Assembly (NCBI GenBank): GCA_963753745.1 | Contig: CAVWDX010000011.1 | Span: forward strand, 81,071 to 145,070 | DNA: 64,000 nucleotides | Origin: an uncultured Acidobacteriota bacterium | GTDB taxonomy: Bacteria > Acidobacteriota > Terriglobia > Acidiferrales > UBA7541 | Direction: 5' to 3' | Part shown: piece by piece, positions 1 to 64,000 of the stretch | How positions within the stretch are numbered: position 1 is the first letter of the stretch | Layout of the letters: each line of letters opens with the position of its first letter | Notes under the pieces: model-generated | Told to the model about the DNA's origin: nothing | Database searches by the model: none | The model's input: the letters and a program-made list of their open reading frames with translations, nothing else | Translations under genes and position numbers: made by a program

Positions 1-1542
1 GATCACTTCGATGTTGTTCGCCACACCCGCCTTGAAGCGGTCCCGCGCCTGATCCACTTCCTGCCTCGAAAGCTGCACTCCCAGATTCGCCACCTGCACC
101 TGGTTGCGCGCCGAGTCCAGATTGATGAGCGCCGTCTTCACGTCCAGCGCGATCTGATTTCGCAAATCATCTTCTTGCTGTTCCAGTTTTTGGATTCTCA
201 AGTCCGCTTGGACCACCTCCGCGTGGATCCGGCCGCCCGTGAACAGCGGCAAATTCACGCTCGCTTCATAGTTGTAGGTGGGTAGCGTGGTGTTTGACGA
301 CGTGCCCAAATATGCATAATTCCCGTCGAAGCGCACCGAAGGCAGCCTCGAGTACTGCGCCGCCTTCTTTTCTGATCCCGCTGCTTTCAGCTGGGCCTGC
401 AGCGACTTCCACTCTTCGCGCTGCGCCAGCGCCAGGTCGATGCTCCCTTCCACGTCCGGCTGCGGCGTATCGAAAAAGCTGAGCGAATCCGCCAATTCGA
501 TGGCTTGCCGCGGGTCCAGATTCAGCATTCGGCTCAGTCCAAATAGAGAAGTGTCCCGGTCGTCTTCCGCCTCGAGCAACCGCTGCTTCTCGTTCTGCAG
601 TTCCACGTTTGCTCGCAGCGTATCAATCCCTGTCCCAACCCCTTCTTTCTGTACGTCCGCCGCCTGGTCATAGAGCGCCTGCGCCAGTTCCACTCGCGAC
701 TCAGACGCTTGCACGTTCGCCACGGCCCGCAGTGTCCCGATGTATTGCGACACCACCAGCAAAATTACTTGCTCGCGCGTTGAAAGGCTGTCTGCCTGGC
801 TCGCGTTCACGGTTTCACGCGCCGCCTGATACTTCCGCCAAAGCTTCAGGTCGAAGATGGGCGCGCTCAGGCTCGGTCCCGCGGAGAAAATCTGGTACGG
901 GCCCAACGATTTCGGAAATCCGGGGAATGGCGTCCTCCCGCCAAACTGCGCCAGCAAGTTTACTTTCTGTGCCTGATCGCTGACTCTTGCATTCAATTGC
1001 GGCAGAAGGTCGGCCAGCGCCAGGTTTTTGTCCTGAGCGCTCACTGCCGCCGACAAAACCGCGATTTGCGCTGTCGGGTTCTGTTTCAGGGCCAAGCTTA
1101 CGGCCTGATTCAACGTCAGCCGCAACACTCCGGTCGGCGCAGTCCCTGACAAGGGCGTTTGCTTCCCGCTCCCCTGCGCGCGTGCAACCGCCGGCATCAC
1201 CATCAGGCTAAAGAACGCGACATAGAAAATGATGTGCGAACCCTTTTTGTGGCCCCCGCAGCCCAATTTCGCCGTCCGTTCGTGCCCTTCAATCTCATCT
1301 ACAATCGCCTGGTTCAGGCACCCTTCCGCGATCAGCCTTCCGCCTTGTTGGTGAATCTCTTTCAACAGTGTTTTGCCTGCCGCATCGATGAAGCTCACCC
1401 CGCACAAGTCCACGCTGTATTTCTGCCCCGGTGCCCGTTCGCGCCAACATTGGTCCAGTGCCGTAACCCAGGGCCCCGCCAGCCGGCCTTCGACGCTCAG
1501 AACTGTCTTTCCCCGTTTTGTTTCCGTTGTGATTCTTAACAT
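1..1542 (-). CDS. STAS-domain/TolC-family outer membrane efflux protein fusion (3' end beyond window edge)
   Basis: Hand translation from ATG 1542 is open to position 1: MLRITTETKRGKTVLSVEGRLAGPWVTALDQCW...VDLCGVSFIDAAGKTLL (STAS-like), then KKGSHIIFYVAFFSLMVMPAVARA|Q (signal-like), then LTLNQAVSLALKQNP...LLPQL...ASVNLPLFTGG...EVDQARDRFKAGVANNIEVI (TolC/OEP). Absent from the ORF track, presumably because no stop lies in the window. Confidence 0.85.
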   Translation of the reverse strand, partial: MLRITTETKRGKTVLSVEGRLAGPWVTALDQCWRERAPGQKYSVDLCGVSFIDAAGKTLLKEIHQQGGRLIAEGCLNQAIVDEIEGHERTAKLGCGGHKKGSHIIFYVAFFSLMVMPAVARAQGSGKQTPLSGTAPTGVLRLTLNQAVSLALKQNPTAQIAVLSAAVSAQDKNLALADLLPQLNARVSDQAQKVNLLAQFGGRTPFPGFPKSLGPYQIFSAGPSLSAPIFDLKLWRKYQAARETVNASQADSLSTREQVILLVVSQYIGTLRAVANVQASESRVELAQALYDQAADVQKEGVGTGIDTLRANVELQNEKQRLLEAEDDRDTSLFGLSRMLNLDPRQAIELADSLSFFDTPQPDVEGSIDLALAQREEWKSLQAQLKAAGSEKKAAQYSRLPSVRFDGNYAYLGTSSNTTLPTYNYEASVNLPLFTGGRIHAEVVQADLRIQKLEQQEDDLRNQIALDVKTALINLDSARNQVQVANLGVQLSRQEVDQARDRFKAGVANNIEVI

Positions 1543-1832
1543 TGTCTTGACCCTACCGCTGCCAAATAGATGCACTACGGGCTCCATCCGACGTTAAATC
1601 TTGTAGATATTTAAGTTGTTTATTATAAATAATTTAGCGTAAATCTGGGCGAGCGATCAGAGAAAATATGGACTATATATGGGCAAATGACGCTTTGATG
1701 GCTTTAAATAACAGACTAAATATGGTCACTCCTGAAACCGGTCCAACTTTCCTCTGCTTATCCCCGCTTCTCTTTCGTCCCGTATCCCAATGCTTCCACG
1801 AAAAAATCCGCCTTCTTCACCAACCACAACCG

Positions 1833-1907
1833 CTACCCCGCATCCAGCTCCACCAGCGTCTCCAGAGTTTTTGCATCCTCGTGCTCCGCTAGCGTGCCTG
1901 TTGGCAT
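1833..1907 (-). CDS. possible 24-aa acidic small ORF (MPTGTLAEHEDAKTLETLVELDAG)
   Basis: GGAG Shine-Dalgarno-like motif just upstream of ATG 1907; TAG at 1835-1833; no homology recognised. Confidence 0.2.
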   Translation of the reverse strand: MPTGTLAEHEDAKTLETLVELDAG

Positions 1908-2066
1908 GTTTTCTCCCAACTCCGATGGGCGCCTGCCGACTACTTTTTGTTGAGGACGGCCGTAAAACCAGGCTAGTCGCAACGCGGCGAGCATTTCCGA
2001 AGGACACCCCGACCGGGTCAATTCCAAGCGGTATTTTTCCTTAACGTGGAGAGGGCTTCCCGCGTC

Positions 2067-2537
2067 TTAGCGGCGAACCGCGATGGCCTGCAACTCGAAG
2101 TGGCCGCCGCGAAGGAGCGCTGCCGCTCCGATAAATTCCCGCGCGGGAAAGTCCTTGGTCGTGAAGTAAGTCTTGTAAGCGGCGTTGAATTTGTCGTAGA
2201 GAGACAAGTCCGTGCAGGCGATCTGTACGTACACCAAATCGTCCATGGTCATTCCAGCCTGCTCCAAGGTTCCCTTCATACCGTCCAGTAGGAGCTTGAT
2301 TTCGTCCTCGACTTGCGCCGGAGCCTTACCGGTCTTGGGGTCCAACCCAATTCTGCCCGACAAGTACAACGTATTCCCGGCAAGAATGGCGTCGCTGAAA
2401 GGCGCCTGGATGGTCTTCTCCGGTGCATTGAAGACCTTTCGCGTTGATTGCGCGGCCGGTTCGGAAAAAGCTCCGCGCACGGTGAGAACTCCTCCAACAA
2501 CAAGGGCGATAAGCAGAAAACTAACGCGACGGTTCAT
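2067..2537 (-). CDS. Rid/RidA (YjgF/YER057c/UK114) family protein with N-terminal signal peptide
   Basis: PFSDAILAGNTLYLSGRIG, FPAR, FELQAIA motifs; SD GGAGGG before ATG 2537; hydrophobic N-terminus. Confidence 0.85.
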   Translation of the reverse strand: MNRRVSFLLIALVVGGVLTVRGAFSEPAAQSTRKVFNAPEKTIQAPFSDAILAGNTLYLSGRIGLDPKTGKAPAQVEDEIKLLLDGMKGTLEQAGMTMDDLVYVQIACTDLSLYDKFNAAYKTYFTTKDFPAREFIGAAALLRGGHFELQAIAVRR

Positions 2538-2743
2538 GGCTCCCCTCCATTCGAATCCGCTTGGAAACAAACTCCTCGGATTTGTCGCGCGAGTGTAGCC
2601 TGCAAAACGTTCCGCCGCAACCGGCGGCACAGACTGGTGGGACAGACTTCAGTCTGTGCGCGCTCTCGGGATAAGCTGCGAAATCTGCAGCCATAATGAC
2701 TCTCCAGCAGTGCTAGAATGCCGCTTCTTTCTCGAGGTGACCA

Positions 2744-4093
2744 ATGCGTTCCTTCGTTCGAACCAGTTTCCTCTCTCTAGCCGCGGCTTTATCTATCTCC
2801 GCCCCGCTCTTTGCCCAAAGCGATTTGGACCAGGGCATCAATAAAGAAGAAGACTCGCTCCTGGCAACCTACAAACATCTCCACGAACACCCGGAACTCT
2901 CCACCCAGGAAAAAGAAACTTCCGCGTTGATCGCCGCGGAATTAAAGAAAGCCGGCTACGAAGTCACCGATCATTTCGGCCAGTACGATGACCCCAAGTT
3001 AATTTCCTACGGCATCGTCGCCGTCCTGAAAAATGGGCCCGGCCCCGTCGTTTACGTGCGCACCGATATGGACGCGCTTCCCATCGTCGAAAACACCGGC
3101 CTGCCCTACGCCAGCCACGTAAAAGCAAAACGTGCGGACGGCACCGAAGTTGGCGTGATGCACGCTTGCGGCCACGATCTCCACATGACCGTTTTTCTCG
3201 GCACCGCGCGCATGCTCTCGCAACTAAAGGATCGCTGGAGCGGCACGGTGGTCTTGATCGGCCAGCCCGCGGAGGAAACCGTCGGCGGTGCGCAAGCCAT
3301 GCTCCGCGCAGGACTCTTCAAAACATTTCCCAAGCCGGATTACGTCCTCGCGCTCCACGACACCGCCGCGGTACCCGCTGGAAAAGTTTCCTGGCATGCG
3401 GGGCCTCTTCTCGCTGGCGCGGATTCCGTGGACATCACTGTGCGCGGCTATGGCGGGCACGGAGCCGCGCCGCAAGCGACAAGAGATCCGATTGTCATCG
3501 CCTCGGAAATCGTCGTCATGTTGCAAACGATTGTCAGCCGCGAAATGGATCCTCAGCTTCCTACTGTCGTCACCGTCGGCTCGTTCCATGCCGGCACGAA
3601 GAACAACATCATTCCAGACGAAGCTCGCTTGCAGCTCACCGTTCGAACCATGAATCCACAGCAACGCGAAAAAGTTCTCGCGGCCATCGCCCGAATCACG
3701 AACGGCGTCGCTGCCGCCGCCGGCGTTCCCGCCGAGCGCGCTCCCATCATCCAAGTCGAGGAGGACCACGTTCCCGCCACCATCAACGATCCAGAGCTTT
3801 CGCGGCGCGTCGGCGCCTCGCTCGAGCGCGCTCTCGGAAAAGACAATGTCCTTGCCGGCGAGCCCATCATGGCCAGCGAAGACTTCAGTCTTTTCGCTCT
3901 CGCGGATCCCAAGCCGCCTATCTGCATGTTCTGGCTTGGCGCCGCCGACCCGGTAAAACTAAAGGAAGCGATGGAAAAAGGCGCGCGGCTGCCCGGCCCA
4001 CACTCGAGCGAATTCGCTCCCGTGCCCGGCCCCGCCATTCGAACGGGCGTCAAAGCCATGACCTCCGCGGTGATGGATCTGCTCCAAAAATAA
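2744..4093 (+). CDS. M20D-family amidohydrolase, exported
   Basis: HEHPELS, RTDMDALP, MHACGHD, QPAEE, GGHGAAP, SEDFS motifs; signal peptide ending LFA|Q; TGcTAGAAT at 2711-2719 and GAGGTG SD upstream. Confidence 0.9.
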   Translation: MRSFVRTSFLSLAAALSISAPLFAQSDLDQGINKEEDSLLATYKHLHEHPELSTQEKETSALIAAELKKAGYEVTDHFGQYDDPKLISYGIVAVLKNGPGPVVYVRTDMDALPIVENTGLPYASHVKAKRADGTEVGVMHACGHDLHMTVFLGTARMLSQLKDRWSGTVVLIGQPAEETVGGAQAMLRAGLFKTFPKPDYVLALHDTAAVPAGKVSWHAGPLLAGADSVDITVRGYGGHGAAPQATRDPIVIASEIVVMLQTIVSREMDPQLPTVVTVGSFHAGTKNNIIPDEARLQLTVRTMNPQQREKVLAAIARITNGVAAAAGVPAERAPIIQVEEDHVPATINDPELSRRVGASLERALGKDNVLAGEPIMASEDFSLFALADPKPPICMFWLGAADPVKLKEAMEKGARLPGPHSSEFAPVPGPAIRTGVKAMTSAVMDLLQK

Positions 4094-4166
4094 ATCTTCG
4101 TGTTCCCGAGGAACAATTCCAGAAGCGCAACTGCTATCGCGCCCGCGTTGTGCGTCCGAAATATAT

Positions 4167-5174
4167 TTAAAGTGCAATCACTCCCGCGCGAATGAGGTAA
4201 AGCGAAGTTACTCCGACGACGAGCCAGAGAATGATGCCTTGCAAGAGCGGACGCCATCCGACTTCCTTCAGCGTGGCGCGCGAAATGCCCGTACCAATTA
4301 GAAACAGAGTGGCCGTGAGCCCGAGACGGCCGAACGCGAAGATGGCGTTCGAGAAATAAGTGATCGCAGGGATGTAGGTGTTGAGGATTGCGGCCAGGCA
4401 AAAAAACAAAATGAACCACGGAAGCCGAATGGTCGATGCGCTGCTGACCTGAGGTTCGCCGTCAATTTTAGATTTATTATGTTTGACTGCGGCTACGGCC
4501 AGCGCCAGGGGGGCGATCCACAGCGCGCGGGCTAACTTCACCGTGGTGCCGATGATTAGTGCTTCCTGGCCATACTTCGCGGCGGCGCCAACGACGGAAC
4601 TTGTGTCATGAATCGCGAGCGCGGCCCAGAGGCCAAACTGCGATTGCGAAAGATGGAGCAAGCCGCCAATCGGCGGGAAAAGAAGAAGCGCGACGGAATT
4701 TAAAATAAAAACCGTGCCGAGGGACACCGCCATCTCTTCGTCATCGGCGTGAAGAATCGGACCGATCGCCGCGATGGCGCTGCCGCCGCAAATGGCCGTG
4801 CCCGCGGTAATCAGAAACGAAGAATTTCCGCGAACCCGCAAGAGCCTGCCGAGCGCGAGCCCCATCAGAATGGCAAATGAGATTCCCATCGCGGTGTAAA
4901 CGAAGCCGCTGCGGCCCGCTTTCAGCACTTCGTGCAGATTCATTCCGAAGCCGAGCGCGACGACGCAAACCTGCAGAAGGATTCGCGCGGATGTCCGTGC
5001 GATCGAGGCATACGGATGCGTGAAGCTCAGTCCAAAAATAATTCCGATAGTGAGAGCCACGGGAGGAGAAATAAGCCCGGTGAAAGAGAGGACAAGAACG
5101 ATAAGGAAAATAATTTTCGAGAAAGTGATCATCGCGAGAAGAAAGAGTATGAGGGCAGCGACAAACGCAGGCAA
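4167..5174 (-). CDS. YeiH/UPF0324 family putative sulfate exporter membrane protein
   Basis: GTAICGGSAIAA, GLWAALAIHDTSSVVGAA, TTVKLARALWI motifs; many TM helices; start uncertain (TTG 5174 or a later ATG). Confidence 0.85.
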   Translation of the reverse strand: MPAFVAALILFLLAMITFSKIIFLIVLVLSFTGLISPPVALTIGIIFGLSFTHPYASIARTSARILLQVCVVALGFGMNLHEVLKAGRSGFVYTAMGISFAILMGLALGRLLRVRGNSSFLITAGTAICGGSAIAAIGPILHADDEEMAVSLGTVFILNSVALLLFPPIGGLLHLSQSQFGLWAALAIHDTSSVVGAAAKYGQEALIIGTTVKLARALWIAPLALAVAAVKHNKSKIDGEPQVSSASTIRLPWFILFFCLAAILNTYIPAITYFSNAIFAFGRLGLTATLFLIGTGISRATLKEVGWRPLLQGIILWLVVGVTSLYLIRAGVIAL

Positions 5175-5228
5175 CGTCGAAATTAAAAATGCCGCGAGAT
5201 ATTTTTATCAAGGATTGCGCGGCAACGA

Positions 5229-6170
5229 TCATTGTTGCTCTTTCGGCTGCGCGGGCGCGAGCGCCGCGGGAGTTTTAACCTGGGCGGATGAAGCCGGTTG
5301 CGCGGAAGGAGCAGGCTTCGCGGCAGGCGGGGGTTGTGCCGGCGCGGATGGCGAAGGAGCACCAGGCGCGGTTGGAGCCGCAGATGGCTGGTGCGGGACG
5401 GCAGACAGTTTTGCGATGATTTTTTCCGTCGCAGCTTTGCTGACGGCGCAAGCCGAATCCCAGATGCGGCATTGCGCCAGAGTATATTTGCAGCCGCAGG
5501 TGCAAGACTCGGCGTTGAAACGGTGCAGGGCGATTTTCTTTTGCTCGGGTGTGAGTTTCGAGAGGTTGACGCCCGGAAGTTCGGTGGCTCTGTCGGCATG
5601 TTTGAGAAAAACTTCGCCGGTGTCCTCGAACGTTTCCACTTTTGCCTGGATGGGAAGACCGAGCAGGGCGCGAATTTCAGTTTCGTAGAGCGCCGGATCC
5701 AAAAGTCCGACGTGCTTTTGAACGACGCGGCCTTCGGTGTCCAGGACGAAGGAAGTGGGCAGGGCAGGGATGCCGCCGTATGCCATGCGGATGGCGTCGG
5801 GAGCCATGGCGACGGGATAGTTGATGCCAGTTTCCGCGACGTACTTCTGAACCTCGGCGGCGTCATCGTCGTCGACATTGAGGCCGATGACCTGGAGGCG
5901 GTCTTTATATTGATCCTGCAGAACGATGAGATCGGGGACTTCGGCGCGGCACGGTCCACACCAGGTGGCCCAGAAATTCAGAAAGACAACTTTGCCGTGG
6001 AAGGCAGCGAGGGTGAGCGGCTTGCCATCGAGGGAGGTGAGTTGGAAGCTGGGCGCGGGATCGGGATTGCGGACAAAGCGGATGACAGGTTCGTTGTTTT
6101 GTTGCGCGGAAGCGAATACCGGCCAAAAGAGAAGAAGTAACGAGGCGAGGAAGCAGCGAGAATGAGTCAT
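5229..6170 (-). CDS. TlpA/ResA-like thiol-disulfide oxidoreductase with extra C-terminal Cys-rich domain and Pro/Ala tail
   Basis: NFWATWCGPCRAEVP redoxin motif; signal peptide; C-terminal CTCGCKYTLAQCRIWDSAC. Confidence 0.85.
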   Translation of the reverse strand: MTHSRCFLASLLLLFWPVFASAQQNNEPVIRFVRNPDPAPSFQLTSLDGKPLTLAAFHGKVVFLNFWATWCGPCRAEVPDLIVLQDQYKDRLQVIGLNVDDDDAAEVQKYVAETGINYPVAMAPDAIRMAYGGIPALPTSFVLDTEGRVVQKHVGLLDPALYETEIRALLGLPIQAKVETFEDTGEVFLKHADRATELPGVNLSKLTPEQKKIALHRFNAESCTCGCKYTLAQCRIWDSACAVSKAATEKIIAKLSAVPHQPSAAPTAPGAPSPSAPAQPPPAAKPAPSAQPASSAQVKTPAALAPAQPKEQQ

Positions 6171-6472
6171 GGCGTCCTTTATAGGAGAGCACATTGAGCG
6201 GCGAACGCCAAGTGGAGGGTGGGCGTGACTTTTGGTCTATGTTCCGTGTCCTGTATCCCGAGTTCTGGGCTGGCAAAACTTCAAGAGGACAGCCAGGAAT
6301 GGCTGTCGCTGGCCTTCCCCCCCTCTTCACCGAATGAGTTGCGTGGCCGGAAATGTCGTTTAGTACTCCTTCAGGCTCCAAAATGGATTCTTGGAAGCCG
6401 GGACGATCACAGGCCAACGTCGAATGCGAACACTATGCATGCTTTCGCCCACGAATCCTCTTCTTACCTTGG

Positions 6473-6748
6473 TTCGCTTGTGCCGGAGAAGGCGCGGCCC
6501 TTGAATGACGAACAGCAGTTGAGAGCCGCTCTGCAGGTCCGCACTCTTTCTGCTGTCCGATACATACGCTTCCTGTTTCGCAGGAATTTATTCGAAAGGA
6601 CTCGTAGCCCCCGAGAGCGCCTCTGATGAATCTTGCTGAATTTATAGAAGGTAACCGCGATAAACATTTGGCCGAGCTTCATGAATTTCTGCGAATCCCC
6701 AGCGTGAGCGCCAAGATCGAATAAAAACCGGACATCGAACGCGCTGCC
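6473..6748 (+). repeat. diverged direct repeat copy 1 (upstream region + first 41 codons of the M20 dipeptidase gene)
   Basis: Aligns with 9820-10096; the coding part 6626-6748 matches 9974-10096 at 108/123 nt by hand count. Confidence 0.9.
6626..6748 (+). pseudogene. truncated 5' fragment of the M20 dipeptidase gene
   Basis: [40 protein letters not shown] with TAA at 6722-6724, versus [41 protein letters not shown] in the intact gene. Confidence 0.85.
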
Positions 6749-7077
6749 CCTTCTTGCGCTTCTTTGCTTGCGGTGAGGATCCGTCTCACGAACAACCGGA
6801 CGCCCCTCTGCCCGACGGGATTGCTTCCAGAACCGAGCCTCTACTGATCAGGGGCGCCATCGCAGGCGAATAAGCGTCGGCAGCTCTCGAAATAGCCCGG
6901 CACGGCGCTCGCAGGGTCCGTGCTCCGGACTGTCCCGGCCGTCCCCCTCCGTGACAATCCACTCTTTGCATCGTCCATACAAAAGCACCCCGCGGAATCC
7001 CGCTGGCTAAGCTCGGAAGTTTGCTTTATTTGGGAACCCTGGGCGGCTGACCTACGTAACCATGGGAGAGGTGTTTG

Positions 7078-9637
7078 ATGCCAAGCCTGCCCGGCAGTCT
7101 TCGGTATGCGCTCCGGCAGTTCCGGCTGGCGCCGGTTTTTACTACTGCGGCGATCTTGACCCTGGCCTTGGGTATTGGCGGGACCACCGCCATTTTCAGC
7201 TTGATTCACGCCGTGATGCTCCGCTCCTTGCCCGTTTCAGATCCTGGCAGGCTCTACCGCGTCGGCGATGGCGATGACTGCTGCGTGGAAGGCGGTCCCC
7301 AGGACCAGTGGGGTATGTTTTCGTATTCCTTGTATGAGCGCCTGAAGACGGAAACACCGGAATTTGAGGAGGTGGCCGCTTTCCAAGCCGGACGCGGCCG
7401 CTTGAGCGTGCGCCGCCAGGGGGTCGAGTCAGCCGCCAGACCTCTGCGCTCGGAATATGTCAGCGGCAATTACTTCTCCACACTTGGAGTGCCAAGCCTT
7501 CGGCGGGCGGATGTTTACCCCGGAGGACGACACGCCATCTGCCCCACCGGTCGCGGTACTTAGCCATCGCGTCTGGCAGACAGCCTATGCGTCGGATCCT
7601 TCCGTGGTGGGTTCAACTCTCGTGGTCGAGGGCCATCCCTTCACCGTGATCGGTGTCGCTCCACCCGGATTTTTCGGCGAGACTCTCGAAAGCGATCCTC
7701 CGGACATTTGGCTCCCGCTCCAACAAGAGCCCATGATGCATGGCCAAGGCGGTTTGGTGAACCAGTCCATCTCTGCGTGGCTGCGCATGATTGGTCGCTT
7801 GCGCCCGGGAGCTTCTATTACAGGTATGGCTCCGCGCCTCACGGGCGTTCTGCGCCAATGGATGCAATACGATTCTGGATATCCCGCCAACTGGATGCCA
7901 GACGTTATCAAACTTCTCCCCAGACAAACGCTTAACGTCATACCCGCCGGTGCCGGCGTGGCCGTGATGAAGGAGGAATACGGCCGCAGCCTCCAAATTC
8001 TGCTCACTGTATGTGGGTTGGTGTTACTGATTGCCTGCGCCAATGTTGCGAACCTTTTGCTCGCGCGCGGTGTAGCGCGTCGCGGGCAGACGGCTGTGCG
8101 GCTGGCCCTGGGAGCGACCCCGCGCCAAATTGTTGCTCAAGCGCTCACAGAAAGCATTCTTCTGGCGATTGGCGGCGCCATCGCCGGGCTGCTGGTGGCT
8201 ACGGCGGCCGCGCGCCTGTTGTTGACGCTGGCCTTTCATAGCGCTCATTTCCTGCCGATTAGCGCCACGCCATCGCTCATCGTTCTGGCCTTTGCCTTCG
8301 TGCTGGCGCTCGTTACCGGAATCATTTTCGGGGCGGCTCCCGCCTGGCTCGCAACGCGCACCGACCCTGCCGAAGCATTGCGCGGCTCGGGCCGCGGTAC
8401 CCGCGACCGTTCTTCCTTTGCGCGTAAAGCGCTGCTCGTTGTGCAGGCTACCTTGTCCGTTGTTTTGGTCGCCGGGGCAACGATGTTGGGCCGGAGCTTG
8501 AATAAACTCGAGAATCAGGACTTCGGATATAAGGTGCAAGGTCGCGTCGAGGTCGATATCAACAGGCCTCCGGCGAGCTACACGCAGCCCAGGTTGCAGG
8601 CACTGTACCGTCAGCTCGAAGAGCAACTCGATCGTATCCCCGGCGTGCAAGGGTCCGGGATGGCCTTGTATAACCCGCTCACCGATAACTGGGGCGAATT
8701 GATCATGGTGGCCGGCCATCCTCAGGGCAAATTTGATGAAAATTCTGGCGCTTCCTGGGATCGCGTTAGCGCGAACTTTCTTCAGAACTGGGGCATGCAG
8801 ACTATTCGCGGACGCGCGTTCACGGCTGCCGACAACGAAACCACGGCTCCTGTGGCCATCGTGAACGAAGCATTCGTAAAGCGTTTTTTCAAGAGCGATG
8901 AAGACCCGCTGGCCCAGCACTTCGGCCTGGACATGCCTCAAAACGCAAGCACGTTCACCATCGTTGGCGTCGTGCGCGATGCCAAGTTTGCGGGTTGGGG
9001 CTTAAGTCGGCCGGCGCGTCCGATGTTCTACGTGCCCCTCGCTCAGACGGTTGATTACCACGACGAGATCATGACGAAACTCGAGCTGCGCTCGCACTTC
9101 ATCGGTGGAATCATGCTGGTAACGAATCTATCTCCCGGGGCACTCGAGCCGCTGCTTACCAGGACCCTCGCGGAGTTGGATCCCGACCTGACCATCAACA
9201 GCATCCGGACCATGCAGCAGCAAGTCGAGCTTTCCTTCGATGAAGAGCGCGCCGTCGCCAGCCTTGCCGGTTTGTTTGGGATTGTCGCTCTGGTGCTGGC
9301 TGCCGTCGGACTCTATGGCGTTACGGCCTACACCGTCGCGCAGAGAACCAACGAAATCGGAATCCGCATGGCGCTTGGTGCGGACCGCCCAAGCGTGATT
9401 CAACTCGTTCTGCGCGGCGCATTCAAACGCGTTCTCGTCGGCTTGATCCTCGGCTTGCCTCTGGCGGTTGGCGCCGGCCGGTTGATCTCCGCCCAGTTGT
9501 ATGGCGTATCCTCGTGGGATCCGCTTGCCCTTGGCGTGGCTGCGGGCGCTCTGGCAATTTGCTCGTTCTTCGCGGCGATCATTCCCGCAAATCGGGCAGC
9601 ATCCATTTCGCCCATGAAAGCGTTAAGAATTGAGTAG
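7078..9637 (+). pseudogene. ADOP-type duplicated ABC transporter permease (MacB/FtsX-like), frameshifted near 7492
   Basis: ORFs 7075-7563 and 7457-9637 join into one permease (LALGIGGTTAIFS...VSGNYFSTLGV / QAFGGRMF...LLIACANVANLLLAR...EIGIRMALGA) if one C is removed from GTGCCAAGCC; may be a sequencing error. Confidence 0.8.
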
Positions 9638-9819
9638 CGAAGCCTGATGTTCATGTGTGTCAACCGGTAGCAGGCCGGTTCATACGAGTATTGCGGGACA
9701 AATCTTTCACTACTTACGCCGGCCCGAATGAGGCTATGGGAATTCAGGAGGGTCGCAAGACAAATTCAATTGGAATTAATCTGCGGCTGTTCCGCCAAGA
9801 AGGGTCCAAGATAGCCGCC

Positions 9820-10096
9820 TTCGCTTGTGCCCGAGAAGGACTCCGCCCTAGAATAGGATCAAGCAGCCGAGGGCAGTCTTATAGATTCGCACTCATTCCG
9901 CTGCCGCATACATTCGCTTTAAGTTTCGTCGAATTTTATTCGAAAGGACTCATAGCCCCCGAGAGCTCCTCTTATGAACCTTGCTGAATTTATAGAGACT
10001 AATCGCGATAAACATTTGGCCGAGCTTTGCGAATTTCTGCGAATCCCCAGCGTGAGCGCCAAGAGCGAGCACAAGCCGGACATCGAACGCGCGGCT
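9820..10096 (+). repeat. diverged direct repeat copy 2
   Basis: Counterpart of 6473-6748; includes the functional start of the dipeptidase. Confidence 0.9.
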
Positions 10097-11338
10097 CGCT
10101 GGATGGCGGATCATCTTCGCGCCGCGGGTTTCCAGAAAATTGAAATTGTTCCGACGAATCTCCACCCCCTTGTTTATGCCGAATCTCTCGAAGCTCCCGG
10201 CAAGCCTACCGTCCTCTTTTACGGGCACTATGACGTGCAGCCCGCGGAACCACTCGACCTTTGGACTTCGCCCGCGTTCGAACCTACGGTTCGCAGCGGC
10301 AACTTATTCGGCCGCGGCACTGCCGACGACAAAGGCCAGGTGCACATCCATTTGAAAGCGCTCGAATCCATTCAGAAAGTGAATGGTAAGCTGCCCATCA
10401 ACGTCAAAGTCCTGATCGAAGGCGAAGAAGAGGTCGGCAGCGTCAGCCTCTGGGACTATGTGCAAAAAAACAAGGAAAAACTCAAAGCCGACGCGCTCAT
10501 CGTATCCGACACATCCATGCTCGCGAAGGGCGTGCCTTCCATCACCTACGGATTGCGTGGATTGAATTACTATCAGATTGAACTCACCGGCCCCGTACGC
10601 GATCTTCATTCCGGCGTATATGGAGGCGCGGTTCCCAATCCGTTGACGATTCTCGCCGAGCTCTTCGCCAAACTTCACGATAAGAATTTCCGCGTCACGG
10701 TTCCGGGTTTCTACGATAAAGTTGCAAAAGTCTCCGCGCCCGAACGCAAGGCGTTGAATGCGCTGCCCTGGAAGAAAAAGGCATTTGAAGAAGCCGTCGG
10801 CGCTCCGGGTTATGCCGGCGAAAAAGGCTTCTCGATTGTTGAGCAACTCTGGACGCGGCCAACCCTCGAGTTGAACGGGATATGGGGCGGCTATCAAGGC
10901 GAAGGCGCGAAAACCGTGATCCCGTCAAAGGCCTTCGCGAAATTTTCAACGCGCCTCGTTCCCAACCAGGAACCACTCGCTATCGCGAAACTTGTAGAAA
11001 AGCATATTCGCAAACTTTTGCCGAAAACTGTCAAGTGCAAGTTCGAAGTGCTCAGCACCGGCAAGCCGTGGGTTGCGCCATTCCACGCGCCAATTTTCAA
11101 AATTGCTCAGGGTGCTCTCGAGAAAGGCTTCGGGAAGAAAGCGGTTTTCATTCGCGAAGGCGGATCGATCCCTTTCGTGACGCAAATGTACGATACGTTC
11201 AAAGTCCCCTGCGTGCTCCTCGGTTTCGGCCTCCCCGACGAAAACGCGCACGCCCCCGACGAGCACATCGCCCTCGAAAATTATTTCGGCGGCATCAAAG
11301 CCATCGCCCACTTTTACATGGATCTCTCCGCGCTTTGA
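9974..11338 (+). CDS. M20A-family dipeptidase (ArgE/DapE/CNDP2-like)
   Basis: YGHYDVQP, GRGTADDKGQ, EGEEEVGS, DLHSG, GGSIP, HAPDE motifs. Confidence 0.9.
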   Translation: MNLAEFIETNRDKHLAELCEFLRIPSVSAKSEHKPDIERAARWMADHLRAAGFQKIEIVPTNLHPLVYAESLEAPGKPTVLFYGHYDVQPAEPLDLWTSPAFEPTVRSGNLFGRGTADDKGQVHIHLKALESIQKVNGKLPINVKVLIEGEEEVGSVSLWDYVQKNKEKLKADALIVSDTSMLAKGVPSITYGLRGLNYYQIELTGPVRDLHSGVYGGAVPNPLTILAELFAKLHDKNFRVTVPGFYDKVAKVSAPERKALNALPWKKKAFEEAVGAPGYAGEKGFSIVEQLWTRPTLELNGIWGGYQGEGAKTVIPSKAFAKFSTRLVPNQEPLAIAKLVEKHIRKLLPKTVKCKFEVLSTGKPWVAPFHAPIFKIAQGALEKGFGKKAVFIREGGSIPFVTQMYDTFKVPCVLLGFGLPDENAHAPDEHIALENYFGGIKAIAHFYMDLSAL

Positions 11339-11442
11339 CGTGGAGCGCCGCCGCTCGCTTGCGCGCAGCCTGCGTTTCCGCAGGTTTTTCACAGGCACGT
11401 CTCAAAAACCAGCATTTTTCCAGCCTTTTTTGCAGTTTTTCC

Positions 11443-11471
11443 TTGCGTTCCACTCTCAGCTTGGCTATAGT
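11443..11471 (+). promoter_or_regulatory. sigma70-type promoter of the HU gene
   Basis: TTGCGT (11443-11448) -17 nt- TATAGT (11466-11471). Confidence 0.55.
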
Positions 11472-11575
11472 GCGGTGCGGCCCGAGCTTTTTACGCTCAC
11501 CCAGGGGGATTTCGCTCGCGGCCTGCCCCGCATGTTTTGGGGTGGAAAGTAAATACAGGAGGATAAGCAGACTAG

Positions 11576-11869
11576 ATGGCAGCCAAGCCAATGAGCAAGA
11601 GCAAGATCGTGTCGCACATCGCTGAGAAGTGCGGCACACCCAAGAAAACCGCGGCGCTCTTTTTCGAAGAGCTTTTCAAGCTCGCGGTGAAGGAATGCAA
11701 GGGCGGTGCGGGCAAGTTCGTGATTCCGAACATCGGCCGCGCCGTGAAAGCGCACCGCAAGGCGCGCATGGGCCGTAACCCCCAGACGGGCGAAGCAATC
11801 AAGATCAAGGCCAAGACCGTAGTTCGCCTGCGCCCGGCGAAGGCGTTCAAGGACGCGGTACTGAAGTAG
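11576..11869 (+). CDS. hup: HU family DNA-binding protein
   Basis: ARMGRNPQTGEAIKIKAKTVVRLRPAKAFKDAV signature; SD AGGAGG. Confidence 0.92.
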   Translation: MAAKPMSKSKIVSHIAEKCGTPKKTAALFFEELFKLAVKECKGGAGKFVIPNIGRAVKAHRKARMGRNPQTGEAIKIKAKTVVRLRPAKAFKDAVLK

Positions 11870-12005
11870 ATTCCCTGGTGTGTAGGGAAGAGGCCCTGAC
11901 ACAGCGCAAAAGAATCGGCGTTCGCTCATATATATTCATGTATGAGGCTGCGCATCGCCGCTTCCGACCGCGCTAGGTGCCTGGGCGGGTGTCCCGGTTA
12001 AGTTT

Positions 12006-12049
12006 GCCGCCGGTGGCTTGAATGATCAGGCCATCGGCGGCTTTTGTTT
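12006..12049 (+). terminator. Rho-independent terminator between convergent hup and cytochrome c genes
   Basis: GCCGCCGGTGGC / GCCATCGGCGGC 12-bp stem (one G-U) followed by TTTTGTTT. Confidence 0.65.
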
Positions 12050-12137
12050 CCGCCGCTGAAAATTCCCCTCCGTACCCGACAAATTCCACCTGTAAAATTT
12101 ACGGCTGAACGGTTTACTGCCTCGCCGAAAGCAGTTG

Positions 12138-12512
12138 CTATAGCGTTTTCACGTAGGCGATGACGTCCTTAATCTGCCGGGCATCTAGAACATCTTTGAA
12201 CGGAGGCATCAACGAGTCGCCGTTCTCGATCCAGGTCTTCAGATTCTCAGTCGTAACTTTGTTGTTGTTCACGGTAAACGTGCCGCGCTTCGAGATTCCT
12301 TTTAGTCCGGGGCCGATTTTTCTTGCACTGCTATCCGCAAAGTGGCAGATGGAGCATTTCTGCTCGAACAGTTCCTTGCCTTTGGCGGCCGACCCGGAAG
12401 ACTTGCTCGCCGTGGTCTTTTTGGGCGTGGTTTTTGCCGGCGGATCTTGCGCTACTACCGCTACAGTCATGCTCAATAATGCGATCCCAAGTAACAGATA
12501 ATTTCGCTTCAC
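12138..12512 (-). CDS. monoheme class I c-type cytochrome, exported
   Basis: Signal peptide; CSICH heme motif; GPGL; distal Met in LMPPF. Confidence 0.9.
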   Translation of the reverse strand: MKRNYLLLGIALLSMTVAVVAQDPPAKTTPKKTTASKSSGSAAKGKELFEQKCSICHFADSSARKIGPGLKGISKRGTFTVNNNKVTTENLKTWIENGDSLMPPFKDVLDARQIKDVIAYVKTL

Positions 12513-12651
12513 GTCTCCCCCTCATTTTTGCTTTCAAAATGCGGCATGCAAAATGCGCTTCTATCTTCTCTTTTTATGGCTGTAATTTCCACTCCGGGCA
12601 CCCGGCACAAAGTACAGGTTCCCCTTGCGCACCGCTGGAACTCAGGTACTT

Positions 12652-12681
12652 TTGACGCCTCCGGAACCGTATGTTAACAAT
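12652..12681 (+). promoter_or_regulatory. putative promoter of the TPR gene (possibly leaderless)
   Basis: TTGACG (12652-12657) -17 nt- TAACAA(T) with TG extension; ATG at 12689; no SD. Confidence 0.4.
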
Positions 12682-12688
12682 TTATAGC

Positions 12689-13171
12689 ATGAGCCAGGAA
12701 ACCCTGACGAGAGCCTGGGAAATCCTTCAAGACGCTTATCAGGCCCAAATGGAGGGCGAATACGACCGTGCTGTCGAGCTCTACCAATCCTCGCTTGAGC
12801 TGCACCCGACGGCAGAAGCCTATACCTTTCTTGGCTGGACGTACCATTTTCAGGGCCGGATCGAAGATGCGATTGCAGAGTGCAAGCGGGCGATCGAAGT
12901 GGATCCGGAATTCGGCAATCCCTATAACGACATCGGCGCATATCTGATCGAATTGGGACGTTTCGATGAAGCGATTCCGTGGCTGGATCGCGCCATCGAA
13001 GCGCGCCGCTACGAGCCGCGCCATTTTCCGCATTACAATCTCGGCCGGGCGTATCTCGGCAAGGAGATGTACGGCCGCGCGATAAAGTGCTTTCAAGAAG
13101 CGCTCGAAGTCGAGCCGCGGTATTCGCTAGCGAGGCAGGCGCTCGCTTCGCTTCGGCGAATGGTAAATTGA
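12689..13171 (+). CDS. tetratricopeptide repeat protein
   Basis: AEAYTFLGWTY, GNPYNDIGAYL, PHYNLGRAY TPR repeats; start 12689 preferred over 12671. Confidence 0.85.
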   Translation: MSQETLTRAWEILQDAYQAQMEGEYDRAVELYQSSLELHPTAEAYTFLGWTYHFQGRIEDAIAECKRAIEVDPEFGNPYNDIGAYLIELGRFDEAIPWLDRAIEARRYEPRHFPHYNLGRAYLGKEMYGRAIKCFQEALEVEPRYSLARQALASLRRMVN

Positions 13172-13177
13172 GAAGAG

Positions 13178-13209
13178 AGTGAGTAGTGGGCAGTGAATAG
13201 TGAGTAGTG
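13178..13209 (+). repeat. degenerate heptamer tandem repeat (AGTGRNN)n
   Basis: AGTGAGT AGTGGGC AGTGAAT AGTGAGT AGTG; similar arrays near 14776 and at 19190-19219. Confidence 0.6.
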
Positions 13210-13347
13210 CGCGGAGCAAAGCTAACCGCCGTAGCTTGCAAGCTCACAGCTGCCAGCCGACAGTAAGAAAAATCCCGCGAGACAATTTGCATTCTACGTA
13301 CAGTCCCGAAAAGTCGCGATCTGCGACGTGGAGAATTGAGCTGCGAA

Positions 13348-13373
13348 GTGGGCACGATGCATCGTGCCCCTAC
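13348..13373. repeat. REP-like palindrome (GGGCACG...CGTGCCCCTAC type)
   Basis: Perfect 20-nt palindrome GGGCACGATGCATCGTGCCC (13350-13369) plus CTAC; a degenerate relative lies at 44164-44190. Confidence 0.7.
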
Positions 13374-13417
13374 ACACGGCACCCACGCGAGGTTTTTCGC
13401 TTTAAGAGGATAACCTC

Positions 13418-14692
13418 TCATTTTGTAGGCTCCTGCGCGGCGGGCTTGATGGCGCGGTTGTAAACCCACAACAAGAAGGCAGTGGCGAAGCCCACGCTGC
13501 TGATGGCCCACCAAGCGCGCTCGGGATGGTGCGCGACTTCGCCGAAATGATGCATCATCGTCCCGCCGAACCAGCCTCCTACCAGCGATCCGATTCCAAG
13601 CGGCAGAAATGCAAAGCCCATGTAGGTACCTTGCTGGCCGGCAGGGGCGAGGCGCGAAATGTAGGCGTAGTAAGGCGGCTGCTGAATGATTTCGCCGATG
13701 GCGAGTACGGCGATCGAGACGACTGCGCCAGTGACCGTGGGCCAGAACGACAGCACCAGCCAGGACATGGAAGTAATGACGGTGCCTAGAATGATGGCGT
13801 GGAACGGAGGAATCTTGCGAGCCAAATAGTTGACAACAAAGGTCAAGCAAACAACGATGGCGGCATCGGTGATGAGGATGAGCTGGACACGGGCGTGCGC
13901 GTCCACGTAGGTGTGCAGGAAGCCGGGCAGGCTGGTGTACTGCTGCCAGTAGACGATCCAATAGCCGGTAAAGATGAGAAGAAAAATCAAGAAACGCGGC
14001 GGCCAGAGAATCGCCAGGAAGTTGCGCACGACTTGAAGCAAGCTCGGGGCCGGGACATCACCCGGTTTGCGCGGATCGCGGAAGAAAAAGAAGACGAGAA
14101 AAAACATCGCGAACACGCTGAGAGCGGAGACTTGAAAAACCCTCTCCAGGCCAAGGTGTCTTTGCGCCCAATCCGCAACGAAAGGGCCGGCGGTGCCGCC
14201 GATATTCACCATGGTGTAGTAAATGGAGTACCCGAGGGTGCGGACATTTTCCTTGGAAGCGCGGGCGGTGGTGCCGACGACGCTCGGTTTTACAAGGGCG
14301 ATGCCGAGCGCGGGAAGTAGCAGGATGACGCCGACAAACAGCGTGAGGGGGATGGCGTTGCGAATGGGCGCGAGCCAGGACGCGCCGATCGAGCCGATCA
14401 AGAAGTAAGCGGCGGCCAGAATCAAATAGGCCATGGAGAGTGCGCGGCGAAAGCCGAGCTTGTCCGCGACGGCGCCGCCAAAAATCGCCAGGAACCAGAC
14501 CATGCCGCCGAAGAAACCGGTGAGCGAGTCTGTAAGCTGAGTGGAAAAAGCCAGCCTTTCGTGGAGGTAGAGAGCGAGCGAGGAGAACGCGCCGTAATAG
14601 GAGAGGCGCTCGAAGATTTCGCTGGTGTTGGCGACCCAGAAGGGTCGTTCGAAGCCGTCGCGAATTTCCTGGAGCCGTTGGCCAACGCTCAT
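13418..14692 (-). CDS. MFS transporter (POT/peptide-transporter-like)
   Basis: EIFERLSYYG, GAVADKLGFRR, YYTMVNIGG, LAIGEII motifs; about 12 TM helices. Confidence 0.85.
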   Translation of the reverse strand: MSVGQRLQEIRDGFERPFWVANTSEIFERLSYYGAFSSLALYLHERLAFSTQLTDSLTGFFGGMVWFLAIFGGAVADKLGFRRALSMAYLILAAAYFLIGSIGASWLAPIRNAIPLTLFVGVILLLPALGIALVKPSVVGTTARASKENVRTLGYSIYYTMVNIGGTAGPFVADWAQRHLGLERVFQVSALSVFAMFFLVFFFFRDPRKPGDVPAPSLLQVVRNFLAILWPPRFLIFLLIFTGYWIVYWQQYTSLPGFLHTYVDAHARVQLILITDAAIVVCLTFVVNYLARKIPPFHAIILGTVITSMSWLVLSFWPTVTGAVVSIAVLAIGEIIQQPPYYAYISRLAPAGQQGTYMGFAFLPLGIGSLVGGWFGGTMMHHFGEVAHHPERAWWAISSVGFATAFLLWVYNRAIKPAAQEPTK

Positions 14693-14956
14693 CGATCCCC
14701 CGGAGTGAAGTGAGCCCGCAACATGAAGCTCGGGCTCCCTGCGTGGAGTGCCGGGATTGTAGCCGAGGAAATGGCTAGTGGCGAGTGGTGAGTTCAGGCC
14801 GGAAAATCTATCCGACTTGTCGGACGGATGGGAAACGTGGGTACAGCTCCGGTGTTTTGCGAGAGAGTGATCTGTAGCGAGAGAAACCTCCAGGTGCCGA
14901 ATATGCCTGGGTGTTTTGTACGGGGCGGCGAAAGACCATGCTGGCGCGCGAACGCG

Positions 14957-15910
14957 TCAGCGGCAGAGGGAATTGAAGTCGATGGGTGGGGCGGGATGGG
15001 GAGGGACGGGAAGATTGCGAGCGCGGAGGGCGTCCTCGAGAATTTCCGGAGCGGAGGGGAGACGGAGATTGGTGTCGACGCGGTAGAAGGGGTCGCGCTC
15101 GGCTTGGGGGAGGGTGATGAACTGAAAGCCGCGGGAGTGATAGAGGTCGAGGAGTTTGGGGAGCATTTCGGCGTCGAGGGCGCCGATGTGCATGAGCAGG
15201 ACGTAGGAGATGTCGCGATGGTAGAGGGTGTGGGAGAGCTGGCGGTAATAAGTAATGTTAGCGTCGGCGGCTTCTAGGTAGCTGCTTTTGAGTTGGGCGA
15301 CGGCGGCGGTGTCACCCTTTGCCATACAACGGGCGTAAGGCTCATTCCACAGATAATCGCTGAAGCTCATGGTGACGGCGGCGATTTTGTATCCGTGCTG
15401 GGCGAGGAAGGCGCGGAGAGCGTCGTGTTTGGCGGGGGTGTCGCCTTCGGCGAGGTAGGGGAAGCGAAGCCAGTGCCAGTCTTGGTGATCCATTAGCTTG
15501 GTGAGGAGGGGTTCGTTGCGGGTGATGTTGGACTCGAAGTCTTCGAGGGAATTTTGGTTGAGATTCATGTGGGACCAGGTGTGATTGCCAAGAGGATTGC
15601 CGGCATCGCGCCAAGCTTGGAGGACGGCGGGGCCGCCGGGCTCTTTCTCGAGGATGGCGGCGTTGACGAAACCGTAGATGGGAGGCAGATGGGCGTCGCG
15701 AAGGGCGGAGAGAATTTTGTTTGCGACCTGGAGGCGAGTTTCACCGGGCGGAAGAGGGCCGTGGGCGGGGAGATCGTCGAAGGTGAAGACGATTTGCGGG
15801 GGATGGGATTTGGCGATTCCGGCTACAGCAAAGAGGAGAGAGAAAAAAGCCAGGAGTGAGGTGGCGATGGTTGCTGCCAGAGCGAAGCGTGTTGGTCGAA
15901 ACGAAGGCAT
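14957..15910 (-). CDS. polysaccharide deacetylase family (NodB/CE4) protein, exported
   Basis: FTFDDLP, LGNHTWSH, WLRFPYL, LLMH motifs. Confidence 0.85.
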   Translation of the reverse strand: MPSFRPTRFALAATIATSLLAFFSLLFAVAGIAKSHPPQIVFTFDDLPAHGPLPPGETRLQVANKILSALRDAHLPPIYGFVNAAILEKEPGGPAVLQAWRDAGNPLGNHTWSHMNLNQNSLEDFESNITRNEPLLTKLMDHQDWHWLRFPYLAEGDTPAKHDALRAFLAQHGYKIAAVTMSFSDYLWNEPYARCMAKGDTAAVAQLKSSYLEAADANITYYRQLSHTLYHRDISYVLLMHIGALDAEMLPKLLDLYHSRGFQFITLPQAERDPFYRVDTNLRLPSAPEILEDALRARNLPVPPHPAPPIDFNSLCR

Positions 15911-16092
15911 GTCAGCTCACTGGCCGGAAGAGTCTGCTGCGAAAAGAAAAACAAAACAGTAGCAGCGGTTGGAGCGGATTGTCTATCGAAGAGATGCGTT
16001 GAGGATTAAGAGGTTTGTTCGGAGAAGAACCTGGACGGAAAGATGGATGGTCGATGCGCGGGAGAGTAGAATGCGCGCGGTGTCGAGTAAGA

Positions 16093-16140
16093 GACAGACT
16101 GAAGTCTGTCCCACTGCCGGGCTAAAGCCCGGCGCCTACA
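16093..16140. repeat. two adjacent REP-like hairpins
   Basis: GACAGAC-TGAA-GTCTGTC-CCAC (16093-16114) and GCCGGGC-TAAA-GCCCGGC-GCCTAC (about 16116-16139). Confidence 0.7.
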
Positions 16141-16176
16141 CACGCGGGATTACGCTTGCGGGATGCGGAGGGAATC

Positions 16177-18311
16177 GTGAGGAAGACATATTTGGGCGTG
16201 GCGGCGATCGCGATGATGGCGGGAGGAGTGTGCGCGGGGACGGCGCAGAACGTCTGGGCGCAGAAGCCGCCGCTTTTGGCGGAGAAGGATGTGGCGGCTT
16301 TGGCGAACGAGCTGAGCGGAGAGACGGCGAAGAGGAATTTGGAGATGATCGCGACGTTTCATAGGCAGCGCGGGTCGAAGGGATTTCATGCGGCGGCCGA
16401 GCTCGTGGCGGAGCGGGCGCGGGAGTATGGGCTGAGCGATGTGCAGATATTGGAGTTTCCGGCGGATGGGAAGATTTTTTATGGGACGCAGAGGTCGCGG
16501 CCGGCTTGGGATGCGGAGGTGGGGGAGCTTTGGGAACTCGACTCGGTTGGGACGGGTTGCTATGAGGCCGCGCATAAGAAACCGCAATCAGACGAGGAAG
16601 CACGCAAGGTGTTGGCTGTCTTGCTGAAAGAGGAATGCGATCCAAAGCTCCATCAGCGGCTTCTCGCAAGTTATGCGGCGGAGCCGGTGGTGCTGTCGGA
16701 GGATAGCGAGTCGGCGGATGTCACGGCGGAATTGGTGGATGTAGGTGACGGGACGAAGGAGAGCGATTACGCGGGGAAAGACGTTAAGGGAAAGATTGTG
16801 CTGGTGAGCGCGTCGCCGGGGGCGGCGCAGGAATTGGCGGTGGGGAAGTTTGGGGCGGTGGGGATTGTGAGTTATCAACAGAACCAGAAGAACGCTTGGT
16901 GGGGTGAGGACGAGAATTTGATTCGGTGGGGACATTTGGAGACGTTTTCATCTAACAAGACTTTTGCGTTTATGGTGTCGCTGAAGACGGCGTGGGGGAT
17001 GCGCGAACGTTTGGCTCGCGGGGAGAAGATTACGCTGCATGCGGTGGTGAAGGCGGGGCAGCATGCGGGGAATTATGAGGTGGTGACGGCGACGATTCCG
17101 GGGGCGGATGCGAAGTTGAAGGACGAGGAGATTGCGTTTTCGTGCCACCTGGATCATCAGCGGCCGGGAGCGAATGACAATGCCAGCGGATGCGTGACGA
17201 TTTTGGAGGTGGCGCGGACTTTGCAGAAGTTGATTGCGGAGGGGAAATTGGCGCGGCCGGCGCGGACGATACGGTTTATTTGGCCGCCGGAGATTGAGGG
17301 GACGATCGCGCTGCTCAACGCGAAGCGGGAGTTTGCGCGGCGGATCAAAGGGCGATTCACATGGACATGGTAGGCGGAGGGCCGGCGACGAAGGCAGTGT
17401 TCCACGTGACACGCGGGCCGATGAGCTTGCCGTCGTTTGTGCATGACGTGGCGTGGGCGTTTGCGGAGTTGGTGAACGAGGAGTCGTACCAATTCGCGGC
17501 GACGGGGAAGGCGGAGTATCCGATGGTGGCGCCGGAGGGCGGGAAGGAGCCGCTGCGGGCGGAGTATTCGGCGTACACGATGGGGAGCGACCACGACGTG
17601 TATCAGGATTCGTCGTTCGGGATACCGGCGATTTATTTGAATGACTGGCCGGACCGGTACATTCATACGAATTTCGATACGGCGGCGAATATTGATACGA
17701 CAAAATTGAAGAGGGCGGCGTTTATTGGGGCGGCTAGCGGGTATTTTTTGGCGGGGATTAATGAGAAGTCTTTGCCGGAACTCCACACCGTAGTCCAGCA
17801 GGGAAATGACATGGAGACGGCATCAGACGAACCGAGGATAAGCAGTCTGCCGCCGGAGGATGCCGCGTGTATTGCAGATATTCGAGCGCAAGCGAATTGG
17901 AGGACGGAGCTGGGAATCGCGTCGTTTCTGCATTCAGATTTGGCGAACGGGCGCACGGAGGCGCATCCCAAGGTGTGCGCGGAAGAAATGGCACGGTCCA
18001 AGGAAGGTGACAGTCGTTTTCGACGGGAAGGGCAGCCGAAGGGGCCAATGGCCGTGTTTGGGTATGACTATTCCGAGGCGGAGTGGAAGAAGTTGGGGCA
18101 GGTCCGCCAGCCGAGGCTGCTGGAATATCAGGGATTGTGGGGAGGTGGAGAAGAGTATGCGTATGAGGCTTTGAATTTTACGGACGGAGTGCTTAACGCT
18201 CAGCAGATACGCGACCGAGTTTCGGTGGAGTATGGGCCGGTGCCATTGGAGATGGTAGTGGAGTATTTGAAGGCACTGGAAAAGATTGGAGTGGTGAGTG
18301 AGGTGAAATGA
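16177..18311 (+). pseudogene. M28-family aminopeptidase with PA domain, frameshifted near 17350
   Basis: ORF 16156-17373 (PA domain, CHLDH, GANDNASG, WPPEIEG) continues into 17361-18311 (MDMVGG, SDHDVY, DRYIHT) if one base is restored in ATCAAAGGGCGATTCAC (expected IKAAIHMDMVG); may be a sequencing error. Confidence 0.75.
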
Positions 18312-18318
18312 GGGGTTT

Positions 18319-18489
18319 GTGGCGCAGGCTTCAGCCTGTGCAGACGTAGGGAGTTGGCAAGCGTGATCCGCGAGTGCCAGCTGTTTGCACTGGAGAGGCA
18401 CCCAACGCAAGGGACGAAACGAAGTCAACATCGACAAACGGATCAGCCAGAGCTGGGTTGAAGCTAGCACAGACTGAAGTCTGTGCCAC
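18319..18489. repeat. inverted pair of REP elements (REPIN/BIME-like)
   Basis: GTGGCGCAGGCTTCAGCCTGTGC (18319-18341) and GCACAGACTGAAGTCTGTGCCAC (18467-18489) in opposite orientation. Confidence 0.75.
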
Positions 18490-18496
18490 TTCGGAG

Positions 18497-19933
18497 ATGA
18501 GCTTGACAATTGCGGAGAGGATCGAGAGGTTGCCGCTGGGGGGATTTCACCGGCGGTTTATCGGGCTGGTGTCGCTGGGGAATTTTTTTGATTTGTACGA
18601 CATTTTCATTGTGGCGTACATCGGCGCGGCTTTGCAGCAGTCCGGTTTTATTTCCCTGAGACAATTTACGTTTTTTGTGGCGGCGGGATTTTTGGGGATG
18701 TTTGTGGGGACGGTCGTGTTCGGGATGGGCAGCGACCGGATGGGGCGGCGGAGCGCGTTTGTTTTGCTGCTGCTGATTTATTCGGTGTTTACGTTTGCGG
18801 ATGCGTTTGCGGTTTCGGCGGCGTGGCTGATTGGGTTGCGGTTTTTTGCGGGGATTGGGATTGGCGCGGAAATTGTGGTAGTGGATACGTACGTCACGGA
18901 AGTGGTGCCGAGCTACGCGCGCGGACGGTACGTGGCAATTACGCAGGTAGCGGGATTTTGCGCGGTGCCCGTGGCGGCGGTGCTTTCGCGGGTGCTGGTG
19001 CCGACGCATTTTTGGATGAGCGGGTGGAGATGGGTGATGGTGATTGGAGCGTCGGGGGCGCTGCTGACTTGGTGGTTCCGACGGAGATTGCCGGAATCGC
19101 CGAGATGGTTGGAGAGCAGGGGACGGGCGGCGGAGGCGGACGCGATTATGTCGGGGCTGGAGAATGAGTCGTTTTCTGGTACGGGAAGAAGTGGCGAGCG
19201 GCGAGTGACGAGTGGCGAGAAGGAAAAGAAAAGCAAATCCCTTCCGACAGAGTCGGAACCTTCGGTCGCTTCGCTCGGGATGACAGAAAAACAAAACGGG
19301 ATGAGGAACACGGACGGCCGGGAGGGGAAAGGATCGTTTGGGGAGTTGTGGAGGCGGCCTTATCTGTCGCGGACGGTGATGCTGGTGATTTTTCAGGCGT
19401 TGCAGACGATCGGGTTTTATGGATTTGCGAATTGGGCGCCAACGTTTTTACTGAAGAGGGGAGTTTCGCTGCTGCATTCGCTGGAGTACACGATGTTGAT
19501 CGCGCTGGTGTCGCCCGTGGGACCGCTGCTGGCGGCCTGGACGGCGGACCGGTTCGAACGGAAATGGACGATTGTGGTGCTGGCGTTGATGGTGGCTGGA
19601 CTTGGAATTGGATTTGGGAATTCGATTGCGCCCGCGGCAGTCGTAGGATTTGGGGCGCTTTTGACGCTGGCGAATTATTGGTTTTCAGCGGCGTTTCATG
19701 CGTACCAAGCGGAATTGTTTCCAACGCGATTGCGCGGGACGGGCGTAGGGTTTACGTATAGCTGGAGCCGGTTGAGCGCGGCGTTTAGTTCGATTTTGAT
19801 CGGGGCGGTTTTGGTGCATGGAGTGCCAGCGGTGTTTGCGATGCTGGCAGTGGCGATGGGATTGGCGGCCCTTGTGGTGGCAACAATGGGGCCAGCGACA
19901 AATCGGATGGTGTTGGAGGAGATTTCGGGGTGA
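18497..19933 (+). CDS. MFS transporter (sugar porter / aromatic acid:H+ symporter-like) with a repeat-derived insert in the central loop
   Basis: FFDLYD, GSDRMGRR, GIGAE, LPESPRWL, AELFPTRLRGTG motifs; ATG 18497 preferred over the ORF-track start. Confidence 0.88.
   Translation: MSLTIAERIERLPLGGFHRRFIGLVSLGNFFDLYDIFIVAYIGAALQQSGFISLRQFTFFVAAGFLGMFVGTVVFGMGSDRMGRRSAFVLLLLIYSVFTFADAFAVSAAWLIGLRFFAGIGIGAEIVVVDTYVTEVVPSYARGRYVAITQVAGFCAVPVAAVLSRVLVPTHFWMSGWRWVMVIGASGALLTWWFRRRLPESPRWLESRGRAAEADAIMSGLENESFSGTGRSGERRVTSGEKEKKSKSLPTESEPSVASLGMTEKQNGMRNTDGREGKGSFGELWRRPYLSRTVMLVIFQALQTIGFYGFANWAPTFLLKRGVSLLHSLEYTMLIALVSPVGPLLAAWTADRFERKWTIVVLALMVAGLGIGFGNSIAPAAVVGFGALLTLANYWFSAAFHAYQAELFPTRLRGTGVGFTYSWSRLSAAFSSILIGAVLVHGVPAVFAMLAVAMGLAALVVATMGPATNRMVLEEISG
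19190..19285 (+). repeat. heptamer array plus a 57-nt dispersed repeat inside the MFS coding sequence
   Basis: AGTGGCG AGCGGCG AGTGACG AGTGGCG, then 19229-19285, which is 54/57 identical to intergenic 52874-52930. Confidence 0.9.
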
Positions 19934-20015
19934 GAAACGAAGGAAGATTGAACGCCAAGGCTGAAGATCTCAGATAGACAGTTCTCGCGAACGGCGCTTT
20001 CAGCAAGATAGAAGA

Positions 20016-20038
20016 GCACAGGCTGAAGCCTGTGCCAC
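20016..20038. repeat. REP-like hairpin
   Basis: GCACAGGC-TGAA-GCCTGTGC-CAC, same family as 16093, 18319 and 18467. Confidence 0.75.
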
Positions 20039-20089
20039 TGGCGGGTGTGCTAGCATCGGGGATTGTGTTTTGAGCGAGGGTCGAAGTAG

Positions 20090-21147
20090 ATGGCGACGAC
20101 GATGAACGCACTCCGGAAGATGCGTGCCGGACGCGGGTTGTCGATGGAAACGGAGCCGGTGCCCGCGATTGGCGCGGGAGACGTGCTCGTACGCGTGAAG
20201 ACGGCATCGATCTGCGGCACGGATCTGCATATTTATGGATGGGACCGGTGGTCGCAAGGACGGATCAAGCCGCCATTGACGCTGGGGCACGAGTTTTGCG
20301 GTGATCGTCGAGCGCGTGGGCGAGGAAGTGACGGCGGTGAAGGCGGGGGACTTTCGTCAGCGCGGAGATGCATGTGAATTGCGGGCACTGCCACCAGTGC
20401 CGGCTGGGCGAAGCGCATATTTGCCAAAATCTACGGATCATCGGGATCGATCAGGATGGGGCATTCGCGGAGTTTGTGAAGATCCCCGCGTCCAACATCT
20501 GGAAACTTGACTCGGCCATCCCCGAACATTACGGCGCGATTCTCGATCCCCTCGGAAACGCAGTGCATACCGTGCTGGCGGGACCGATCGCGGGGCAGAC
20601 GGTACTGGTGACGGGATGCGGACCGATCGGGTTGATGTCCATCGCCGTGGCGAAGGCATGCGGTAGCTCGACAGTGTTTGCGACGGAGACGAACGAGAAC
20701 CGGCGCGCGATGGCGAAAAAAATGGGCGCTGACGTGGTACTGAATCCCGCGGGGGAAGACGCGGTTGCAAGAATTTTGAGCGCGACGGACGGCACAGGTG
20801 TGGATGCGCTGCTGGAGATGAGCGGGAATCCCACGGCCATCCAGCAAGGGTTTAAAGCGCTGCGGGCGGGTGGCCGAGCATCGCTGCTGGGGATACCCAC
20901 GGAAAACGTGCCGCTGGATTTGGTGAACGACGTGATTTTCAAGGGCGCGACCGTGCAGGGAATTTACGGGCGGCGAATGTATGGGACATGGGTGCAGATG
21001 ACGGCGCTGCTGAAGGCGGGGCGGCTGAATTTGGAGCCGCTGTTTGGGGAACGAGAGCCGCTGGAAAAGTTTGAGAATGCGTTTGCAAAATTGCAGGGCG
21101 GGTTGGCGGGGAAGATTTTGCTCTATCCGAACGGAATGCCGCGCTAA
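20090..21147 (+). pseudogene. tdh: L-threonine 3-dehydrogenase with two +1 frameshifts (about 20303 and 20355)
   Basis: ICGTDLHIY and GHEFCG in frame 1; IVERVGEEVTAVKAGDF in frame 2; VSAEMHVNCGHCHQC...GCGPIG in frame 3; adjacent to kbl. May be sequencing errors. Confidence 0.85.
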
Positions 21148-21249
21148 GCGAATTCCGTTCCTTGCTTTATTTTCGAATTGATTGCTCAGAGCCGCCAGCT
21201 AACGCAGAATAGAAGCTCCACCAGCCTAGTCCACTTCAGGAGTGCCATC

Positions 21250-22464
21250 ATGTCTGATACCGCAACGCTTGCAACAAAGACGAATCCGACGCAATACATT
21301 TCCGACCAGCTGAACGAGCTGAGGGCGAAAGGCGTGGCGCCGAAACTGCGCGTGCTGGAGGGCGAGCAGAAGCCGGTTTGCATTTTTGACGGGCGGGAAG
21401 TGATCAACCTGGCCTCGAACAACTATCTGGGATTGACGACACACAAATCGTTACGCAAGGCGGCGCTAGACGCGGTGAAGCGATACGGTGTCGGAGCTGG
21501 CGCGGTGCGCACGATCGCCGGGACGATGAAGATTCACATGGAGCTGGAGGAGCAAATCGCACGGTTTAAGAATGTGGAAGCGTGCGTGGTGTTCCAATCG
21601 GGATTCACGGCCAACGCGGGAACGGTTTCGGCAGTGCTGGGCAAGGAAGACTTAATTATCTCGGATGAGTTGAATCACGCGTCAATCATCGACGGAGCGC
21701 GGCTTTCGAAAGCGACCATCAAGGTGTTCAAGCACAAGGACGTTGCGGACTGTGAGCGGATTTTGCAGGAGAACGCCGAGTTTCCCGGCAAAAAGTTGAT
21801 CATTACGGACGGCGTTTTTTCGATGGACGGCGACATTGCGCCGCTTCCGGCGCTTTGCGGCCTCGCGGAAAAGTACAACTGCATCATGATGGTGGACGAC
21901 GCGCACTCGAGCGGAGTGCTGGGGCGAGGGGGGCGCGGCACGATCGATCATTTCGGCGTTCATGGGCGAGTGCACATCCAGGTCGGAACATTGAGCAAGG
22001 CGATAGGAGCGATGGGAGGATATGTTTGCGGGTCGCGCGATCTGATCGACTTCCTCTATTTGCGGGCACGGCCGTTTTTATTTTCGACTTCTCATCCGCC
22101 GGCTACGGCGGCGGCCTGCCAGGCGGCGTTCACTTTGCTGGATTCGCCGGAGGGCGAGAAGCTGGTGAAAAAGCTCTGGGCCAACACAAAAATGTTCAAG
22201 CGCGAACTGAAGAAGCGCGGCTTCCAATTCAAAGCGAGCGAGACCCCAATCATTCCCATACACGTGGGAGACGCGGCGAAGGCTTACGAATTTTCGAAGA
22301 AGGTGTTTGAGGCGGGCGTGTTTGCCCCAGCGGTGGGGTACCCGACCGTGGCGGAAGGCAAAGCTCGGCTGAGCGCTATCGTGAGCGCGACGCACAAGAG
22401 AGAGCAACTGTTGCGGGCCGCTGATATTCTCGCTGAGGTTGGAAGACCACTGGGCATTATCTGA
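21250..22464 (+). CDS. kbl: glycine C-acetyltransferase (2-amino-3-ketobutyrate CoA ligase), AONS family
   Basis: SNNYLGL, DELNHASIIDG, TDGVFSMDGD, DDAH, GTLSKA (PLP lysine); follows tdh; SD AGGAG. Confidence 0.85.
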   Translation: MSDTATLATKTNPTQYISDQLNELRAKGVAPKLRVLEGEQKPVCIFDGREVINLASNNYLGLTTHKSLRKAALDAVKRYGVGAGAVRTIAGTMKIHMELEEQIARFKNVEACVVFQSGFTANAGTVSAVLGKEDLIISDELNHASIIDGARLSKATIKVFKHKDVADCERILQENAEFPGKKLIITDGVFSMDGDIAPLPALCGLAEKYNCIMMVDDAHSSGVLGRGGRGTIDHFGVHGRVHIQVGTLSKAIGAMGGYVCGSRDLIDFLYLRARPFLFSTSHPPATAAACQAAFTLLDSPEGEKLVKKLWANTKMFKRELKKRGFQFKASETPIIPIHVGDAAKAYEFSKKVFEAGVFAPAVGYPTVAEGKARLSAIVSATHKREQLLRAADILAEVGRPLGII

Positions 22465-22711
22465 ATGGGGAACCCGCCGAGCCTCACGAGTTTGGCGCGG
22501 TGTAAAACTTACCAAGAATAGGGCGAAATTTCGGGAGTAAGACTCATCAGGCAGGGACTAAAAATACCCCTATCTTATTGATTGTATTATTCTTATTGGT
22601 TGGAATTCATTTTGCCTCTATCAAAATGGGTCTTCATGACCCCTTATACGGCTGAGGGTCTAATTCAGCTTGGGCAAGTTGGACATAAGAATATTGGGAG
22701 GGATTCGCATC

Positions 22712-23719
22712 ATGAACCTAATTGGATTGAAGTTTTTCACTGTGACCCTGATCGCGGGGTTTGCGGCGGCAAGCGCAGTTGCACGGCCGCAAGCAGGAGC
22801 GCAAGCCAGCGCGCAATCGAGCGCTCAGGCGTCCGCGGATGTGAGCAAGCAGGGAGCGCAAGCTTCCGCGAATGGCTCAACGGCAGCCTCCGGCGCGGCG
22901 AACAGGGGAACGAACGAGGCGGCGCTTGCAAGTGGCTCGACAATCAACGCTACATTGAATGCTCCTCTAGACTCAAAAAAGTGCAAGCCTGGTGATCCGG
23001 TGAGGGCGCGCACGAGCGAGCCTGTAAAGTCCAGCGGCAAGACGGTTTTTCCGAAAGGAACCAAACTAGAAGGACACGTCACACAGGCTTCGTCGCGAGC
23101 CAAAGGCGACTCGGAATCGGCGATTGGCATCGTGTTTGACAAAGCCATCCTCAAGAACGGCGAGGAAGTTCCCTTGCATGTGGCGATTCAAGCGATCGCC
23201 TCGTCACAAGCGAGCGCGGCGGCCGCGGGTTCCGATTTCGATTCGATGGGCAGCATGGGCACATCGGCGGCGGGCTCGGGAATGGCCAGTGGGCGCGGCG
23301 GAATTGGGGGTCTAACCTCCACGGCGGGTGGCACAGTTGGTTCGGTTACAAATACGGCCGCCAACGTCGACGGAACAGCGGGTGGTGCATTGAGTTCGGC
23401 TACGAATGCAGCAGGAAGCGCTACCGGAACGTCAAGGGGAGCCGTCGGCGGATTGAATGCCGCCGGGCAACTCACCTCTGGCAGCCAAGGCGTTTTCGGC
23501 TTGAACGGGCTAAACTTGAACTCTGCGACCGCGAACAGCACGCAGGGATCGTTGATTACTTCGGCGGGGAAAAACCTGCATCTCGACAGCGGCACGCAGA
23601 TGTTGCTCGTTTCGCAGCCAGAGACAGGCGCACGGGGCGAATCCCAGCAGCCGAAGTATGATAGCCACGAGCCGAAATCCCGGCCGCAGCCTCGGACCGA
23701 GAGACCAAACCAAAAGTAA
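22712..23719 (+). CDS. exported Gly/Ala/Ser-rich hypothetical protein
   Basis: Signal peptide; folded-looking segment (TINATLNAPLDSKK...GTKLEGHVT...IGIVFDKA) followed by low-complexity G/A/S/T sequence. Confidence 0.7.
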   Translation: MNLIGLKFFTVTLIAGFAAASAVARPQAGAQASAQSSAQASADVSKQGAQASANGSTAASGAANRGTNEAALASGSTINATLNAPLDSKKCKPGDPVRARTSEPVKSSGKTVFPKGTKLEGHVTQASSRAKGDSESAIGIVFDKAILKNGEEVPLHVAIQAIASSQASAAAAGSDFDSMGSMGTSAAGSGMASGRGGIGGLTSTAGGTVGSVTNTAANVDGTAGGALSSATNAAGSATGTSRGAVGGLNAAGQLTSGSQGVFGLNGLNLNSATANSTQGSLITSAGKNLHLDSGTQMLLVSQPETGARGESQQPKYDSHEPKSRPQPRTERPNQK

Positions 23720-23741
23720 ACTGAACGCGTAGTTTTCCGCT

Positions 23742-23783
23742 GACCGCCGGGGAACAAGAATATCCTGGCGGTCGGTGTTTTTT
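23742..23783 (+). terminator. Rho-independent terminator
   Basis: GACCGCCGGGGA / TCCTGGCGGTC stem followed by GGTGTTTTTT. Confidence 0.6.
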
Positions 23784-23822
23784 GCCGCTGTACTGACAGC
23801 TGCAAATTGTGCGCCGCCGCTT

Positions 23823-23831
23823 TGCTATACT
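23823..23831 (+). promoter_or_regulatory. extended -10 promoter 7 nt before the polA ATG
   Basis: TGcTATACT-cgcggac-ATG; no SD. Confidence 0.55.
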
Positions 23832-23838
23832 CGCGGAC

Positions 23839-26466
23839 ATGCCTGCCGCGCCGAAAAAACTGTTCCTGGTGGATGCGATGGCGCACATCTACCGGGCTTT
23901 TTTTGCGCCGATGAACCGCATGAATGCGCCATCGGGCATCCCGACCAAAGTTCCGTTTCTTTTTTCCAACATTTTGCGCAGGCTGATCAAGGATTACCAG
24001 CCGGACTACATTGGGATCGTGTTTGATCCGCCGGGGCCGACCTTCCGCGACAAATTGTTCGACAAATATAAGGCGCAGCGCGCGCCGATGCCGGATGACA
24101 TGAAGGTGCAGTTGCCGTATGTGCGCAAACTGTGCGAAGCAATGCGGCTGCCGATTTTGGAGTTACGCGGTTACGAGGCGGACGACGTGATTGGGGCGAT
24201 GGCGCTGCAAGCCGCGAAAAAGAAGATCGAGGTTTTAATCGTCACGAACGACAAGGACATGATGCAGCTGGTGGGGAAAAACGTCCGCACGCTGCGAACG
24301 GGTTCGGGAGGAGCGAAGGCAGACGTCATCGTCGATGAAAGAAAAGTGGAAGAAATTCTTGGCGTGCCGCCGGAGAAGGTGATCGACGTGATGGCGCTGA
24401 TGGGGGACACGGTCGATAACATTCCCGGAGCGAAAGGAATTGGAGAGAAAGGCGCTACCGAGCTGATCCGGAAATACGGGAGCGTCGAAGACGCGCTCGA
24501 CCACGCGGATGAAGTGCCGAACAAGCGCTATCGCGAAGCGCTACAGCAGCAGCGCGAGCAGGTGATGATGTCAAAACAGCTCGCCACGATTGCCACGGAT
24601 GTTCCCATGGAGCTGGATTTGCAGCAGCTGGAGAGACGAGAACCGGACGTCGCGGCCCTTGCTTCGCTGTATCGGGAGCTGGGATTCAACTCCTTGCTGA
24701 GAGAGCTGGGATCCGAAGCGGTGTCTTCCTCGGCGCCGGCGAGCGATAGCAGCCGCGCAAAGAAGGATTATGCGCAGCTCGCGAACGCCGTGGAGTTTCA
24801 GGAGTATCTGGCGAAAATTCCCGTGAAGCAGCCGGTGGCCTTGTGGCTGAATCTTGAACTCGGCGACCGGGAATCGGAAGGGTTTGGCACGCACATCGCG
24901 TCGATTGAGGTTTCTTCGAAAGTGGACGAAGGGCGTTCTGTGTGGCTCGACGAAAAAGACGAGGCGCTGAAAACGCTTGCTCCGTTTCTTGCTGACGCAA
25001 AGCGCGCAAAAATCGTTCACGATCCCAAACTGTTTCAGCTTCTCGCTGGGCGCGCAGCGAATGTAAAGCACGCCACGCAACTGTATTCGTATCTGCTGCG
25101 GCCGACGACGGCCAATCACAATTTTGCCGACGTGGTGATGCGCCAGTTCAACGTGATGCTCGGTGGTGGACCCGGGGAGCGCGCGGACTACCTTCAGCGC
25201 CTTGCGCCCATTCTACGCGCGCAGATCGACGAGCAGGAGCTTGCCGACGTTTATGAAAAGATTGACTTGCCGCTCGCTCCGGTGCTTGCCGACATGGAAC
25301 GCATCGGAATCCGCTTGGACCCGAAGGAACTGGAGAAGATGTCCAAGTCGATGGAGAAAGAAGTCCGGCGGCTGGAAAAGGAGATTTGGAAACTTGCCGG
25401 AAATGAATTCAACATCAACTCGCCGGCGCAGCTTGCGGAAATCTTGTTCGACAAGCTGAACCTGCAGCCGCCGGCGCGGCGCGGGAAAGGGAAAGTGCGA
25501 TCGACCGCGGCGGACATTCTGGAGGAGATGGCCGCGCAGCATCCGCTGCCCGCGAAAATCATCGAGTTTCGGGAGATTTCGAAACTCAAATCGACGTATG
25601 TGGATGCGCTGCCGAAATTGATCCACCCGGAAACCGGGCGACTGCACACGAGCTTTTCGCAGACGACGGCGGCGACCGGCAGGCTCAGTTCGAGCGATCC
25701 CAATTTGCAGAATATTCCGATCCGCACGGAACTTGGACGCGAGATTCGTGCGGCATTTATCGCGGAGAAGGGCAAGATCCTGCTCTCAGCGGATTATTCG
25801 CAGATTGAGCTGCGCGTTATGGCGCATTTTTCCGGCGATCCGGTTCTAACCGACGCGTTCCGCAACGGAGAAGACATCCACGCGCGCACGGCGCAGGAAG
25901 TGTTCGGCGTGGGCCCCATGGCGCAAAACGCGGAGCACCGGCGCGCGGCAAAGGCCATCAATTTTGGGATTATTTATGGCCTTTCGGCGTTTGGACTGGC
26001 GCAGCAGCTTGACATCGGACAGAAAGAAGCCGCGCAATTCATCAGCGCGTATTTTACGCGGTACCGCGGAGTGAAAGAGTTTCTGGACAAAATTCTCGCG
26101 GAAACGCGCAAGACAGGCGTGGCGAAGACGCTTTTCGGAAGAATCCGGCCGATCCCGGAGATCAATTCTCCGCAAGCGCAGCTTCGCAGTTTTGCGGAGC
26201 GCACAGCCTTGAATTCGCCGTTGCAAGGGACAGCGGCGGACCTGATCAAGCTGGCGATGATCAATATCGACAATCGGCTGGCTTCGGAGGAATTTGAGGC
26301 GAAAATGATTTTGCAGGTGCACGATGAACTGCTGTTCGAAACCCCGCCAAAAGAACAGGCCAAACTCGAAAAACTTGTCCGTGAAGAAATGGAAGGCGTG
26401 CACAAGCTCGCGGTCCCGCTCGTGGTGGAGATTTGCTCTGGCCCCAATTGGCGAGATCTCGAGTGA
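23839..26466 (+). CDS. polA: DNA polymerase I
   Basis: 5'-3' exonuclease (LVDAMAHIYRAF, EADDVIG, GDTVDNIPG) and polymerase motifs (RLSSSDPNLQNIP, ADYSQIELR, KAINFGIIYG, QVHDELLFE). Confidence 0.97.
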   Translation: MPAAPKKLFLVDAMAHIYRAFFAPMNRMNAPSGIPTKVPFLFSNILRRLIKDYQPDYIGIVFDPPGPTFRDKLFDKYKAQRAPMPDDMKVQLPYVRKLCEAMRLPILELRGYEADDVIGAMALQAAKKKIEVLIVTNDKDMMQLVGKNVRTLRTGSGGAKADVIVDERKVEEILGVPPEKVIDVMALMGDTVDNIPGAKGIGEKGATELIRKYGSVEDALDHADEVPNKRYREALQQQREQVMMSKQLATIATDVPMELDLQQLERREPDVAALASLYRELGFNSLLRELGSEAVSSSAPASDSSRAKKDYAQLANAVEFQEYLAKIPVKQPVALWLNLELGDRESEGFGTHIASIEVSSKVDEGRSVWLDEKDEALKTLAPFLADAKRAKIVHDPKLFQLLAGRAANVKHATQLYSYLLRPTTANHNFADVVMRQFNVMLGGGPGERADYLQRLAPILRAQIDEQELADVYEKIDLPLAPVLADMERIGIRLDPKELEKMSKSMEKEVRRLEKEIWKLAGNEFNINSPAQLAEILFDKLNLQPPARRGKGKVRSTAADILEEMAAQHPLPAKIIEFREISKLKSTYVDALPKLIHPETGRLHTSFSQTTAATGRLSSSDPNLQNIPIRTELGREIRAAFIAEKGKILLSADYSQIELRVMAHFSGDPVLTDAFRNGEDIHARTAQEVFGVGPMAQNAEHRRAAKAINFGIIYGLSAFGLAQQLDIGQKEAAQFISAYFTRYRGVKEFLDKILAETRKTGVAKTLFGRIRPIPEINSPQAQLRSFAERTALNSPLQGTAADLIKLAMINIDNRLASEEFEAKMILQVHDELLFETPPKEQAKLEKLVREEMEGVHKLAVPLVVEICSGPNWRDLE

Positions 26467-26580
26467 ACACGTTCTGAACGAGTCTTAAGCTGTATTTTCC
26501 CGCTCCCTGGGCGTAGAATCCGCACAAAGAATTTCGCCGATTCCCTTCGCTCGGCCGGCCAGTGGTGTTAGGAGGAAAGT

Positions 26581-27045
26581 ATGCGCAAAGTCTTCTTGGT
26601 TGCAGGTGCGGTTTTTATCGCAAGTCTTGGAATGGCGAGAGCCAAACAGGAAAACACGCAAGAAAAACCGAAGGATTCTCAAGCCGCGACGGAGGAATCC
26701 AAGATCCCCCAGGAAGACATCGACAAGAAAAATCCGGTGAAGCCCACGCCGGAGGGGCTCGCGGCGGCGCGCAAGGTTTACGGCTATGATTGCGAGATGT
26801 GCCACGGCGCGAACGGAGACGGCAAGGGCGACGTCGTCGAGTCGATGAAGTTGACGATGCCCGATTTCCGCGATCCGGCAGTGCTAGCGGGCAAGACCGA
26901 CGGCGAGCTTTTCTACGTCATTACCAAGGGCAAGGGGAAAATGATGGGAGAAGGCGATCGCGTGCCGCAAACGATGCGCTGGAACCTGGTGAACCTGGTG
27001 CGTTCTTACTCGAAGAAAGATGCGGGAGAAAAGCCCGCGCCCTGA
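26581..27045 (+). CDS. monoheme c-type cytochrome, exported
   Basis: Signal peptide; CEMCHG; TDGELFYVITKGKGKM; SD AGGAGG. Confidence 0.88.
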   Translation: MRKVFLVAGAVFIASLGMARAKQENTQEKPKDSQAATEESKIPQEDIDKKNPVKPTPEGLAAARKVYGYDCEMCHGANGDGKGDVVESMKLTMPDFRDPAVLAGKTDGELFYVITKGKGKMMGEGDRVPQTMRWNLVNLVRSYSKKDAGEKPAP

Positions 27046-27190
27046 CGGGTTGAAGTTCTCATCGAGGCGTACCGCGGCATGCCAGATGATGGGCTAAGCG
27101 CGCGAATCCTGCTCAAGAGCAGCTGCTAGGCGAAGCGTTTGCCCGTCGTGCTGCGCTTTTTTTTGATCCAAATGCATTCCGGAGGATTTT

Positions 27191-27562
27191 ATGGTTCACG
27201 CACCACAATTCTTGAAGCTTGTTCAGGAGACGCGGCCGCGCGTGAAGGAAACAAATGTTCCCGATGTCAAGAGGCGGATGGATGCGGGTGAGAAAATGCT
27301 TCTGGTGGACGTGCGCGAAGACCACGAATGGGTCAAAGGGCATCTCCCTGGTGCCGTGCACATGGGCAGGGGTGTAATAGAGCGGGATATCGAGCAGAAA
27401 GTCCCCGATACAAACGCCAAACTTGTGCTTTACTGCGGTGGCGGTTATCGCTCTGTGCTTGTCGCGGATAATCTGCAAAAAATGGGCTACACGAATGTGG
27501 AATCGATGGACGGCGGGTGGAGAGGCTGGACGGAAGCTGGTTTGCCGACCGTCCGGGATTAG
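27191..27562 (+). CDS. rhodanese-like domain protein
   Basis: LVDVREDHEW, GHLPGA, LYCGGGYRS, SMDGGWRGW. Confidence 0.9.
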   Translation: MVHAPQFLKLVQETRPRVKETNVPDVKRRMDAGEKMLLVDVREDHEWVKGHLPGAVHMGRGVIERDIEQKVPDTNAKLVLYCGGGYRSVLVADNLQKMGYTNVESMDGGWRGWTEAGLPTVRD

Positions 27563-27589
27563 ACGTGAGCGAACTTATCTCAAGGAAAT

Positions 27590-27665
27590 TGGCTGGGGCG
27601 GGAGGATTCGAACCTCCACCGTCCTCATTAACAGTGAGGTGTCCTACCGATTGGACCACGCCCCA
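27590..27665 (-). tRNA. tRNA-Asn (GTT), 76 nt with encoded CCA
   Basis: Cloverleaf: TGGGGCG/CGCCCCA acceptor, GTCC/GGAC D stem, CCTCA-CTGTTAA-TGAGG anticodon arm, GGAGG-TTCGAAT-CCTCC T arm, G73, CCA. Confidence 0.95.
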
Positions 27666-28065
27666 GCAGTTCACGGAGTAGGCTCCGCCGCAAGCGAAAT
27701 CGACGGCGGAGGATACTTCTAAGATAGCACGGCTGCGTCCTCTACAAGTCTTCTGCCCGAAAAAAACTTTATCCGCAGAGTACCGCGTGAATCAGGCGGG
27801 GAGAAGCCGGAACGGCGTTGAGCAGGCGCAAGGATCAGAGTTATTCCAGCGATTTCAAACTGTTCGAAGCCGTTGTTTTGGCGGGGGCTTGCAGCTGATG
27901 GAAATATTTTTCAAAAAACTGCGCGAGACGGTTGCATTCGAGAAAGTTTTATCGGAAACTATGCGGTCATTTACGAGCCGGGTGCGCACCTCCCGGCCAT
28001 GACATCGCGGCGTCTCCAGGTTCCCGCTCCTTCCCGGGGAGGCTTCGCCAAAGTGCAACGCTGAT

Positions 28066-28725
28066 ATGGCCCAGATTTTTCATCGCAGCACGAATTTTAT
28101 CTCGCGGTTCAGTCTGATCTCGGCTGCAGTTGTGGCTAGCCTGGGGCTATTGGGCGTTTTAGGGATAGCTCGCTCGCCCTATCGCACGAACCAGTATGTG
28201 ACGCGCGAGCAGCCCGTGCAATTCAGCCATAAGCATCACGTGGGCGACGACGGAATCGACTGTCGTTACTGTCATACTTCCGTTGAGACGTCCTCGTTTG
28301 CGGGCATCCCGCCGACAAAAACATGCATGAATTGCCATTCCGTGCTGTACGCCGATTCCGCTTATCTGGAGCCTATCCGCGAGAGCTACCGCACGGACCA
28401 GTCGATTCGGTGGGTCAAGGTCCACCGCCTCCCCGATTTCGTTTATTTCAATCACAGCATCCACATCAGCAAAGGCGTGGGTTGTTCGACGTGCCACGGT
28501 TCGGTCAACGAGATGCCGCTGGTGTTTCAGGCGTCTCCTCTGTTGATGGAGTGGTGCTTGGATTGCCATAGGAACCCGGAAAAGGCCCTGCGGCCGCTTG
28601 ACCAAGTTTTCAATATGGATTGGAAAGCGCCCGACAAACAGGAAGAAATCGGTAAGGAATTTGCAAGGGAACGGAAAATTCGCACAACGGCAGAACTGAC
28701 GAGCTGTTCGACCTGTCATCGCTAA
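28066..28725 (+). CDS. actA: alternative complex III pentaheme cytochrome c subunit
   Basis: Five CxxCH motifs (CRYCH, CMNCH, CSTCH, CLDCH, CSTCH); N-terminal TM helix; first gene of the operon. Confidence 0.92.
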   Translation: MAQIFHRSTNFISRFSLISAAVVASLGLLGVLGIARSPYRTNQYVTREQPVQFSHKHHVGDDGIDCRYCHTSVETSSFAGIPPTKTCMNCHSVLYADSAYLEPIRESYRTDQSIRWVKVHRLPDFVYFNHSIHISKGVGCSTCHGSVNEMPLVFQASPLLMEWCLDCHRNPEKALRPLDQVFNMDWKAPDKQEEIGKEFARERKIRTTAELTSCSTCHR

Positions 28726-31700
28726 TGGACGATATGCGCGAAAACGAATTTATGGACGGCCAGACGCACGAACGCGGGACACACGAGGCATCCGTGCACG
28801 AAGACGATCATTCCGAGACGCACGCCGAGGATTCCACCGTGCACGAGCATACCCTGGACCTCCCAGCGATTCGCGCGAAGCTGCGAGGAAAAGCCGGTAA
28901 ACAATATTGGCGGACACTTGAAGAGCTGGCTGACGATCCGCACTTCGAGGAACTGCTGCACCGCGAGTTTCCACGGCAGGCCTCGGAGTGGGACGAAACA
29001 GTCGATCGGCGCGACTTCTTGAAGCTGGCCGCAGCGTCGCTCGCCTTCGCAGGGATTTCGGGTTGCGGCAACCTGCCTGAGCAAGTGATCGTGCCATACG
29101 TAAAGCAGCCTGACGGAATGATTCTAGGCAAGCCACTCTATTACGCGACGGCGATGCCGTTCGGCGCGGACGCCGTTGGACTGCTGGTCGAAAGCCACGA
29201 AGGCCGGCCCACACACGTTGCGGGGAATCCCGATCATCCTTCAAGTCTGGGCGGCACGGATGTGATCGCGCAGGCTTCCGTCCTCAACTTGTACGACCCG
29301 GATCGCGCGCAGACAGTCACGAATCTGGGAGAGATTCGTACCTGGGAGGAGTTTCTGGCAGCCGCGCGGACTTTGGCTCAGCGCGCCACAATTTTAAATG
29401 GCGCCGGTTTCCGGATTCTGACAGGAACAGTCACGTCTCCGACGCTGGCTGCGCAAATCGAGAAGGTACTGAAACAGATTCCCGGCGCGAAGTGGCACCA
29501 GTGGGAACCCGCGGGGAGCGACGGCTCGCGCGAGGGAGGGAAACTCGCTTTCGGACGTTACGTCAACACCGTGTATCGCCCCGAAAAGGCGGACGTCATT
29601 CTTTCGCTGGATTCTGATTTCCTGGCAAGCGGGCCGGGACACATTGGCTACATGAACGCGTTTTACCGCCGAAGGAAGCTGAGTGAGCCAAGCGACACGA
29701 TGAACCGGCTTTATGTGGTGGAGCCGACGCCTTCGGTCACCGGTTCGACTGCGGATCACCGCTTACCGCTGCGGTCTTCCGATGTCGAGCAGTTCGCTCG
29801 CGGTCTGGCTGGACTGGTGGGGCTGGGCGGGAGTGGGGCGCTTGCACCGGCCGCACAAAAATGGCTGGATGCCGTCGCCAGCGACCTGCAAAAGCATCGT
29901 GGGAGTTCTCTGGTGATTGCTGGAGAATTCCAGCCTCCCGCAGTGCATGCTCTCGCGCATGCCATCAACGCTGCTCTCGGAAACGTCGGTACAACGCTCT
30001 ATTACACGGAGCCCGTCGAAGCGAATCCGGTGAATCAGTTGGAATCATTCACCGAGCTTTGCGCCGATATGGACGCAGGCAAAGTCCAAACGCTAGTGAT
30101 GTTCGGCTCGAATCCGGTCTACGACGCTCCGCACAATTTTGATTTCACGTCGAAACTGAAGAAGGTCGCCAATGCGGTGCGGGTTAGCTCTCATTTCGAC
30201 GAGACTGCGGAATACTGCCAGTGGCATATCGCGGAATCGCACTTTCTGGAGACCTGGGGAGACGCGCGGGCTTTCGACGGCACGGTGAGCGTGATTCAGC
30301 CGCTCATCGCGCCGCTCTACCGTTCGCATTCCGCTTTCGAAGTGTTTGCCGCCTTTACCGATAAACCCGATCTGGCCGCCTACGATGCGGTTCGCGACCG
30401 GCTCAACACGCTGGCGGGTTCAGCCGATCCCGAGAAATTCTGGCGCAAGACGTTGAATGACGGCATCATCGCCAATACCGCGTATGCGCCGATTTCCGTC
30501 GCCGCCAAGTTTAGTCCCGCGAGTTTGCCGCCGGCAATGACGCCTCTCCCCGGGCAGCTGGAATTTATTTTCCGCCCGGATGCAAACACTTACGACGGCC
30601 GCTACGCAAATAACGGCTGGCTGCAAGAGCTGGCGAGGCCCGTCACCAAGCTCACTTGGGACAACGCCGCGCTCGTCGGTCCGAAGACCGCGGAGAAACT
30701 CGAGCTCACCCACAAGGTTGCGGCCCGCGGCGGGGAACACGGCCAGATCATCAGCAATGTCATCGACATTTCCATTTCCAACAGCAAAGTCACCGCGGCT
30801 GCCTGGATTCTGCCGGGCCAAGCAGAGGACGTGGTGGTGCTTCCGCTTGGTTACGGCCGCAAAAATGCCGGGTACACGGGCACGAACAAGGGATTCAACG
30901 CCTACGAGGTTCGTGTTTCAGGCGCTCTCTGGAGCACCACGGCGGGCACCGAAGCGATCAAGAAAACCGGCGGTGAATATCCCCTGGCTTGCACCCAGTA
31001 TCACTTCAACATCGAGGGCCGGAAGATCCTCAGCACCGGAACACTTGCGGAATACCGCAAGAATCCTGCATTCGCCCACGAAGGCGATGAACAGCCGCCC
31101 AAGTCCATGTCGCTGTACAAAGAATTCGCCTACCCCGGATACGCATGGGGCATGGCTATTGATTTGAATAGTTGCAATGGCTGCAACGCTTGCGTGATTG
31201 CGTGTCAGTCGGAAAACAACATTCCCGTCGTCGGCAAGGATCAGGTGATGCGCGGGCGGGAGATGCACTGGATTCGCATCGATCGGTATTACTCCGCCAA
31301 AACGCCCACGAACGATCCTTCGACCGATCAGGATGACGTGCTTGAAAATCCCGAGACGTTCTTTCAGCCCGTGCCGTGCCAGCAGTGCGAGAACGCGCCT
31401 TGCGAGCAGGTTTGCCCCGTCGGCGCCACGGTGCATAGCGCAGAGGGCCTGAACGACATGGTCTACAACCGGTGCGTGGGCACGCGCTATTGTTCGAACA
31501 ACTGCCCCTATAAAGTGCGCCGCTTTAATTTTTTCCGCTTCCAGGATTGGGAGACGCCTTCGCTCAAGCTAATGCGAAATCCGGAAGTCACGGTGCGCAG
31601 CCGCGGAGTCATGGAAAAGTGCACCTACTGCGTGCAGCGCATCAACAACGCCCGCATCAATGCGGAAGAGCAAAACCGCCCGATCAAAGACGGCGAGATT

Positions 31701-31919
31701 GTCACCGCTTGCGAATCCGCGTGTCCATCTCACGCCATCGTTTTTGGAAACGCCAACGACCCCAAGAGCCGCGTAGCCATCTTGAAAGCGCAAACGCGAA
31801 GCTACGCGCTTCTAGGCGAACTGAACTCGCGGCCGCGCACCACTTATCTTGCTGCTGTCCGCAATCCAAATCCTGAACTGCCGGCCCCGGCTCAATTAAA
31901 GGACGAGGAGCAGACATGA
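28725..31919 (+). CDS. actB: ACIII molybdopterin-oxidoreductase-like / Fe-S subunit (Tat substrate)
   Basis: YWRTLEEL...EFP leader, DRRDFLKL Tat motif with downstream SGC, ferredoxin motifs CNGCNAC, CQQCENAPC, CVGTRYCSNNC, KCTYC. Confidence 0.92.
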   Translation: MDDMRENEFMDGQTHERGTHEASVHEDDHSETHAEDSTVHEHTLDLPAIRAKLRGKAGKQYWRTLEELADDPHFEELLHREFPRQASEWDETVDRRDFLKLAAASLAFAGISGCGNLPEQVIVPYVKQPDGMILGKPLYYATAMPFGADAVGLLVESHEGRPTHVAGNPDHPSSLGGTDVIAQASVLNLYDPDRAQTVTNLGEIRTWEEFLAAARTLAQRATILNGAGFRILTGTVTSPTLAAQIEKVLKQIPGAKWHQWEPAGSDGSREGGKLAFGRYVNTVYRPEKADVILSLDSDFLASGPGHIGYMNAFYRRRKLSEPSDTMNRLYVVEPTPSVTGSTADHRLPLRSSDVEQFARGLAGLVGLGGSGALAPAAQKWLDAVASDLQKHRGSSLVIAGEFQPPAVHALAHAINAALGNVGTTLYYTEPVEANPVNQLESFTELCADMDAGKVQTLVMFGSNPVYDAPHNFDFTSKLKKVANAVRVSSHFDETAEYCQWHIAESHFLETWGDARAFDGTVSVIQPLIAPLYRSHSAFEVFAAFTDKPDLAAYDAVRDRLNTLAGSADPEKFWRKTLNDGIIANTAYAPISVAAKFSPASLPPAMTPLPGQLEFIFRPDANTYDGRYANNGWLQELARPVTKLTWDNAALVGPKTAEKLELTHKVAARGGEHGQIISNVIDISISNSKVTAAAWILPGQAEDVVVLPLGYGRKNAGYTGTNKGFNAYEVRVSGALWSTTAGTEAIKKTGGEYPLACTQYHFNIEGRKILSTGTLAEYRKNPAFAHEGDEQPPKSMSLYKEFAYPGYAWGMAIDLNSCNGCNACVIACQSENNIPVVGKDQVMRGREMHWIRIDRYYSAKTPTNDPSTDQDDVLENPETFFQPVPCQQCENAPCEQVCPVGATVHSAEGLNDMVYNRCVGTRYCSNNCPYKVRRFNFFRFQDWETPSLKLMRNPEVTVRSRGVMEKCTYCVQRINNARINAEEQNRPIKDGEIVTACESACPSHAIVFGNANDPKSRVAILKAQTRSYALLGELNSRPRTTYLAAVRNPNPELPAPAQLKDEEQT

Positions 31920-33301
31920 GCGCCGGCCAGCCTCCCCTTAATTCTCCAGAGATTCGCCGGCTCTCGCCGGTGCTGGGTCCGGGGCACACCTACGCTTCGA
32001 TCACGGACAAGATTAGCTCGATCGTATTGACCCGGCCCGTTTCGCTTGGGTGGCTGTTGGGATTCGGCATTTGTTTTTGCTTCATCATGCTCCTCAACCT
32101 CGCCGTCGTTTATTTGATCGGCAAAGGCGTGGGCATTTGGGGCATCAACATACCGATCGGCTGGGGCTTCGCCATCGTCAATTTCGTCTGGTGGATCGGT
32201 ATCGGACATGCTGGAACCCTTATTTCCGCGATTCTCTTCCTGCTCAATCAGAAGTGGCGTACCTCGATCAACCGTTTTGCCGAGGCCATGACCCTCTTCG
32301 CGGTGATGTGCGCCGGCATGTTTCCGCTGCTCCACATGGGCCGGCCGTGGTTCTTTTTTTGGATGTTTCCCTATCCCAGCACAATGAAGATCTGGCCACA
32401 ATTCCGCAGTCCCTTGATTTGGGACGTTTTTGCGGTTTCCACCTATTTCACGGTTTCTCTTTTGTTCTGGTTTGTCGGCTTGATTCCCGATCTGGCCACA
32501 CTCCGCGATCGTGCCGTCTCGAAGCCGAAAGCCATCATTTACGGCATGCTTGCCATGGGTTGGCGTGGTTCCGCGCGGCATTGGCAACGTTATCAGTCTG
32601 CCTACCTGCTTCTGGCCGGACTGGCCACGCCGCTAGTGCTCTCGGTGCACACGGTGGTGAGCTTCGATTTCGCCATTGCCATCGTCCCCGGCTGGCACAC
32701 CACGATCTTCCCGCCATACTTCGTGGCGGGCGCGATCTACTCGGGATTTGCCATGGTCCTCACGATCGCCATTCCGCTTCGCAAGGCCTACGGTCTCGAG
32801 GATTTCATCACCATGCGGCACCTGGAAAATATGGCCAAGGTGATGCTGGCCACCGGCCTGATCGTGGCCTACGGCTACTTTTTTGAATTTTTCATGTCGA
32901 TGTACAGCGGCAACAAATGGGATGTATTCCTGGTCGAGCAGCGGCTGCACGGCCCCTACGCGCATTATTATTACGCCTTGATCCTCTGCAACATCCTTAC
33001 GCCGCAACTGCTCTGGTTCGAGAAAATTCGCACCAATGTGTTCATCCTTTTCTTGATGTCGTTGGTCATCAATGTTGGCATGTGGCTGGAGCGCTTCGTG
33101 ATCGTGGTCATCAGCCTGACCCGTGATTTCGTTCCTTCCGCTTGGGGACGCTACTCCGCCACGTTCTGGGACTACGCCGTTCTGGCAGGCACGCTCGGTT
33201 TGTTCGCAGGATTACTCTTCTTGTTCGTTCGCGTCTTGCCGGCGATTTCGATTGCGGAAATGCGTGAGTTGGTGGCGCATAACTCCGAGGAACACGAGTG
33301 A
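31916..33301 (+). CDS. actC: ACIII NrfD/PsrC-family quinol-binding membrane subunit
   Basis: NFVWWIGIGHAGTLISA, HMGRPW, SPLIWD, SVHTVVSFDFA, GMWLERF. Confidence 0.93.
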   Translation: MSAGQPPLNSPEIRRLSPVLGPGHTYASITDKISSIVLTRPVSLGWLLGFGICFCFIMLLNLAVVYLIGKGVGIWGINIPIGWGFAIVNFVWWIGIGHAGTLISAILFLLNQKWRTSINRFAEAMTLFAVMCAGMFPLLHMGRPWFFFWMFPYPSTMKIWPQFRSPLIWDVFAVSTYFTVSLLFWFVGLIPDLATLRDRAVSKPKAIIYGMLAMGWRGSARHWQRYQSAYLLLAGLATPLVLSVHTVVSFDFAIAIVPGWHTTIFPPYFVAGAIYSGFAMVLTIAIPLRKAYGLEDFITMRHLENMAKVMLATGLIVAYGYFFEFFMSMYSGNKWDVFLVEQRLHGPYAHYYYALILCNILTPQLLWFEKIRTNVFILFLMSLVINVGMWLERFVIVVISLTRDFVPSAWGRYSATFWDYAVLAGTLGLFAGLLFLFVRVLPAISIAEMRELVAHNSEEHE

Positions 33302-33849
33302 TGGAACAACACCGATTGCATACCTATGGCGTTGTAGGCGAGTTTGAAACGCCGCGAAAGCTTATTCAGGCTGCGGAGAAGGCGCGCGACGCCGGCTACA
33401 AGTGCATGGATGCGTATACCCCTTTCCCGGTCGAAGGCCTTTCCGAAGCCTTGGGACTCAAGCGTTCGTTGGTGCCGTTAGTGACGCTGACCGGCGGGCT
33501 GCTCGGCGGGCTGAGCGCTTTTGGATTTCAATACTGGGTTTCCGTCATCTCCTACCCGGAAAACATTGGCGGGCGTTCCTTGAATAGCTGGCCGGCGTTC
33601 ATTCCCGTCACATTCGAGTTGACCGTTCTCGGCGCGTCGCTCTTCGCCGTGTTCGGAATGCTGGCGATGAACAAGTTGCCGCAGCCGCACCACCCGCTCT
33701 TTAACGTCGAGCGCTTCCAGAAGCATGCTTCTGTCGACCGTTTTTACCTTTGCTTGGAAGCAACTGATCCGAAATTCAGTGTGGCAGAGGCCACCAAGTT
33801 CTTGAAAGAGAGCGATGCGCATAATGTCAGCGAGGTCGAGGATGATTAA
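33298..33849 (+). CDS. actD: ACIII subunit D (DUF3341-like)
   Basis: DAYTPFPVEGL, PAFIPVTFELTVL; position after actC. Confidence 0.9.
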   Translation: MMEQHRLHTYGVVGEFETPRKLIQAAEKARDAGYKCMDAYTPFPVEGLSEALGLKRSLVPLVTLTGGLLGGLSAFGFQYWVSVISYPENIGGRSLNSWPAFIPVTFELTVLGASLFAVFGMLAMNKLPQPHHPLFNVERFQKHASVDRFYLCLEATDPKFSVAEATKFLKESDAHNVSEVEDD

Positions 33850-34438
33850 TTCCTCGCAAATGCGGCGCATTGCGAAGACGCTCGCATTCCTGTGCGCCGC
33901 GGCGTGCATGCCTTTCATGGCCGGCTGCCGCCAGGATATGGCCGATCAGCCTAAGAACACTCCGCTTTCGCCCAGCACATTCTTTGCGGACGGCCGCTCG
34001 GAACGGCCTTTGATTGACAATACCGTGCCGCGCGGCTCCCTCGTGGACGACCCATTGTTCATACCCAAGGATTCGAATGCTTTTCCTCTGCCCCTGACGA
34101 TGGAGCTTCTGGATCGCGGCCAGGAGCGCTACAAGATTTTTTGTACGCCGTGCCACGGCTTGCAAGGTGACGGCAACGGCATGGTCGTGATGCGCGGGAT
34201 GAAACGTCCGCCCACCTACCATCAGCCCCGTCTTCGCGAAGTTCCCAACGGCTATCTCTTCGACGTGATCACCAACGGCTTTGGGGCCATGCAGGGCTAC
34301 TCGGCGCAGATCCCGCCCGCGGACCGCTGGGCCATCGTTGCGTACGTCCGCGCGCTGCAATTAAGCCGCAACGCCCCGGTTTCCGATCTGCCCGCGGAGC
34401 TGCGGCAGAAGCTTTCTCAAGGAGGCTCCGCGAAATGA
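33842..34438 (+). CDS. actE: ACIII monoheme cytochrome c lipoprotein
   Basis: Lipobox MAGC|RQDM; CTPCHG heme motif; ITNGFGAM. Confidence 0.9.
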   Translation: MINSSQMRRIAKTLAFLCAAACMPFMAGCRQDMADQPKNTPLSPSTFFADGRSERPLIDNTVPRGSLVDDPLFIPKDSNAFPLPLTMELLDRGQERYKIFCTPCHGLQGDGNGMVVMRGMKRPPTYHQPRLREVPNGYLFDVITNGFGAMQGYSAQIPPADRWAIVAYVRALQLSRNAPVSDLPAELRQKLSQGGSAK

Positions 34439-35619
34439 CCGCGCAGGACTACATGGCGCCGGAGAGCATTGGTCGCCTGCAGCAACGCGCATTTGGCGTG
34501 GGGGTAGTCGGTGCGGTTATTTGCATCATCGGCTGGCTTAAGTGGCCGTCGCAATTTTTCCACTCTTATCTCGTTGCCTTTCTTTTTGTCCTCGGTCTGT
34601 CCCTGGGCTCGATGGGCTTGCTGATGCTTCAGCATTTGACCAGCGGGGATTGGGGCATCATCATTCGCCGTCCCTTGGAGGCGGCCTCGCGTACGCTATG
34701 GCTCGTCGCGATCCTCTTCGTACCCGTCATTTTCGGCATGAAGTATATCTACGGCGCCTGGCTGAACGCTCCGGCAACGGGAGAAGGCGCGCTATCTCAT
34801 TTCCAGAAGACGTATCTCACCACAAACAATTTCATCATCCGAGCGGTGATTTATTTCGCCGTTTGGCTGTTGCTGGTGGCTATGCTCGAGCGCTGGTCTC
34901 GTCAGCAGGATGTGGATACCCAAAACCGCGCGTTGCGCCGCAAATTTAAAATGCTCAGCGGACCGGGCATCATTCTTTATGTATTTGGCGTGGGCTTCGC
35001 CTCGATCGATTGGGCTATGTCCCTTTCGCCGCATTGGTTCTCCACGATTTATGGATTCATTTTCGTGGTGGGAGAGGTCATTTCCTCTTTGTGTTTGGTG
35101 ATTGCCGTTGCGGTTTTGCTGTCCCGGACCGCTCCGATGGCCGGCCTGATCCAGGCGCGCCATTTGAGCGACCTTGGCAAGTTGCTGCTCGCGTTTGTCA
35201 TGTTATGGGCCTATTTTTCGTTTTCGCAGCTACTGATTATTTGGTCTGGGAACTTGCCGGATGAGATCAGCTTCTATCGCAGCCGGCTCTACGGGAGCTG
35301 GGGTCTGGTTGCCGTTATTATTTTGATTTTCCATTTTTTCACGCCGTTTTTCATGTTGCTTTCCCGCGAGTTGAAGCGCAGCGTCAGCCTGCTTCCCAAG
35401 GTGGCCCTCCTCCTCATCGTCATGCGCCTCGTCGATCTTTACTGGACGACGCGCCCGGAATTTACCTCCAGCGCCGTACCCAGCTGGTTTGATATTGTCG
35501 TGCCTGTTACGCTCGGTGGACTGTGGCTCGCCTTCTTTGCCAGGAATTTGAAGAGCCAGCCGCTTCTCCCGCTGGGCGACCCAAAACTCGAAGAGGCCAT
35601 TCAAGTCCATGAGTACTGA
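34435..35619 (+). CDS. actF: ACIII membrane subunit F (NrfD-like paralog)
   Basis: SIDWAMSL, WFSTIYG, DLGKLLLAFVMLWAY, WSGNLPDE. Confidence 0.88.
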   Translation: MTAQDYMAPESIGRLQQRAFGVGVVGAVICIIGWLKWPSQFFHSYLVAFLFVLGLSLGSMGLLMLQHLTSGDWGIIIRRPLEAASRTLWLVAILFVPVIFGMKYIYGAWLNAPATGEGALSHFQKTYLTTNNFIIRAVIYFAVWLLLVAMLERWSRQQDVDTQNRALRRKFKMLSGPGIILYVFGVGFASIDWAMSLSPHWFSTIYGFIFVVGEVISSLCLVIAVAVLLSRTAPMAGLIQARHLSDLGKLLLAFVMLWAYFSFSQLLIIWSGNLPDEISFYRSRLYGSWGLVAVIILIFHFFTPFFMLLSRELKRSVSLLPKVALLLIVMRLVDLYWTTRPEFTSSAVPSWFDIVVPVTLGGLWLAFFARNLKSQPLLPLGDPKLEEAIQVHEY

Positions 35620-36067
35620 GCATCACAACGCGGGTCAGGCGGGCGGGCAGCCGCCCACGCACTCGGACGTCAAGTTCGAGGCGGCGGACATCAACACCCG
35701 CACGATTCTGTTGTATCTGTTCTATCTGGCACTGGCCGTGGCTGCCTCATTCTTTGTCAGCATTTATATATTTCGCTTCACCACGAAGCTGGCCGCTGAA
35801 TCGGACACGGCGCCTCCTCCCGTTCGCCAGGGAATTGGGCCCACGATGCCGCCCGAACCGCGTCTTCAAGGCATGCCCGGGCACACGACCGACCCGCAAC
35901 AGGATCTGCGGAACAAGATAAGCGCCGACGAAGCAGCGAATGAAAGGCTTGGCTGGATGGACCAGTCCACCGGCATCGCGCAAATCCCAGTGGAAGAAGC
36001 GATGAAACTCATCGTTTCGAAAGGTTTGCCGGCTTTGCCCGCGCCGCCGGCGGGGAAGAAAAGGTGA
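35609..36067 (+). CDS. small single-TM ACIII-associated protein (ActG-like)
   Basis: One TM helix, PPEPRLQ and GIAQIPVEEAM motifs; lies between actF and sco. Confidence 0.7.
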   Translation: MSTEHHNAGQAGGQPPTHSDVKFEAADINTRTILLYLFYLALAVAASFFVSIYIFRFTTKLAAESDTAPPPVRQGIGPTMPPEPRLQGMPGHTTDPQQDLRNKISADEAANERLGWMDQSTGIAQIPVEEAMKLIVSKGLPALPAPPAGKKR

Positions 36068-36071
36068 AATC

Positions 36072-36923
36072 ATGAACTGGCTGCGTTCCATCCCCGCGGC
36101 GTTTGCTTTATTGCTGAGCGTTAGCGCAGCCACTGCCCAGACGGTTCCGAATAATGTCGGCACGGCCTCGCAGGGACTGCCGCCCATTTTGCAAAACGTG
36201 GGTTTCGAGCCGACACTTAACGCGCGTTTGCCCCTTGATCTTGCTTTCCGCGACGAGACCGGCCGCAATGTTCAGCTGCGCGATTATTTTACGAAAAAGC
36301 CGGTGCTCCTCGCGCTCGTTTACTACGGCTGCCCCATGCTCTGCGATCAGCTTGAGCAGGGCGTCGTCGGCAGCTTGCGCATGCTCTCTTTCAATCCGGG
36401 CCGGGACTACGAGGTGGTTTTTGTCAGCTTCGACCCGCGGGAGTCTCCGGAGATGGCCGCCGAAAAGAAGGCGTCGGCGATGAAGCAATTTCACCGGCCT
36501 GAAACGGCCGACGGCTGGCACTATCTGACTGGATCAGAAGAGTCCATCGATGCGCTCACCAAAGCGGCCAATTTCCGGTATTCCTTCGACAAGAAATCCG
36601 GCCTCTTCGCGCACGCCAGCGGCATCATGCTCCTGACTCCCGATGGCCGCATTTCGCGCTATTTTTATGGGGTCGAGTATCCTGCCCGCGAAGTCCGGCT
36701 CGGCCTGGTGGACGCCTCGGCCGGGAAAATCGGCACGGTTATTGATCACGTTTTACTTTATTGTTTTCAGTATGACCCTTCGTCCGCTCGTTACAGCGCT
36801 TCCATACTCAAGATTCTCCGTTTGGGAGGAGTTTTAACGATTGTTTGCCTGGTCGCAGGAATGTTGATTTTCCGCCGGCGCGATGTTGACGCCGCGCGAA
36901 GGAAGATCCAAGGAGCCCACTAA
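36072..36923 (+). CDS. SCO1/SenC family copper chaperone
   Basis: YYGCPMLC (CxxxC), FAHASG, C-terminal TM helix. Confidence 0.9.
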   Translation: MNWLRSIPAAFALLLSVSAATAQTVPNNVGTASQGLPPILQNVGFEPTLNARLPLDLAFRDETGRNVQLRDYFTKKPVLLALVYYGCPMLCDQLEQGVVGSLRMLSFNPGRDYEVVFVSFDPRESPEMAAEKKASAMKQFHRPETADGWHYLTGSEESIDALTKAANFRYSFDKKSGLFAHASGIMLLTPDGRISRYFYGVEYPAREVRLGLVDASAGKIGTVIDHVLLYCFQYDPSSARYSASILKILRLGGVLTIVCLVAGMLIFRRRDVDAARRKIQGAH

Positions 36924-36926
36924 GCC

Positions 36927-37907
36927 GTGCAGTCGCAATTGCCAATCTACCCGGAGCAGGCCTCCAACTTCGCTCCTCAAGTGGACTCGCTCATGACGTT
37001 CATGATCCTCGTGTCCGCCTTTTTCATTATCGCCATCACCGCCGCGATTATCTTTTTCTTTTTCAAATATCGGCGCAAGAGTGAGAACGAAATCGGCGTG
37101 CCGATTCACGGCGACATGCGTCTCGAACTCACCTGGATTGTCATTCCTTCTCTTTTGGCCATGGTGATGTTCGGTTGGGGAGCCGTGGTCTATGTCGACT
37201 TTCGCCATGCCCCGCAGGACGCTCTGGATATTTACGTGATCGGCAAACAATGGATGTGGAAAGCCGAGCAACCCAACGGACGAAGGGAAATCAATGAGCT
37301 GCACGTCCCGGTGGGCCGCGACATTAAACTCATCCTTGCCAGCGAGGACGTCATCCACGATTTCTACGTGCCGGCGTTCCGCGTCAAGATGGACGTAGTT
37401 CCAGGGCATTACAACACTCTGTGGTTCCGTCCCACCAAGACGGGACGCTATCACTTCTTCTGCTCGCAGTATTGCGGCACAAACCACGCCGTCATGGGCG
37501 GTTGGGTCACCGTGATGGAATCTTCTGACTATGCCACTTGGCTTTCCAGCTCTATCGAGACCGACGTCGATCCCATCCTCGCGGGAGAAAAACTGTTTTC
37601 CGAAAAGTCTTGCAGCACGTGCCACGTGGCTGACGGAACCGGGCGCGGCCCGTCGCTCCAAGGCTTTTATGGCGGCAAGGTTCGATTGGCCGACGGCTCA
37701 ACCGTGACGGCGGACGATGCTTACATCCGTGAATCCTTGCTGCTTCCGAACGCGAAGATCGTCGCCGGTTTTGTTCCCGTCATGCCCTCGTTTCAAGGGC
37801 AGTTGACGGAGGACCAGATTTTGAGTTTGACCGCCTACATCAGGTCTTTGCAATCGCAGCCGGCACCCCCGACTGGTGCGGGCGTGATAGCGGCAGGGAA
37901 AAAATAA
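36927..37907 (+). CDS. coxB: cytochrome c oxidase subunit II with fused cytochrome c domain (caa3 type)
   Basis: SEDVIHDF, CSQYCGTNHAVM CuA ligands, C-terminal CSTCH. Confidence 0.93.
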   Translation: MQSQLPIYPEQASNFAPQVDSLMTFMILVSAFFIIAITAAIIFFFFKYRRKSENEIGVPIHGDMRLELTWIVIPSLLAMVMFGWGAVVYVDFRHAPQDALDIYVIGKQWMWKAEQPNGRREINELHVPVGRDIKLILASEDVIHDFYVPAFRVKMDVVPGHYNTLWFRPTKTGRYHFFCSQYCGTNHAVMGGWVTVMESSDYATWLSSSIETDVDPILAGEKLFSEKSCSTCHVADGTGRGPSLQGFYGGKVRLADGSTVTADDAYIRESLLLPNAKIVAGFVPVMPSFQGQLTEDQILSLTAYIRSLQSQPAPPTGAGVIAAGKK

Positions 37908-37910
37908 GCC

Positions 37911-39584
37911 ATGGCTACGACAACTACAACGCCGGCACACACCATGCCTCGCGAGCATTACCTGAATTCGTCCTACGGCATCCGCTCCTGGTTGCTGACC
38001 ACCGACCACAAGCGTATTGCCTGGCTCTATCTCGCGGGTGTGACTTTCTTCTTCACCCTTGGCGGCATCTTCGCCGCCATGATTCGAATCCACCTGCTCA
38101 CTCCTGAAGGGCTCCTCGTTTCACCCGAGACTTATAACAAGCTCTTCACCATGCACGGCGTGGCCATGATTTTCTTTTTCCTCATTCCTTCCATTCCAGC
38201 CGTGCTGGGTAATTTTCTTATTCCGCTCATGATTGGCGCCAAAGACGTTGCCTTTCCCAAGCTCAATCTCCTCAGTTGGTACGTGTACATCACCGGTGGC
38301 TGTTTTGTTCTCTATGCCTTTGCAACCGGCGGGCTTGACACCGGCTGGACCTTTTACACGCCACTCAGCAGCGTCTATTCGAACTCCGCGGTTGCGCCCG
38401 CGGTGATCGGAATTTTCATCAATGGATTTTCCTCCATCCTTACGGGTATCAACTTCGTTGTGACCATCCACACCATGCGCGCTCCCGGCATGACCTGGTT
38501 TCGCTTGCCTCTTTTTATTTGGGCTCACTACGCCACCAGCATCATCTTTATCTTAGGTACCCCGGTCATCGCCATCACGCTTCTTCTCGTAGCGCTTGAA
38601 CGCACCCTCCATCTTGGCTTTTTCAATCCCGCGCTCGGGGGCGACCCCATTCTCTTCCAGCACCTGTTCTGGTTCTATTCGCATCCGGCCGTTTACATCA
38701 TGATTCTTCCCGCCATGGGCGTGATCAGCGAAATCATCCCGACCTTCGCGCGCAAGCCCATCTTCGGCTATGCGTTCATCGCCGCCTCGAGCATCTCCAT
38801 CGCCGTGATCGGTTTCTTCGTCTGGGCGCATCACATGTTTCTGACCGGAGAGTCCACCTACGCAGCGTTGGCCTTCTCGCTTCTCAGCTATCTCGTGGCC
38901 ATCCCTTCGGCCGTCAAAGTTTTCAACTGGACAGCCACCCTCTACAAGGGTTCCATTTCTTATGACACCCCGATGCTCTACTCTCTCGGATTCATTGGGC
39001 TGTTTCTCATCGGCGGACTGACCGGTTTGTTCCTCGCCTGTCTGGGCCTGGATATCCACATCCACGACACTTATTTCGTGATCGCCCACTTCCACTACAT
39101 CATGGTTGGCGGCGCCATCATGGGCTACCTGGGTGGTTTGCACTTCTGGTGGCCGAAAATCACCGGGAAACTGTATCCGGAGTTTCTGGCGCGCATCGCT
39201 GCGGTCACGCTTTTCGTGGGATTCAACTTGACCTTTGGCCCGCAATTCCTTCTTGGTTTCATGGGCATGCCGCGCCGCTATCACAACTATCCGCCGGAGT
39301 TTCAGGTGCTTAACGTTTTGTCCACGGCGGGAGCTTCCATCCTGGCCATCGGCTACCTGCTCCCTATGATTTATTTCACCTGGTCCATGCGCTATGGGAA
39401 GGCGGCAGGGCCCAATCCCTGGCCGGCTACGGGCCTGGAATGGACTACTGCTTCCCCGCCGCCGACCGAGAATTTCGAAGTCACACCGGTGGTGGACTGG
39501 GAGCCGTACGATTACAAGAACCGGCCGGATCTCGGACTTGCGACTTCTGTTGGGCCGCTCGCGCCGGCTCACGGAGACGACTGA
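37911..39584 (+). CDS. coxA: cytochrome c oxidase subunit I, A2 type
   Basis: [19 protein letters not shown] (YS motif, no Glu in helix VI), [24 protein letters not shown]. Confidence 0.96.
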
Positions 39585-39659
39585 GCACTACGGCGAATTT
39601 AGCTTGAAGTACTGGCACCTTCAGAGGCGCCGGAAATCGAAGGGGAAGAGGGGTACCGA

Positions 39660-40400
39660 GTGCATCGCACCGGAGAACTTTACGGACACTTTGAGACGCT
39701 CGAGCAGCAGAAGGAGTCTGCTACTCTCGGCATGTGGATCTTTCTGGCCACCGAAATCCTGTTCTTCGGCGGCCTCTTTCTTACCTACACGATTAACCGC
39801 CATGCTTACGCCGACGTTTTTGCTTTCTCCAGCCGCACCATCGATTTGAAATGGGGCGCAATCAATACTGCCGTCTTGATCGGCAGCAGCTTGACGATGG
39901 CTATGTCGGTCTGGTCTGCCCAAGTCGGTAAGAAGAAGCTGGTCACACTGTTCCTGATTCTCACTTTGGCTTTGGGTTCGGTCTTCCTCGGCATCAAGGC
40001 CATCGAGTATCACGCCAAATATGTCGAGCATCACATTCCCGGCCTTAGCTTTGATCTCTACTACTGCACCAACAATCCTTCTGCCTGCGGCCTCAGCGGC
40101 AAGGCCCTCGAAACTGAAAAGACGGAACTGGAAGACTTAACCGCGAAGGCTGGTGGCCCCGGTGCCGTCAATGCGCACTCGCAGCTTTTCTTCTCTCTCT
40201 ATTTTGGCATGACGGGTTTGCACGCCCTGCACATGATCGTGGGTGCTGGTCTTCTGATTTCGCTGATCCTTCAGTCGTTAAAGGGGCGTTTCACTCCAGA
40301 GTACAATACGCCAGTAGAAAACATCGGTCTCTACTGGCACTTTGTCGATATCGTGTGGATTTATCTGTTTCCGTTGCTCTATCTGATAGACCGCCATTAG
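39660..40400 (+). CDS. coxC: cytochrome c oxidase subunit III
   Basis: [50 protein letters not shown]. Confidence 0.92.
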
Positions 40401-40418
40401 CGAGCTCATTCGGGAGAG

Positions 40419-40727
40419 GTGCGCGTGTCCGAACACATTGTTTCGCCCAAACTTTACCTCTTGATTTTTGCCTCGTTGATTGTTCTCACGGGCACCACCG
40501 TTTTCGCCGCCACCGTTGATCTCAACGCATACTTCGCGGGCCTGAATATCATCGTGGCCCTCGTGATCGCCACTTGTAAGGCCCTTCTTGTCGTTCTCTT
40601 CTTTATGCACGCCTACTACAGTGCGAAGCGGACCAAGCTCATCATCATTTGTGGCGTTTTCTGGCTCGCCATCATGCTCTTTCTCACTATGGGCGACTAC
40701 GCCACCCGCTCTTGGGAAGTGCATTAG
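40419..40727 (+). CDS. coxD: cytochrome c oxidase subunit IV (CtaF/CyoD-like)
   Basis: KALLVVLFFMH motif; three TM helices; last gene of the operon. Confidence 0.85.
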   Translation: MRVSEHIVSPKLYLLIFASLIVLTGTTVFAATVDLNAYFAGLNIIVALVIATCKALLVVLFFMHAYYSAKRTKLIIICGVFWLAIMLFLTMGDYATRSWEVH

Positions 40728-40900
40728 CCTTTCGAGAAGCGCACTTGTTCGGTCTTGAAATCTTTCCCATCCAAACCATCAATTTTTCTCTTGTGGGCGC
40801 GTACCGGCCGCAGACACTTCCGCCGTGCTCGGGTTCGTTTGGGTGATCTGCGATTGGTTGGTGACGGTCCGGAGGGACTTTCCAGGCACCGGTCGGTAAA

Positions 40901-40985
40901 AGTCATAGGGGGGAGAAACGAACCGGCCCAGCCCTCAATCCCCTAAAGGGATCCTCGGTTCGCCTCCCCCACTGTCTTTAGTCAT
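40901..40985. other. long bulged hairpin flanked by AGTCAT direct repeats
   Basis: GGGGGAG...CGAACC (40909-40924) pairs with GGTTCG.CTCCCCC (40957-40970); inner ATCCC-CTAAA-GGGAT; AGTCAT at 40901-40906 and 40980-40985. Confidence 0.5.
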
Positions 40986-41245
40986 GCACACGGCAAGCCA
41001 AGTGTAACTTATTTGTTTTCAGTGGCTTGTCGCTTTATAGGCGGGTAAAAATGCTCTACCCCCGTGAAAATTTATCCGTCAGGTAAACCCCTTATGGTCA
41101 AATGCCCATTCCTTTTAGAAAGGGCCCTTCCTCTATTCAGCCATTCTTGACCCCGCCGAATTCTCCCTGCTATTGTAAAGAGCTATTCTGGCCTCAGTCT
41201 ACCTACTGGGCGCTGGAGCTCCTGTGGAGGGAGCGTTCTCGTCTC

Positions 41246-44143
41246 ATGGGCCTGACTAAACTGGTAATTCGGGGCGCGCGCCAGCACAATCTGAAAAACA
41301 TCAGCCTCGAAATCCCCCGGAACACGTTGACCGTCATCACCGGCCTCTCCGGATCCGGCAAATCCTCCTTGGCCTTTGACACTATCTACGCGGAGGGTCA
41401 GCGCCGCTACGTCGAATCGCTTTCCGCCTACGCCCGCCAGTTTCTGGACCAGATGGAGCGCCCGGAAGTCGATGTCATTGAAGGTCTCTCCCCCTCGATC
41501 GCCATCGAGCAGAAAACCACCACGCGCTCACCCCGCTCCACCGTAGGCACTATCACGGAAATCTACGACTACCTCCGCGTCATTTACGCCTCTGTCGGCG
41601 TCCCGCACTGCCCCAAATGCGGCAAACCCATCTCGCGGCAGTCCAGCGAACAGATCGTTCAGGCCATTCTAAGTGGCGAGCTGTGCCAGCCCGACGATCG
41701 CATCATGATTCTGGCGCCCGTTGTTCGTGGGCGAAAGGGAGCTTACCGTAAGGAGTTCGAAAAGTTGGCGCAAGATGGTTACGTCCGCGTGCGCGTCAAC
41801 GGCGAACTTTTCCCCCTGGACGTCCCCCCCAGTCTCGACAAACGCAAGAACCACACTATCGAAGTAGTCGTGGACCGGCTCCTCGTCAAGCAAGGCATCG
41901 CGGCCCGCCTTGAGCAGTCCATCGCCACGGCTCTCAAACTCGCAGGAGGGCTCGTCACCGTCGCCGTCGTTGGCGGCAAGGAGCATGTTTTCTCGGAAAA
42001 GCTGGCTTGCCCGGACTGCGGCATTTCCGTTCCGCAACTCGAGCCGCGCTCCTTCAGCTTCAATTCGCCGTATGGCGCATGCCCTGCTTGCAATGGCTTG
42101 GGCTCCAAATACGATTTCGATCCTGCCCGGATCATCACGGACTGGACTCGTCCTCTGTTCGACGGCGGCCTGGGTCCTGGATCCAGCTCCGCGATCCTGA
42201 AACGCACGCTCGAACTTGCCGCCTATGCCTATCACTTCGATTTGGAAACGGCCTTCGAAAAATTCCCGCCGCGCATCCAGAACCTGCTTCTCTATGGCTA
42301 TCCCTCTTCGAATGGTCGCGGCGCTCCGGAACAAAAAGAATCCGCCGCTAAAAAGTCTTCCAGCGAAAAGGCATTCCGTTTTCCAGGCATCCTGAAATTT
42401 CTGGATCGCAACTTCGCGGAATCCAATTCCGATTCGTATCGCGAATGGATGACGCAATACATGTCCGCCACGCTTTGCAACGTGTGCCACGGCAAGCGCC
42501 TTCGTCCGGAATCGCTCGCCGTCAAGCTGGCCGGCTATTCCATCGCCGACTTCACAGCGCTCTCTCTCGCAGCCTCCCGCCCGGCGGTGGACAAAATCCT
42601 CGCGCAACTCACTTCCCGCCAGCACGAAATTGCCGGCCGGCCGCTTGAGGAAGTCGCCGAACGCATCGACTTTCTCCTCGCCGTTGGTCTTGGGTATCTC
42701 AGCCTGGACCGCTCCGCGGCCACGCTTTCCGGCGGTGAAGCCCAGCGCATTCGCCTTGCCACCCAGATCGGCTCGCGCCTCCGCGGCGTTCTTTACGTTC
42801 TTGATGAGCCGTCCATCGGCCTTCACGCACGAGACAACGATCGACTTCTCGGTTCTCTCGAACAGCTCCGCAATCTTGGCAACACCGTCCTCGTCGTCGA
42901 GCATGACGAAGACACCATTCGCCGCGCCGATTTTGTCGTTGATCTGGGCCCTGGCGCAGGCGACGCTGGAGGCTATCTCGTTGCTCAAGGCAAGCCCGAG
43001 CAGATCGCTGCCAGCGCCGAATCGCTCACGGGACGCTATCTCAGTGGTGCTTTGCGCATTGCTATCCCGGAAAAGCGCCGCAGCCCCAACGGCAAAGCCA
43101 TCCAGATTCTTGGCGCGAGCGCAAATAACTTGAAAGACGTCGACGTGACGCTTCCTTTGGGTCTGCTCACTGTCGTCACCGGCGTCTCCGGCTCGGGCAA
43201 ATCCACCCTCGTCAACGACATTCTCTATCGCTCTCTCGCCCAGAAACTCTATCGTTCCATGGAGCCGCCAGGCGCGCACCGCGAACTCCTCGGCGCCGAC
43301 CAGATTGATAAAGTCATCGAGATCGATCAAGCTCCCATTGGCCGCACGCCGCGTTCAAATCCCGCCACCTACACCGGAGTTTTCGCGCCCATTCGCGAGC
43401 TCTTTGCCATGCTTCCGGAATCGCGCGAGCGCGGCTATCGGCCCGGCCGCTTCAGCTTCAATGTGAAGGGCGGCCGCTGCGAAGCCTGCCAGGGCGACGG
43501 ACTCCGCCGCATCGAAATGAATTTCCTCCCCGACGTCTACGTCATGTGCGAAGTCTGCCGCGGCAAACGCTACAATTCGGAAACTCTCACTGTTCGCTAC
43601 AAGGGCCACACCATCAGCGACATTCTCAACCTGCCCTCTTCCGACGCGCTGAAGCTCCTCGAAAATATTCCGCAAATTCAGCAAAAGCTTTCGACGCTCG
43701 TTGAAGTCGGCCTCGGATACGTCACGCTCGGCCAATCCGCAACCACGCTCTCGGGAGGCGAAGCTCAGCGCATCAAGCTCGCCCGCGAGCTTTCCAAACG
43801 CCAGACCGGCCGCACTCTCTACATCCTCGATGAACCCACCACTGGCCTGCACTTTGACGACGTTCGCAAACTCCTCGACGTCCTTCAGCGTCTCGTCGCT
43901 CTCGGCAACACCGTCCTCATCATTGAGCATCACCTCGACGTCATCAAACAGGCCGATTGGATCATCGATCTTGGCCCCGAAGGGGGCGAAGGCGGCGGCC
44001 GCATCGTCGCCCAAGGCCCGCCCGAACTCGTCGCCCGCACAAAGAAGTCCTATACTGGCCAGGCTCTCGCTCGCGTCCTCGGCCTCTCCAACAACGGCCA
44101 CGCGAATGGACACAACCCCAGCAGCGCTCCCTCAGCCAAATGA
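41246..44143 (+). CDS. uvrA: excinuclease ABC subunit A
   Basis: [24 protein letters not shown], zinc fingers, two LSGGEAQRI motifs, GVSGSGKST; SD GGAGG before ATG 41246. Confidence 0.97.
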
Positions 44144-44163
44144 CGACCCTTGCCTTCTTCGTC

Positions 44164-44190
44164 GCAGGGGCACGGCATGCGGTGACCTCT
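44164..44190. repeat. degenerate REP-like palindrome
   Basis: GCAGGGGCACGGCATGCGGTGACCTCT resembles the element at 13348. Confidence 0.5.
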
Positions 44191-44252
44191 CTTCGCACGC
44201 CTCCTGCCTGCTTGGTATCAAGCCACTCGCGCGATACAGTATGTAAACCTCT

Positions 44253-45257
44253 ATGAGCATCTACTCCACCCCGCCCCTCACCTTCGGCGCAGTTCGCACG
44301 TATCCACTCTCTTCTCGCAGGAGCAAAGTGAATGTCCGCCACTTTGCCAAACCTCCTGTCTCCCACGCCTCTCTGACAAAATTTCTCGACTCACTTCCAC
44401 ATTTTCTTGCTGCGGACGATTTGCGCCATCTCCTCGCCGCCATTCATCGCGCTCGAAAGCAACGCCGCGCCATCCTTTGGGGCATCGGTGGTCACGTGAT
44501 CAAAGTTGGCCTCGGTCCCATCCTCATTGATCTCATGCGCCGCGGCTTCGTCTCCGGAATCGCCATGAACGGCGCCGCCCTCATCCATGATTTCGAAATC
44601 GCTCTTGCCGGAAACACCTCCGAAGATGTCGAAGCCGGTCTCGGCGCCGGCCGGTTCGGCATGGCCAGCGAAACCGGGGAGTACGTCAACGAATTTTCAA
44701 AGCTCGCGGCTCGCCTCCACATCGGTTACGGCGAAGCCGCCGGACAATTTCTGAATAGCGGGATCTTGAACGTAAAGCACGCCGCCTCCAGCGTCCTGGT
44801 CGCCGCTTACAAGCAACGCATTCCCGTCACCATTCATCTCGCCATTGGCACCGACATTCCGCACATGCATCCCGCCGCCGACGGCCCTTGCCTCGGCGCC
44901 GCCACCTTTCTCGATTTCCGCCTCTTCTGCGCTCTCGTGAAACAAATGCATCCCGGCGGTGTCTACTTGAACTGGGGATCAGCCGTGCTTCTTCCCGAGG
45001 TTTTTCTGAAGGCCGTGAGCGTCGTCCGCAATCTCGGTGTGCCCTTGCAGCCAATCACTACAGCGAACTTCGACTTTATCCAGCACTACCGTCCATTGCA
45101 GAATGTAGTGAAGCGTCCCACCGTTTCCCAACGCGGCGGCCGCAAATCCCAATCGCGCGGCTACGCCATCACGGGCCACCACGAACTGCTCCTGCCTCTG
45201 GTTGCCGCTGCGCTGGCCGCGGGCTGGCCGAAAACGTCGCGCCAAGGCAAACCATGA
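44253..45257 (+). CDS. deoxyhypusine-synthase-like uncharacterised protein
   Basis: GGHVIKVGL, AMNGAALIHDFE, SEDV, HLAIGTDI, WGSAVLLPEVFLKA motifs recalled for a bacterial DHS-like family. Confidence 0.7.
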   Translation: MSIYSTPPLTFGAVRTYPLSSRRSKVNVRHFAKPPVSHASLTKFLDSLPHFLAADDLRHLLAAIHRARKQRRAILWGIGGHVIKVGLGPILIDLMRRGFVSGIAMNGAALIHDFEIALAGNTSEDVEAGLGAGRFGMASETGEYVNEFSKLAARLHIGYGEAAGQFLNSGILNVKHAASSVLVAAYKQRIPVTIHLAIGTDIPHMHPAADGPCLGAATFLDFRLFCALVKQMHPGGVYLNWGSAVLLPEVFLKAVSVVRNLGVPLQPITTANFDFIQHYRPLQNVVKRPTVSQRGGRKSQSRGYAITGHHELLLPLVAAALAAGWPKTSRQGKP

Positions 45258-46213
45258 ACGTCTTCGACGAAAATTCATCTCTCCCGCCCGGTCAGGAAAC
45301 CCTTTCGAAATCTCCCGAAGATTCCGGCGCTGGCGCCGCTCAGCCTCCTTCCGCTCCCGCCGAACCGCCCCTGGCAGGCGATCCCATCACCCTCGCCGCC
45401 ACCGTTCCTCCAACGCTTACCACCTACTCCCATAAATCACTCCTGCCCGAGGATCTGCGCATCTCCTGGTCCTGGACGCATCTCGTCCTGTTTCTTTTTT
45501 TTGGATTCTTTAGCTTGATTTTCATCCAGGCGGGCTTTGCGATTTACTACGCCCCCCTCCACCATTTCTCCAATGAAAAGGATTTCGAACGGTTCGTCAT
45601 GTCAAAGCCGGTGTTCGCCATCGGCAGCATGGTTCTTTGGTACGCCTTCATTTTCCTTTTTCTCTACGTCACCTTGGCGGTTCTTCGTGGCTTTCCGTTT
45701 TGGCGCACGCTCGGTTGGAGAAGAATCACGCGGCGCAACGGCGGCGCGCCGCGGAGTCCCTGGATCTATTTTTTTTCCGGCTGCGCTCTTTCCCTCGTGG
45801 TATTCGTTGTTACCGCGAAGGTCCAGCCGCCGGAAAATGTGCCCATCGAAGAGCTGTTCCGCTACAAGAACACGGCCTTGCTCTTTATGGCCATGGCTGT
45901 TTTGGTGGCTCCGCTCGTCGAGGAAACCGTATTTCGCGGTTATCTCTACCCTTTGCTAGCAAAATCCTTCGGCGTAGCCACCAGCGTAATCGTTACCGGA
46001 GTCCTTTTCGGACTGATGCACGGCGCGCAGCTCGGCTGGACTTGGCGCCTTGTTTTGGTGCTTATCGTCGTCGGTATCATCTTCACATTCGCTCGTGCCC
46101 GCACTGGCTCCGTATTCGCCAGTTTTTTGCTGCACCTCGGCTACAACTCCATGATCGCCGCGGTAACCATTCTCGGCACCCAAGGCTTCACAAAAATGCC
46201 CTCCGCCCACTGA
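45254..46213 (+). CDS. CPBP (CAAX/Abi) family intramembrane glutamic endopeptidase
   Basis: [24 protein letters not shown] motifs; ATGA overlap with the upstream gene. Confidence 0.9.
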
Positions 46214-46272
46214 CCGATTCGTTTTCTTCGCCAGCGTTCGCTACAATGATTCGTTCCGAGGTCTCAACAGGA

Positions 46273-47346
46273 ATGTACGTAGCACAGCCCATCCAATGGA
46301 CCGACCGTGGCGTGGTCATGCTCGACCAGCGCCTTCTTCCCGCCCAGGAAGTCAGCTACACGTACACCGATTATCGCGAAGTCGCTAAAGCCATCCGCGA
46401 CATGGTCATTCGAGGCGCCCCAGCGATTGGCGTCGCGGCAGCGATGGGAGCCGCCCTAGGCGTTCTTCATTCTTCGGCAAAATCCGTAGACGTCTTGCGT
46501 ACCGAATTGGCGGAGATTTGCGAGACCCTCGCGAAAACCCGTCCTACCGCCGTCGACCTCTTCTGGGCCATCGAGCGCATGAAGCGCCGCTTTGCCGAAC
46601 TTACGGCGCAAACTTCCGACCTCGCCAAAATCCGCCAGGCAATGGTCGAAGAAGCGCGTCAAGTTCATCTCGAAAAGAAAGCCACCGACGAAGCCATCGG
46701 CCGCTTTGGCGCGGAATTCATGCCAACCAACGGCCAGGTCATGACCCAATGCAACGCCGGCGCCCTAGCCACCGGCGGAATTGGCACCGCACTCGGTGTC
46801 ATCCGCGTCGCCTTCCAAGGCGGCAAAAAAATCCACGTCCTCGTTCCCGAAACGCGCCCCTATTTACAAGGCGCGCGTCTCACCGCATGGGAACTCCACA
46901 AAGGCGGAATTCCCCTCACGCTGATCACCGACAACATGGTCGGCCATTTTCTGAAAACCGGCAAAGTCGGCGCCATCGTCACCGGAGCCGATCGCATCGC
47001 CGCCAATGGTGACACCGCCAACAAAATCGGCACGTACCAAATTGCTGTCCTGGCCAAAGAAAACAAAGTGCCCTTCTATATTGCCGCGCCCGTCTCCACC
47101 TTCGATCTCTCCATCCCAAACGGTGATCACATTCCCATCGAAGAGCGCTCCGCCGCCGAAGTCACTCATCTGCAGGGCGTTCGCATCGCGCCAGACGTTC
47201 ATGCCGCGCATCCCGCCTTCGACGTCACCCCCTTCCGCTACATCGCCGCCATTTTCACCGAACGCGGCGTCGCCCGCGCTCCCTACACCGATTCACTCCG
47301 CGCCCTGGCGTCCGCGTCTCATCCCATTGCGGCGGCCCGCCAATGA
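46273..47346 (+). CDS. mtnA: S-methyl-5-thioribose-1-phosphate isomerase
   Basis: [54 protein letters not shown]. Confidence 0.95.
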
Positions 47347-47567
47347 TTTCAAGGCTTGTAGATTTTCACCAGCGATCGTGCACAAGCGCGCGAATCTTCT
47401 TTTTGTAAATTTTCCGCACGCCCGACATCGCTTCGTGCGTCAGCGGCGCCTGTCCTGACGCGCCGCAATTGTCAGTCACCTGCTCCGGCTGCTTCCCTCC
47501 AGGAATCGCGCACGTCACCGCGTTGAACAATCGCACCTGTCCTCTACCGCCACGTCGTAAACCGAGA

Positions 47568-50369
47568 CTAGTCCACATCCTTTCTTGAGGTCTTGTTCGC
47601 CACATCTTCAGGGAAAACATTGTGCTGCGGCTGCGGCATTGCAGTATCGCCCATGCGATCCTTCCAAAGAAACTTGTTCAGCAGCGCGGTATCGACCGCG
47701 TCGGCGTGGCTGAAATCCAGATTTTTCCCTTCTTTCCACTCTTTCGTGTTCATTTGATAGATCAGCCCGTTGTCGCGGTTGCGGTAATCCGCGCTAAACG
47801 CCGGCTGCTCTCCCGTTCCGCTGAAAAGCGGCACCATCACGGCCGCGCGCGAATCGTTCGCGTTCATCGGCGGCACGCCCAGCAACGCTTCGATTGTGCG
47901 AACCACATTTACCGTCGTGTAGAACGAATGATCGACAAACGGCTTAGCCTCCGCGCCTTCACCCTTCAGCATCGGCGCGTACTTGCTGATCACCAGCGCG
48001 ATGCTCCTGTGCGAGTCCACGTGATCCGGCCCGTCCTGCGCGTCGTCTTCCAAAATCAAGAACGCTGTGTCGTCCCAATAGGGGCTGTGCGACACCGCGT
48101 CAACGACGCGCCCGATGGCTAGGTCATTGTCCGCAACGGACGCCGCTGGCTTCGGTTGGCCTTTCGTTAGGCCTGCTGTGTGATCGTCCGGCAGCCGCAA
48201 TAGAATGAATTGCGGCATCGTGTCTTCTCCCGCCTCGCGCGCTGTCACGAACTCATGAAATTCATTCAAGAATTCATCCGCGCGCAACTGATCCGGGTAC
48301 GCCACCTCAAAATCGGGAAAGTGCGGATCGAAGTGGCCCTGCAACTCGACTTCGCTCGCAACATTCTTCGCCAGAATCGGAATGGCCCACGGGTAAGGGC
48401 TGGGCCCGCCTCGCGGGTCACCGACATTGTTTTCGAGCGGCTCGCCTTTACGGATCACGTCGCGCGCGCAATTCTCCCCCGCCGCTTTCGGTGGACCCGA
48501 GGCGGGTTCTTCCGCATTGTTCTTTTCATTGCACCAGCGGCTCACGATGAATTCTCCGTAGTGCCGGTAAGTAACTCCATGCCGCGCAAAATCTTTCCAT
48601 AGATAACCACCTGTAGGTTCGCCCGCATCCGGAATTTCGTCCTCTGCGGACACGCCGCTCAGCAAAGTGCCTTCCGAATCGTACGTATGTTCCTTACCGC
48701 GATACGCGATCGGCCACGTCTTCTCGTTGTAGTCCGAGTTGGACGCCGAAGTCGACCACACATGGCCGTCCCCAGAGACTTCCCCGCTGTCGTAAAAATT
48801 ATCTAGAATGCCGAATTGCCGCGCTAGTTTGTGCTGATTCGGCGTGATCTCTTCCCCATACATCGTCAGTGAAGGATCGCCGTTGGCGCCCGCTAAATCG
48901 CCGAACACCTGATCGTACGTCCGATTTTCCTTGATGATGTAAATCACATGATGAATCCTGTTTTCGCCGCTCGCGAATGGCACTCGGTCGCCATTGCCGC
49001 GCGACGCGTTCATTTCAACAACCTGCTTTGTGTAGACCGCGAGGTTAGCCGTCACGTCGGCAAGCGGAATGCGCGCCAGCGAGCCGTGTATCATCGCCGG
49101 CCCATAGGGATAGCGTGGACGTCCGTCGCTTCTCTTGCCGATCGGTTGTGGATTCGGTCCGGAACTTCGCCCTTTGCCGCTCGCGATGAGCAGATCCTTG
49201 CCGGTTGCGGCAACAACGGTGGGGTACCACTCCGTGGGAATGAATCCCGCGGCTTGCGCATCCTCGCTGGCGCCATTTTTCGTAAGATCAAACACTGCTA
49301 CCGAATCAGATATCGCATTTGCGGAAAACAGCGTCTTTTCGTCTGGCGAGAGAGTCAGATATTCCGGATCGCTGCCGCCGTATTTTTGTCCCGGAAGTTT
49401 TGTGGAAAGGTAGGACACAACCTGGCCCGAGCCCGTATCGAGCACGTCAATTTCGTCCCGGTCAGTCAATGCGACATAAAGCCGTGAGTTGTCCCGATTC
49501 AGCAGAAGCGCTGTCGGATGCGACCCTCCCGCGAGCGGCGATGCTGGCTTGCGCAAGGGAATAATCCTCAGCACCCGTCCGCGAAGCAAATCGAGCTCCG
49601 CAACCGACGAAGCATTCCACAGGGAAACGAAGCCCCGTTTCCCGTCTTTGGTCATCACTGTCGTGTACGGCAGCGACGCCGGGATACGCTTCATCGTGGA
49701 AAGATCAAACCTATGAATGATTTTGCCGTCGCGCACACTGAGCAGCACCGACTCATCGGAATTGTTACAAGCGACGAGCAAGCTCTCCTCTCCTCCGCTC
49801 ATACCAACACTCAGCCCCGCCGGATAAGTAACGTCCTTGAACTGAGCGCGCCGCAGTTTCCCTGCCGGAATCTTGGTGCGCGGCGTCAAACGCAGGAATC
49901 GCTCTGGAGCGATGCGTCCGTTTTCAAAGCTATAAACGGCGATGCCGTTGCCCGTACTGCCCCTTTTCTTGCCGAGCGGATCGGTAAGAGAGGCCATGCT
50001 CGCATAGACATGCTTGCCGTCCAGGCTAAACGCCAGCCCCAGAAAATACGTTTGCCGCGCTTCGCTGCCCAGCCGGTTGTCCGGAAAATCGGCAAGTTCA
50101 TTCGTTTCGAGATTGAGCACGGAGAGAGATTGTTCCTTTCCCGAACTGTACGCGCCATACCCGCTGTGCAGCAGCACCGCATACCGTCCGTCGGGCGAAA
50201 GCGCGATCGCCGTGGGAAGATTGTTGATGGGCCGCGGCGCGCCCGGAACTGCACCCAAAGATTTGCCGTTCGGCAATGGCACCGTCGGTGGCGCGTCCTG
50301 CGCAAGGAGAAGTGGTGCAGAAAAAAACAGAAGAGAGAGAATGCGAATTCGCCGGATGTGATTTTTCAT
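47568..50369 (-). CDS. exported YncE/beta-propeller + phosphoesterase (alkaline-phosphatase-like) protein
   Basis: Signal peptide; propeller repeats; YIIKENRTYDQVFGD, NFYDSGEVSGDGH, EDDAQDGPDHVDSHRS. Confidence 0.88.
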   Translation of the reverse strand: MKNHIRRIRILSLLFFSAPLLLAQDAPPTVPLPNGKSLGAVPGAPRPINNLPTAIALSPDGRYAVLLHSGYGAYSSGKEQSLSVLNLETNELADFPDNRLGSEARQTYFLGLAFSLDGKHVYASMASLTDPLGKKRGSTGNGIAVYSFENGRIAPERFLRLTPRTKIPAGKLRRAQFKDVTYPAGLSVGMSGGEESLLVACNNSDESVLLSVRDGKIIHRFDLSTMKRIPASLPYTTVMTKDGKRGFVSLWNASSVAELDLLRGRVLRIIPLRKPASPLAGGSHPTALLLNRDNSRLYVALTDRDEIDVLDTGSGQVVSYLSTKLPGQKYGGSDPEYLTLSPDEKTLFSANAISDSVAVFDLTKNGASEDAQAAGFIPTEWYPTVVAATGKDLLIASGKGRSSGPNPQPIGKRSDGRPRYPYGPAMIHGSLARIPLADVTANLAVYTKQVVEMNASRGNGDRVPFASGENRIHHVIYIIKENRTYDQVFGDLAGANGDPSLTMYGEEITPNQHKLARQFGILDNFYDSGEVSGDGHVWSTSASNSDYNEKTWPIAYRGKEHTYDSEGTLLSGVSAEDEIPDAGEPTGGYLWKDFARHGVTYRHYGEFIVSRWCNEKNNAEEPASGPPKAAGENCARDVIRKGEPLENNVGDPRGGPSPYPWAIPILAKNVASEVELQGHFDPHFPDFEVAYPDQLRADEFLNEFHEFVTAREAGEDTMPQFILLRLPDDHTAGLTKGQPKPAASVADNDLAIGRVVDAVSHSPYWDDTAFLILEDDAQDGPDHVDSHRSIALVISKYAPMLKGEGAEAKPFVDHSFYTTVNVVRTIEALLGVPPMNANDSRAAVMVPLFSGTGEQPAFSADYRNRDNGLIYQMNTKEWKEGKNLDFSHADAVDTALLNKFLWKDRMGDTAMPQPQHNVFPEDVANKTSRKDVD

Positions 50370-50375
50370 GCGGCG

Positions 50376-50381
50376 ATTATA
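50376..50381 (-). promoter_or_regulatory. consensus -10 (TATAAT) 6 nt before the phosphoesterase ATG
   Basis: Minus strand reads TATAAT-cgccgc-ATG; no SD. Confidence 0.55.
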
Positions 50382-50559
50382 ACGGTTCCGCACCACAAAA
50401 TTGTAAACTTGAAGGTTGTAAAGTGTTGGCATCGGGTCACCAGAGATCTCCATTCGCAGCCGCGGAGTTCCCGAATCCTACGCCACCGTCCCACAGTCGG
50501 CAAGGATCTCTCCACCCAGTTCTTTCTAGTTCTCCGCCGGACTATCAATTTGCAAAACT

Positions 50560-50598
50560 CGTTCGGCGCTTGACGTGGCCGAACGCCTGGCCTAAGGT
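50560..50598 (+). promoter_or_regulatory. promoter with an overlapping inverted repeat, upstream of the Ldh-family gene
   Basis: TTGACG (50570-50575) -17 nt- TAAGGT (50593-50598); CGTTCGGC-N10-GCCGAACG flanks the -35. Confidence 0.5.
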
Positions 50599-50682
50599 TT
50601 TGCGCGAAGCTAAACTGGAAATGGCAACTTCTTTCACAATGCCACGGTCGCGCAAAGACGTTTGCGCAAAGAAAGGCTGCAC

Positions 50683-51780
50683 ATGCCCGCCGTTGAGGCC
50701 AAGGTTTTTCCCATCGATGCTCTGCGCGAATTCAGCATTCGCGTCTTCCTCCATTTCGGTGTCCCCAAAGACGATGCGGTTCAGTCCGCCGACGTTCTCG
50801 CTTCAGCGGATCTCCGCGGCATCGACTCCCACGGTGTAGCCCGCCTCTCCAGTTATTTTGGTTTGCTCAACGAGGGGCTCATCAATCCCAAGCCAAAGAT
50901 TGCAACCGTTCGGTCCACTTTGAGCACCGCGACCATCGACGGTGATAACGGCCTCGGCCTCGTCGTTGGTCCGCAAGCAAATCGCATCGCCATGGACAAG
51001 GCGGAAAAAGCCGGCACCGGCTGGGTCAGCGTTTGCAACACCAATCATTTCGGCATCGCCGGCTATTACGTTCTCCAGGCCCTCGAGCGCGACATGATCG
51101 GCTGGGCCATGACTAATTCCAGCAAGCTCGTCACGCCCTTGTGGGGCATGCAGCGCATGCTCGGCACGAATCCCCTTGCCATCGCGTTTCCCGGCAAAGA
51201 AGAGCCGCCGATTGTGATTGATATGGCCACTTGCGCCGCCGCTTACGGGAAAATTGAGATGGCCCGCCGCAAAGGCGAAGCGATTCCCATCGGCTGGGGA
51301 ATCGATAATCAGGGCCGCAACACCACGAATCCCGACGATCCCGTGAACGGCGGCGCACTCCTTCCGCTCGGCTCCGATCGCGAACGCGGCGGACACAAAG
51401 GCTACGCCCTGGCCATTATGGTGGATGTGCTCTGCGCCGTGCTCAGCGGCGCGAATTGGGGACCGTTCGCTCCGCCCTTCGCGTTGCGTCAGGAAATTCC
51501 AACCACCAGCGTTGGCAAAGGCATCGGCCATTTTTTCGGCGCGATGCGCATCGACGGTTTTATCGACGCGGATTCCTTTAAGCGGCAGATTGACGATTAC
51601 GTCCGCGTTTTTCGCGCCACAAAACCCGCTCCCGGAACCAACGGTCCGCTAATCCCGGGCGATCCCGAACGCATTGCTGAACGCGAACGACGCAAAAACG
51701 GCGTGCCGCTGATCATGCCGATCGTCGAAGATCTCCGCGCCATCTCCAAGCAAACGGGCATTCCCTTCGATGAGCCGTAA
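50683..51780 (+). CDS. Ldh_2 family (malate/L-lactate/L-sulfolactate type) oxidoreductase
   Basis: ADLRGIDSHGVARL, NTNHFGIAGYY, GTNPLAIAFP, DMATC, GGHKGYAL, LIPGDPE. Confidence 0.9.
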   Translation: MPAVEAKVFPIDALREFSIRVFLHFGVPKDDAVQSADVLASADLRGIDSHGVARLSSYFGLLNEGLINPKPKIATVRSTLSTATIDGDNGLGLVVGPQANRIAMDKAEKAGTGWVSVCNTNHFGIAGYYVLQALERDMIGWAMTNSSKLVTPLWGMQRMLGTNPLAIAFPGKEEPPIVIDMATCAAAYGKIEMARRKGEAIPIGWGIDNQGRNTTNPDDPVNGGALLPLGSDRERGGHKGYALAIMVDVLCAVLSGANWGPFAPPFALRQEIPTTSVGKGIGHFFGAMRIDGFIDADSFKRQIDDYVRVFRATKPAPGTNGPLIPGDPERIAERERRKNGVPLIMPIVEDLRAISKQTGIPFDEP

Positions 51781-51853
51781 CGCGGCGACGAAGCGTTTCG
51801 GAGGCTGCGCGATTCAGCGTTCGCTCGGCAACGAAAAACGCGCGTCAAAGCAA

Positions 51854-52246
51854 CTACACTGGGCGGAGCACCATGACGATTCTTTCGCGCCGGCTGAAAA
51901 GCGCGAAAAAACCGAGAAGCTGTTTCAACGGAAAATATTTCTTGTTGAGCAAGCGCATTCCTCGTCTAGCTTCTTCTCCGGTCACGATTACGGCGGTCGC
52001 GTCCACGAATCCGGCGAGCGGCTCGCCCTTTATAGTACAGGGCGCGATTTTCACGTGGCCATTGTTGCGGATGCGTTTCACTTTCCCCGTATTTCCGATC
52101 GTGTAGATGAAGAGCCGCGCGTCGTTTCCGGCGAGATCGCTGGTTGGATCGGCTGCGAACCACACCGGGGTCTTCACGCCCTCGCCGCTCTTTTTGAAGG
52201 TTTCGAGACTCAGATATTTGTGATCGCGAAATGCCGCAAGTCCCAT
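51854..52246 (-). CDS. pyridoxamine 5'-phosphate oxidase-like (PPOX class, putatively F420-dependent) protein
   Basis: YLSLETFKKSGEGVKTPVWFA, GKVKRIRNNGHV motifs. Confidence 0.85.
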   Translation of the reverse strand: MGLAAFRDHKYLSLETFKKSGEGVKTPVWFAADPTSDLAGNDARLFIYTIGNTGKVKRIRNNGHVKIAPCTIKGEPLAGFVDATAVIVTGEEARRGMRLLNKKYFPLKQLLGFFALFSRRERIVMVLRPV

Positions 52247-52454
52247 AGCGTCGCTCCTGCCCGTTCGATGCAAGGTGAGGTAAATCCGGCACGGAAGGAA
52301 AAGGCGAGCGGGACGTTCGGGCGCCGGATTCCAGTAGGGCTATTTCCTCGCCGGAAATGCAGAGAGGTTCTTCCTCGCTACGCTCGTCAGGACAGATTTC
52401 CTCGTCGGAAATCTGGTTAACGATAATTGACCCCTCCCCCTGGGGTTTTTTCGT

Positions 52455-52538
52455 AAGTGTTGATTCTAAAGGAAAGCGGGCGGCTGTAAGCGGTTTAGAA
52501 AGAATAGTTACAGGTGGTATTGGAAGTGTTGATTCTAA
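52455..52538. repeat. 15-bp perfect direct repeat AAGTGTTGATTCTAA x2
   Basis: Copies at 52455-52469 and 52524-52538. Confidence 0.75.
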
Positions 52539-52873
52539 GGGAGTTGCGGCGAATATTATGGGACGCGGAAAATTGTTGTGGGAAACGAGTGGGCGGGGTG
52601 CGGGCAGCGAGGAGTGTGGCGACGAGAACATGGGGAAGGATACCATGGATTCTCATTACTGTCAAGGACTATTATTGAGTGTATATCATTCGAACGTGAG
52701 ACGGGAAACTGGAGTGGTTTGAAGCGGTTGGCGGGAATTTGGGAGTTTGGTGAGACGGTGGAAAAGTCAAAAGCCCCACATATAAAAACGATACATGGGG
52801 CACCCGATTATTAGCGCTCTGGTTGCTTTTGCATGAAACTGAGGACCGACCGCTACATAATCGACGAAAAGAA

Positions 52874-52930
52874 AAAAGCAGATCCCTTCCGACAGGGTCG
52901 GAACCTTCGGTCGCTGCGCTCGGGATGACA
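52874..52930 (+). repeat. dispersed repeat AAAAGCAGATCCC...TCGCTGCGCTCGGGATGACA
   Basis: 54/57 identical to 19229-19285; internal TCCGAC-N3-GTCGGA hairpin. Confidence 0.9.
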
Positions 52931-52962
52931 CTGGGGTCGACTGGGGGAAGAGATCGCGGGTA

Positions 52963-53070
52963 TAAAAAAGAGGAGGCGGACCAGGTCGTTCCGCCTCCTT
53001 GTGTCCCCTTTCGGGGATGTCCGGCCAGCCTGACGGAGGGCGGCTGGCCGGTCGTGTGTTGGCCTACCTA
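52963..53070 (-). ncRNA. candidate structured small RNA (three hairpins, the last an intrinsic terminator), divergent from rnr
   Basis: Minus strand: CCGGCCAGCC-GCCCUCCGUCA-GGCUGGCCGG; ACA-UCCCC-GAAA-GGGGA-CAC; AGGAGGCGGA-N9-UCCGCCUCCU-CUUUUUU. 5' end approximate. Confidence 0.55.
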
Positions 53071-53166
53071 TTAATCCCGGTTGGACGAAAAAAGTTCCTG
53101 TAAAAATGAAAAAAAGTGACAGAATCTTTGTGAAAGAGTAGTGCCGCGCCGGGGTGCATCCAGCTT

Positions 53167-55779
53167 ATGCCACGCCCATCCTCGTTGAGTCCAGATAACA
53201 TATTGCGTTTTCTGCAGGTTACGAAAGGGGAGGTGTCTGCGAACGAGATCGCGGCGGGGCTACACCTGAGAAAGGCGGAGCGCAAAGCTCTGTTTAAGAT
53301 GCTGGTTTCTTTGAGGAAGCGGGGGGCGATTGAGGAGCTGCCAGGGGGACGGTACCACCTGGCGGGCAGAAAAGTGGGGGAGCAGCCGGGAGGCATGGGA
53401 GCTCGCTCGAGCGGGCAGGGGTCTGAAGAGGCTGGAGCGGCAGGGCGGAATATGCCGGAGACTGGGCGCTCGGCACAAAGTTCCACGGGGAACGTTCGGG
53501 GGCAGGCGGTTGGTCCTGCGACAGCGCGAGATGAAGTGCGGGGACGGCTGGTGTTGCATCACGACGGATACGGATTTGTGGTGCCGGATGTGCCGATGCC
53601 GCAGCTCGATGGAGACGTGTTTATTCCGCGAGACGCTGTGGAAGACGCGATGCACGGAGACCGAGTGGTGGCGAGGCTGCAGCGCGTCAGTGAGTCTCGC
53701 GGCGGAGCGCGAGGCGGGCAGCGGGCGGAAGGGCGAATCGTGCGCGTGCTGGGGCGGGCGCATCCGTCGGTGGTTGGGTTGTTTCGTTATGGGCCGCGCG
53801 GGAACGTGGTGATGCCTTATGACGTTCGAATGCAGCATGAGGTGGAAATTCCTCCTGGTGAGGAATTGACTTCGGCGCTGCGAGAGAAATTGGGTTTGAG
53901 CGTTGCTCGAGGGCAAGGGGCGCGCGGAGGGAGGCTACCGGAACTCGATGGAGCAGTGGTGAACGTGGAGCTGCTGCGTTATCCGCGGGGCGGAGCGGCG
54001 CCTACGGGACGGGTGATCGAAATCTTGGGGCGACCCGGCGAACTCGGGGTGGATACCGAGATCATCATTCGCAAGCATCATTTGCCACACGAATTTTCCG
54101 GCGCGGTTTTGAGGGAAGCAGAACAGCGGGCCGCAGCGGTGAGCGAAGCGGAACGCGCAGGTCGCGACGATTTTCGGCATTTGCCGATTGTGACGATTGA
54201 TGGAGAGACAGCGCGGGATTTTGACGACGCCGTTTACGTGGAGCGGCGGGCGGATGGCGGCTGGGGCTTGCAGGTGCACATCGCGGACGTGGCGCACTAC
54301 GTTCGAACGGGAACGGCGCTGGATCAAGAAGCGCGATTGCGTGGGACTTCGGTGTATTTCCCGGACCGCGCGGTGCCGATGCTGCCGGAGGCGCTTTCGA
54401 ATGGGATGTGCTCGCTGAAGCCGCGCGAGGAGCGGCTGGTGATGAGCGCGCTGATGGAGTTTGACGCGGCGGGGAAGATGCTGAGCGCGCACATGACGCC
54501 GGGAGTGATTCGTTCGGCGGAGCGGATGACGTATACCGACGTGAATAAAGTGATAGAAGGCGACAGGGAAGCTAACGTGCGGTACGCGGGGCTGGCTAGG
54601 CATTTTCGCGATATGAAAGAGCTGGCACTTCTGCTGAATGCGCGGCGCAATGAGCACGGCTCGATCGATTTCGATTTGCCGGAGCCGGTGATCGAATTTG
54701 ACGAACAACAACAGATGACCAATATCGTGCGGAGCGAGCGGAACATCGCGCACCGTTTGATTGAAGAATTTATGCTGGCGGCGAATCGCGCGGTGGACGG
54801 GTACCTGTTGAAGCGCGGGATAGCGGCGCTGCACCGCGTGCACGAAAAACCGGATGCGAGGAAAGTTCTGGAGTTTGAAGAGTTGGCGCGGGCGTTTGGA
54901 TATTCGCTCGGCGTGGCGGATTTACACCAGCGGGAAATTGCGGTGCGACATGGGCGCGTGCCTGCGCCGACAAAGGCGGGGCGGCCGGATTCTTACGGAC
55001 ACGGGCGCGAACGCGGGATGCGCGTGGCGCTGCCTGGTTCCACGGAGCTGCGGATTACGCCGCAGCATTACCAGAGGCTATTGCGCAAATTGGCCGGCAA
55101 GCCTGAAGAGCGCATCGTTTCTTACTTGATGCTGCGCTCGCTGAAGCAGGCGCGCTACGCCGCGGAGCCACTCGGGCATTTCGCGCTGGGATTCGACGAG
55201 TACACGCATTTCACCTCGCCGATACGGCGCTATCCGGACCTGATCGTTCATCGCGTGCTGAAGTGGGCCTTGGAGCATCCGCAAGCTGCCGAGCCCGCGG
55301 CAAGCCATGCGTCACGCGGCGTGGAGGCGACGCTATATCCGGAAACGGAGCTGGAGGAGATCGCGACGGAAACTTCGGAGGCGGAACGCAGAGCCAACGG
55401 TGCCGAGCGTGAATTGATGGACTGGAAGACGGCGCAGTTCATGGAAGCGCATCTGGGCGAGGAATACGAAGGACTGATCATTTCGGTTCAGAAGTATGGG
55501 TGTTTTGTCGAGCTGTTCGAAGTGTTCGTCGAGGGATTGCTGCCCATCAATGCGCTCGAGGACGTTGCAGGGGCGCGATGTGTTTTTCGGGAACGCGATC
55601 ACGCCATTGTCGCGCTGTCGGGGGGCGAAGGGCGGCGGGGTGCGCCTGGAGCGCGGCGTGGGCGAGGAGCAAAACCCAAGGAGCTGGCCTGGCATTTGGG
55701 CGACCGCGTACACGTGCGAGCCGAGCGCATCGATCCGATGCGCCGACGGGTTGAGTTTGCGATTGCAGAGGTCGCATAG
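53167..55779 (+). CDS. rnr: ribonuclease R
   Basis: N-terminal HTH, HHDGYGFV cold-shock domain, VTIDGETARDFDDA, VHIADVAHYV, IEEFMLAAN, YTHFTSPIRRYPDL, S1 domain. Confidence 0.95.
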   Translation: MPRPSSLSPDNILRFLQVTKGEVSANEIAAGLHLRKAERKALFKMLVSLRKRGAIEELPGGRYHLAGRKVGEQPGGMGARSSGQGSEEAGAAGRNMPETGRSAQSSTGNVRGQAVGPATARDEVRGRLVLHHDGYGFVVPDVPMPQLDGDVFIPRDAVEDAMHGDRVVARLQRVSESRGGARGGQRAEGRIVRVLGRAHPSVVGLFRYGPRGNVVMPYDVRMQHEVEIPPGEELTSALREKLGLSVARGQGARGGRLPELDGAVVNVELLRYPRGGAAPTGRVIEILGRPGELGVDTEIIIRKHHLPHEFSGAVLREAEQRAAAVSEAERAGRDDFRHLPIVTIDGETARDFDDAVYVERRADGGWGLQVHIADVAHYVRTGTALDQEARLRGTSVYFPDRAVPMLPEALSNGMCSLKPREERLVMSALMEFDAAGKMLSAHMTPGVIRSAERMTYTDVNKVIEGDREANVRYAGLARHFRDMKELALLLNARRNEHGSIDFDLPEPVIEFDEQQQMTNIVRSERNIAHRLIEEFMLAANRAVDGYLLKRGIAALHRVHEKPDARKVLEFEELARAFGYSLGVADLHQREIAVRHGRVPAPTKAGRPDSYGHGRERGMRVALPGSTELRITPQHYQRLLRKLAGKPEERIVSYLMLRSLKQARYAAEPLGHFALGFDEYTHFTSPIRRYPDLIVHRVLKWALEHPQAAEPAASHASRGVEATLYPETELEEIATETSEAERRANGAERELMDWKTAQFMEAHLGEEYEGLIISVQKYGCFVELFEVFVEGLLPINALEDVAGARCVFRERDHAIVALSGGEGRRGAPGARRGRGAKPKELAWHLGDRVHVRAERIDPMRRRVEFAIAEVA

Positions 55780-55908
55780 AAGATTGAATCGAGGCCACAC
55801 CGCGGATTCGGAGCGCCCGCAGGAGTCTGCTATTCTGAAGAGCTAAGTAAGCACTGGCAGCCCCGGCGCCTTGGTTTGGCCACAATTCATCGAAAGGAAT
55901 CATCCATC

Positions 55909-57030
55909 GTGAGTACGACTACAGTTTCAGAGCGCGGCGTGAAGCGCGTGCACAATTTCAATGCGGGACCAGGGGCTTTGCCGCTGCCGGTGCTGGAGCG
56001 GATCCGGAAGGAGCTGCTGGATTGGCGCGGGAGCGGAATGTCCGTCATGGAAATGAGCCATCGCTCGCCGGAATTCGAAAGCATCATTGCGGCGGCCGAG
56101 GCGGGACTGCGCAAGCACCTGGCAATTCCCGACGAGTATGCTGTGCTGTTTTTGCAGGGCGGCGGGAGTTTGCAATTCACAATGGCACCGATGAATTTGT
56201 GCCTGCCCGGAAAGCCCGTGGATTTGATTCATACCGGAACTTGGACGGCGAAGGCGCTGGGGGAATTGAAAAAAGGCGTCCTGCATAACATCGCGGCTTC
56301 GACCGAAGCGGACAAGTTTGCCCGGCTTCCGCGCAAAGATGAGATCAGGTTCTCGGCGGACGCTTCTTATGTCCATATGTGCACGAACAACACGATTGAA
56401 GGCACGCAGTGGACAGAGATGCCGGAAACCGGCAGCGTGCCGCTAGTTGCGGATATGTCGTCAGATATTGCTTCGCGTCCGATCGAGGTGAAGAAATTCG
56501 GACTGATTTTCGCGGGCGCCCAAAAAAATCTTGGACCTAGCGGGGTGACCGTGGTCATCGTGCGCAAGGATTTGGCCGAGCGGGCGGACAAGAATCTGCC
56601 TACGGTTTTGCAGTACCGGACGTTTATTAAGGAAAAGTCACTGTACAACACGCCGCCGACGTTCGCCGTATACATTGTTGGACTGGTGATGGAATGGATT
56701 GAGGCGGAGGGAGGCATCCCCGGGATTGAAAAGCGGAACAACGCGAAGGCGAAGCTGCTTTACGACACGCTTGAAGCAAGCGGCGGCTTTTATCGCTGCC
56801 CGGTAGAAAATTCTTCGCGTTCGAAGATGAATGTAGTGTTTCGCGTGGCCGGCGGGGATGAAGCGATCGAAAAGCAATTCGGTAAAGAAGCTGCCGCTGC
56901 GGGGCTCGTGGGCACGCCGGGGCATCGGTCGGTCGGCGGGATGCGCGTTTCGCTCTACAACGCCGTGGCGCTCGAGGCCGTTGAAGCACTTACGAGCTTT
57001 ATGCGCGAATTCCAGCGCACACGCGGCTGA
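55909..57030 (+). CDS. serC: phosphoserine aminotransferase
   Basis: HNFNAGPGALP, MEMSHRS, LQGGGSLQF, NNTIEG, ADMSSD, AGAQKNLGPSG, GHRSVGGMRVSLYN. Confidence 0.95.
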   Translation: MSTTTVSERGVKRVHNFNAGPGALPLPVLERIRKELLDWRGSGMSVMEMSHRSPEFESIIAAAEAGLRKHLAIPDEYAVLFLQGGGSLQFTMAPMNLCLPGKPVDLIHTGTWTAKALGELKKGVLHNIAASTEADKFARLPRKDEIRFSADASYVHMCTNNTIEGTQWTEMPETGSVPLVADMSSDIASRPIEVKKFGLIFAGAQKNLGPSGVTVVIVRKDLAERADKNLPTVLQYRTFIKEKSLYNTPPTFAVYIVGLVMEWIEAEGGIPGIEKRNNAKAKLLYDTLEASGGFYRCPVENSSRSKMNVVFRVAGGDEAIEKQFGKEAAAAGLVGTPGHRSVGGMRVSLYNAVALEAVEALTSFMREFQRTRG

Positions 57031-57105
57031 CGAATATCTGAAACATACCCATAGGATGGTTTCCGGCGGTAGACTTCTCCTTCTCCCACAAAACCTTCTT
57101 TCCCC

Positions 57106-57146
57106 TTGCGCTTCGACAAGAGCAGGCGTATTGTCTCTTGTCGAAG
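57106..57146 (+). promoter_or_regulatory. padR promoter with a 12-bp inverted-repeat operator
   Basis: TTGCGC (57106-57111) -17 nt- TATTGT (57129-57134); CTTCGACAAGAG (57111-57122) and CTCTTGTCGAAG (57135-57146). Confidence 0.7.
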
Positions 57147-57164
57147 TGACAGGGGACGCCATCG

Positions 57165-57497
57165 ATGGGTAACAAGAGGATTGAACTTCCACAGGGGACG
57201 CTGGACCTTCTCATTCTTCGCACGCTAGCCCTCGAACCGCAGCATGGCTGGGCGATTTCGGAGCGCATCCAGCAGATATCGAGCGACGTTTTGCTGATTC
57301 AACAAGGGTCGCTGTATCCGGCGCTGCATCGGCTGGAGAGGCGCGGGTGGATCAAGGCGAAGTGGGGCACGTCCGAGAACAACCGGCGCGCGAAATATTA
57401 CGAACTCACAAAAACCGGGCGCAAGCAACTCGAACTCGAGAAAGATTCCTGGAAAAAACTGGCGGCTGCCGTCGCACAGATTCTAGAGACGGCGTAG
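57165..57497 (+). CDS. PadR family transcriptional regulator (ADOP-associated type)
   Basis: [38 protein letters not shown]. Confidence 0.93.
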
Positions 57498-57507
57498 GGA
57501 GGTTTTT

Positions 57508-60216
57508 GTGTTCAACGATCTTTTTTTCCGCCTTCGTTCCCTATTTCGGCGCGATACCGTTGAATCCGAAGCGGACACAGAGCTGCGCTTTCATTTCGAG
57601 CAGCAAGTCGAGAAGAATCTCAAATCTGGAATGACGCGCGAAGAAGCGCTGCGGCGCGCGCGGCTTGATTTTGGCGGACACGAGCAGCTGAAGGAAGAGA
57701 TTCGCGACGCGCGCGGCGTCAACTTTATCGAGACGCTCTTTCAGGATATTCGCTATGGTCTGAGGATTCTGGGCCGCACGCCGGTGATTTCTTGCATTGC
57801 GATACTTTCGCTCGCTCTTGGCATTGGCGCTAACACGGCGATCTTCAGTTTGATAGATACTGTGATGTTGCGGATGCTTCCCGTCCAGAAGCCAGAAGAA
57901 CTTTCGCAGTTGGTGATTCAAGATCCGAAGTCAAGAAACGGCGAAGGCGATACAACATTTTCAAATCCGCTTTGGGAAGAGTTGCGAAACCGGCAGGACG
58001 TTTTCTCCGGAGTGTTCGCGTGGAACTCGACGCAATTCGATCTTGCACAGGGCGGGGCGGTACACGATGTAAATGGTCTCTTTGCGAGCGGGGACTTTTT
58101 CAGGACACTCGGAGTCCGTCCCGCAACCGGGCGGCTGATTACCACAGCGGATGACAAGCGTGGGTGCCCCGGAGTGGCCGTCTTAAGCTACGGCTTTTGG
58201 CAGGATCATTTTGGGGGAGCGCAGAGCGCAGTAGGCAGCACACTTTCTCTCAATAATCACATTTTCGAGGTGGTCGGGGTGAGCGCGCCGGGATTTTTTG
58301 GCGTGGACGTGGGAAGCAAGTTTGACGTGGCGATCCCGATTTGTACGGCGGCCATTTTCGACGGACCAAGAACGAGGCTTGATCGAGGATCCTGGTGGTG
58401 GCTGCACGTGATCGGGCGAACCAAGCCGGGCCTCACTCCCGAACAATTGAAAGCACGGCTTGCGGTGTCATCGCCGCAGATATTTGCGGGCACGGTGCCG
58501 CAGAATTACGATCCAAAAGAGCAGCAAGAATACGTCAAACAGTGGTTCGAGACGGTTTCGGCGGCTACGGGGACTTCGTACCTGCGGCGACAATTTGACG
58601 AGCCGCTCAACATTCTGTTGGGCGTCGTGGGACTGGTGCTGTTGATTGCGTGCGCGAATATTGCCAGTCTGATGCTGGCGCGCGCGGCCGCACGTCACAA
58701 AGAAATCGCAGTGCGCAAGGCTTTGGGCGCTTCGCGTGCGCGGTTGATTCGGCAATTGCTGACGGAATGCGTGATGCTTTCCACGGGAGGCGCGCTGCTG
58801 GGGGTCTTATTTGCGCGCTGGGGAACTTCGCTGCTGGTGCGGTTTATTTCCACGGGCGAGAATAGGGTTTACCTTGATTTGTCGTTTGACTGGCGGATTC
58901 TCGGGTTTACTGCGGCGGCCGCTGTCTTCACGGGCCTGCTCTTTGGTGTGCTACCCGCGTTCCGCTCCACGCGCGTATCGCTGACGTCCGCTATGAAGGG
59001 CAGCTTAGCGATGGATGCCGAGAGCCGCGCCAAGTTTCGGCCGGGAAAATGGATTGTCGCGTCGCAGGTGGCGCTGGCGCTGGTGTTGCTGGTGGCTAGC
59101 GGGCTATTTCTGCGTAGCCTCGTGAAGCTCGTCACCATGGACACTGGTTTCGACCGCAACAATGTCCTTTTGGTGCATGCGAATCTGCATACCGCGAAAG
59201 TAGCGCCCGAGCAACAGCCTGCGATGTTCGAAGAAATGGAACGACGGTTGCGGGCGATTCCTGGCGTGGTCTCAGCGAGCCGTTCCGTCATGACACCGGT
59301 AAGCGATTTCGTGTGGAACAACCATCTTGTGGTGGATGCGCCGAATGCGCCGACGGGGGACGCCGCGCTTGCTTATTTCAACTTCGTCTCGCCTGGATAC
59401 CTTGGGACGATGCGTACGCCGATTTTGGCGGGACGGAATTTTAACGAAGGAGATTCTAAAACAGCTGCGCCGGTCGGCATAGTCGACGAAACGCTCGCTC
59501 GAAAATTCTTTCCGAAGGGTGATGCGCTTGGGAACTATTTCCGCGTCCAGCCAGAGCCAGGGAAGGCTGCGCCGCTGATTCAAATCGTTGGACTTGTGAA
59601 GGATGCGAAGTATGAGTCGCTGCGCGAGGAAGCCCTTCCCACCGCGTACTTCCCGATTGCGCAGATTACGGAGCCTGCGGAAGAACAGGTATTCGAGCTG
59701 CGAACGGGCACGCGTGCCTCGGCGCTTATTTCGGCGGTGCAGGAAGCCGTGGCAGGCGTGAGCAAAACAATTCCGCTGGACTTCGGTACGCTGGCTCAGC
59801 AGGTGGACGACTCGCTGGTGCAGGAGCGTTTGCTCGCCACACTTTCCACCTTCTTCGGTGGCTTGGCCCTTTTGCTGGCAATGATTGGGCTGTATGGCGC
59901 GCTGAGTTATCTAGTGGCGCAGCGACAGCCGGAATTCGGTATCAGGATGGCGCTTGGCGCGCCACGTAGTTCCATTCTTCGTCTGGTGATGCGCGACGTG
60001 ATCATCGTGCTTGCCGGAGGCCTGACGGCGGGTGTCTGTCTGGCGTTAGCAACCGTGGGCGTGCTGAAAAAAATGCTGTTTGGGCTTGCGCCTCACGATG
60101 CTTTCACGTTCATCGCAGCTATCGGTCTGCTCTCCGCCGTCGCGATAGTTGCCGGTTACATACCGGCACGGCGCGCCATGCGCGTCGATCCGATGGTTGC
60201 TTTGCGTTACGAATAA
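57508..60216 (+). CDS. ADOP-type duplicated ABC transporter permease
   Basis: N-terminal ELRFHFEQQ...ARLDFGG domain; LALGIGANTAIFS; LLIACANIA; EFGIRMALGA; DPMVALRYE end. Confidence 0.92.
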   Translation: MFNDLFFRLRSLFRRDTVESEADTELRFHFEQQVEKNLKSGMTREEALRRARLDFGGHEQLKEEIRDARGVNFIETLFQDIRYGLRILGRTPVISCIAILSLALGIGANTAIFSLIDTVMLRMLPVQKPEELSQLVIQDPKSRNGEGDTTFSNPLWEELRNRQDVFSGVFAWNSTQFDLAQGGAVHDVNGLFASGDFFRTLGVRPATGRLITTADDKRGCPGVAVLSYGFWQDHFGGAQSAVGSTLSLNNHIFEVVGVSAPGFFGVDVGSKFDVAIPICTAAIFDGPRTRLDRGSWWWLHVIGRTKPGLTPEQLKARLAVSSPQIFAGTVPQNYDPKEQQEYVKQWFETVSAATGTSYLRRQFDEPLNILLGVVGLVLLIACANIASLMLARAAARHKEIAVRKALGASRARLIRQLLTECVMLSTGGALLGVLFARWGTSLLVRFISTGENRVYLDLSFDWRILGFTAAAAVFTGLLFGVLPAFRSTRVSLTSAMKGSLAMDAESRAKFRPGKWIVASQVALALVLLVASGLFLRSLVKLVTMDTGFDRNNVLLVHANLHTAKVAPEQQPAMFEEMERRLRAIPGVVSASRSVMTPVSDFVWNNHLVVDAPNAPTGDAALAYFNFVSPGYLGTMRTPILAGRNFNEGDSKTAAPVGIVDETLARKFFPKGDALGNYFRVQPEPGKAAPLIQIVGLVKDAKYESLREEALPTAYFPIAQITEPAEEQVFELRTGTRASALISAVQEAVAGVSKTIPLDFGTLAQQVDDSLVQERLLATLSTFFGGLALLLAMIGLYGALSYLVAQRQPEFGIRMALGAPRSSILRLVMRDVIIVLAGGLTAGVCLALATVGVLKKMLFGLAPHDAFTFIAAIGLLSAVAIVAGYIPARRAMRVDPMVALRYE

Positions 60217-60226
60217 CGCGCGACAT

Positions 60227-60275
60227 AAAAAAGTGCGCAGGAGCTGCCCTTTGCGAGCAGGTCCTGGGCGTTTGA
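60227..60275 (-). terminator. probable intrinsic terminator for the pirin gene
   Basis: Imperfect stem CAGGA-G-CTGC / GCAG-G-TCCTG with an A-run at its left end (U-tract on the minus strand). Confidence 0.45.
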
Positions 60276-60298
60276 CGCTTCTGCGGTTGCAGCTATAT

Positions 60299-60997
60299 TT
60301 ACGCCAAGTCGAAGAGAAGAACCTCAGCGTTGTCGACTCCGGCGAGCTCGACGGCTTTTTCTTTGGAGATGGCTGCGCCGTCGCCCGCGTCGAGTTGCTT
60401 GCCGTTGAGCGTGATGCTGCCGCGGGCGACTTGGACGTAGGCATGGCGATCCGGCTTCAGTTCATGCTTTACCGCTTCGCCTTTGCTTAGCACCGTCGCG
60501 TACAGTTCGTTGTCCTGGCGGATTTGTACAGAACCATCGCGTCCATCCGGTGAAGCGACGAGACGCAACTTTCCGCGCTTTTCGTTTTCGCTGAAAGTTT
60601 TCTGGCCGTAGACCGGTTTCAGGCCCTTTTCTTCGGGGAACATCCAGATTTGGAGCAGGTGCACGGGCTCGGTCTTGGACGCGTTGAACTCGCTGTGCGT
60701 CACGCCGGAGCCTGCGCTCATGTACTGGACATCGCCGGGACGAATCACGGAACCGGAGCCCATGCTGTCGCGGTGTTCGAGCGCGCCTTCGAGGACGTAA
60801 GTGACGATTTCCATATCGCGGTGCGGGTGCGTGGGAAAGCCCTCGCCGGGTGCGACGCGGTCGTCGTTAAGGACGCGCAGCGTGCGGAATTGCACGTGCT
60901 TGGGGTCGTAATAGTCGGCAAAGGAAAACGTGAAATAAGTATCGAGCCAGCCGTGGTTGAAATGGCCGCGTTGCTGGCTTTTGCGGATATCGATCAT
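60299..60997 (-). CDS. pirin family protein (YhhW-like)
   Basis: [53 protein letters not shown]. Confidence 0.93.
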
Positions 60998-61024
60998 GAG
61001 CTACCTCCCGGGTGTGACAGGGGC

Positions 61025-61053
61025 ATGATACTCGTTATAACGACTATTGTCAA
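61025..61053 (-). promoter_or_regulatory. near-consensus sigma70 promoter of the pirin gene with a palindromic operator in the spacer
   Basis: Minus strand TTGACA-17 nt-TATCAT; perfect palindrome TCGTTATAACGA at 61032-61043, extending to ATAcTCGTTATAACGAcTAT. Confidence 0.75.
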
Positions 61054-61223
61054 GAGGTACATCGGAGCGTTGCGGAAGCTGCTTTGCGGGCACGCCTTCC
61101 CCGGCTCCAAGGCGCACATCTGCCAGCACTTATGCCTCCGAAGCCCCATTCCCGGCGGCCTCTGTTTGGTGTAAAGTGGTGTGGTAAGAGCTGTTCACCG
61201 TCTCTGCTGCCAAGGATCACCCT

Positions 61224-62564
61224 ATGGATTCCGCGCCGACCGCCACGCAAACGAAAAAGCCCGATGGGGCTTCCGTATCGCGCGAGTCTCTATCCATCAC
61301 GGACAACCGCACCGGCAAGAGCTACGAAATTCCTATCAAGAACGGCGCGATCCGGGCCATGGACCTTCGGCAGATCAAAGTGGACCCCACCGAGTTCGGC
61401 ATGCTGAGTTACGACCCGGCGTTCAACAACACGGCATCCTGTGTGAGCAAGATTACGTATATCGATGGCGACGCCGGCATCCTGCGCTACCGCGGCTACC
61501 CGATCGAAGACCTCGCCGAAAAAAGCACCTATCTCGAAACGGCTTATCTGCTGCTTCACGGAGAGTTACCCACACCGGCGCAACTGAAGGACTGGACGTA
61601 CAACGTCACCCATCACACCTTCATCCACGAGAGCATCAAGAAATTTCTTGATGGATTTCACTACGATGCGCACCCCATGGGGATGATGATCTCGACAATC
61701 GCGGCGCTTTCGACTTTCTATCACGATGCCAAGGATATTTTTAACGCGGAGTCGCGCCGCAAACAGACCTACCGCCTGGTCGGAAAGATGCCCACGATCG
61801 CGGCATTCTCCTACCGGCACACTCTCGGAATGCCTTACGTCTATCCGGACAATGAACTCAGCTATCCCGGAAATTTCTTGAATATGCTTTTCCGCACGAC
61901 GGAGGCGAAGTACCGTCCCAATCCGACGCTTGAGCACGCCCTCGATGTTCTTTTCATTCTGCACGCGGATCACGAACAGAATTGCTCTGCAAATACAATT
62001 CGGGGCGTCGGAAGCTCACATGTTGATCCGTATTCGGCGGCGGCGGCGGCGATCGCGGCGCTCTATGGCCCGCTGCATGGCGGCGCAAACGAAGAAGTGC
62101 TGCACATGTTGCTGGAGATCGGCTCGGTGCAGAAAGTTCCGGAGTTTATCAAGCGCGTGAAGGCCGGCGAAGTGAAGCTTATGGGCTTCGGCCATCGGGT
62201 GTACAAGCATTACGATCCGCGCGCCCGCATCATCAAAAGCGTGGCTTACGAAGTGTTCGAATTGATGGGCAAGAATCCGCTGCTGGAAATTGCGCTGGAG
62301 TGCGAACGCATTGCTCTCGAGGACGAATATTTCATCAAGCGCAAGCTCTATCCCAATGTGGACTTCTACACTGGCCTCATCTATCAGTCCATGGGCTTTC
62401 CGATCTCGATGTTCCCGGTTCTCTTCGCGATTCCGCGCACTTCCGGCTGGGTCGCCCAGTGGGAAGAAATGCTGCTCGACCCAGAACAGAAAATTGCGCG
62501 GCCTCGCCAAATTTATCTCGGCCACGACACGCGGCACTACGTCCCGCTTGACCAGAGAAGCTAA
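61224..62564 (+). CDS. gltA: citrate synthase (type II-like)
   Basis: YDPAFNNTASC, GILRYRGY, DAHPMG, LHADHEQNCS, GPLHGGANE, MGFGHRVYK, PNVDFY. Confidence 0.95.
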   Translation: MDSAPTATQTKKPDGASVSRESLSITDNRTGKSYEIPIKNGAIRAMDLRQIKVDPTEFGMLSYDPAFNNTASCVSKITYIDGDAGILRYRGYPIEDLAEKSTYLETAYLLLHGELPTPAQLKDWTYNVTHHTFIHESIKKFLDGFHYDAHPMGMMISTIAALSTFYHDAKDIFNAESRRKQTYRLVGKMPTIAAFSYRHTLGMPYVYPDNELSYPGNFLNMLFRTTEAKYRPNPTLEHALDVLFILHADHEQNCSANTIRGVGSSHVDPYSAAAAAIAALYGPLHGGANEEVLHMLLEIGSVQKVPEFIKRVKAGEVKLMGFGHRVYKHYDPRARIIKSVAYEVFELMGKNPLLEIALECERIALEDEYFIKRKLYPNVDFYTGLIYQSMGFPISMFPVLFAIPRTSGWVAQWEEMLLDPEQKIARPRQIYLGHDTRHYVPLDQRS

Positions 62565-62694
62565 CCGCGGACTTCAATCCAATACTACAATGGGCCTTCG
62601 GGAAAAATCTTACGGGACCACGATTCAGTACCGATCACCGCGTTGTCGCTCGATAATGCAGCTTGGCTTTCTATAGTTGACCGAGAGAGGTGCA

Positions 62695-63093
62695 ATGGCA
62701 CAGGCCCATACAGGTTCTCGCAATCCCTTGGCACGCCGGCGCAGCCAACGAGTGCTGATGCAAGTCGCTGTGCGCGTTCGCGGAACGGACTCGCAGGGCA
62801 AAGAGTTTGAAGAAGAGACCGAAACCCTGGCTATCAACGCCCACGGCGCCTTGATCCTTGTGAGCGCCCGCGTGACCAGCGGCAGCAAAGTGATGATGCA
62901 GCACAAAGGCACGCAGGAAGAGCAAGAGTGTCACGTGGCGTTCCTCGGCCCGGTGCGTGCAGGCAAGGCCGAGATCGGCCTTGAATTTTCTGAACCACGG
63001 CCCAGCTTCTGGCGTGTGGCCTTCCCTCCCGAAGACTGGACCTCGAAACATCCGGATGCCCGCCCGCCCTCTATCTCCCGCACGAACAAATAA
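62695..63093 (+). CDS. PilZ domain protein
   Basis: RRRSQR (RxxxR) and INAHGA (variant of D/NxSxxG); EIGLEF. Confidence 0.75.
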   Translation: MAQAHTGSRNPLARRRSQRVLMQVAVRVRGTDSQGKEFEEETETLAINAHGALILVSARVTSGSKVMMQHKGTQEEQECHVAFLGPVRAGKAEIGLEFSEPRPSFWRVAFPPEDWTSKHPDARPPSISRTNK

Positions 63094-63219
63094 CCGCCAC
63101 TTCTTCTGCGGCGCCGACTGAGGATTGAGGTAGGATTCTCGCGTCTCCACGAATCTGCGGTTTGGCAATAACTCCTCTCGCGAAAGAATTGATTCGAGCC
63201 TCGGGAGACACAGGAGTTC

Positions 63220-64000
63220 ATGAAAAGCGCTCTGCGTAAAGCCACGACATCTCTTTTGCTGATTGTGATTATCGCTTTGGGAACGCGTTTGGGCTTCGCT
63301 TGGTATCAGGAACGGCAATTCGCGGCGCAAGTTCTGAGTATCGTCCCATTCCAGACGGAAACCGGCCACATCGCGTACTCGATTGCCAGCGGGAAGGGAT
63401 TCTCGTCACCATTTCAGAGGGATAGTGGCCCGACCGCGTGGATAGCGCCCGTTTATCCCTACATGCTCGCGGGCATTTTCAAAATCTTTGGCATCTACAC
63501 ACGTCCTTCCTTTTTCGCCGCAGTTTTCTTGAATATTCTCTTATCCGCGGCTACGTGCGTGCCGATTTTCTACACCGGCAAGCGCATTGCCGGGCTTGGC
63601 GTCGCCAGTGCAGCCGCCTGGCTGTGGGCTCTTTTCCCCAATGCCATCATGATTCCTTTCGAATGGATTTGGGACACGTCCCTTTCCGCGCTCTTAGTCG
63701 CGACTTTGCTGTGGGCAACACTGGAATTGGGGGAATTGCGCCGCCGCCGCGATTGGTGCTTCTACGGCAGCTTGTGGGGTTTTGCGTTCCTCACCAATCC
63801 TGCTGTCGCTTTGCTTTTTCCGGTGCTGCTGCTGTGGGCTGCAAATCGGGTTCGTCATCGCGATCGCACACAGGCGCGGCTCGTCAGCCCCGCACTGGCC
63901 GCAACAATCGCCCTACTTTGCTGCGTACCTTGGACCGTCCGCAATTACATCGTCTTCCACAGGCTCATTCCTTTGCGCTCTAACTTTGCATTTGAACTGT
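63220..64000 (+). CDS. GT-C fold membrane glycosyltransferase (PMT/ArnT-like), truncated by the window edge
   Basis: Hand translation from ATG 63220 (SD AGGAG): ETGHIAYSIASGKGFSSPF...TAWIAPVYPY...WDTSLSALL...PWTVRNY; open to the end of the window. Confidence 0.75.
   Translation, partial: MKSALRKATTSLLLIVIIALGTRLGFAWYQERQFAAQVLSIVPFQTETGHIAYSIASGKGFSSPFQRDSGPTAWIAPVYPYMLAGIFKIFGIYTRPSFFAAVFLNILLSAATCVPIFYTGKRIAGLGVASAAAWLWALFPNAIMIPFEWIWDTSLSALLVATLLWATLELGELRRRRDWCFYGSLWGFAFLTNPAVALLFPVLLLWAANRVRHRDRTQARLVSPALAATIALLCCVPWTVRNYIVFHRLIPLRSNFAFEL

Follow-up and report, generated by a model that had tools for sequence, protein, structure and literature searches.

A STAS domain precedes the internal signal peptide of a TolC-family channel in a conserved gene fusion of Acidobacteriota

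Results

We analyzed a 64,000-nucleotide stretch of DNA from an uncultured soil bacterium of the Acidobacteriota (assembly GCA_963753745.1, contig CAVWDX010000011.1), referred to here as the window. On the minus strand, window positions 1–1542 translate into 514 residues with zero stops, and the open frame exceeds the left edge of the window. The full gene encodes 554 aa from the ATG at 1542 (G000:C11 80948-82612), with 120 nt of the TolC coding part and the stop codon lying outside the window on the left side. The precursor consists, in this order, of an 84-aa STAS domain (residues 1–84, MLRITTETKRGK...CLNQAIVDEI; positions 1291..1542), assigned by a family profile and the predicted fold; a 19-aa linker (residues 85–103, EGHERTAKLGCGGHKKGSH; 1234..1290); an internal signal peptide (…HKKGSH-IIFYVAFFSLMVMPAV-ARA|Q), the h- and c-regions of which, read by rule, span residues 104–122 (IIFYVAFFSLMVMPAV-ARA; 1177..1233); and a TolC-family outer-membrane factor recognized by the Pfam OEP model, the mature form of which is predicted to begin at Gln123 (1..1176, continuing past the left end). 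All these features are on the minus strand, as is a sigma-54-type -24/-12 promoter element, TGGAGCCCGTAGTGCA (GG-N10-GC), at 1571..1586, which was assigned by motif match only.

The initial annotation had read STAS, linker, signal and TolC as a single frame starting at ATG 1542, and both parts of this proposal hold: the translation is free of stops, the OEP domain is present, the frame is conserved in orthologues, and stand-alone relatives of the STAS domain begin at the same Met. A longer open reading frame from the in-frame ATG at 1587-1585 was rejected. The extension is not kept beyond the closest relatives, the stand-alone relatives start with MLRIT, and ATG 1587 falls within the -24 promoter element. 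The STAS-signal-TolC architecture is almost certainly genuine.

The STAS assignment draws on profile and structure comparisons. With the N-terminal 118 aa alone, Pfam returned STAS_2 at E=0.023 and STAS at E=0.092, both below the gathering scores, and the STAS model was matched at ≤0.01 by 18 of the 35 family members; in fused proteins, this family is invisible to Pfam-based annotation. Among solved structures, the family profile matched TM1442 (5.6e-6) and SpoIIAA (~7e-4). The AlphaFold model of the domain (pLDDT 85.9) adopts a SpoIIAA-like beta-alpha fold and, when used as a Foldseek query against the PDB, its top matches were all STAS proteins, namely SpoIIAA, RsbV and other antagonists (E ~1e-5, probability 1.0, TM 0.6-0.7). 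MlaB chains were also among the Foldseek matches (~2e-4), and NCBIfam mlaB_1 gave weak matches to 6/35 family members. The profile alignment places the second Ala of FIDAAG opposite the Ser that is phosphorylated in SpoIIAA (FMDASG), as had been suggested from the sequence of the window; the phosphorylatable Ser/Thr that precedes the conserved Gly in the DSSG motif is absent from the domain and replaced by this Ala, and across the family the equivalent position is occupied by A, E, D or K. In Acidobacteriota, small STAS proteins of this non-phosphorylatable kind form a large family, to which the domain in the window belongs and whose stand-alone members lack a membrane anchor. Purifying selection acts more strongly on the STAS part (pN 0.164 vs pS 0.763) than on the TolC core (pN 0.275 vs pS 0.718).

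The linker varies between 17 and 24 aa with pN/pS of 0.84, and contains a stop or frameshift in none of the orthologues. In the window, it includes an in-frame TTG (1266-1264), which is not conserved; any in-frame ATG, GTG or TTG was found in the linkers of only 2 of the 12 orthologues, and several orthologue linkers are wholly free of Met, Val or Leu codons. Given that the linker contains no in-frame start codon in 10/12 orthologues, TolC must therefore be made as a fusion.

The last residues of the linker, HKKGSH, also form the n-region of the signal, which is positively charged. The signal, with n-, h- and c-regions followed by AxA|Q, is internal (residues ~98-122), behind the 84-aa domain, and not at the N-terminus; the sequence and the 12 orthologues agree with the n/h/c organization given in the initial annotation. 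The predicted signal peptidase I cut, a site placed by rule, falls between window positions 1177 and 1176 (ARA|QGSGK). Ala(-1) and Gln(+1) are kept in the 12 orthologues, residue -3 is small or aliphatic, and a Pro or Gly is present ~4-6 residues ahead of the site in all 12. Ala(-1) followed by Gln or Glu(+1) is common to all fused forms seen, with Glu in some of the distant ones. Beyond the cut site, the Pfam OEP model matched two stretches, corresponding to two repeats (1.6e-52), and the TolC part aligned with CmeC, OprM and TolC chains, with CmeC and OprM from residue 143-144. Only ~20 residues separate the cut site from the first TolC helix here, and 3-4 residues in the fused forms of family f33. 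In the TolC structure (PDB 1EK9), the channel is embedded in the outer membrane, and a tail of ~20 residues is far too short to reach it from the inner membrane. Because the mature N-terminal tail is too short and the signal peptidase I-type site is conserved, the most economical reading of the sequences is that the STAS and TolC parts are split, so that one precursor would yield a cytoplasmic STAS domain and an exported TolC at a 1:1 ratio. Cleavage of the precursor by signal peptidase I is, from these sequence features, probable.

We found the fusion to be widespread. Residues 1-125 matched 2,508 database proteins, including a homologue of 78 % identity, and all 120 listed matches contained PF02321 and were 330-568 aa long. 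Ten mid-sized matches of an exhaustive search included eight with OEP, and the other two were STAS-signal-TolC proteins by sequence. The fusion is present in 23 of the 24 genomes of the genus, and fused frames were identified beyond the genus in families f1, f33 and f84; it is found in genomes of at least two families besides its own, where the TolC parts are only 39-55 % identical. Recurrence in relatives, on which the initial annotation had made its proposal depend, is therefore extensive (~2,500 database proteins, and nearly all genomes of the genus), and homologues do not always encode the two parts separately. The indel joining two genes that had been considered there is contradicted by the frame, which is open across all 12 orthologous loci and kept in thousands of independent sequences. 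Four related assemblies carry frameshifts, all within the TolC part.

Other members of the family are encoded separately from TolC. The stop codon of STAS and the start codon of TolC overlap as ATGA or ATGTTGA in 3 of 4 split STAS-TolC pairs, and the gene directly after a stand-alone STAS gene encodes an OEP protein or an adaptor (MFP) in at least 11 loci. The fusion is best explained as an extreme form of the translational coupling seen as ATGA overlap in the split pairs. The STAS tree, with an unresolved base, is compatible with either one fusion event or several. A Rosetta-stone search for other fusion partners of STAS yielded no informative fusion, TolC with its signal peptidase I-type signal being the sole partner; no STAS-adaptor (STAS-MFP) fusion appeared, though STAS-adaptor adjacency is common. 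Large open frames containing STAS were rejected as fusions, being artefacts of GC-rich sequence without stops that surrounds ordinary small STAS genes, and other large STAS frames belonged to a different family that combines STAS with an unknown domain.

Downstream of the fused gene, to the left of the window, we identified genes for an EmrA-type (HlyD) adaptor, an EmrB-type MFS transporter (529 aa, identified from sequence) and an ECF sigma factor. The guess that the rest of the pump would lie left of the window was correct, and the order fused gene, EmrA-type adaptor, EmrB-type MFS transporter recurs in all nine fused loci examined. The Pfam scan of the operon and its neighbours detected OEP, HlyD, the ECF sigma factor, a Zn-ribbon protein and a MacB-like protein, and found no anti-sigma kinase (HATPase_c) or PP2C phosphatase within ~9 kb downstream and 4 kb upstream. 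No ABC ATPase (MlaF-like) is encoded in the operon, and the pump is MFS-driven. In relatives, the STAS genes head operons for MFS or RND pumps, and members of the family also precede non-pump genes, encoding a Crp-type regulator, a cNMP/DUF1003 protein and hemerythrin. In the genus, the operon closes with the ECF sigma gene, and members of a sister STAS clade are located ahead of ECF sigma genes; the target of STAS could therefore be a sigma or anti-sigma factor.

The position of the STAS gene is fixed with respect to the promoter and not to any one pump component. In the window, the distance from the GC of TGGAGCCCGTAGTGCA to ATG 1542 is 29 nt, and the element overlaps the upstream in-frame ATG at 1587-1585. 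The match to the -24/-12 consensus is moderate here (TGGAGC...GTGCA): the -24 GG and -12 GC are present with correct spacing, which identifies a sigma-54-dependent operon at the motif level only. Of the 45 loci, 38 have a GG-N10-GC element 12-40 nt ahead of the STAS start codon, and in 9/12 orthologues the distance is exactly 29 nt; promoter scores of at least 12 were obtained for 32/45 upstream regions vs 15/180 control segments. Furthermore, of 29 loci that do not belong to the genus, 19 have a gene for a sigma-54 activator (bEBP) no more than 1.5 kb upstream, and such a gene is adjacent in 5 of 8 wider fused loci. No adjacent activator is present in this genome or in the genus; an orthologue of the activator (73 % identity; G000:C11:38745-40457) is encoded 42 kb away on the same contig, and the three bEBPs nearest the STAS-linked type in this genome match its three STAS genes. 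We infer that this activator orthologue controls the operon. Taken as a family, these STAS genes are the first genes of sigma-54-driven operons, mostly for tripartite efflux pumps and usually beside an activator gene.

Discussion

The best overall explanation of the locus, to which we assign a probability of roughly 0.6, is that the fused gene encodes a bifunctional precursor that heads a sigma-54-dependent TolC-EmrA-EmrB drug-efflux operon. The N-terminal STAS domain would fold in the cytoplasm, and the internal hydrophobic segment would act as a signal-anchor with its N-terminus inside, which would take the TolC part across by way of the Sec translocon. Once signal peptidase I had cut after ARA, mature TolC would proceed to the outer membrane, whereas the STAS domain would stay at the cytoplasmic side of the inner membrane, anchored by the remaining signal peptide. 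We infer this membrane-tethered fate. An RseP-type site-2 protease, which is encoded in the genome, may later release STAS, and such release is speculative; a search of the 93 %-complete genome found no S49 match to SppA. A signal peptide is normally expected at the start of an outer-membrane protein, and here a folded cytoplasmic domain precedes a cleavable signal. The precursor would thus be a natural bacterial 'polyprotein' with products in two compartments, split by signal peptidase and kept under selection in thousands of sequences. Such a precursor would couple a regulator-like domain in the cytoplasm to an exported channel at an intrinsic 1:1 ratio.

STAS is most constantly accompanied by a sigma-54 promoter and the gene of a sigma-54 activator, which points to regulation and not to a pump subunit. 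We tentatively regard the STAS domain as a regulator tied to the sigma-54 activator, which is more likely than an MlaB-like pump subunit; STAS would report expression or export back to the activator or its promoter complex. A more elaborate and improbable version is an export-coupled device, in which the passage of TolC leaves STAS behind, RseP frees it, and STAS binds the activator or ECF module and tunes the pump. If this were the case, it would represent constitutive, stoichiometric regulated intramembrane proteolysis with signal peptidase as the first cutter. The arrangement of activator, sigma-54 promoter and leader STAS would, if the regulatory reading is right, be an undescribed regulatory cassette of envelope-export operons in Acidobacteriota, and feedback of STAS on expression would add both a new control of efflux pumps and a sigma-54-linked branch of STAS biology. 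An entire family of small STAS proteins with ties to sigma-54 activators and efflux operons also emerges from the analysis. The conserved STAS-TolC fusion is apparently undescribed in the searchable literature, in which we found no paper connecting STAS with TolC or efflux in the present sense, or with sigma-54 activators; a 2021 review of STAS-only proteins mentions no link to TolC, efflux or sigma-54 activators.

Several alternatives were considered. The fusion could be a tolerated accident, in which the stop codon of an overlap was lost and the fusion, itself without function, persists since signal peptidase separates the products, with STAS acting like the stand-alone forms. The ATGA/ATGTTGA overlaps place split pairs one indel away from fusion, the linker evolves almost neutrally, and only TolC with its signal peptidase I-type signal was found as a partner, adaptor fusions being absent despite common adjacency. 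However, the fusion is stable across the genus and in families with divergent TolC parts (39-55 % identity), and we consider an accident rather unlikely. It implies no conflict of mechanism with the bifunctional precursor, differing only on whether the 1:1 tethered delivery is selected.

The STAS domain could alternatively be a pump accessory that, while tethered, binds EmrB loops or the EmrA N-terminal tail and stabilizes or gates the pump at a 1:1 ratio with the channel. Genes of the family mostly accompany those of tripartite pumps, translationally coupled or fused to a pump gene, and the mlaB_1 profile and MlaB structure matches are consistent with such a role. Nonetheless, family members precede unrelated inner-membrane motors (MFS and RND) as well as non-pump genes, their location tracks the promoter and not any single pump component, the stand-alone members have no anchor, and no ABC ATPase is encoded in the operon. 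The MlaB-like accessory suggested in the initial annotation found no support in this MFS pump without an ABC ATPase or in a family that spans RND, MFS and non-pump operons, and we consider an accessory role unlikely.

It is far less probable that the signal is never cleaved and serves as a permanent transmembrane helix, leaving a STAS-TM-TolC protein in the inner membrane. With 16 residues plus ARA, the hydrophobic stretch is near the upper length limit of Sec signals, but distant fused forms retain the -3/-1 pattern, in which Ala(-1) is invariant, together with Gln/Glu(+1), a helix breaker precedes the site in the 12 orthologues, the tail (~20 residues here, 3-4 in the f33 forms) is too short, and purifying selection acts on a TolC part that is a complete OEP protein with two repeats. 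Finally, an indel that joins two genes, or a TolC made from the internal TTG at 1266-1264 with the fusion protein as a minor by-product, can largely be dismissed despite the position of this TTG ahead of the n-region and the frameshifts in four related assemblies, which lie within the TolC part: conservation of the frame in 12/12 orthologous loci and thousands of independently assembled sequences rules out an assembly or indel artefact, the stop is absent so that translation of STAS must run on into TolC, and the TTG start is contradicted by its absence from 10/12 orthologues, several of which have no Met, Val or Leu codon in the linker.

Comparison with known systems helps to place the bifunctional precursor. 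The single-domain anti-sigma-factor antagonists SpoIIAA, RsbV and TM1442 (PF01740/PF13466) share the fold and size of the STAS domain and are its best profile and structure matches; like them, it is predicted to be cytoplasmic and to act by protein-protein binding. In contrast to these antagonists, the domain has no phosphorylatable Ser/Thr and its operon no anti-sigma kinase or PP2C phosphatase, and it sits before a signal peptide and is linked to sigma-54, not to partner switching on sigma-F or sigma-B. In Vibrio fischeri, the syp locus begins with sypA and also encodes the sigma-54-dependent activator SypG. SypA is a STAS-only protein controlled by SypE through phosphorylation on Ser56. It resembles the STAS domain described here as a small STAS protein within an envelope or export locus, the target of action of which has still not been found (PMC4517449, PMC8256260), but differs in its phosphorylation, in being unfused and in serving a locus for a polysaccharide and not an efflux pump, the comparison being one of fold only.

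MlaB, a component of the ABC transporter MlaFEDB, is likewise a non-phosphorylated STAS protein that serves envelope transport, with weak profile and fold matches to the present domain (PMC7367683); however, MlaB binds the ABC ATPase MlaF, whereas the pump here is of the MFS type without an ATPase, and the STAS family also heads RND and non-pump operons. The anti-sigma factors RsiV and RsiP have a regulatory domain in the cytoplasm, a single membrane segment that contains a signal-peptidase site, and a domain outside the cytoplasm, and signal peptidase makes the first cut of their regulatory cascade (PMC4183432, PMC8844934). In those proteins, a ligand gates the cut and an anti-sigma domain forms the cytoplasmic part, whereas here the cut would be constitutive and the exported part is a structural channel; RsiV and RsiP are then cut by a site-2 protease, and a second cut is only hypothesized here. 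Ordinary TolC/OMF precursors (PF02321, EmrAB-TolC-type) share with the fused protein the two OEP repeats and the signal peptidase I-type signal, and their operons likewise encode an EmrA-type adaptor and a 14-TM MFS transporter, but their signal is at the very N-terminus, whereas here ~100 residues of folded cytoplasmic protein come first.

Architecture and reality of the fusion

The fused gene yields one translation product, in which a constrained STAS fold precedes a conserved signal peptidase I (SPase-I)-type site and a full TolC channel, and it leads an EmrAB-type operon with a sigma-54 motif and linkage to a sigma-54 activator. On the minus strand, positions 1-1587 of the window form a single open frame that extends past the left end; counted from the ATG at 1542, 514 residues lie within the window, and, with the window placed at G000:C11:81071-145070, the flanking genome sequence completes a product of 554 residues. 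This product comprises a STAS-like domain (residues 1-84, MLRITTE…CLNQAIVDEI; window 1542-1291), a linker (residues 85-103, EGHERTAKLGCGGHKKGSH; 1290-1234), a hydrophobic segment (residues 104-119, IIFYVAFFSLMVMPAV; 1233-1186), a c-region ARA (residues 120-122; 1185-1177) with a predicted cut before Q (residue 123; 1176), and a TolC-family protein (residues 123-554, QGSGK…; 1176-1 and beyond), all on the minus strand. The TolC part matches Pfam OEP at 1.6e-52 in two stretches, and its first helix (…LTLNQAVSLALKQNP) aligns with CmeC and OprM, the alignment beginning at residue 143-144. We rejected the upstream ATG at 1587 in favor of ATG 1542 because a sigma-54-type element recognized by motif match (TGGAGCCCGTAGTGCA, window 1586-1571, minus strand) overlaps the former and because stand-alone relatives begin at the latter, with MLRIT.

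The in-frame fusion proposed in the initial annotation is conserved: in all 12 orthologous loci, the frame runs uninterrupted from MLRITT across the signal into TolC, and the linker, 17 to 24 residues long and almost free to vary in sequence, contains no stop codon or frameshift in any orthologue. In the codon-level selection analysis, pN and pS were 0.164 and 0.763 for STAS, 0.537 and 0.638 for the linker, 0.314 and 0.713 for the signal, and 0.275 and 0.718 for the TolC core, which identifies the STAS part as a translated domain under tighter constraint than the channel itself. An in-frame ATG, GTG or TTG is present within the linker of only 2 of the 12 orthologues, and the in-frame TTG at 1266-1264 of the window is not conserved. 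Given that there is no stop after STAS and no general restart site, the TolC of this clade must come from the fusion.

Four related assemblies (loci L004, L006, L007 and L010, from genomes G003, G013, G007 and G001, respectively) contain frameshifts, all inside the TolC part, beyond which homology carries on in a different frame; none of the four is disrupted at the STAS-signal junction. These frameshifts may be assembly errors or pseudogenes. P0143, a homologous protein of 372 aa, is a fused variant that lacks the final helix of STAS together with the linker and the entire signal peptide (…GGQLVAGGLPGKAPTEVLRLTL…), and is either a deletion allele unable to export TolC or a mis-assembly.

Identity of the N-terminal domain

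Although the N-terminal piece alone stayed below the Pfam threshold (STAS_2, E=0.023; STAS, E=0.092), its relatives and predicted fold bear out the earlier assignment as STAS-like. At E<=0.001, an exhaustive search with the 118-aa N-terminal query recovered 1,814 representative clusters, the majority of which are stand-alone proteins of 90-130 aa, with the alignment beginning at the second Met, MLRIT. Among 35 of these relatives assembled into an alignment, Pfam at <=0.01 assigned STAS to 18 members and STAS_2 to 17, and NCBIfam assigned ant_ant_sig to 20 and mlaB_1 to 6. The resulting profile matched the solved STAS proteins TM1442 (5.6e-6) and SpoIIAA (~7e-4). The best PDB matches of an AlphaFold model built from this alignment (pLDDT 85.9) were STAS proteins without exception, including SpoIIAA, RsbV and other antagonists (E~1e-5, TM 0.6-0.7), with MlaB at ~2e-4. 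The profile alignment also agrees with the initial annotation in placing Ala at the phosphorylated Ser of SpoIIAA; across the family, this position is A, E, D or K, and the domain is therefore a divergent, non-phosphorylatable STAS. Cys32 and Cys75 of the domain are invariant across the 12 orthologues and Cys47 is present in 11; in the wider family, most members have Cys at the Cys32 (…CW) and Cys75 (…GC) positions. The three cysteines could form a candidate redox or metal site.

Distribution and fusion partners

Residues 1-125 matched 2,508 database proteins; all 120 among the matches listed contain PF02321, with lengths of 330-568 aa. Precomputed Pfam annotation of the fused proteins among the matches listed shows OEP only, so that the architecture is invisible to domain-architecture catalogues using Pfam thresholds. 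Among 40 related genomes, 23 of 24 from the same genus carry the domain as part of an open frame (at most 616 aa), against 0 of 16 from other families of the order. Across the phylum, matches at <=1e-5 were found in 102 of 401 genomes; the strong full-length ones include fusions from families f1 (two genera), f33 and f84, while many other families have stand-alone genes. The fusion thus recurs in other Acidobacteriota, disposing of the possibility, raised at the outset, that homologues always encode the two parts separately.

The linkers and signals of the distant fused forms are unrelated (e.g. …ARLR-FLWLPLAATAVAGTLAAA|EPP… and …RGGRFAYLLMGLLVFSGLAAQA|QPKP…), and Ala(-1) and Gln or Glu(+1) are kept in all those examined. 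Among ten mid-sized matches from the exhaustive search, OEP was detected in 8 and the remaining 2 are STAS-signal-TolC by sequence; none has a partner other than TolC, and the adaptor (MFP) in particular is absent as a partner. In the STAS-domain tree, every fused member falls within an efflux-linked clade (support 98/96; its base is not resolved), separate from the clade that precedes ECF sigma genes. Where STAS and TolC are split, the stop codon of the first overlaps the start codon of the second in 3 of 4 pairs (ATGA in L016 and L027, ATGTTGA in L022), and such pairs are, judging from these junctions, one indel short of fusion. The separate outer-membrane factors (OMFs) are lipoproteins in 3 of 4 cases; the fused ones all have SPase-I-type sites.

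Operon and sigma-54 linkage

The remaining pump genes do lie left of the window, as had been anticipated: the fused gene is followed by a HlyD/EmrA-type adaptor, a 529-aa EmrB-type MFS transporter, an ECF sigma factor (L002 14149-14802, minus strand, ~95 nt after the transporter), a 234-aa multi-Zn-ribbon protein (L002 13112-13816, minus strand) and a MacB-like permease. The order fused gene, EmrA-type adaptor, EmrB-type transporter is kept in 8/8 other fused loci examined, from three taxonomic families. Among the fused loci examined, those of the window's genus alone (L056-L058) have the ECF sigma gene after the transporter; a sister STAS clade lies directly 5' of ECF sigma genes (L052, L055), which makes a STAS-ECF connection a lead. 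Stand-alone STAS genes directly precede an OEP gene in L027, L041, L016 and L022, and an adaptor gene in L031, L036, L042, L043, L046, L049, L054 and L017, the adaptor gene of the last being part of an adaptor-RND-OEP operon. Rarer direct followers are a Crp-type regulator, a cNMP/DUF1003 protein, hemerythrin and ECF sigma.

A GG-N10-GC element lies 12-40 nt upstream of the STAS start codon in 38/45 loci, at exactly 29 nt in 9/12 orthologues, and scores >=12 in 32/45 upstream regions versus 15/180 control segments. Of 29 loci outside the genus, 19 have a sigma-54 activator gene no more than 1.5 kb upstream, which is co-directional in 16 of them; among the 8 wider fused loci, 5 have one upstream. 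In the window's genome, the activator orthologue shares 73% identity across its whole length and is encoded on the window's contig, at a distance of 42 kb. Next in similarity among the 23 activator matches of this genome are two (64% and 48-57%) that adjoin its two stand-alone STAS paralogues; all others are <=47%. The three closest activators correspond to the three STAS genes, indicating that a dedicated activator subfamily travels with the STAS family. Upstream of the fused gene are a 187-aa ORF (window 2067-2630, minus strand) and a 449-aa ORF (2744-4093, plus strand). In the related genome G005 (L057), the activator lies just past the homologue of the 187-aa ORF, from which we infer that a rearrangement parted the activator from the operon in the window's genome.

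Proposed mechanism and relation to known systems

The hydrophobic segment inside the precursor, its positive n-region facing the cytoplasm, would insert with the N-terminus inside and take TolC across the inner membrane, where signal peptidase I would cleave after ARA. The published TolC structure (PDB 1EK9) has its N-terminus halfway up the periplasmic barrel, >100 Å from the inner membrane. Between the predicted site and the first TolC helix there are ~20 residues in this protein and 3-4 in the f33 forms, too short a tail for an uncleaved protein to get to the outer membrane, and we regard cleavage after ARA as nearly forced. STAS would be left behind on the spent signal peptide, from which an RseP-type protease, encoded in the genome (453 aa, 220 bits), could release it; E. 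coli RseP is known to cut liberated signal peptides. SppA was not found in the window's genome.

From gene order and motifs, we give a probability of about 0.4 to a regulatory role in which STAS would feed back on the activator or the promoter complex. That STAS is instead a pump subunit is unlikely: the family's constant features, a leading place after a putative sigma-54 promoter and a paired activator, favor a regulator, and its cargo spans RND, MFS and non-pump genes. The MlaB-like accessory initially proposed does not fit this context, since MlaB works in an ABC ATPase context and this pump has no ABC ATPase. The lack of STAS-adaptor fusions in spite of frequent STAS-adaptor adjacency suggests that STAS would have to be physically separate from its neighbour, and such separation is guaranteed only by a cleavable SPase-I signal.

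Canonical partner-switching antagonists have a phospho-Ser and a kinase/phosphatase, whereas this member of the STAS fold superfamily has no phospho-Ser and the genes examined near the fusion include neither enzyme. In some viral polyproteins, a cytosolic protein ahead of an internal signal sequence is cut by signal peptidase, a layout that the fused gene recalls. In Vibrio fischeri, the syp locus is regulated by a sigma-54-dependent activator, SypG. Among STAS-only proteins, the nearest analogue in function is SypA, which is encoded in that locus and whose target is still to be found (PMC4517449, PMC8256260). The closest mechanistic precedent is provided by the anti-sigma factors RsiV/RsiP, in which a cytoplasmic regulatory domain precedes a site cut by signal peptidase (site-1) and then a site-2 protease acts (PMC4183432, PMC8844934); ligand gating of the cut is a feature of those factors. 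In the full-text literature, we found no link of STAS domains to TolC/efflux in this sense or to sigma-54 activators, and a 2021 review of STAS-only proteins does not mention efflux, signal peptide, sigma-54 or outer membrane.

Other STAS-led loci

The genome's second STAS-led efflux locus (L016, G000:C17:268000-279161, at 4030-7659) contains, in order, a GAF sigma-54 activator, a stand-alone STAS, a lipoprotein OMF, an adaptor and RND. The activator is broken into overlapping ORFs (4030-5265 and 4862-5653), as is the OMF (6183-6848 and 6781-7659), so that the locus is either decaying or misassembled with frameshifts. In L015 (G000:C13:35000-48000, at 5477-8713, minus strand), the genes flanking the third STAS paralogue (6195-6497) encode a sigma-54 activator of PAS-PAS type and a Crp/cNMP-binding regulator, and there is no pump in the vicinity. 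In L029, the next long ORF, ~230 nt downstream of the stand-alone STAS, is a cNMP-binding and DUF1003 gene. The STAS family is therefore, from the contexts of L015 and L029, not restricted to efflux operons.

What the first reader, a model, noticed from the sequence alone, without database searches (positions are those of the whole stretch)
19190..19330. Intergenic repeat elements inserted in frame inside an MFS transporter
Seen: the central loop (SGERRVTSGEKEKKSKSLPTESEPSVASLGMT) is encoded by a heptamer array like those near 13178 and 14776, plus a 57-nt element 54/57 identical to intergenic 52874-52930; the frame stays open. Known: Rickettsia palindromic elements are a precedent for small repeats becoming coding sequence. 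Inference: the same process may act in Acidobacteriota, creating new peptide sequence in a tolerant cytoplasmic loop, and high identity implies it is recent.
Basis: partly seen in the sequence, partly recalled or inferred. Interest (0 to 1): 0.65.

Follow-up and report, generated by a model that had tools for sequence, protein, structure and literature searches.

The report
Repeat DNA translated inside transporter loop
A soil Acidobacteriota (Candidatus Acidoferrum) transporter gene carries about 100 bases of ordinary intergenic repeat DNA, read in frame as a floppy central loop; relatives carry different mixes of the same repeat modules at that spot, so it is a clear new example of a behaviour already known from Rickettsia and other bacteria.

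Summary
Window 19190-19285, inside an MFS transporter gene (18503-19933, +), holds three parts:
- a GTGGCGA-type heptamer array;
- an A-rich linker;
- a REP-like palindromic repeat that contains a nested 24-nt hairpin.

The 62-nt stretch is 92% identical to the intergenic copy at 52869-52930 (0 of 100 shuffles match).

The repeat family has about 39 copies in this genome. Its short core occurs in 38 of 41 genomes of the order, and its stem covaries between copies.

The gene is under strong purifying selection (dN/dS 0.06-0.12). In 115 orthologs of 80-99% identity, the central loop is a mosaic of the same few repeat modules in different combinations, always in frame. This holds even between proteins whose flanks are 98.8% identical.

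Only the 24-nt hairpin (19242-19265) separates this gene from its nearest relative with available DNA. That module is confined to a few close species. So the "recent insertion" applies to the hairpin only, not to the whole block.

Orthologous repeat copies stay about 90% identical at dS of about 0.48, so identity is not a clock here.

Four other genes in this genome carry in-frame copies: pheT, an MtaB-like methylthiotransferase, a nucleotidyltransferase and a dnaE2-like gene.

This is a new member of a known kind, alongside Rickettsia palindromic elements and intragenic REPs. How the modules move is unknown.

The parts
18503..19933 (+). MFS transporter gene (Sugar_tr/MFS_1). Probable TTG start at 18503 (476 aa); an alternative ATG lies at 18497 (478 aa, P0001).
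   Evidence: ORF and translation; Pfam; 476-aa near-identical database protein and ortholog N-termini; dN/dS 0.06-0.12 against orthologs.
19190..19219 (+). Module H1: GTGGCGA-type heptamer array, 4.3 units, read as GRSGERRVTSGE.
   Evidence: TRF; 12 arrays of this family in the genome, 5 of them within 200 nt of a REP core; present at the same place in G008, G003 and G022 DNA and in most orthologs.
19220..19236 (+). A-rich linker (AAGGAAAAGAAAAGCAA), the usual 5' leader of the REP ('AAAAGCAGAT...').
   Evidence: The same leader precedes most genomic copies.
19237..19241 (+). 5' arm of the REP outer stem (ATCCC), which pairs with GGGAT at 19277-19281.
   Evidence: Fold; the two arms covary across hundreds of copies in 38 of 41 genomes.
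19242..19265 (+). Nested 24-nt hairpin module TTCCGACAGAGTCGGAACCTTCGG (7-bp stem), read as PTESEPSV. This is the only indel against the nearest relative.
   Evidence: Exact 24-nt gap in L065; the same 24-nt indel at the same REP position in pheT; the module is confined to G000, G008 and G012 plus a few copies elsewhere; fold z = -2.0.
19266..19285 (+). REP loop, 3' arm and tail (TCGCTTCGCTC GGGAT GACA), read as ASLGMT.
19286..19306 (+). Possible remnant of a second REP 3' half (GAAAAACAAAACGGGATGAGG, read as EKQNGMR).
   Evidence: Conserved in L065 and G008; several orthologs show tandem 'LGMT...NGMT'. The assignment is an inference.
52869..52930 (+). Intergenic copy of the long REP (leader + REP + nested hairpin), 92% identical to 19224-19285.
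14772..14793 (+). Intergenic GTGGCGA-family heptamer array.
13192..13209 (+). Intergenic heptamer array of a related type (AGTGAAT/AGTGAGT).

Best explanation
**What it is.** The central cytoplasmic loop of this MFS transporter is built from selfish-type intergenic repeat DNA that is translated in frame. Three modules sit in a row: a GTGGCGA heptamer array, an A-rich leader with a REP-like palindrome (ATYCC-TCGCTNCGCTC-GGRAT-GACA), and a 24-nt hairpin nested in the loop of that palindrome.

**Order of events (inferred).**
- The composite entered the loop in an ancestor of a subclade of Candidatus Acidoferrum.
- Since then the site has behaved as a mutational hot spot. Modules of the same few repeat families are gained, lost or exchanged, presumably by hairpin- or slippage-mediated indels, copying from other genomic copies, or re-insertion.
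- Selection removes every variant that breaks the frame, because the transporter is needed.
- The latest change in this lineage is the gain of the 24-nt hairpin.

**Effect on the protein.** The extra peptide is most likely a tolerated passenger in a disordered linker. The sequence conservation of the repeat lies at the nucleic-acid level.

**Shown and inferred.** Shown: the composition, the in-frame state, selection on the gene, module turnover among orthologs, parallel cases in other genes, and the restricted distribution of the 24-nt module. Inferred: the order of events, the turnover mechanism, and neutrality of the peptide.
For: - **Repeat identity and copy number.** Searches show about 39 copies in the genome, in short, long and other nested variants.
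- **Recurrent composite.** A composite of H1 array plus REP recurs at about 5 loci.
- **The gene is functional.** dN/dS is 0.06-0.12 against six close orthologs and 0.12 against G010 (G001 is saturated). All loop length differences are multiples of 3. Six of six orthologous loci found by six-frame search are open.
- **Ortholog DNA carries different module sets at the same site**: G022 has H1 only, G012 has a CACAGAG array only, G008 has H1 + CACAGAG array + short REP, and G003 has H1 plus another REP variant.
- **Loops are mosaics of the same modules in 115 orthologs**. Minimum changes on the flank tree are 16-20 per module. Proteins with 98.8% identical flanks have different loops.
- **The 24-nt module.** An exact 24-nt indel separates this gene from L065. 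The same indel occurs in pheT. The short REP is order-wide with covarying stem arms, while the 24-nt module is confined to G000, G008 and G012 plus a few copies elsewhere.
- **The composite is compatible with translation.** Five of its six frames are stop-free.
- **Other genes are affected too.** In-frame copies lie in other orientations and frames in pheT, an MtaB-like gene, an NTP_transferase gene and the PHP domain of a dnaE2-like gene. They are absent from 8-10 other genomes of the genus.
- **Location in the protein.** The insert lies in an unstructured stretch (residues 227-280) between two blocks of six helices.
Against: - **No transposition signature was found.** There is no target-site duplication at the 24-nt indel. 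There are no terminal inverted repeats around the composite. The two Y1_Tnp (RAYT-like) genes are flanked by a different palindrome. The mobility mechanism is therefore open.
- **The loop may not be a pure passenger.** Its DNA is more conserved between G000 and L065 (about 86% by hand count) than expected for neutral sites at dS 0.39. Some constraint or homogenisation acts on it.
- **The tree is weak.** The ortholog tree is a quick protein tree of closely related sequences, and the module regexes are approximate (the H1 pattern found 83 of 115, fewer than the loop list suggests). The change counts may overstate homoplasy.
- **The structure model has low confidence** (mean pLDDT 51).
- **The assembly has at least one probable indel error** (pheT).
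Confidence: 0.85

Rival explanations
1. The repeat block has a function of its own inside the mRNA or the protein. Examples would be a structured RNA that pauses translation between the two six-helix halves, or a selected regulatory linker peptide. On this view it is kept for that reason and is not a tolerated passenger.
For: The loop DNA is more conserved than synonymous sites. The REP stem covaries. Some repeat module sits in this loop in nearly all close orthologs.
Against: Module content differs even between orthologs with 98.8% identical flanks, and minimal loops of 29-35 aa exist. Orthologs at 70% identity and paralogs have unrelated loops. The same DNA is read in other frames and orientations in pheT, the MtaB-like gene and the NTP_transferase gene, so no common peptide is conserved. 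Folding energies are not exceptional (z = -0.01 to -0.6 for the REP). There is no Rfam match.
Confidence: 0.1
2. Each loop variant is an independent fresh insertion of a mobile composite element into a preferred target (a 'landing pad'), not in-place remodelling of one old insertion.
For: Long REP carriers are scattered on the ortholog tree: 6 changes for 7 carriers. Composites of the same architecture (H1 + REP, CACAGAG array + REP) occur between genes. The same subclade has variable inserts at identical sites in four genes.
Against: The H1 array and the downstream 'NGM' remnant are shared in register between G000, L065 and G008, which argues for inheritance of the block. No target duplication or empty-site scar was seen. 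The two models are not exclusive.
Confidence: 0.25
3. The resemblance is an artefact: chance similarity of a low-complexity linker, metagenome misassembly at repeats, or intergenic copies that are decayed fragments of this gene.
For: The genome is a 32-contig assembly with at least one likely frameshift error. The loop is compositionally biased.
Against: 0 of 100 shuffles reproduce the match. An independent 1-Mb contig encodes the identical loop (P0002, with 13 member sequences). All orthologs keep both transporter halves around the loop. The REP core is order-wide with hundreds of intergenic copies and 0 hits for the reversed control pattern.
Confidence: 0.02

Closest known systems
Rickettsia palindromic elements (RPE; Ogata et al. 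2000 and 2002, as summarised in PMC10969869)
   Same: Short palindromic repeats found both between genes and in frame inside unrelated, functional genes. They add a peptide segment in tolerant surface or linker regions. Several genes per genome are affected.
   Different: The host here is an unrelated, free-living, GC-rich soil lineage. The unit is much shorter: a 27-nt REP core, about 51 nt with the nested hairpin and about 100 nt as a composite, against roughly 100-150 bp. The architecture is modular and mosaic, with heptamer arrays. No single conserved peptide results, because several frames and both orientations are used. Content varies strongly between orthologs.
Intragenic GTAG-/CGTC-tagged REPs (Di Nocera et al. 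2013, PMC3733652)
   Same: REP singles, dimers and clusters are translated inside genes. That paper lists DnaE2 and tRNA synthetase genes among the hosts, and both gene types are hit here too (a dnaE2-like gene and pheT). Most copies are intergenic.
   Different: This REP carries neither a GTAG nor a CGTC tag at its stem end. It is not the palindrome that flanks this genome's Y1 transposase genes. It also carries a lineage-specific nested 24-nt hairpin.
BIMEs, the mosaic REP-containing elements of enterobacteria (from my own knowledge, not checked here)
   Same: They are mosaic combinations of a palindromic unit with a small set of other short motifs, arranged differently at different loci.
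   Different: BIMEs are extragenic. Here the mosaics are also read as protein, and they include heptamer tandem arrays.
Intragenic ERIC and other MITE insertions that make in-frame fusions (Delihas 2007, cited in PMC10969869)
   Same: Small non-autonomous repeats with open frames are found inside genes and create new peptide segments.
   Different: No terminal inverted repeats or target-site duplications were detected here.

Membership tests
REP (repetitive extragenic palindrome) in the broad sense | Short (20-40 nt) imperfect palindrome able to form a stem-loop | tested here: met
   The 27-nt core folds as a 5-bp stem plus loop. The stem arms covary (GATTCT/AGAATC, GATCCT/AGGATC, GATCCC/GGGATC, GATTCC/GGAATC, GATGCT/AGCATC) in nearly all listed copies. 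Thermodynamic z-scores are not significant on their own.
REP (repetitive extragenic palindrome) in the broad sense | Many dispersed copies, mostly between genes | tested here: met
   About 39 copies in G000. About 34 are outside long conserved ORFs and 5 are in frame in genes. There are 2-156 pattern matches per genome in 38 of 41 genomes of the order.
GTAG- or CGTC-tagged REP superfamilies (PMC3733652) | GTAG or CGTC tetranucleotide at one end of the stem | tested here: not met
   The core AGATTCCTCGCTTCGCTCGGAATGACA has neither tag at its stem ends. The palindrome next to the Y1_Tnp genes (CCCCACACGTCGG...) does contain CGTC.
REP/REPIN mobilised by a RAYT (REPtron) | A Y1 (RAYT) transposase gene flanked by copies of the same REP | tested here: not met
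   Two Y1_Tnp matches (C17:10494, C28:39475) are flanked by a different palindrome, and no copy of this REP lies next to them. The genome is 93% complete, so a missed gene is possible.
MITE | Terminal inverted repeats and a target-site duplication | tested here: not met
   At the only clean indel (24 nt, G000 against L065) the junctions share at most 1 nt. The ~100-nt composite has no terminal inverted repeats. The boundaries of the original composite insertion cannot be defined, so this part is inconclusive.
Rickettsia palindromic elements (as a homologous family) | Sequence relatedness to RPE-1 to RPE-10 and a conserved encoded peptide | not tested
   No RPE sequences were compared. Length, host and use of several frames differ. 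The claim here is 'works like', not membership.
Major facilitator superfamily transporter (host gene) | Match to MFS_1/Sugar_tr over both six-helix halves | tested here: met
   Pfam MFS_1 8.7e-36 and Sugar_tr 2e-35 covering residues 26-477. The model shows 6 + 6 long helices (low-confidence model).

The most novel reading that the evidence does not exclude
The 24-nt hairpin (TTCCGACARGGTCGGAACCTTCGG) could be a very small mobile module in its own right. It would insert, without target duplication, specifically into the loop of an older order-wide REP. It would be currently active in a few Candidatus Acidoferrum species, including at REP copies that lie inside genes, and would be driven by an unidentified enzyme that is not the RAYT-like genes seen here. 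Certain protein loops (the MFS TM6-TM7 loop, pheT, the MtaB-like gene, the nucleotidyltransferase) would then be recurrent landing pads where repeat modules are written into proteins and erased again on short evolutionary time scales.
Probability: 0.2. Interest if true: 0.65.

Novelty: new member of a known kind. Interest (0 to 1): 0.4.

Why it matters
It documents, with an unusually deep set of orthologs (115 proteins at 80-99% identity, plus DNA from seven relatives), how intergenic repeat DNA becomes protein sequence in an abundant but uncultured group of soil bacteria. It also shows how that sequence is then reshuffled.

It shows that repeat identity cannot be used to date such insertions.

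It gives annotators a practical warning. Loop peptides such as 'SLASLGMT', 'VIPSEARNL', 'GEWRVTSGE' and 'IYTEGTE' in Acidobacteriota proteins are translated repeats, not domains.

The lineage-restricted 24-nt nested hairpin offers a tractable case for asking how such tiny modules spread.

Tried and rejected
- **Rfam.** A scan of 18200-20200 at E <= 1 found no family.
- **RAYT link.** Two Y1_Tnp genes were found, but they are flanked by another palindrome, so no link to this REP could be made.
- **Folding energy as evidence of structure.** Not significant for the 121-nt block (z = -0.29) or for the REP itself (z = -0.01 to -0.6). It is only marginal for the 24-nt hairpin (z = -2.0). The structural argument rests on covariation instead.
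- **AlphaFold2 with 44 close orthologs.** This gave a low-confidence model (pLDDT 51). I used only its secondary-structure pattern and ran no fold search.
- **DNA of P0007**, the long-REP ortholog that is 98.8% identical in its flanks to a short-REP one. It was not retrievable, so that pair could be compared only at protein level.
- **Direct repeats at the 24-nt indel.** The only nearby repeat (CCTTC) is spaced 19 nt apart, so slippage between its copies would remove 19 nt, not 24, and cannot explain the indel (hand analysis).
- **My first ORF extraction treated minus-strand loci as plus** and gave nonsense. This was corrected.
- **Pseudogene reading.** Rejected by dN/dS.

Full report
**1. The observation**

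The region lies inside one long open frame, 18374-19933 on the + strand. Its product matches Pfam MFS_1 (8.7e-36) and Sugar_tr (2e-35) over residues 26-477. The likely start is TTG 18503, giving MTIAERIE and 476 aa. That is the length of the 99%-identical database protein P0002 and fits the N-termini of orthologs.

The stretch 19235-19285 recurs at 52880-52930 with 3 mismatches, and none of 100 shuffles gave a second match. The repeat finder extends the pair to 62 nt at 92% identity. TRF calls a period-7 array at 19190-19219.

**2. What the repeats are**

I searched the whole genome (4.98 Mb in 32 contigs; the window is C11:81071-145070). This found about 39 copies of a REP-like unit whose short form is AGATTCC-TCGCTTCGCTC-GGAAT-GACA, usually preceded by an A/G-rich leader such as AAAAGCAG.

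Variants carry extra DNA nested in the loop. The MFS copy and about ten others carry TTCCGACARGGTCGGAACCTTCGG, a 24-nt unit with a perfect 7-bp hairpin. Five others carry an unrelated insert of about 60 nt.

The short core is present in 38 of 41 genomes of the order, with 2 to 156 pattern matches per genome. The reversed control pattern gives none. The two stem arms change together in nearly all listed copies (GATTCT/AGAATC, GATCCT/AGGATC, GATCCC/GGGATC and so on). Folding energies alone are unremarkable, so the evidence for structure is this covariation.

Heptamer arrays are common: 108 period-7 arrays of at least 2.9 units, against 28 of period 8. Twelve belong to the GTGGCGA family, and five of those lie within 200 nt of a REP core. 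Loci C23:3609, C28:19694 and C23:136164 repeat the architecture 'GTGGCGA array - A-rich leader - long REP' seen in the MFS gene. A second composite, 'CACAGAG array - leader - REP', is also recurrent (C10:359159, C23:164974, C23:174024). The heptamer array and the 57-nt element are therefore best read as parts of one modular composite.

Two further points:
- There is no Rfam match.
- Two Y1_Tnp (RAYT-like) genes exist, but they are flanked by a different palindrome.

**3. Orthologs**

A six-frame search of 40 related genomes found orthologs in six of them. G008, G003, G022 and G012 are 88-90% identical; G001 and G010 are 70%. All are open across the loop. The loop DNA at the same site differs in each:

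| Genome | Loop content |
|---|---|
| G000 (this window) | GTGGCGA array + long REP |
| G022 | GTGGCGA array only |
| G003 | GTGGCGA array + a different REP variant |
| G008 | GTGGCGA array + CACAGAG array + short REP + more |
| G012 | CACAGAG array only |
| G001, G010 | an unrelated loop |

Paralogs at about 42% identity have a short plain loop.

The protein database search returned 120 orthologs at 80-99% identity, 447 to 505 aa long. Sources name them Candidatus Acidoferrum or Acidiferrum. Their loops are mosaics of a handful of peptide modules that are direct translations of the repeat modules:

| Peptide module | Repeat DNA it translates |
|---|---|
| GRSGEWRVTSGE | GTGGCGA array |
| KRIYTEGTESAEGTEKKEK | CACAGAG array |
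| SRSLASLGMT | short REP |
| SLPTRSEPSVATLGMT | long REP |
| DRLKSVPP | the CACAGNCTGAAGNCTGTG palindrome that also flanks this gene |

Minimal loops of 29-35 residues also exist.

I built a tree from the flanks alone. On it the modules need at least 16 changes (CACAGAG array), 20 (REP) and 6 (long REP, 7 carriers). The module patterns used for this count are approximate. Proteins whose flanks are 98.8% identical (P0007 and P0017) still differ in REP form and downstream content.

**4. Selection and timing**

Outside the loop, dN/dS against the six close orthologs is 0.06-0.11. It is 0.12 against G010, and G001 is saturated at synonymous sites. Every loop length difference is a multiple of three. 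The gene is functional, and frame-breaking variants are evidently removed.

Against the nearest relative for which DNA could be fetched (L065, P0003; dS 0.39), the loop aligns in register. It differs by substitutions plus exactly one indel, the 24-nt hairpin at 19242-19265. The same 24-nt indel, at the same position within the REP, separates the pheT copies of G000 and G008 (long) from that of G012 (short).

The 24-nt module is confined to G000 (11 copies), G008 (18) and G012 (10), with one to three in four other genomes of the genus and one weak match (3 mismatches) in another genus. The short REP, by contrast, is order-wide. The polarity is therefore old REP, young nested hairpin.

The orthologous pheT REPs of G000 and G008 are about 90% identical (46 of 51 by hand count) at a species divergence of dS of about 0.48 (the G000-G008 value from the MFS flanks). 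Their immediate surroundings are 78% identical. Paralogous copies within G000 are 88-95% identical. Identity between copies therefore reflects constraint or homogenisation of the repeat, not recency.

**5. Other genes**

I tested each genomic copy for a spanning long ORF and then aligned orthologs.

| Gene | Peptide read from the repeat | Details |
|---|---|---|
| pheT | VILSQATEGSDLVGKNPG | Antisense long REP, inside the tRNA_synthFbeta domain |
| MtaB-like methylthiotransferase (UPF0004 + Radical_SAM) | VIPSEARI | In the interdomain linker; a second site holds other repeat families |
| NTP_transferase gene | VILSETKNPG ... HSPLATRHSPL | Antisense REP plus GTGGCGA array |
| dnaE2-like gene, PHP domain | REIPRSARNDG | Lies next to an imuB-like gene |

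In each of the first three genes the insert is present only in the same subclade (G000, G008, G012 and G003, plus G002 for the nucleotidyltransferase). Its content again differs between species, and it is absent from 8-10 other genomes of the genus.

Five of the six frames of the composite are free of stop codons, and at least four different frames are in use. So 5 of about 39 copies are coding. That is a strong depletion relative to coding density, and the survivors sit in variable linkers.

**6. Location in the protein**

AlphaFold2 with 44 close orthologs gave a low-confidence model (mean pLDDT 51). Its secondary structure shows six long helices, two short helices, a coil from 227 to 280 (pLDDT about 28-33), then six more long helices. 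The repeat-encoded residues (about 232-263) lie in that coil, which is the TM6-TM7 central loop. In MFS proteins this loop is cytoplasmic (established knowledge).

**7. Mechanism**

The best-supported reading has four steps:
- A repeat composite entered this linker in an ancestor of the subclade.
- The site has since been a hot spot where modules are added, deleted or replaced.
- Selection for an intact transporter filters for multiples of three and for stop-free frames.
- The peptide is a passenger.

How modules move is not shown. There is no target-site duplication at the 24-nt indel, no terminal inverted repeats, and no cognate RAYT. Hairpin-promoted replication slippage, template switching between copies, and an unidentified single-strand transposase all remain possible.

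A functional role for the element in the mRNA cannot be excluded. The loop is more conserved than synonymous sites (about 86% by hand count, against an expected value near 70%). But the extreme presence/absence variation argues against a fixed function.

**8. Comparison with what is known**

In-frame translation of palindromic repeats is well described for Rickettsia RPEs (review PMC10969869). It is also described for GTAG/CGTC-tagged REPs in several phyla, including in DnaE2 and tRNA synthetase genes (PMC3733652). This case works the same way.

It fails the membership tests for the tagged REP superfamilies, for RAYT-flanked REPtrons and for MITEs, and I did not compare it with RPE sequences. 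I found no paper describing these repeats in Acidobacteriota. Earlier notes of this scan report many similar in-frame palindromic repeats and 'landing-pad' loops in other Acidobacteriota genomes. Those notes are unchecked leads that agree with this picture and reduce its surprise.

**9. Verdict**

- Novelty: a new member of a known kind, with a well-resolved modular turnover and a lineage-specific nested 24-nt hairpin as the most interesting open point.
- Interest: 0.4.

Noticed in passing
window 18322-18342, 18467-18489 and 20016-20038: Three copies of another palindromic repeat (GCACAGNCTGAAGNCTGTGCCAC) bracket the MFS gene. One ends 13 nt before the probable TTG start. The same family is read in frame as 'DRLKSVPP' in the loop of some MFS orthologs and as 'PVAQAFLPV' in the MtaB-like gene.
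   Followed up: partly
G000:C12:74500-79300 (outside the window): A dnaE2-like gene sits next to an imuB-like (IMS_C) gene. It is split over four reading-frame segments and carries an in-frame REP in its PHP domain. A different palindrome (GGCACGATATATCGTGCCCC type) lies at one frame break, and there is an internal stop near a REP-like motif. It is either a pseudogene, an assembly error or a heavily repeat-decorated gene. PMC3733652 reports REPs in DnaE2 genes of other phyla.
   Followed up: partly
G000:C7, reverse strand, about 10631-10910 in reverse-complement coordinates: pheT has a frameshift between its N-terminal 91 residues and the rest. It lies at an A-run (GCAAAAACATCGG), which looks like an assembly indel in an essential gene. 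Frame arguments in this assembly therefore need ortholog support.
   Followed up: no
G000:C17:10406-10988 and C28:39475-39720: Two RAYT-like Y1_Tnp genes are flanked on both sides by a CGTC-containing palindrome (GGGGTGCCCCACACGTCGG...ACGTGTGGGG) and by GGCGGGTGGCCCGGAC motifs. This is a separate REP/REPtron system in the same genome. The C28 copy is interrupted by a stop.
   Followed up: partly
G008, G012 and G003 loci L052-L054 (MtaB-like gene, second insert site): Inside the radical-SAM domain, between 'EIRNL' and 'REIVLSGINLG', the relatives carry runs such as STSSTSCTSSTSSTSS, which look like another translated tandem array. All other genomes of the genus have no insert there.
   Followed up: no
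I did not examine whether the REP affects that promoter region.
   Followed up: no
whole genome G000: Period-7 tandem arrays are over-represented: 108 arrays of at least 2.9 units, against 28 of period 8 and 68 of period 9. They fall into a few families (GTGGCGA, GTGACTG, AGTGAGT, TTTCGAA types). This is reminiscent of cyanobacterial heptamer STRR repeats (a comparison from memory).
   Followed up: partly

Follow-up and report, generated by a model that had tools for sequence, protein, structure and literature searches.

A predicted ECF sigma-dependent small RNA with an anti-Shine-Dalgarno loop, divergent from rnr, in one uncultured family of Acidobacteriota

The minus strand upstream of the RNase R gene (rnr), within the window, that is, the whole stretch of 64,000 nucleotides of acidobacterial DNA that was analysed, carries what is very probably a real structured small RNA (sRNA) gene. 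The predicted RNA (52964..53067, minus strand) is about 100-104 nt long, its 5' end being placed from the promoter and its 3' end from the U tract, and it represents, judged from sequence comparisons, a new sRNA family limited to one uncultured Acidobacteriota family (Terriglobia; Ca. Acidiferrum/Acidoferrum MAGs, subdivision 2). The promoter motif that precedes it is found also ahead of a conserved gene for an extracytoplasmic function (ECF) sigma factor, on which the sRNA probably depends. The reading that we favour, with moderate confidence as a complete chain, is that of an ECF-dependent, trans-acting, anti-Shine-Dalgarno sRNA that represses mRNAs.

Acidobacteriota are among the most abundant soil phyla, and to our knowledge almost nothing has been learned about RNA-based regulation in them. 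We know of no cultured member of the Acidiferrum/Acidoferrum lineage, which is represented by MAGs only, and a literature search for sRNAs of this lineage returned none. The sRNA family is now defined by a covariance model, a structure and boundaries, and a probable regulator can be named, a conserved operon encoding an ECF sigma factor, a zf-HC2 anti-sigma factor and a DUF3106 protein. The predicted core regulon is tiny, consisting of the sigma operon itself, a DUF1800 protein and the sRNA, and a complete stress circuit thus becomes testable in a heterologous host; the sRNA may also serve as a marker with which soil metatranscriptomes can be mined for ECF sigma activity. A known principle, the ECF-dependent sRNA with a C-rich seed, would in this way be extended to a new phylum, and not overturned.

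Structure of the element

A sequence-only reading of this DNA had described a minus-strand element of three hairpins, and its stems, loops, ACA/CAC flanks and coordinates are all reproduced by the sequence and by RNAfold, which folds the minus strand from 53065 to 52964 into exactly these hairpins after a free 5' tail of 14 nt. The minimum free energy is -53.3 kcal/mol; dinucleotide shuffles average -35.3 (sd 3.4), none of 200 being as stable (z = -5.3), while the plus-strand fold is less exceptional (z = -3.3) and is not followed by a U tract. Read along the minus strand, the tail AGGCCAACACACGA precedes hairpin 1 (CCGGCCAGCC-GCCCUCCGUCA-GGCUGGCCGG), which is joined by ACA to hairpin 2 (UCCCC-GAAA-GGGGA); after CACA follow the third hairpin (AGGAGGCGGA-ACGACCUGG-UCCGCCUCCU) and CUUUUUU.

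Two segments are predicted to be accessible. The single-stranded 5' tail AGGCCAACACACGA (53052..53065, minus strand), a candidate seed, has a predicted mean unpaired probability of 0.88 and is near-invariant in 34 genus-level sequences; its consensus in the family is AGG(C/U)CAACACA, and the tail core CCAACA is kept in sibling paralogues. The other is the loop of hairpin 1 (53021..53051, minus strand), whose perfect 10-bp stem is formed by a 5' arm CCGGCCAGCC at 53051-53042 and a 3' arm GGCUGGCCGG at 53030-53021. The 11-nt loop GCCCUCCGUCA (53041-53031; predicted unpaired probability 0.85) contains CCUCC and is complementary to GGAGG Shine-Dalgarno sequences. Within the genus it reads GCCCUCCGUCA or ACCCUCCGUCA and elsewhere (C/U)(A/U/C)CCUCCG(U/A)C, with CCUCCG(U/A)C as consensus; the anti-Shine-Dalgarno loop to which the sequence-only reading had drawn attention is the best-conserved unpaired element, CUCC being kept in 47/48 homologues.

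Hairpin 2 (53004..53017, minus strand; 53020-53001 with its flanks, ACA-UCCCC-GAAA-GGGGA-CAC) is a variable and dispensable module, which shows some compensatory changes and is missing in the shorter paralogues and in two genera. The third hairpin is an intrinsic terminator (52964..52999, minus strand) with a perfect, GC-rich 10-bp stem, made of the arms AGGAGGCGGA (52999-52990) and UCCGCCUCCU (52980-52971), and the loop ACGACCUGG (52989-52981), followed by C and six U residues (U6, 52969-52964). It was missed by a generic terminator scan because its 9-nt loop exceeds the limit of 8 set in that scan. Conservation across the family is highest in the terminator, both in its stem core GGAGGCGG/CCGCCUCC and in its loop GACCUGG (GGAGGCGG-nnnGACCUGG-nCCGCCUCC). 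A pseudoknot between the tail and the terminator loop (AGGUC:GACCU) was considered and rejected; it is possible in some genera, is mismatched in the genus of the window and is without covariation.

No conserved open reading frame is found in the element. On the minus strand no start-like codon begins before the final U of the 3' U tract, and ATG, GTG and TTG are all absent from 24/48 homologues; a small-protein gene is very unlikely as an explanation for the element.

Conservation, covariation and strand

The element is single-copy in its own genome and was found by blastn in 34/36 other genomes of the genus with 75-94% identity; two genomes of the genus have lost it, and since some genomes of the genus do without it the RNA must be dispensable. 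When 34 distinct genus sequences are aligned, variation is concentrated in the stems and almost absent from the 5' tail, loop 1 and the terminator loop; 97% of cells form standard pairs, and double (compensatory) changes are seen at 13/26 pairs. The observed values were reached in 0/500 column shuffles, and pairing fell to 36-58% when the partners were slid. Family-wide (48 sequences), compensatory changes are seen at 20/26 pairs, including 10/10 pairs of hairpin 1 (97.7% of cells paired) and 6/10 pairs of the terminator stem (98% of cells paired), and the same three hairpins are recovered by RNAalifold. The alignment contains 51 G-U/U-G cells as opposed to 14 A-C/C-A cells, and the minus strand is therefore the RNA strand. 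The plus strand as the functional strand, whether as the rnr 5' UTR or as a plus-strand terminator, was rejected on these counts, on the restriction of the U tract to the minus strand and on the conserved minus-strand promoter.

Two covariance models, R1 and the broader R2, both match 53065-52964 with 113-120 bits. With R1 the RNA was found in 137/301 genomes of the family and in 22/29 of its genera. With R2 the matches are confined to the one family, both among 251 genomes of the order and among 301 genomes (131 genera) of the class. In the genera where the model fails (L260, L262, L263) the region upstream of rnr keeps the promoter, with a hairpin that has diverged but still has a loop of the CCUCC type, and a terminator. 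In outgroup families the region upstream of rnr contains nothing comparable to the sRNA. Contigs with the conserved terminator module are overwhelmingly labelled as Candidatus Acidoferrum/Acidiferrum, Acidiferrales or 'Acidobacteria gp2' MAGs.

Several apparent occurrences elsewhere were discarded. Pattern matches in Bifidobacterium and Planctomycetota lie inside coding sequence and are due to chance. Copies under the labels Eisenbacteria, Dormiibacterota, Verrucomicrobiia, Methylomirabilota and Limnocylindria are near-identical and full-length, and were attributed to mislabelled or mis-binned contigs. The loci with a wrong phylum label (L107, L112, L122, L136, L139, L143, L167, L168) carry the full-length sRNA at >100 bits, and two of their contigs are placed by GTDB in the genus of the window, their NCBI labels looking wrong or the contigs being mis-binned.

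Shorter sibling copies were observed in some genomes, G190 (six sites on contig C1), G371, G218, G334 and G036, and at loci L042, L045, L046 and L272-L282. They consist of the tail, a hairpin 1 with a CCCUCCGUCA loop and the terminator, do not contain hairpin 2, and lie away from rnr behind a related upstream motif, GTAAC-N18-GTC; up to six copies occur per genome.

The rnr locus

The divergent neighbour, rnr (53167..55779, plus strand), encodes RNase R, a protein of 870 aa with the Pfam domains RNB (1e-108), CSD2, OB_RNB and S1. It occupies this position in 46/49 homologous loci, and in one genus a homologue is found without rnr nearby. As the sequence-only reading had noticed, no gene separates the element from the divergent rnr start; between the element and position 53167 there is no ORF with family support. 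This interval contains a -10-like box of rnr, CAGAAT (53120..53125, plus strand), for which a promoter function is inferred; it reads TAGAAT or TACAAT in relatives, is conserved in most homologous loci and appears on the sRNA strand as (g)ATTCTA or cATTGTAc. It lies about 35-45 bp from the -35 of the sRNA, a back-to-back layout that is kept across the family.

On the other side, beyond the terminator, neither the sequence nor the genes are conserved from one genus to another, and convergent genes are frequent; the nearest supported gene past the terminator in the window is encoded on the plus strand and has its own terminator-like site at 52429-52447. The lack of conservation of this downstream flank indicates that the element is not a leader. 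That it is an independent minus-strand small RNA, as had been proposed from the sequence, is supported jointly by this variable flank, the compensatory changes, the strand-specific G-U pairs and a promoter at a fixed distance.

Promoter and ECF sigma factor

The sequence GGAACT, pointed out in the sequence-only reading near 53093-53098 as a possible ECF-type -35, is present at 53098-53093 on the minus strand, and the guess is supported, a conserved ECF sigma gene having the same motif in its promoter. The -35 element GGAAC (53094..53098, minus strand), which is G[GC]AAC in the family with a T-run next to it, is found at a fixed position in all homologues. The -10 element GGGATT (53073..53078, minus strand; GGGTT/GTGTT in the family) lies 17 nt past AAC. 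The AAC-N17-G(T/A)T spacing is conserved, the version in the window being GGAAC-N17-GAT, and the distance from the end of the -10 to the conserved 5' end of the RNA (AGGCC) is 8-10 nt in 50/53 loci. Such a -35/-10 spacing is the architecture of ECF sigma promoters. The sRNA promoter of the family can be written as GCAACTTT-N12-G[GT]GTT.

The genome contains 29 genes with a sigma-70 region 2, and the motif is found upstream of only one of them. This gene (G000 C17:87923-88516, minus strand) encodes an ECF sigma factor of 198 aa and is followed by the genes for a zf-HC2 membrane anti-sigma factor and then a DUF3106 protein. The sigma factor has a single orthologue, with 64-88% identity, in 27/29 genera, and GCAACTTT-N13-G[GT]GTT stands about 20 nt ahead of the ATG in 30/30 of the orthologues fetched (27 genera); the region of the ribosome-binding site, TGTGGAGG(T/C)CATG, is likewise invariant in 30 genomes from 27 genera. 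The presence of the motif ahead of its own operon suggests that this operon is presumably autoregulated.

A position weight matrix (PWM) built solely from the ECF sigma-gene promoters was applied to the sRNA promoters. Outside the genus of the window, 18/23 loci scored at least 12 bits and 14/23 at least 16 bits, the background on both strands of this genome (10 Mb) being 34 and 10 positions at these respective thresholds. The sRNA promoter of the window, at 9.2 bits, is a weaker variant, yet a score this high is found at just 97 of the 9.96 million positions in the genome. Ten family genomes together contain 31 instances of the exact pattern GCAACTTT-N12-GKGTT (1-5 per genome) and 3 of a reversed control; the instances include the sigma promoter in 7/7 genomes for which its location has been established and, in 5/10 genomes, the promoter of the sRNA. 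In the genus of the window the -35 is no longer GCAAC but has become G[GAT]AAC; a different ECF sigma factor is therefore possible there, and might act on the promoter in that genus.

A third recurrent member of the motif-bearing set is an exported DUF1800 protein of about 640-690 aa, which is preceded by the same ECF motif in at least four genera (G000 C17:9035, minus strand; G071 C1:591627; G083 C1:53534; G072 C1:418867). Other high-scoring sites in G000 lie ahead of an S41/PDZ protease (C11:256615) and of several signal-peptide proteins, and the distribution of the motif suggests a small regulon in which exported proteins are prominent and to whose core the sRNA belongs. A further high-scoring site, outside the window at G000 C11:360638 (plus strand), is followed by TAGGTAGG, as at the start of the sRNA, and by a leader of about 120 nt ahead of a glycine-rich secreted protein; this leader may be a further structured 5' region belonging to the regulon.

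Relation to known RNA families

At gathering thresholds, a cmscan search of the whole window against Rfam 15 yielded one tRNA and nothing else, and the same search on 10 homologous loci yielded no match. When the threshold was relaxed to E <= 10 over 52600-53250, nothing better than E = 0.2 was obtained, the hits being miRNA and unrelated sRNA models far below their cut-offs. The sequence-only reading had offered the Acidobacteria motifs Acido-1 and Acido-Lenti-1 as possible homes for the element, a suggestion that has to be abandoned; these are likewise structured RNA motifs of unknown function, and neither covariance model matches the element or its homologues, even at the relaxed threshold for the window. 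Riboswitch families gave no match in Rfam either.

The element has the promoter, terminator, intergenic site, covariation and absence of a conserved ORF that generally characterise trans-encoded sRNAs, and its promoter motif is common to the 30/30 orthologous promoters of one ECF sigma gene, as is expected of an ECF-dependent sRNA. The enterobacterial sigmaE-dependent sRNAs MicA, RybB and MicL (PMC4102768) offer one comparison. Like them, the RNA described here is short, with an ECF sigma promoter, an intrinsic terminator and a conserved unpaired 5' end, and it would presumably supply the repression in an envelope-stress regulon that otherwise consists of exported proteins; unlike them, it belongs with another sigma group and another phylum and adds an anti-Shine-Dalgarno hairpin loop, and there is no homology in sequence or structure. 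GsrN of Caulobacter, which is sigmaT/EcfG-dependent, is processed, binds G-rich mRNA leaders through an exposed C-rich 5' loop and activates katG (PMC5869019). It shares with the present RNA an ECF-type promoter and a C-rich loop exposed on a 5' hairpin, and both would be post-transcriptional effectors of a stress sigma regulon; the sequences are unrelated, and the GCAAC-N17-GTT promoter and zf-HC2 anti-sigma factor found here contrast with the PhyR-NepR-EcfG system.

The alphaproteobacterial cuckoo/CcsR (RSs0680) family (PMC4615179, PMC8034643) comprises RNAs with 2-4 adjacent hairpins, each with a CCUCCUCCC loop, in a preserved neighbourhood of their own (PMC4615179). An anti-Shine-Dalgarno CCUCC hairpin loop, compensatory stem variation and sibling copies in some genomes are common to both families. 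Membership of the cuckoo family was nevertheless rejected, as CCUCC is found only in hairpin 1, the loops of hairpins 2 and 3 being GAAA and ACGACCUGG; a distinct 5' tail, rnr as neighbour and the failure to match Rfam also set the present RNA apart.

Proposed mechanism and alternative explanations

It is proposed that the ECF sigma factor would be freed from its membrane zf-HC2 anti-sigma factor, probably by an envelope or extracytoplasmic signal. Since the promoter motif is that of the ECF sigma operon, the sRNA would be made on release of that sigma factor; its transcription would begin a few nt upstream of AGGCC and end at the terminator (52999-52964). In the RNA the 5' tail AGGCCAACACA and the loop CCUCCGUC, both invariant and unpaired, would be exposed, and the CCUCC of the loop, the tail or both would pair with the ribosome-binding regions of mRNAs, with initiation being blocked or decay triggered, by which the sigma regulon would gain a repressing arm. 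Whether the sRNA acts by pairing with Shine-Dalgarno regions is, in our estimate, evenly balanced.

Perfect 10-mer complements of the 5' tail number only 33 genome-wide and none stands out as a target, and the ranking of Shine-Dalgarno sites by loop-1 pairing is noisy, being dominated by generic GGAGG sequences and spurious ORFs. The best perfect site, UGACGGAGGG, precedes a CheA-like gene and lies in the apparent end of the upstream coding region; this candidate was rejected, the site being conserved within the genus only and kept in a genome without the sRNA. The rnr mRNA was likewise rejected as a direct pairing target, the duplex energies of the rnr 5' region being no better than those of shuffled sequences.

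As to a protein partner, an Hfq-related protein of 112 aa is encoded at G000 C20:447938-448081 (minus strand) and was detected by profile search (PF21979 Hfq_1, 33.4 bits), its score with the classical Hfq model, 24.5-25.1 bits, being under the cut-off; tblastn of the genome for E. coli-type Hfq, CsrA and ProQ found none. The Hfq-related protein is a possible chaperone for the sRNA, and it could help by binding the terminator and U tail. The conservation of the terminator stem-loop runs against the anti-Shine-Dalgarno seed model, which does not account for it, and the conserved terminator might serve to bind a protein or offer a further site for pairing.

One alternative is an RNA that would bind a specific protein, through the terminator hairpin (GGAGGCGG/CCGCCUCC, loop GACCUGG) and/or the CA-rich tail, and that would act on RNase R, the Hfq-related protein or some other RNA-binding factor by titration or recruitment instead of pairing with mRNA. 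The sequence of the terminator stem-loop is conserved beyond the needs of pairing and is retained where hairpin 1 has changed, the linkage to rnr is kept (46/49 loci), and the searches with the seed and at Shine-Dalgarno sites produced no convincing mRNA target. Known sponge RNAs carry many copies of their motif, whereas each motif occurs here once per RNA; moreover, no CsrA or ProQ homologue was detected, and the CCUCC loop and the 5' tail show the pattern of a seed, invariant, unpaired and flanked by covarying stems. We regard such a sponge as unlikely. It is still less likely, and decidedly speculative, that the RNA ties the envelope-stress sigma factor to global RNA metabolism, either as a mimic of the 16S 3' end, whose loop CACCUCC/CCCUCC could occupy Shine-Dalgarno sites across the genome in competition with ribosomes and act, under stress, as a brake on translation, or as a partner or guide of RNase R, for which the invariant terminator stem-loop GGAGGCGG-GACCUGG-CCGCCUCC could be the recognition module.

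Divergent transcription from the ECF promoter might tune RNase R in cis by promoter competition, supercoiling or polymerase occupancy, with the RNA itself being secondary, and the maintenance of the back-to-back layout with the conserved rnr -10-like box would fit such a device; the complementarity between the sRNA and the rnr 5' region, no better than shuffled, means that any link to rnr would not operate by pairing. The strong selection on the secondary structure and on the unpaired sequences of the RNA speaks against it, as do the paralogues that lie away from rnr in some genomes and the genus with a homologue and no rnr nearby, and we consider a cis device very improbable. Least credible of all, to the point of being largely refuted, is a 5' leader, riboswitch or attenuator with regulated termination at the third hairpin for a downstream minus-strand gene. 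The CCUCC of loop 1 could in principle pair with GGAGG in the 5' arm of the terminator as an anti-terminator, and 170 nt downstream there is another terminator-like hairpin; the variation of the downstream sequence and genes between genera, often with convergent genes, the opposite strand of the next supported gene on that side in the window and the lack of matches to riboswitch families all argue against it.

Neighbouring sequence

The second terminator-like hairpin (GCCCCATGTATCGTTTTTATATGTGGGGC + TTTTGACTTT; 52773-52801, minus strand), about 170 nt downstream of the sRNA, lies in a stretch of some 500 bp that contains no supported gene and has promoter-like sites at 52665-52637 and beyond; this stretch might hold another small transcript. 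Just past the sRNA terminator, at 52874-52930, a 57-nt repeat, AAAAGCAGATCCCTTCCGACAGGGTCGGAACCTTCGGTCGCTGCGCTCGGGATGACA (plus strand), was found, of which blastn-short detected 8 copies in the genome.
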